From positions 1 to 28,012 of the forward strand of contig CAXIUT010000296.1 in assembly GCA_964035545.1 (NCBI GenBank): 28,012 nucleotides of DNA. The letters are read 5' to 3'. The translations under genes were made by a program, and so were the position numbers. Source of the stretch: Bugula neritina. Its lineage: Eukaryota; Animalia; Bryozoa. Shown piece after piece: positions 1 to 28,012 of the stretch. The stretch's first letter is position 1, and every line of letters begins with the position of its first letter. The notes below the pieces were generated by a model. That model did no database searches and was not told where the DNA came from. It saw only the letters and a list, made by a program, of their open reading frames with translations.

Positions 1-80
1 CCAACCCCAACCCCAACCCCAACCCCAACCCCAACCCCAACCCCAACCCCAACCCCAACCCCAACCCCAACCCCAACCCC
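1..80. repeat. Left telomere (CCCCAA)n
   Basis: Perfect CCCCAA repeats from position 1 to 80; Tetrahymena-type ciliate telomere. Confidence 0.99.
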
Positions 81-84
81 GATA

Positions 85-459
85 TCATTTGATTTACTTT
101 CTAGACAATATTTTCATCAAAAAAGAAGCAGACGCAGAACCAAAAATAGCTCCCACAGGCAAAAGACCAATCAAAATACCATTCATAGTCTTAGATGTTG
201 CCTTTTAGCTATAAACCTAAATAGTAAAAATTTATACTTATCTTGTTACTTAATCACCAAAAGTAGACAAATATGCCAAACAATATCCAAAGTAAAATGG
301 AGATATACAAAGCACCATCACTTTTAGAGTCAGAGAATATGTATTTTTGTAAGTTTTTATTTATGGTGATTGTTCTATCATCAGAGGTTCTATTTTTTAA
401 GAATTGCTGCGATCAGTAATGAGATCATTTTTCATTGAGCTATTTATTTTATAACTCAT
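85..459 (-). pseudogene. 5' part of an MFS sugar-porter-like transporter, cut off by the telomere
   Basis: With TAR=E and a 21-nt intron (217-237) it reads MSYKINSS...ISPFYFGYCLAYLSTF...NGILIGLLPVGAIFGSASASFLMKILSRK, matching TM1-TM2 of sugar porters. It then runs into GTAAATCAAATGATATC (an intron-like start containing an in-frame TGA) and the telomere. Confidence 0.7.
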
Positions 460-542
460 GCTAGATATTAAAATCTAGTTATTAATATTATTTTTGATTT
501 TATGGTTTAATTAAATGAGAATAGATAAATGAAGTTGATATA

Positions 543-1595
543 TCATTTAGTTGAAGGTTCGAAAACCACTTTTTTTCCATTATAAAAAGTTCCATTCAGT
601 TGCTAATACACTTTTCTCTTCATAGTAACTAAAGCATATTCTTCATTATTTGGTATTTTATCTACTTTCTATATATCTTTGCTATGATTAAACTGCTTTT
701 ATTCTACCCATTATTTGAAACTTGATTTCTTGGGAAAAGCGTTCTTGGCAAATTTGTAAGTCACAAATTACTCTCCATTTTACACTTTCTTCTCTTCAAA
801 CTTTTTCTCATTTTACTCAACTTTTGCATATACCTTTGTTTATACCTTTTTCTCTTCTTTCACAGGCTCTCTCTTTTCTTCTTTGAAAGGAGAATTTACT
901 GGTTTCGCTCCTTTAGTTATGTAATTTTTCTTATTAGTTTTCAAGAAGTCAGGATATATTTCTTCTTCACTTACTGGTTCCTGTAATAACTCTTCAACTT
1001 CTTAAAGACTATAAGATACTTCTCTACCTTCATACTTTTATTTCTCTAATTTGATCAATTATTCCCCAGCTCTGATATTTTCAGCAATAAAATAACCATT
1101 TCCATTGAACTGCTTTTTTTAATTTTAGAGAAAGATAACATTCAAAATTCCTGGTATTTTAGCTTTAAACCAATTATAGACTGTTTACCTTTTACACATA
1201 TAGGGAATATTTCTGAAATTGACTCTGAATGGTTTGTTAGATGGATAGTTATTTAACATGTGAAGGTTACTAGCTATTTTTTAAAAACGAGGATCGATCT
1301 ACTCTTATTAATCTTCAAAATTTTTAGGCCCACCAAACTCCCGCTAGAACTCATCTTCCTCTTCTTCTTGAGAACGATCAGAAGGGTAATTATCTTAATA
1401 ATCGTTATTTTAGGAATCAGAAGGAGGGTCTTCAGGTTTTCCATCTGCATTGTAGTAGTTTCCATATTAATCATACCAACCTGAGTAGCGGTCATATTTG
1501 AAGACAAAATCAGTGCCTTTGATGGTGAAACCTGATCTGTCTTTGAGTTCAGTAAAAGTATCAAAACGTTTAGGGTCATGAGGATGACTTGACAT
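543..1595 (-). CDS. Acidic protein with an RRM-like domain (~350 aa)
   Basis: Uninterrupted ORF with TAR=E, ATG 1595 to TGA 543; RNP2/RNP1-like segments VNFRNIPY...FNGNGYF. Confidence 0.7.
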
Positions 1596-1733
1596 ATTGG
1601 TGCTATTAAGAATAAAAGATATTAATAGATTTAAATTAAATTAAATCATAAATAAATAAACAAAACTAAAGAAAATATGTTTTAATCAATTTTCTGACTT
1701 TCTTTTAAAATTATTGGTTATAAAATTATAAAA

Positions 1734-2483
1734 ATGAGTCTATAAAAAATAAAGTACTATAAAAGACGTCTTCCAAGCGATAATTATCAAGATTTAAAAA
1801 GAAACAACACCTAATAATAACACTATCTCGATCAACGAAGACCAACCATACCTAAATTTTAAAGAGCACGTTCATAATAACGAATACCTCGACCTAAACC
1901 TACAAATAAAAGCACTAAAAGTCGTAGTAATATCAAATTGTACAATGATTTAAATCACCAACTAAAATAAATCAAAGAAACGATCAAATAATCTCTAATT
2001 ACCATCAATCAACGCAGAAAACGAAAAGATTCTAAAAAGAAGCAGAAAGTAGTCACATAGGTTAGCTAGCCAGTAGGAAGATATCATTACACTAAAAACT
2101 ATCATAATGTTCTTGGACAAATTTCTGATCTAAAAAATAGAAATAAAATACAAATCAACTCTTAAACACTTACCAAAGATAATTCATACAACTAATAAAA
2201 GACTTTGTTCTATGGAGTGGACTATATTGATACAGTCGAGTTCAAAATCAAACTAAAATTATCTAAAACTCATTACTATCTCTTAGCAAAGAATAGCCAC
2301 ACCAAATTAATGATGTAAATGTCGTATGGAGATTATATGAAACTACATATTGGATAATTAAGAGGAAATCCTTGTAATATTTTTAGATATCTGGTCATTA
2401 AAGGTCAAAAAGTGGACTTGAATTTGAGAAAAGGAGAAGGTAGAGTACCCAGATCAATGAAGAGTTACTTGACCTTTTACTGA
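1734..2483 (+). CDS. Hypothetical basic protein (249 aa)
   Basis: 750-nt ORF, ATG to TGA, open with TAR=E; no recognised domain. Confidence 0.65.
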
Positions 2484-2525
2484 TAATGTTTATCTTAATA
2501 TTGTTAAAGATGATAGTATTTTGAT

Positions 2526-2648
2526 TGATGTCCACCCATGAAACACTCGACTAGCACTCATCTACTAATTGAGCTGACTCAGGGCAGTTAGTGTTATAGC
2601 CTCCTCGTTCTACAAGCAATTCATTACCTGCAGAAAGAAAAGGAAACT
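2526..2648 (-). ncRNA. Probable box H/ACA snoRNA
   Basis: The minus strand folds as hairpin 1 (AGTTTCCTT/GAGGAGGCT; TTCTGCAGGTAA/TTGCTTGTAGAA, with G-U pairs), H box ATAACA, hairpin 2 (CTGCCCTGAG/TTCATGGGTGG; CTCAATTAGTA/TGCTAGTCGAG), then ACA+3 nt. The upper stem of hairpin 2 ends 14 nt before ACA. Confidence 0.8.
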
Positions 2649-2810
2649 ATTAATATCTTGTTGTTGAATTTATTATTATATCAAAACTAATCTTTTTGCC
2701 ATAAATAGTGTTGTAAACTGGATAATTATATGAGGAATTTGTTAGATATTATTTTGCAACTTACAACAGAGATAATTATTAAATAAGATATTTATTAAAG
2801 ATATTTGTGA

Positions 2811-3757
2811 ATGAGACTCGTTACTAGATGTTGTTTTTCCTTCTCTAAAATAGGATTCATTGGTTTAGGAAATATGGGATTTCCAATGGCCATCAACCTT
2901 GCTAATAAAGGTCATTAAGTCTTTGGATACGATATCGATCAGTCAAAAGAAGCTGAAGCAGCTAAACATAAAATAACCTTCAGAAAATAAATTAAACAAG
3001 TAGCTAGAGATGCTAACATCTTCGTGACTATGCTTCCAACTTCAGAACACTCAAAAAAAGTATGCTAATCAGATGGAGGTACTTCTTTTATGAGTCAGGT
3101 TTGTTCAAAAATGCAGATCCTAATTCTACAATTATTGATAGTAGCACAATATCACCAACAGCAGCTATGGCTTTAAGCGAATCTGCTATTAAGCACAAAA
3201 TGACTTATATTGATGCTCCAGTATCTGGTGGAACGACTGGAGCTGCAGCTGGAACTTTAACTTTCATGATAGGAGCATAAACTAAGTAACTTTTCGAGGC
3301 AATTAAACCTTATATTCAATGTATGGGTAAAAATATATTCAACTGTGAAAAGGTAGGAGCTGGACAAATAGCCAAATTATGCAACAACATGTCTCTTGCT
3401 ATCTAAATGATCGGTATTTCTGAATCTCTTGCCTTGGGAAAATCTCTAGGCATGGATGAAAAAATATTAAGTAGCATAATGAACGCTGCTTCAAGCAAAT
3501 GCTGGAGTATTTAAAATTATAATCCTATTCCTGGAGTTCTTAAGAACCTGCCTGCTTCTAATAACTATGAAGGAGGATTTGCTTGCTAACTCATGCTCAA
3601 AGATTTGAGATTAGCAGTTGATGCATCGAAAGAAGCCAAAAGTACAATTAATCTTGGAAATAATGCTAAATAAATATACTAGAAGCTATCTAGCACAGGT
3701 TTTGCTCGCAAAGATTTCAGTGTTATTTATGACTTGCTCCAGAAGAAGGACATTTGA
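2811..3757 (+). CDS. HIBADH: 3-hydroxyisobutyrate dehydrogenase, mitochondrial
   Basis: IGFIGLGNMGFPMA, DAPVSGG..GA.AGTLTFMIG, AKLCNN, CWS..YNPIPG, GGF...LMLKDL; one 20-nt intron at 3079-3098. Confidence 0.95.
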
Positions 3758-3800
3758 TTGTATTTGATCAAATCTTATTAACATGATTGTAATATTATAA

Positions 3801-4244
3801 ATGACAGAGTAAAAGAAATAGTTGACTTCTTATCAGAAATACATGAAAAAACGGCAAGAAGATATTGACAACCCTAAGCCACCAAGTTAGAAATAATATG
3901 TAAGATTAAACTAGAAGGGAAAAACTGAATATATGAAATATATGAGAAAAGCATATGAAATGATGTTTTTCTGGATCGCATTTGGAGGAGCATTGGGATA
4001 TGTTAGCTACAAAATAGCTCCTAAAATAAAATTTCTTAGAAATATGTCTTCATTCAAAACTATCCGCATGATTCTGGTTGTCCTCCCTTTCTCCGTTTTT
4101 ACTTATCATGGGCTTAAATTCATGATAACTTACAAAAAGAAAGGAGCCAAAGATGTCACATCAGATCAGACTAATATCATGACCAACTAGTAGTACTAGA
4201 AGTATGTTGAATCACAATCTGCAGTCAGGAAAGAACTGCTATGA
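3801..4244 (+). CDS. Small two-TM membrane protein (147 aa)
   Basis: ORF open with TAR=E; hydrophobic segments MMFFWIAFGGALGYVSY and MILVVLPFSVFTY. Confidence 0.7.
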
Positions 4245-4331
4245 TGTTATATTAAATCCATATCTTAGTTTTGATGAAGTTTATTGATAAAGATATGTGT
4301 TAATAGTTGTTTACGAGGAGATAATTGAGAC

Positions 4332-4403
4332 GGGCGATTGGTCTAGTGGTATGATTCCTGTTTAGGGTACAGGAGGTCCCGGGTTCAATTCCCGGATCGC
4401 CCC
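4332..4403 (+). tRNA. tRNA-Pro(AGG)
   Basis: Acceptor stem GGGCGAT/ATCGCCC, anticodon arm CCTGT-TTAGGGT-ACAGG, T loop TTCAATT, followed by a T5 Pol III terminator. Confidence 0.97.
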
Positions 4404-4444
4404 TTTTTATAGTTATTTATTACTTAATCATAAATACATTAATA

Positions 4445-5604
4445 TCACTTATACTGACGACTAAAAGAGATTATATCCTTTTCCAGAACTTTAATACTAG
4501 ACAATAGCCTTGCATTCTTTTGATAAAAATGTCTGGAATTATGAATAAACGATTTGAAATCTTTGATAAAATCAAGCTAAGAGAAATATTTATCTTTTTT
4601 GAAGTTATCGATCATAGTTGAGACATCAATTGGAGTAAAATCTAAAAACAAAGGTGAGTGAATTACATTATAGTTGCATTTTTTTAGTTCTGGCTCTGTT
4701 TTTTTGTATACTTTATTTAGAAATGATCCGACTAATTCATATTTTTTCCTCTATTTACTACTACAATACTTCTAATGTGAAGTCCTTCTCCATCCATTTT
4801 CCAGTAACCCGTCTAACCTTTCAGGATTTATCTTTGAATATTCTATTCTACCTGGATAATATCTATTAAATGTTGGTTTTACAGTTTGAGCGTATTTATT
4901 AGGACCTAAAAATTCAGGTTTAATAACATCATGAATAATTTTTGTTTATCCCTTTATTTTATCTTTAGAACAAAAATAATTAATATCTGGACTGATTAAA
5001 CATTGCATTTTGATTAATTATTTGTTCCATTTTTATTTTGGTATCCACTTTTTATTAGAAATATACTCAATTTAACTGAATCCATTTGCTTGATATACAT
5101 TTTTTAGTTACTTATCTACAATGGCAACTAATAATGTTATTTAATGTAATTGCAAATATCCTATATAATATAAAAATTACTTTTAAGCGTACTAACTAAT
5201 AAATTAGATCTAAAACTATCACTATATGACTTCAACATTGATAACCATTTTATCTAACAGTAACAATTAGGTTTTTACTGAAAACATATACCTCCAATAA
5301 GTTTGTTTTTATAAAAATAAAGCAAATTTTTACATTTATTTGAAAAAATGTCCTAACTTACTACTTAAGGTTGTCCATGAGGAATGTTATGCTAAATTAT
5401 ATCCATGAATTTTAGAATATTATGGGTTTATAGATCTCCTCGAATAGCCTCAGTCAAGTAAAAACTATTATTTTTATCAAAGTTAAGAGTTCTTCCTTAG
5501 AATTAAATTCTACTACTTTAGCAATGATAATTATTTTCTTATTTTTCTTAGATTTTAACTTCGCAGTCTTCTTAATCTTTTATTTCTATTATTTCTGGAA
5601 TCAT
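4445..5604 (-). CDS. Divergent GCN5-like protein (HAT domain + bromodomain), 379 aa
   Basis: LIGGICF...CEIKW, ANGFS...W...MQCLISPDINY, INPERLDGLLENGW and PIDVSTM...KYFSELDFIKDF...NSRHFY are colinear with GCN5; 20-nt intron at 5161-5180. Confidence 0.8.
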
Positions 5605-5761
5605 AGTTTATCTACTTTTTATAAGATATTAAACTATTATGATAAATAGCTTTACAAATAAATATAGATATCAACTAAAATAGAATATTATCGAAACGGT
5701 TATTTTTATTTATTTTGTTTTTAGTTGTATAAAGTTTTAAAAATTATTTGATTAGTTAAGA

Positions 5762-7344
5762 ATGTAAGGAAAAACATCAAAACTTAGAGATTTCGATGTT
5801 ATTTGTAAACTCGGATAAGGAGCATTTGGACAGGTCTTCAAAGTCAAAAGAAAAGCAGATGGCAAATAATATGCCTGCAAGAAAGTAATTCTAACATTAC
5901 AAAGGTTAAAATCGGTGCTATGAAATAAAAATAAAGATAAAACGCTCTCAACTAAATTCGTATTCTCGCCTCCTACAATTAATAATACATCATTGGCTAT
6001 AAATAAGCTTTCTACGATGAACCTTCATCAGCACTATGCGTAATCATGGAGTTCGCCTCGGGTGGCGACGTTCTCAAACGCAATCAAACTCATCAAAAAA
6101 ATAGAACTAGATACAAATAATAATAAATTTGGAAAGCTTTAGTTCACATGTGCAAAGGATTAAAATCTTTGCATTAAAGAAAAATTCTTCATAGAGATTT
6201 AAAATGTGCCAATATTTTTATAACTGGAGATAATGTGTACAAACTAGGTGATTTAAACGTCTCAAAAGTGTTGAAAAAAGATATGGCCAACACACAAACT
6301 GGTACACCATACTATGCAAGTCCATAAGTTTGGAAAGATAAACCATATGGTTTGAAAAGTGACATGTGGTCATTGGGTTGTGTCCTCTATTAAATGGCAG
6401 CTTTGAAACCTCCATTTGTAGCTGCTGATCTTCAAAGTTTGTACAGAAAGGTTTGTGCAGGAATCTTTTAAAGAATTCCTGTTATGTACTCCAATGAATT
6501 GGCAAATGTTATCAACTCACTTTTAAAAGTTGATCCCAGCAAAAGACCAGATACTGACTAGCTGTTTGCAAGTGCTACAGTCAAAAAACACTTTAAAGGA
6601 GATTTATAATAAGGTAATTAGGAAGATGATTTTGATGAGTTACTTAAAACAATTAAGTTTAATCCAAAAGATTTAAAAGGACTTAAAAACTTTTTACCTA
6701 AAGCTAATTATGAAGAAGATATAAATTAGAAATAAAAGTTAAAAATAGAAGATATGAAAGGTGGCATTCAAAGCTGCAAAAATGTAAGAAAAGAGCCAAG
6801 TATAAAGTAAGGAATAAAGAACTCATTAGAAGGTAGTTAAAGAAAATTAGCATAGTTTATGTAAAAAAAAAGAATGCTTGAATAAAAGTAAAGACAAAGG
6901 CAACTAAAAATAGTTATGGAACAGAAAGGAGGAGAAATGACAAAAAACAGATAAAGAGTTCTATCAGCTTGTGGTATTCGCCATCCTCAAAATCTATGTA
7001 AATCTGCATTAATTATAGACTAGTCTCCTAATCCTAAAATAGCAATGATAAGTAAAAATTAGACTCCAACAAAACCAGATCCATACAAGAATAGTCAAGC
7101 TAAAAAAGAAGAAAGCAGAGGATCCAATGCTAAACTTCCTCCTCGTCCACAAGGCGGTCAAAGTCTTAACTACAAACTTCCTCCAAAACCATCAATGGGT
7201 CATCATCAATAGTACAATTCGAAACCCGAAGCCAAACAGTAGACGAAACCTCCTAGCCAATCAAGCAAGAACAGGATCTCTTCGGCTCGTTCTAATAGAT
7301 CTAGCAGCATGCAAAGAGTAATATATCCTTCATGGTGGGGGTGA
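5762..7344 (+). CDS. NIMA-related (NEK) Ser/Thr kinase, 520 aa
   Basis: LGEGAFG, ENALNEIRILAS, HRDLK, KLGDLNVSK, TQTGTPYYASPEVW, KSDMWSLGC; C-terminal YPSWWG; 20-nt intron at 5885-5904. Confidence 0.95.
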
Positions 7345-7387
7345 ATGATTTATTCTAATAGATAAGAATGATGACAGGCATTTAAAA

Positions 7388-8420
7388 TCACTTCAAAAGA
7401 AAAGAATTTTTTCTACTTGCTATCCTTCCCAGCCATTCCTATGAAACTATACAAGATCGACGTTCTTCAGTATTTATTGTCATGTCCTAAAGAAAATTTG
7501 TAAGAATTATTTACTGTTAGTCACGGCCATCATTATTTTACACAACTATCTATTCAGATTTTTTATGTTTGCCCTTTTTGTTTTTCTTTCGCTTCTTGGC
7601 TTTCGTCTTCTAACAGTTATTTTTGACATGAAGAATCAGTTCTCCTGGCCTGTTACCACATATCCAATCTTCTTTGTTGATTTTGTTGTTATTGATTACT
7701 GAATGCAGAGTGACTGTTCTAGGACCTGCTTACTCAACTTCCCTGCTGAAAGCCTTTGTTATGAATATCATACTGGGCTGGACCTCACTAAGAAGCCAAA
7801 AATATCAACTACAAATTGCTATAATGACTGTCTTTGTTGACACTGAGCTTGTTGGCAGTTGCATGACCATTATTCTTGTTACTCGATATCTTCGATGAAC
7901 TAATGAACATTCTAAGATGAGTTTTATAAATTTTTGAGACATTATTTGAGGATTTTATCGAGTTTGATACGATTGAGTTATGGAGTTTAGCTCTGTTTGG
8001 TATGATAAGTGACCAGTTCTTCTATCTTTTTTAACTATCTCTGCATTTATAAACGATTACCTTCAAAATTTTTAGAAGTGACTTTTCCAATAGCTAGTAA
8101 AACTCTGTTCTTGTCCAGAAACTTTTATAAATAGTCTACTGAGCATCAATGATAAAAGGCTCTTCCATGAAGTCTTTTTCAAAAAAAGATTGTAACAGTA
8201 TTTCTACAGATGAAGTAAGAGGATGCTGTTCTTGTCCTTTGAGCAAGGAAGATATACGTGGTAAAGAACTAGTTTAGGAACCTGGTACATCTATGAAAAT
8301 TAGCCTTTCATTGAGGGAAACACCTCAAACATTACAATTATTAAAGCTATAATTCTTTTTGCCAAATCATTTTCGGGTAGCCTTTGATTAAAATAGATAA
8401 AGATGGTAAAAGTCTTCATT
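7388..8420 (-). CDS. Hypothetical protein (multi-exon; boundaries approximate)
   Basis: Long minus-strand frames linked by 20-nt GT-AG introns (e.g. GTAATCGTTTATAAATGCAG, GTATGATATTCATAACAAAG); start and stop not resolved. Confidence 0.45.
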
Positions 8421-8534
8421 ATAATCTAATTATATCATCTTATCAAGCTTAGGTATTAAGAATATCGAAAAATAATGCTCTAGAAAGTTGCGATAAACAA
8501 TTAATCATAAATTCTAAATTTTATTTGTTTACAG

Positions 8535-10166
8535 ATGTCAGGCTAAAAAGTAAAGACCTCTTTTATCTAGTAACTTCGAGAAGAATATTATGCACTTAAA
8601 GAAGAACTAACAAAATTAGAATAAAAAAGAGAAAGCCAAGAACATGAGAGCCGAAAGCTTCTACTTTAAGTAAACTGTTTAGTATTCAGGCAAATACTAA
8701 ATTAGACTATCAGACGAGAAAAGCTGAAGAGTATGAATAAAAATACAAAAAAACACTTAAATACAAAAATCAAGAACAATCACTCAAAGAACTTGATAAA
8801 AAATTGCAAGAAAAAGAAAATTCAAGTCTCAAACTTATGAGATTAAATGACGATAAAATAAGTGAAATCAAGAAATTAATGTAGTAGAATTAACGTATAA
8901 AGAAAGAAAAAGATGAGATTCAAAAATAATTAGAAAAATATAAAGAAAATTTCTAAAAGATAATAATTTAAAAATAAGAAACTATTAACTATCTAACTCT
9001 TAAAATAGATGATTAAAATAGTTCAGATAGTGTGAAAACTTCAAAGAATTTTATTAAGGATTTATAAAAGAAAAATAATGATCTTTAATAATAAGTTAAA
9101 AAGATAAAAGAGAAACAAAGTGAGTAAATACAAAAATACTAAAGATAATATAAATAATTAAAAGAAAAAATATCGAATATAAAAGCTAAATAAGAGTAAA
9201 AAGTCTCAATATTACAAAAATAAATAACATAAAATGAAAAATATATTGAATAAATCACATCAAAAAGAAATGATAATCATAAAGATGAGGAAAATTACTA
9301 TTTAAATGAATAAAAATTGAGAAAAAAAGAGAAAAGAGTTACCTAACTTGAATAAAAGATGATAGAATAAAGAAAGGAGTATTTACAAACTATTGAAGAA
9401 TTATAAAAATAGTATTAAGCTTTCAAACAAGAAAGATAAGAATTAAAATAGAGTAAAAATAAATTAAAACATTCGGAAAAATTTATATCCATGATTCAAC
9501 AAGAGCTAGAAGAACAAAAAGTGAAATACTAAAAAATAAATGAAGAAAATAGTCGAAAAATAACAAGATTATAAAATTTGAAAAAGTTTACCAATGATAA
9601 TTTGGTTTTAAAGGTTCAATAAATAGAAAAATTAAAAAGTGAACTAAAATAAAAGACCAAAAGTCTGCAATCTACACCCATCAGGCCAGCTAAATAAGTA
9701 CTAACAGAATCATAGAAAGGATAATTTTAAGGTAAAATAACTACCCTTAAACAATAAATTATTGATCTTAAAGAAGCTGTACAATTCAAAATATTTAGAA
9801 TGAAACTTTAAGAAATAGAGTTGAATAGCAAATTTCATAACTTCAAGAAACAAGATAAAAGCTACTTGAGGCAACAAGTTCAGATAGTCAAGATGAAGTC
9901 AATGATTTACTGATAAAAGTTGAAGAAATGACTTAGTATTTAAAGAAAGTTGAGGTAAATATTTGGTTAGATAGTGTGATATGATGATGAAGAAGATGAC
10001 TCATGCATAAGATTAAAACTTTTGGGCCGTAAAATAAAAGAAGTACAAAGACGAGATAAGATAACTAATAAAATACAAGAAAGATTGTTAAAATTTGATA
10101 GATAAGTTAATGAAAACAGCACCGAAAGATAAAAACTAAAAGAAAAGTTTTTTCAGCTTTAAATGA
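8535..10166 (+). CDS. Long coiled-coil protein
   Basis: E/K/Q-rich heptad sequence with TAR=E; 20-nt introns near 8670, 9779 and 9955 restore the frame; ends KSFFSFK-TGA. Confidence 0.75.
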
Positions 10167-10207
10167 TAAAAATATATTTACTTTATGTTAAAAACTATCA
10201 AACGACT

Positions 10208-11883
10208 TCAAAGATGATTATGATTATGATTATGATGACCGAAATGATTGTTATCTTCATGATGTACAGTCTGTTCAACCTTCGACTAGTTCATCTTTGT
10301 TTTCATCCTCTGTCTCAACCTGAAGTTCTATAGTCTACGAATGCATTTGCATTGTCCATCTTTACCATGACTGTGATTATGATCACGGCTATATATATGT
10401 CGATTAGTTGGTGTGTTTCCATGAGGATTAGCTTGATTGTTACGAGGATGATGAACTGTTATATTATGGTTGTTTTGAGAATTATGAGGAGATTTATTAA
10501 GTTTCTATGGAGTTTGGAAATAAATTTGATCTTTTATTGAACTCTTTTTTTTGTTGCCTTCATCTATCTTTGACAGCTTTTTTCTAGCATGACTTATATT
10601 TTTAGACTATGAAAAAGTTCTAGTTTTGTTGGTTGTTGGTAATTTCGGATTAGAGCCAAAAAGGTCTTGAATACCCATTGAAGAAATTTCCATTTGTTTT
10701 TCGTAAAGAGAAGGAATAATTTGCACTAAAATACTATTTTAAAAGAGTCCACTAATAACTTCTCCACCAGTTAGATAGATTTGTCCCTTTCCATTTTGAG
10801 CACCAGATTTCCAATCACCCTTATAAAAGGAACTATCAGTCCAAAACATCTCACCATAACCTTCTCTTTTATCGTTAACAAAATTTCCTTTATAAAAGTT
10901 ACCACTTGGAAAATACAATTCACCATAACCTTCCTTTAGTCCTTATGAATAACTACCAGAATATTTAGTTTATCCAGAAGACCATTTTCCTTTTCCATGT
11001 CTGAGTCCATTTTTAAAACTACCTTCATAAGTAGCTTATCCTTGTTTCCATGCGTAAGTTCCAAATCCATCAAATCTGTTATTCTGATACTCTCCTTTAA
11101 AAGAATCTCCATTCGAAAAAGATTACTATCCCTGACCATGCTTCAATGAATTTACTAACATCCCTTGATAGGTAGATATATTTGTTTTAAGAGTACCTCT
11201 TCCATGCATGATAGCTAGTTTCCAGTGCCCAAGATAGACTGTTCCATTTTTTTATACATAAAGACCTTTATCATTTCTAAGTCCATTTGAAAAATGTCCC
11301 TTATATCCCCATTTATTATAGACCACTTCCTCTCCTAAATTAGATTTCAAATCATTAACAAAAGATCCCTTATACCATCCAACTCCAGCCTGTAAATAAA
11401 ATCCATTGCCCTCTCTTTTATTCGCCTGCATCATTCCTTCATAAATATTTCCATTTTTGAAGATAACAATCGAACGACCTGTACATTGACTATCAATAAA
11501 TTAGCCAACATATATTTTATGAGAACTAAGTCTAACTATCTTCAACTTATCTTTATTTTCTTGCATTTATCCAACAAACTACTTATTTAATGGACGATAA
11601 CTATCTAGATATATGAGTACATAGCAAAGAAGTTGTCAAGATTTTGAGGACCATTCTACCAACTTTATTGAAATAGCTATGGATATGCTTTATCAAGGTT
11701 GATAGATATTTGTCTTTCTAGCTAATTAATATCTTTATCTGGAAGTTTGAATTGTCCCTTTGTAACTCTAGACTTAATTGTTAGATGAGTTGATTGATTT
11801 TATTCCAGTTCTGGTTTGAAAACAACAGGAAAGGCAGGGAAGTCAGTTTCTTATAGCTCTTAAAAATCATTGCTGGTCTCCAT
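10208..11883 (-). CDS. MORN-repeat protein
   Basis: Many YxGx(W/F)xxxxxxGxG repeats between ~10780 and 11520; His/Asn-rich tail; at least one 20-nt intron near 11600. Confidence 0.85.
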
Positions 11884-11944
11884 AAATATATTTATTAATG
11901 TTTTATTAATCAAGTTGATTATAAAGTAATGAAACTATTATCAA

Positions 11945-12565
11945 TCAATTGCATTCTGTTTTATCTTTCTTCGAATCGAATATCAAATAATCTTTAGTCA
12001 GTTATTCATTGGTTTCAAGTTCAATATCTTTGAAAGCTGAAGTCTGGATCTCCAATTTCGTTGCATAAACCTATTTTATTCTAACTGATTTTTTATACAA
12101 TATATCTCTAATATTGATGACAAGCATATAAATTCCCATGCCTAGAATTAAACCTTAGAAATATAGCAAAAGAAAAGCTATATCTGCTGCTAAAGTAGAA
12201 TTGACAGTATGAAGGATAGCTACAAAGCAAAAGATAATTAATAAGATGGTGAACAATAGTTTTCCACATTTAACTGTTGAATTTAACGGAGAATATGTAT
12301 ATGTAGCTTCCAAGTCGATTCCTATAATTTCATGGCAAGTCTGGCATTTGAACTTAGCATCTTCCTATTTGAGTTGTTGCTCTTGGAACTGACTCATGAA
12401 GCACATTTGATGGCAGAATAAGTAACATTTACACAATGATATACATTTTTCATGGGTAAGGTTTAGATCACAGGTTTCACATTTTTGACCTAAACGCATC
12501 TACCACTTTTCAGGATCGAAAGCTATGGTTGGTCGAGTGCAGGAGAAATCAAGATAAGAACCCAT
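11945..12565 (-). CDS. RING-CH (MARCH-type) membrane E3 ligase-like protein, 206 aa
   Basis: CETC...LCKC...HQMC...CQTC (C4HC3) followed by two hydrophobic helices. Confidence 0.8.
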
Positions 12566-12725
12566 TAGTGTTTTTTGATTTTAAATATTATAGAAATATC
12601 GAATTTAACTATATAAATAAAAAAATAAACAGCTTTTTAAAATCTGAACTATTTTTACTATTAATCAATCTTTAATTAAAAAGCTGTTTCATAAATTAAT
12701 AATATTTATATTGTTGATAATAATA

Positions 12726-12991
12726 ATGCAAAACAAGAAAGGAAAAAATATCAAGAAAAAACAAAAGGTAAAACACAATAACAAACAAAAACAAAATCAA
12801 GGCAAATTCAGTAAAAATGGTAATTTTCTTTTAATATAGAACCAGCAGCAAAAAGGACAGGAGATACATAGCAAAAGAAGAAGATCTATTCAAAACAGGA
12901 TAAGATATCTAAAGCTATAAACAAAAATATCTAGAAAACAATGATGTAAAGAGCAACAACTTCAAAAGAAGTATTCAACTTTCTTAAATGA
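12726..12991 (+). CDS. Small basic protein, UPF0390/C19orf53-like (81 aa)
   Basis: Lys-rich; ISKAINKNIEKTMMERA resembles the family motif; 20-nt intron at 12820-12839. Confidence 0.6.
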
Positions 12992-13039
12992 TACAAAAAC
13001 ATTAATCATGAAAAAAATCCCTTAGGAAATATTTTACTC

Positions 13040-14066
13040 AATCTATCCAAACCAGCCTTCCGACTCCTTTTCTGTTTACTCGCAGAAAATACATTCTTTA
13101 TTTCCTTCGTACGCCAGTCCACCATCTACAATAACTGAGAAGAATGCGGTTCTACTCTAGGAAGAGGAGATAGCTCGTGTTTTATATCGACACAACTATC
13201 GCCCAAGAAATTAAGTGTCTACTTCTGTTTTACAATAGTACTCAAATCTCCTATCTTTTAGTTATTGTCAATTTGTCCTACTTCATTGCCCGGCACCTAG
13301 TTATTATCAACTATGGGTTATTTTATTTTTTAATAATATTTTTTTTGAAGACTGGGACTACTTCTTTGATTACTAATTTTCTAATTTTTTTATTTAGGAC
13401 TGTAGGCATGATAGTATCTTCCTGGATGTTGACTAGATTTGATGACTTCTTCAGTATTGGATCTAATTTTGACATCAGAATATCTATTATTTTTCCTAGC
13501 CAGATCAATAATCTTCTTAGGAGTAGGCTATTAAACAAACTACTGATATCTATATTGTTGTTTTTAGGTTGATAGTCTTTTATCGGCTGATGATTGTTTA
13601 TGTCTTTTGACCTAATTTCTTAATTAGTGAAGGTCAAGTAAATACGATGGTCCAATTGTATTCTTCTTAAGATTGACTGATTTAGATATAGCTTTCTGAG
13701 ATCCTTCTTTTTAATTGGTTTTGACTCGTTGTTTATTAGGATGATTTACTGGCGTTGGTTTCCGACTGAGGAGAGGATGTTATAACGGTAAGGATGACTT
13801 CTTTTTGGGTGATGTTTTTATATGGTCCAACTTTTCTTTCAGAGAATCGATGCAATCAATCAGCAAACGTTGGTCTGATGGTACTGTTTCGATTATTGCT
13901 TTTAGTTTAGATGTGATTGATTGGTGGGGAGGAGTATGTACCTCGGTTAATTCTAAATTAAAAGGGGAGTACTTTTTTATGAGCGGATGACTCTGTTTCG
14001 TTTGATGGAGTTATAGTTAAAAGTATGAAGTCTTTTGGCTGTGAATGGATTCTGTCTATTTTCCAT
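13040..14066 (-). CDS. Hypothetical low-complexity protein (3' end approximate)
   Basis: ATG at 14066, coding-like minus-strand composition, candidate intron near 13953-13972; exon structure not fully resolved. Confidence 0.45.
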
Positions 14067-14177
14067 GCTTATATTATCTCCTCAAAATCATACAAAACTA
14101 TCAGATTAGAGTGATTTTTAATCAAAGAATGTTAATGTTGAAAAGGCTGAAGTGATATTTATTCTTTGATAATAATA

Positions 14178-14921
14178 ATGAAGAAGAAGTAAAAAAAGCC
14201 TCAAAAGTAGGTGTACATGCAACGAATCAAATGCAATTGCATGGCACAAAAACACTAACTTATCAATAATTGTCTCAACTGTGGCAAAGTAGTCTGTGCT
14301 CAGTAAGGCGAAGGAAATTGTCTTTATTGTGGAAAACTAGTCACCAGACCATAAGGTCTCTTCCTCTAAGACACAGCAGCCATATTTCCATCTCTAACAC
14401 CAGAACAGCAATAAGCAGTCGTACAAGAACGATCAAAAGCAATTCAGCATAAAAATATTTTGGTTTAGAGAGATAAATCAACTTCAAATCAAAATATATT
14501 TGACTAACAAATGGACTACTATGAAATATCATAAAACAAATGGCTTGATGAGTCAGATCGACAACATGCGATTGATAAAATTTTGAGTAAAGGCGATTTA
14601 GTGGAAACTGAACAATTCAAAAATAATGCTAAATATGATCCGATGACTGGATAGTTTATTAGATAAGAATTTTCATTTGATGAAGAAGCCTTCAAAAAAT
14701 AAGGACAAAGCTATCTATAGAAAATATAAAAATAAAAGAAGATTTCTAAATAGCAAAAAGCTAAAGAGAGTAAACATAACTGGGATGAAAGATTGCTAAG
14801 AAGTGAAAAGCTAAGATAGCTTTGTGAAGATTTAGTTGGAGATTCTAGTGAACCAGTGAATAAGAAGGTATAAAAATAGACTAAAATACTTGGAGTTACA
14901 GAGTTGATTGTAGATTAGTGA
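14178..14921 (+). CDS. zf-C2HC5 protein (TRIP4/ASC-1/Rqt4-like), 247 aa
   Basis: CNCMAQKHELINNCLNCGKVVCAQEGEGNCLYCG plus IFDEQMDYY...KWL. Confidence 0.88.
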
Positions 14922-14949
14922 TTGTAGGATATATATAATTTTATAATAA

Positions 14950-16637
14950 ATGCTAAGTGCGACTGCTTAAGCTTATTTTGAGAGTGAATTTTAGCAAGAT
15001 CTAAAAGTAGTGGGATAAGATCTATTAAAAAAATACGATCCTGTGATCAAAGCATATCGAGATGTGATAATACCTTTTTAAAGAAATAGAATCAATTAGC
15101 ATCAGAGCATCATTTTTTAAAATTCTAATTTATAACAAAATAAATTGGAATTACTTGGTAAAGTATAGCAAGTAAGATCATAAAATTAGAAACTAGAAAG
15201 TGCACTTGAACATCAAATGCTTAAAATAAGTGAGTACTAACATAAAATATAATAAATGAATCAACTCAATACTGACAATCTCAGTATTATTGAATCACTT
15301 AGACTAAGAAACTAAGATTATAAATAAGCGATAGATCACAAAAACTCATCTATCATTCAATTATAAAAAGTAATTTTATATTTATCAAGGATAAACAAGT
15401 GCTGCTTTAAAAATATCAATAAAAAGATAAATAGTACAATTTAGTATTAGCTAATTGCATGAGAGATAAAAATCTTTTGGCAGAAAAATTAAATCAAATC
15501 AATTAAATGGAAATCACACTTCACTAAAAATAAAAATAACTCAAAGCTTAACAGTTTTATATCAAAAAACAATGGTAAGAATTGGATTAGAAAAAAAAGA
15601 CACCACAATAATAAATTAAAAAAGATAGTAAAGTAACTAAAAGTTAGTTCTTTCCTTCAGCAAATCGACAATCAGTCGATAATAACTCATACAATTAAGT
15701 ATAAAAACCTAAATAAAAAAACACAAATAACTAAATTCTACGAAATCCACTCCGTAAACTAGTAAAACATCATCAGAGTTAAATCTATGATCTCTCATTT
15801 AACTACAATGGCAATCTTCTAGCTAGTTGCGGAGGAGATAGATTCATAAGAGTATATGATATTCTTGGCATGAGAACTGCCTCCAATATTAACTCTAACT
15901 CTCCAGAAAGTGTGTTCATTAGTGTTGCTCTTGACTACAGTGGAGATCGACTCCTCTCAGGTTCAACAGATAAAACTTTAGGAATCTATCACAGTCAAAC
16001 AGGAAAACATTTACACTCGTTTTTAGGACATGGCAGTAAAGTCAACTCAGTATGTTGGACCAGCTCCAGGTAAAGATGCGCTAGTGGTTCTGATGATAAA
16101 CAAATGAAGGTATGGGATATTGAGAAAGCTTCTAATGTGTTTTCAGTTGGATGTCAAAAAGGAGTTAAAGTAGTTAGATCAAATAATGTATAACCACTGG
16201 TCTATACTGGTCATTCTGATGGTAGTGTTCGAGTCTACTCCACTTCCCAAGGAAACTCTCCAGTATCCCAAGTCAAAGGACTGATCGACTACTCCATCAC
16301 TTCTCTAACATTACTATCAAATCGACATCAAGTCCTAGCAACTAGTTTAGATGGTTCAATAATTCATCTTTTAGATTTTAAAATGAACAAATCAGTCTGT
16401 AAATACTAACATCGTGATTTTTTCAATTCTTCAGCCCATGGGACGATATCTCCCTCTTAAGGTTTAATTTTAGCAGGTAACTGTGAAGGTTCTATATATT
16501 ACTGGGATCGATTCAAAGGAGATATGGTCAAGAGAGTATCAGGGCATGATTCGGCATCAACATCTATTAGCTATCACTTCATGAGTAGTTTGCTGGCCAG
16601 TGGAGATAAAGAAGGAAGTTTGATTTTATGGCAGTGA
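14950..16637 (+). CDS. ATG16: ATG16-like coiled-coil + WD40 protein
   Basis: N-terminal coiled coil, then WD repeats colinear with ATG16L (LLASCGGDRFIRVYD, GHGSKV...SGSDDKQMKVWD, TGHSDGSVR, AGNCEGSIYYWD, terminal LILWQ); N-terminal introns not fully mapped. Confidence 0.75.
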
Positions 16638-16672
16638 TTAGGTGTTATAATAACCAATATATTTATTTAAAA

Positions 16673-17674
16673 ATGAAAAACATTCTTCTTGTTGTCTTGA
16701 TAGTAGTCATCAAAACTGATTTTCCAGCTTCTTTTACAATAGTCAGAAATATTCTGCAACCTCTTGGTCTTGATGGCTTTATGAAAAAAACAGGATGTTG
16801 CTAAACAGATAGTAAAGGAAATACAATCAGTTATACCCATATTTCTTTAGATGGCTTCAAATCAACTTCAACATCTACAACCATTCAAAACGGCATATCT
16901 CCACTCAGTTGCTGGATAAATGCATTTAGCGATATCTCTTCATCAAAACCTTAAAAAGGAGGTAACAGCGTATCTTCTGTACAAGAATATCTCATAAATA
17001 ATTATCATCAACATGGAGTCAAATTACTGATGAATGCCTTTGCTGATTAGGCACCAATAAGCGACTTAAAAACAGATGCAAAAGCTGTTGCTTTGAATAT
17101 CGCTAATATAATTAAATCTACCCAATTGGATGGAGTCAGTATATAATTTGAAGATTATCATGCTGTAGCAGATGGAACTGCCTCAAATTGGCTACAACTA
17201 CTACTCTCTACATTAAAAACATAAATTCCATCTTAAACAATTATTCTAATTATCCCAGTAACCATAGTTAGCAAAGTACTTCTTTTGCAACAAACAAATG
17301 TAAATGCATATGTAGATATATTTGTTCTAAAGTATTATGGATTTAATAGATAAGATTACACCAACTATAATTCTCTTTTCTAGAAGAGCACGATAATTCC
17401 TGATACATCTTTTGGATAACTGCTGAAAAGTAAAACTGTTGGAATCGATCTATGTAGAACTTTGATTTCCAAACCTAGTCGATCAAGTAGAGATAGCTTT
17501 ATTGATCAATAAACTTTGAATCAAGCCTTTGTAAATGCAAGAAATACCTTTGGATGGTTTGGTGGTTATGCTAATCTTGATTTTTAGGGAGATTCTGCTC
17601 TTGGATTTCAGAGGCAAGTTATGCGAGGATTAAGAGATTAATGTATGCTAAAAGGAGACTGTTTCTGTCAGTGA
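16673..17674 (+). CDS. Secreted GH18 chitinase-like protein (333 aa) with a degenerate catalytic motif
   Basis: Signal peptide MKNILLVVLIVVI; YHQHGVKLLMNAF; LDGVSIEFED at the DxxDxDxE position; WFGG near the C-terminus. Confidence 0.75.
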
Positions 17675-17727
17675 TTATTACTATGAATAATATTTTATAT
17701 TTCTTTACTAACACAAATAAACTATGA
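17643..17727 (+). repeat. ~80-bp direct repeat, copy 1 (others at ~20497-20577 and ~24337-24408)
   Basis: GTATGC..AAAGGAGACTGTTT(CTGTCAGTGATT)ATTACTAT...TTTACTAACAC.AATAAAC occurs three times; copy 1 is the GH18 stop codon plus 3' flank. Confidence 0.9.
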
Positions 17728-18570
17728 TTATAATAAACTGTCTTGAAAAATTATTTTTTCAAAAATAAAATAATATTGATTATTAATAATATGTCTAAGT
17801 CTTTCTAACCTTTTAAAAATAATCAGCTTTTCAATGTTTTAGTTATATGTTCTTTTTTATAATTTTTGACAATTATTTATTAGTATTCTTATTTTAATTC
17901 TTTAAGATTATCATCTTCTTTCTTGCCACGATAATCATCATTTTTGAACAACTTGATTGTTCACACTTCTTTAAACTTATATTGTATTAAAATTCATTTA
18001 ATGATTTTGTTTATTCTTTGATATTTAAATAAATATGCTAATCAGTAAATCTTATTTTCTTAATATCAATGTTTTATCACTTTTTCGACTATTTTTCGGC
18101 TCAGTTCATTCTAACTAACTCAACAAGACAATTATGCTTTGATAATATCGAAAAATTGATTTTTATTTTTTTATTAACACTTTTGAAACTTACAGGTCAA
18201 CTTGTATTCAGTCATAAATCATCCTTTCCCTGAGCTATGAACTTCTCCTGCTTTTCTCTAGTTTACTATTGCAATCCGGTATTATTTAATCACCTTATTA
18301 GCGATCATGCATGTTTGATGAGCCACCTGAAGAGATTCTATGATTAAAGGAAAATTCAATTTTTAAAGGAAGAACAAAGGTTAATTAGAGTTTTGGCTGA
18401 TTAATATACTTAGTGACTTATCAGGTAAAGAAGTAGCTTTCAAAAGGACTTCATCTCTTATAAATATTATTATAGAGAACAGAAATAGCATGAGAATCCA
18501 TAAACAAGAGTGAGTCAGTGGTTATAACTACATCTTTTTTATGGTAAGATCATCTTTCATTCTGAACTTA

Positions 18571-20331
18571 ATGTCAACCATCAAGCTAGCTATTCTTGTG
18601 CTCCTGTTGATTACTCTATCGATGGGCGGAATGTAGTATGATTTCTAGTCAGTGTGGTAAAGTGAATACTATCTAGAGTATAATTCAAGTTAAAAAGAAA
18701 CCAACCGTAACTCATTGATAAGTTAGAAGTATCTTTCTGGTAATCTAAGCATCAAAGTAATTTATTATTGAAAGAAAGTAAGGGTATTTTATTTATTTAT
18801 TTTAGCGTAAATAAATGATTTACAAAAAGGCGTATTTTATCTATTTATTCAGAGTATTAAATTCTTTAGAAATAGGAGTATTCTTTACATTAACCAAGAG
18901 TATTAAATCTTTTAAAAATAGGTGTATTTTTGCGACTTATTTAGGGTATAAATTTGTCAACTTAAGATGTAGTCTATCTATTAACTTTAGTGTACTAGAT
19001 AATTAAATGGAAGGTGTAATATTTACATTTATCTAAGCGTAGTCAATCATTATATTCTAGGAGTATTTTTCTATCGATTAAAGTGTATTAAATTATCGAG
19101 TAGCAGACGTACTATCTAGTATATTTTAGTGTATATTATTTTATTATCTCTAGTGGTACTTTTATATCTATATAGCGTATTAATTATGAGATTTAGTGGT
19201 ATTATTTATTTTGACATAGGGTGCCAATATTTAAGCTTAGATGTTTTCTTATAATCGATCTTAGCGTATAATGATAATTTAATATTAGAAGTTCTCTTTT
19301 GCCTATTGCAGGGTATTTAATACTATGACATAGTCGTACTTTTAAAATGATCAAAGAGTATCAAAATAAATCAATATTAGACGTGCTTTTATTTTAATGT
19401 TAGAGTATCAAACTATTAAGAAAAGTTGTAGTCAGTTTCTTTATTTAGTGTATTTTCTATCCAATAAAGATGTATCATTCTTTATATCTCAGTGTGGTAC
19501 TAAATGATAATATGGTAGATGTAATTTTGCTATTGATTTTAGGGTATCAAAAACTCAATTTAGGTGTACTGTCCTTTATATCTCAGTGCCGTATCAAATC
19601 GTTTAACTCTAGCTGTATAGTTGCTATTGATTTTAGAGTAATAAATAAATCAATACTAGGAGTTATTTTTCATTTACATAAGGGTATAAACTATTTTTAA
19701 AAAGAAGTAGTTATTTGTTTATATTAGTGTATTAATTAAAGATACTTTAGGCGTACTTTTATAATCATTGAAGTGTAATTAAATGTTTTACTTAGCGGTA
19801 ATGTTTATTTAACTAAGGGTACTTAATTTTTAAACCTAGAAGTTATTTTTGAATTAATTAAGAGTATAGAAATTTTCAATAAAAGGCGTACTTATTTAAT
19901 TATACGTAGGGTATTTAATTGTTTTAATAAAGCCGTAATATTTCTATTTATGTAGTGTATTGAATTTTTTATTCCTAGATGTTATCTTTTCTTTTTATTT
20001 AGCGTATAAATCATAAAATTAAGAAGTAACTTTATACTAATTAAAGTGTTTCAAGTATTTTAACTTAGACGTACTTTCCTAGCTATCTAAAGGGTACTTA
20101 GTTGTTTATCTAAGGAGTAACTTTTCATTAACATTAGTGTAAAAATTATTTAACTTTTAGTGGTACTTTTAAAATAATTGAAGCGTATCAAATAAATTAG
20201 TTGTAGTCGTACTCTTTAAGTGATTCAAGAGTATTAGATTATTAATTCTAGGAGTATTTTTTATACTAATCTAAGTGTACTAAAATAACTGATCTTTAGG
20301 CAGTGTATCATTGGTCGTGAAAAAGAACTGA
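18571..20331 (+). CDS. Micro-exon gene A: secreted Cys-rich prepro-peptide (67 aa) with ~73 tiny introns
   Basis: Removing every ~20-23-nt GT..AG segment gives MSTIKLAILVLLLITLSMGGIVKTNQHQIRRRSDCRYLLDQVNIYCDGCPRECSESAYQYGLLRCSN-TGA; exons alternate 1 nt and 2 nt over 18784-20299. Confidence 0.85.
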
Positions 20332-20577
20332 GTGTATTATCTCCAAAACAAAGACCTTAACGATCAATAGAGAGTAATACTACAATTATGAAGAGTTCGT
20401 TTGATTCTCACATAATTCTAACCTTACCTTATCATCTGAATGATTGTTTGTTTAAATATCATTTATTCATAGAGATTATTATAGCTAAAAAAATCAGTAT
20501 GCAGAAAGGAGACTGTTTCTGTCAGTGATTATTACTATTTTTACTATTTTATATTATTTACTAACACGAATAAACGA

Positions 20578-21207
20578 TCAGTAAATACTATGAGGACTGT
20601 GCATGATTTTCTTGAACTGTTCGTAAGTGATGCGAGATCCTTCTTCCTCATCGACCTTTTCGAACACATAGTCTAGATCTGACTGCTACCACTGCTCTCC
20701 TAAACTCCTTAACAAAACCTACAGATCTTTGCGACTAAGATATCCCTTATTGTCTCTGTCTAGTTTCCTGAACATCTTCTTTATTTCCCTTTAGCCTTCC
20801 AGTTCAGTTGGCTCTCCTGAAATAATCTTCATAAAAGCTGGAAAGTTAACTCCGCCAAGACAGTCCTCGTCATACTAAGCAATGATGCTGTAGATGGTTT
20901 CCTTAGTAGCGTGAAATCCCTGGTGGAAAAGTGCTACCTTCAAGTCGTTCGGAGTCAGAAGACCACTCTGATTAGAGTCGTAGGCATCAAAGGCTTCCTT
21001 AATAGAGACTATGTCTTCTTCGCTGAACTGAGAAGTGATGTAGAGAGTAGGATTGAACTAGGCTTGGTGCTTGATGGCTGAATACCCTGGACTGTGAGAT
21101 GACCTTTTGTGTCTACTTGTATCTTTGAGCCTACTGGTATCTTTGTGTCGAATCTAGTCTTCGAAGAGGTGTCTGATTGGTGTGCTTCTTTTTTACTTTG
21201 TAGTCAT
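20578..21207 (-). CDS. Centrin/calmodulin-like EF-hand protein, copy A (209 aa)
   Basis: IKEAFDAYDSNQSGLLTPNDL, IIAEYDEDCLGGVNFPAF, MFRKLDRDNKGYLSRKDL, VDEEEGSRITYEQF; intronless 630-nt ORF. Confidence 0.9.
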
Positions 21208-21271
21208 CGTTATCTGTAACTCTACTTATTGATTTTGAATATTACAGTTTGTTATTATCAAAAATAAATCA

Positions 21272-21408
21272 TCAAAAACTTACTTTTCTAAAGGACATTT
21301 CCTCAGATAAAATCAGTGTCTGAACCGGTTATTTCTAAAATATCCAAAAAGAAGCCTCCTCTGAACAGACTTGACTAGATTCTTCTCCATTGTAGTTGTT
21401 TTATTCAA
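21272..21408 (-). pseudogene. Orphan 3' fragment of the HSF-domain gene
   Basis: Near-identical to 25103-25239, the last ~45 codons of the HSF gene; no upstream part is present. Confidence 0.8.
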
Positions 21409-22406
21409 AATTTTAAACAAGAAAAAATATTAAATTATTTTATTATGAATAGATGCAGTTTAAGAGAAAATTATTTCCTTTTATTGCTCAAAATCTTTTA
21501 GAATCATTTTGTTTCTCTACTAAATCGTTTATATCAATAAACTTTCAAACACAATATAACTATAACAATATATTCTAAATACAAAATAATCTAAAACATC
21601 AGAATTTTTGCTATACCCAAGTCTTCTAACTATTCTAAACATCATCAACTTGTCAAAGGTTTAGTTGTTTACTCTGTTTTTATCTCTATTTTTATTTTAT
21701 TTACTGTCCTTTATTGTTATTTGACTATTCTTTATAACTATTTTTATTTTTTCAAAGCCTGATAATCATTATTTTTGGATAATTTGATTGTTTTAAGTAC
21801 TTTAAGCTAATATTTAATTCGAAATCATTAATTTTTTATTTATTCTTTGACATTTACTAAAAATACAAACGTCAATCAGTAAATCTTATTTTCTTTATGA
21901 GAAAAATAAATCACTTTTTCGACTATTTTTCAGCTCAGTCCATTCTAACTAACAAAACAAGGCACTTGTACTTTTAAAAACTATCCTACAATAGATTTTG
22001 ATATTTTTATTAACACTTTTGAAACTTACAGGTCAACTTGTATTCAGTCATAAATCATCCTTTCCCTGAGCTATGAACTTCTCCTGCTTTTCTCTAGTTT
22101 ACTATTGCAATCCGGTATTATTTAATCACCTTATTAATGATCATGCATGTTTGATGATTCAGCTGAAGAGGTTCTCTTATTAAAGGAAAATTCAATTTTT
22201 GAAAGAAGAACAAAGGTTAATTAGAGTTTTGGCTGATTAGTGTACTTAATGACTTATCAGGTAAAGAAGTAGCTTTCAAAAGGACTTCATCTCTTATAAA
22301 TATTATTATAGAGAACAGAAATAGCATGAGAATCCATAAACAAGAGTGAGTCAGTGGTTATAACTACATCTTTTTTATGGTAAGATCATCTTTCATTCTG
22401 AACTTA

Positions 22407-28012: not shown

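Follow-up and report, generated by a model that had tools for sequence, protein, structure and literature searches.

A 1-nt exon lying between two GT-AG introns is spliced correctly in Arabidopsis (PMC4674806) and in the Fusarium CYP621A gene (PMC12940212), which indicates that exon sequence is dispensable for recognition. In Schistosoma MEGs, exons of 3-81 bp are individually symmetric, and the introns measure up to 5 kb (PMC10526429). Ciliates with tiny introns, among them Stentor (15 nt), Paramecium and the peritrichs, have narrow intron length distributions, minimal GTA..AG signals and intron-defined splicing (PMC9505925, PMC13685798). Intron densities of at most 2.87 per kb of coding sequence (CDS) have been reported in ciliates (PMC13685798). 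Searches of the full-text literature on single-nucleotide exons, runs of micro-exons, tiny introns and the genomes of ciliates, peritrichs included, found no published micro-exon array of the kind described below and only three kinds of partial precedent. This agrees with an earlier note on this DNA, according to which no such architecture had been described. To our knowledge, no spliceosome has been described that copes with whole arrays of 1-nt exons. Recursive splicing, with its zero-length exons, and the stwintrons of fungi excise a single long or nested intron in successive steps, none of which leaves any sequence in the product. Conotoxins combine a conserved signal region with a hypervariable mature region on an invariant Cys scaffold, and their coding sequence changes faster than the neighbouring non-coding DNA.

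The locus analysed here lies in a window of 28,012 nt, the whole stretch of DNA that was examined. It comprises two paralogous genes on the forward strand, gene A (18571-20331) and gene B (22407-24173), each with 72 predicted introns. The Arabidopsis and Fusarium cases are isolated single 1-nt exons between introns of normal size, whereas genes A and B show an unbroken run of alternating 1- and 2-nt exons between introns of 20-23 nt, the splicing of which is predicted. Like the Schistosoma MEGs, they encode putative small secreted proteins, open with an ordinary signal-peptide exon ahead of a series of micro-exons, and evolve fast, and their frame-neutral units could allow variant products. 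Unlike in the MEGs, the exons measure 1 or 2 nt and are symmetric only as a pair, and they are separated by introns of 20-23 nt; the product has no sequence homology to Schistosoma MEGs in the protein set and Pfam. In their narrow intron length range and minimal GTA..AG signals, the two genes resemble the tiny-intron ciliates. Yet gene A, with 72 introns in 0.225 kb, has a density of ~320 per kb of CDS, compared with 2.87 or less in the reported ciliates. As in recursive splicing and stwintrons, abutting donors and acceptors impose serial steps, but here each step would leave 1-2 coding bases behind. The plan of a conserved signal, a hypervariable mature region and a Cys scaffold is shared with conotoxins, without homology, and unlike in conotoxins the variable region consists of codon-sized cassettes embedded in introns.

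Both ends of the window consist of perfect telomeric repeats with a 6-nt unit, identified by Tandem Repeats Finder: CCCCAA on the left (1-80, 13.3 copies) and GGGGTT on the right (27926-28012, 14.5 copies). With C4A2/G4T2 repeats at both ends, the window represents an entire 28-kb ciliate macronuclear minichromosome. Its GC content is ~29%, and it forms one contig (C305) in an assembly of 321 contigs and 216 Mb. The multi-megabase contigs of this assembly look like a different organism, so the ciliate is a cobiont in the sequenced sample. A tRNA-Pro (anticodon AGG) at 4332-4403 was the sole Rfam or ARAGORN match on the chromosome. The conserved gene for 3-hydroxyisobutyrate dehydrogenase (2811-3400) contains TAA and TAG in frame, and one of its in-frame stop-type codons aligns to Asp in PDB homologues. 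This alignment would fit a reading of UAR as Glu better than as Gln, judging from the two positions examined.

We resolved gene A, a gene for a putative small secreted cysteine-rich peptide, with a dynamic-programming parse. This resulted in 72 GT..AG introns of 20 nt (n = 11), 21 nt (n = 31), 22 nt (n = 25) and 23 nt (n = 5), and in 73 exons, of which 32 have 1 nt, 33 have 2 nt, three have 4 nt and one each has 5, 7 and 9 nt, with a first exon of 62 nt and a last exon of 32 nt. The CDS comprises 225 nt including the TGA. A putative promoter and 5' UTR (18480-18570, forward strand) is identical in pairwise alignment to 22316-22406 upstream of gene B. Exon 1 (18571-18632) translates from the ATG into a hydrophobic signal peptide (20 codons plus 2 nt) and is identical in gene B. 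Introns 1-6 (20-22 nt; 18633-18783) separate exons of 4, 1, 9, 2, 7 and 5 nt that would encode the propeptide up to an RRR site; their parse is the one that leaves the ATG frame open to the stop. The micro-exon array proper (18784-20299) follows with 66 introns and encodes the predicted Cys-rich mature peptide. Its delineation draws on the parse and on the intron classes, autocorrelation and null test given below. The 32-nt terminal exon (20300-20331) ends in a TGA that has a homologous TGA in gene B. From 18806 to 20276, the alternation of 1- and 2-nt exons is strict, interrupted only by two 4-nt exons (TGTG and TGCC).

The parse reproduced the joined exon string and the six upstream introns proposed in the earlier note, and its hand counts of about 32 one-nt and 33 two-nt exons turned out to be exact. 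The intron number needed a small correction, from ~73 to 72, with the array itself upheld. The 204 coding nt given there fall short of the 225 nt found here. The spacers of 16-19 nt that it described are the stretch between GT and AG, and the whole introns measure 20-23 nt.

A regular-expression scan of the window returned exactly two long GT..AG chains, both on the forward strand (18757-20302 and 22600-24168). The longest chain of introns with 1-2-nt spacers had 36 members in the window, compared with at most four in 400 Markov-1 simulations of 28 kb each, which excludes chance as an explanation for the array. The chain of micro-exons claimed for gene A is thus real by both the parse and the simulations. 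Outside the two arrays, the longest such chain in the window was two introns on either strand. Two studies provide independent public runs (X2 and X3) whose contigs also contain the unspliced array, which is therefore no assembly artefact. The only other site in the window with two AT-rich GTA..AG candidates at most 15 nt apart was at 4832-4882 on the reverse strand, where the spacer is 11 nt.

Besides the window, strict two-intron patterns matched in clusters on four small contigs of the assembly (C147, C209, C274 and C285), with isolated single matches on two others (C39 and C78). The real patterns gave 15-28 matches and reversed-pattern controls 6-8. On C147, pairs of ~20-22-nt GTA..AG introns with 1- and 2-nt exons cluster at 61501-61657 (reverse strand). 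Clustered intron pairs were likewise present on C209 at 13943-15077 (reverse strand), on C274 in two inverted copies at 10644-12132 (reverse) and 14726-16069 (forward), and on C285 at 5816-6184 (forward). The two intron classes of C285 differ from those of the window, and a near-exact repeat occurs there at an offset of 302 nt. When a first, looser pattern was applied to the whole assembly, its matches were drowned out by simple repeats in the large contigs, which come from a different organism.

We next considered whether the spacers have the properties of U2-type spliceosomal introns of the tiny ciliate class. GT..AG termini are found in all 144 introns of genes A and B, and all 288 splice dinucleotides are intact in both paralogues. 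The donor reads GTA in 128 of the 144, and the acceptors are TAG (n = 81), AAG (n = 52) and CAG (n = 11). GAG is absent, which has a probability of ~6e-5 given the interior G frequency. An A, a candidate branch-point adenosine, is present at position -7 in 69-70% of the introns of both classes. As an ordinary reference, we used a 20-nt GTA..CAG intron in phase 1 at 3079-3098 (forward strand) in the dehydrogenase gene. Its excision merges two frames into a continuous NAD_binding_2 domain, with positions 1-23 of the Pfam profile upstream of the intron and positions 80-137 directly downstream, and PDB 3-hydroxyisobutyrate dehydrogenases match the gene at an E-value of 3e-10. In size (20-23 nt) and termini, the array introns agree with this single homology-validated ordinary intron. 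The earlier note had likened them to two ordinary introns; the one at 3079-3098 is validated by domain continuity, and the other, at 5885-5904, gave no reading-frame validation. Crude counts of GTA..AG yielded no signal above control for the length spectrum of ordinary introns.

The commonest intron length in the array, 21 nt, is a multiple of three and almost none of these introns contains an in-frame TGA, so that intron retention would escape nonsense surveillance. Among the 2-nt exons of the two arrays (18784-20299 and 22625-24141) taken together, ten read GT and thereby make tandem donors of the form GTGTA, and none reads AG. Several array introns have an internal AG 5-6 nt ahead of the acceptor used. 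A strict length window would need to ignore such alternative sites.

Genes A and B lie in a tandem duplication of 3.83 kb on the forward strand, in which the first copy (17930-21408) aligned to 21761-25239 in a self-BLAST search with 88% identity over 3520 nt. Each duplicated unit carries gene A or gene B together with one neighbour gene on the reverse strand. The copies of this neighbour (~20367-21765 and 24252-25143) are 97% identical, and the piece tested had no Pfam match. Beside the duplicated units lies a dispersed short repeat of ~65-93 nt that is 86-89% identical (17643-17735, 20497-20587 and 24355-24418). Gene B shares exon 1 and the first five introns with gene A, continues in an array at 22625-24141 and ends with a terminal exon at 24142-24173. 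Two consecutive TAA codons stand in its reading frame; TAA has a sense meaning in this ciliate. At 23338-23362 (forward strand), gene B has a tandem 5' splice site, GTGGTA, of which either choice is in frame (CDS of 225 or 228 nt). The choice that yields a TGTG exon (GTA donor at 23342) matches gene A, and the two peptides then align without gaps from the first Cys on.

The similarity between the paralogues varies along their length. Identity is complete (100%) over the 90 nt that precede the ATG and reaches 98.9% in exon 1 with the first five introns (18571-18749 and 22407-22586). It is 90% in the wider 5' flank and 82.5% in the arrays. This pattern suggests that the signal and promoter region is homogenised or strongly constrained.

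Evidence that the joined exons encode a peptide came from their composition and from the comparison of A and B. Exon positions, which were set solely by the GT/AG parse, have a GC content of 44%, compared with 16% in the intron interiors (P ~1e-10) and 38% in a known exon. The exon for the signal peptide is identical in both paralogues, and from it the joined exons read on in frame as far as the homologous TGA. The two peptides have 5/5 Cys, G-C-P and QYGL.RCSVSL in common and differ at 21 of the 43 aligned residues; Cys conservation alone has a P of ~0.03. Exon bases have diverged by 36%, as against 20% in intron interiors (Fisher P = 0.0007) and 10% in the 5' intergenic flank, and aligned splice-site columns are 98% identical. 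The similarity is patchy at the level of single introns (39-100%). These rates suggest that the splice sites are under purifying selection and that the coding bases evolve faster than neutral DNA. Exon divergence in excess of that of introns and flank would mark a secreted peptide that varies strongly around a fixed Cys scaffold. With a dN/dS of ~0.85 for A versus B, there is little sign of classic purifying selection on the protein, and the reading of fast coding change draws on the contrast with non-coding rates, not on dN/dS.

Intact splice sites, a conserved frame and stop, the Cys framework, islands of GC at the exons and the lack of GAG acceptors all argue for a spliced coding gene. The view that gene A is functional, with predicted introns after the first and third bases of nearly every codon, thus receives strong support from comparative sequence. 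Among the public runs searched for the locus, matches were DNA-like only and no RNA run contained any part of it; reads of the matching runs placed on the locus also gave only genomic (DNA-like) contigs. A 30-nt probe spanning joined exons had no match in metagenome contigs. The 74-aa product had no relative in a set of 5.8 billion proteins, in Pfam or, through back-translation, in metagenome contigs. Since ciliate transcriptomes are sparse in those collections, the blank product searches say little.

We consider it highly probable that A and B are functional paralogous genes in which tiny spliceosomal introns split the mature-peptide region after bases 1 and 3 of almost every codon. Each would encode a prepropeptide of ~74 aa, in which a signal peptide and the RRR processing site precede a mature peptide of ~42 aa with five Cys, and the message would exist only once all 72 introns are removed. 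Outside the Cys framework, the encoded peptide would evolve very fast. Against this reading count the blank RNA, probe and product searches, the dN/dS of ~0.85, a variant in run X3 that abolishes one donor of gene B, the 21-nt introns whose retention would go unnoticed, and the lack of a described spliceosome that copes with arrays of 1-nt exons. The spliceosome would read purely across the intron, relying on a 5' GUA, a 3' HAG and an A that stands ~7 nt ahead of the 3' end, and would accept only introns of ~20-23 nt. Under such a limit, each donor would be confined to its own acceptor and could not reach the next-but-one at ~45 nt, and exons of 1-2 nt would need no information. As adjacent introns are too close for joint engagement, their removal would be serial. 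Pure intron definition and, probably, ordered splicing had been proposed in the earlier note; both stand here as inferences.

The array is at the same time a degenerate repeat of 46 nt, with a unit that combines a T-rich phase-0 intron and the 1 nt behind it with an A-rich phase-1 intron and the 2 nt that follow. The phase-0 introns contain 56% T and have the consensus GTAnTTTT, and the consensus of the A-rich phase-1 introns is GTATTAAA. The autocorrelation has maxima at 46, 92 and 138 nt (0.41; baseline 0.32). Together, the periodicity and the two intron classes identify the array as a degenerate tandem repeat of two introns plus one codon. Tandem Repeats Finder did not detect it, as the repeat is too degenerate, and no compensation of intron lengths was found within the unit.

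Several observations bear on how this repeat changes. In array B, a local duplication of two units (92 nt; 22621-22824, forward strand) was detected by self-BLAST (22621-22734 versus 22715-22824, 79%), and yields consecutive GGT codons. In one X3 contig, four codons are replaced by one, a net loss of 9 coding nt, with every GT..AG and the 1/2 rhythm retained; this swap is tentative, as it comes from one short contig placed at 80% similarity. The comparison thus indicates that units duplicate and delete together with their own codon. Of the 26 variants listed for the runs, mostly from X3, 23 lie in intron interiors, two in exons and one abolishes a donor. Both exonic variants (23826 and 24051) are synonymous third-position changes. 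The donor loss, a G>A at 23271 in gene B, occurs in a contig with a depth of ~40, and in that population the copy that carries it could be a further paralogue or have become a pseudogene. The sequence supports an origin of the array through tandem duplication of the 46-nt unit, two introns and one codon at a time. Unequal exchange between introns of the same class would still gain or lose whole codons and leave the frame intact.

It is possible, if rather doubtful, that the array is a dedicated, frame-safe generator of diversity in one ciliate lineage, in which codon cassettes are duplicated, deleted, shuffled and possibly skipped, giving rapidly diversifying peptides on a Cys framework. The intron classes would then be a splicing scaffold, perhaps removed one class after the other in two passes, and would also provide homology tracts for unequal exchange.

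A related alternative also takes the introns as real and makes them a built-in diversifier, where the array would not be spliced into a single product and where skipping of units, or unequal recombination of same-class introns in the polyploid macronucleus, creates frame-safe peptide variants. Every unit of 1 nt, intron and 2 nt is frame-neutral, and because each codon is flanked by phase-0 introns, skipping or recombination of units would be safe for the frame. Unit-wise duplication and deletion variants exist, the similarity of A and B is patchy from intron to intron, and exon bases are hypervariable. Skipping, on the other hand, would require introns of 45 nt, against which the narrow size of 20-23 nt speaks. 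That A and B have kept the same Cys spacing points to one defined product. Several array-internal joints in X3 contigs fit this alternative, but they come from short contigs placed at 80% similarity and may belong to other paralogues. We regard this explanation as unlikely.

The array could also be a non-coding 46-nt satellite, made of TAG-N-GTA and TAG-NN-GTA motifs with a role at the DNA or RNA level and N as an unconstrained spacer. Its periodicity and class consensus sequences, the N positions being the fastest-evolving, a dN/dS near 1 and the lack of a transcript or protein homologue in the collections searched would all suit such a satellite. Unconstrained sites on a chromosome with 72% AT should, however, be AT-rich, whereas the exon sites have 44% GC, and the N positions diverge faster than the intergenic flank. 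Nor would a satellite account for two copies in frame with a signal-peptide ORF, with a shared stop and all Cys codons kept, or for termini that match validated introns of the genome and avoid GAG. These points make the satellite explanation highly improbable.

Barely credible is a small-RNA factory, in which 72 excised intron RNAs of 20-23 nt, the size of Argonaute/Piwi guides, would be the product and the peptide secondary or absent: the introns do have small-RNA length, form two sequence classes and are better conserved in their interiors than the exons, but ordinary introns are equally sized, so the size is not special, splicing constraint within a 20-nt intron explains the conservation, no excess RNA structure was found and the coding signals are left unexplained. 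Pairing of T-rich with A-rich neighbouring introns as a guide to processing was rejected separately (mean z of 0.0 and -0.7 versus shuffles), with adjacent-intron duplexes no better than non-adjacent ones.

If A and B are functional genes split by tiny introns and the joined mRNA exists, they would have by far the highest known intron density (~320 per kb of CDS) and the smallest serial exons. The spliceosome of this ciliate would then work with essentially no chosen exonic contacts and with neighbouring sites only 1-2 nt apart. Splicing would have to be serial, in an order that partly spliced intermediates could reveal. The copying of [intron, 1 nt, intron, 2 nt] units in tandem would represent a mode by which introns and codons are gained jointly. 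Gene finders and spliced aligners are blind to micro-exon genes, so that annotations probably lack the secreted-peptide genes of this group of ciliates. If the ciliate is a peritrich, one may speculate that some apparent frameshifts in peritrichs are unrecognised micro-exons.
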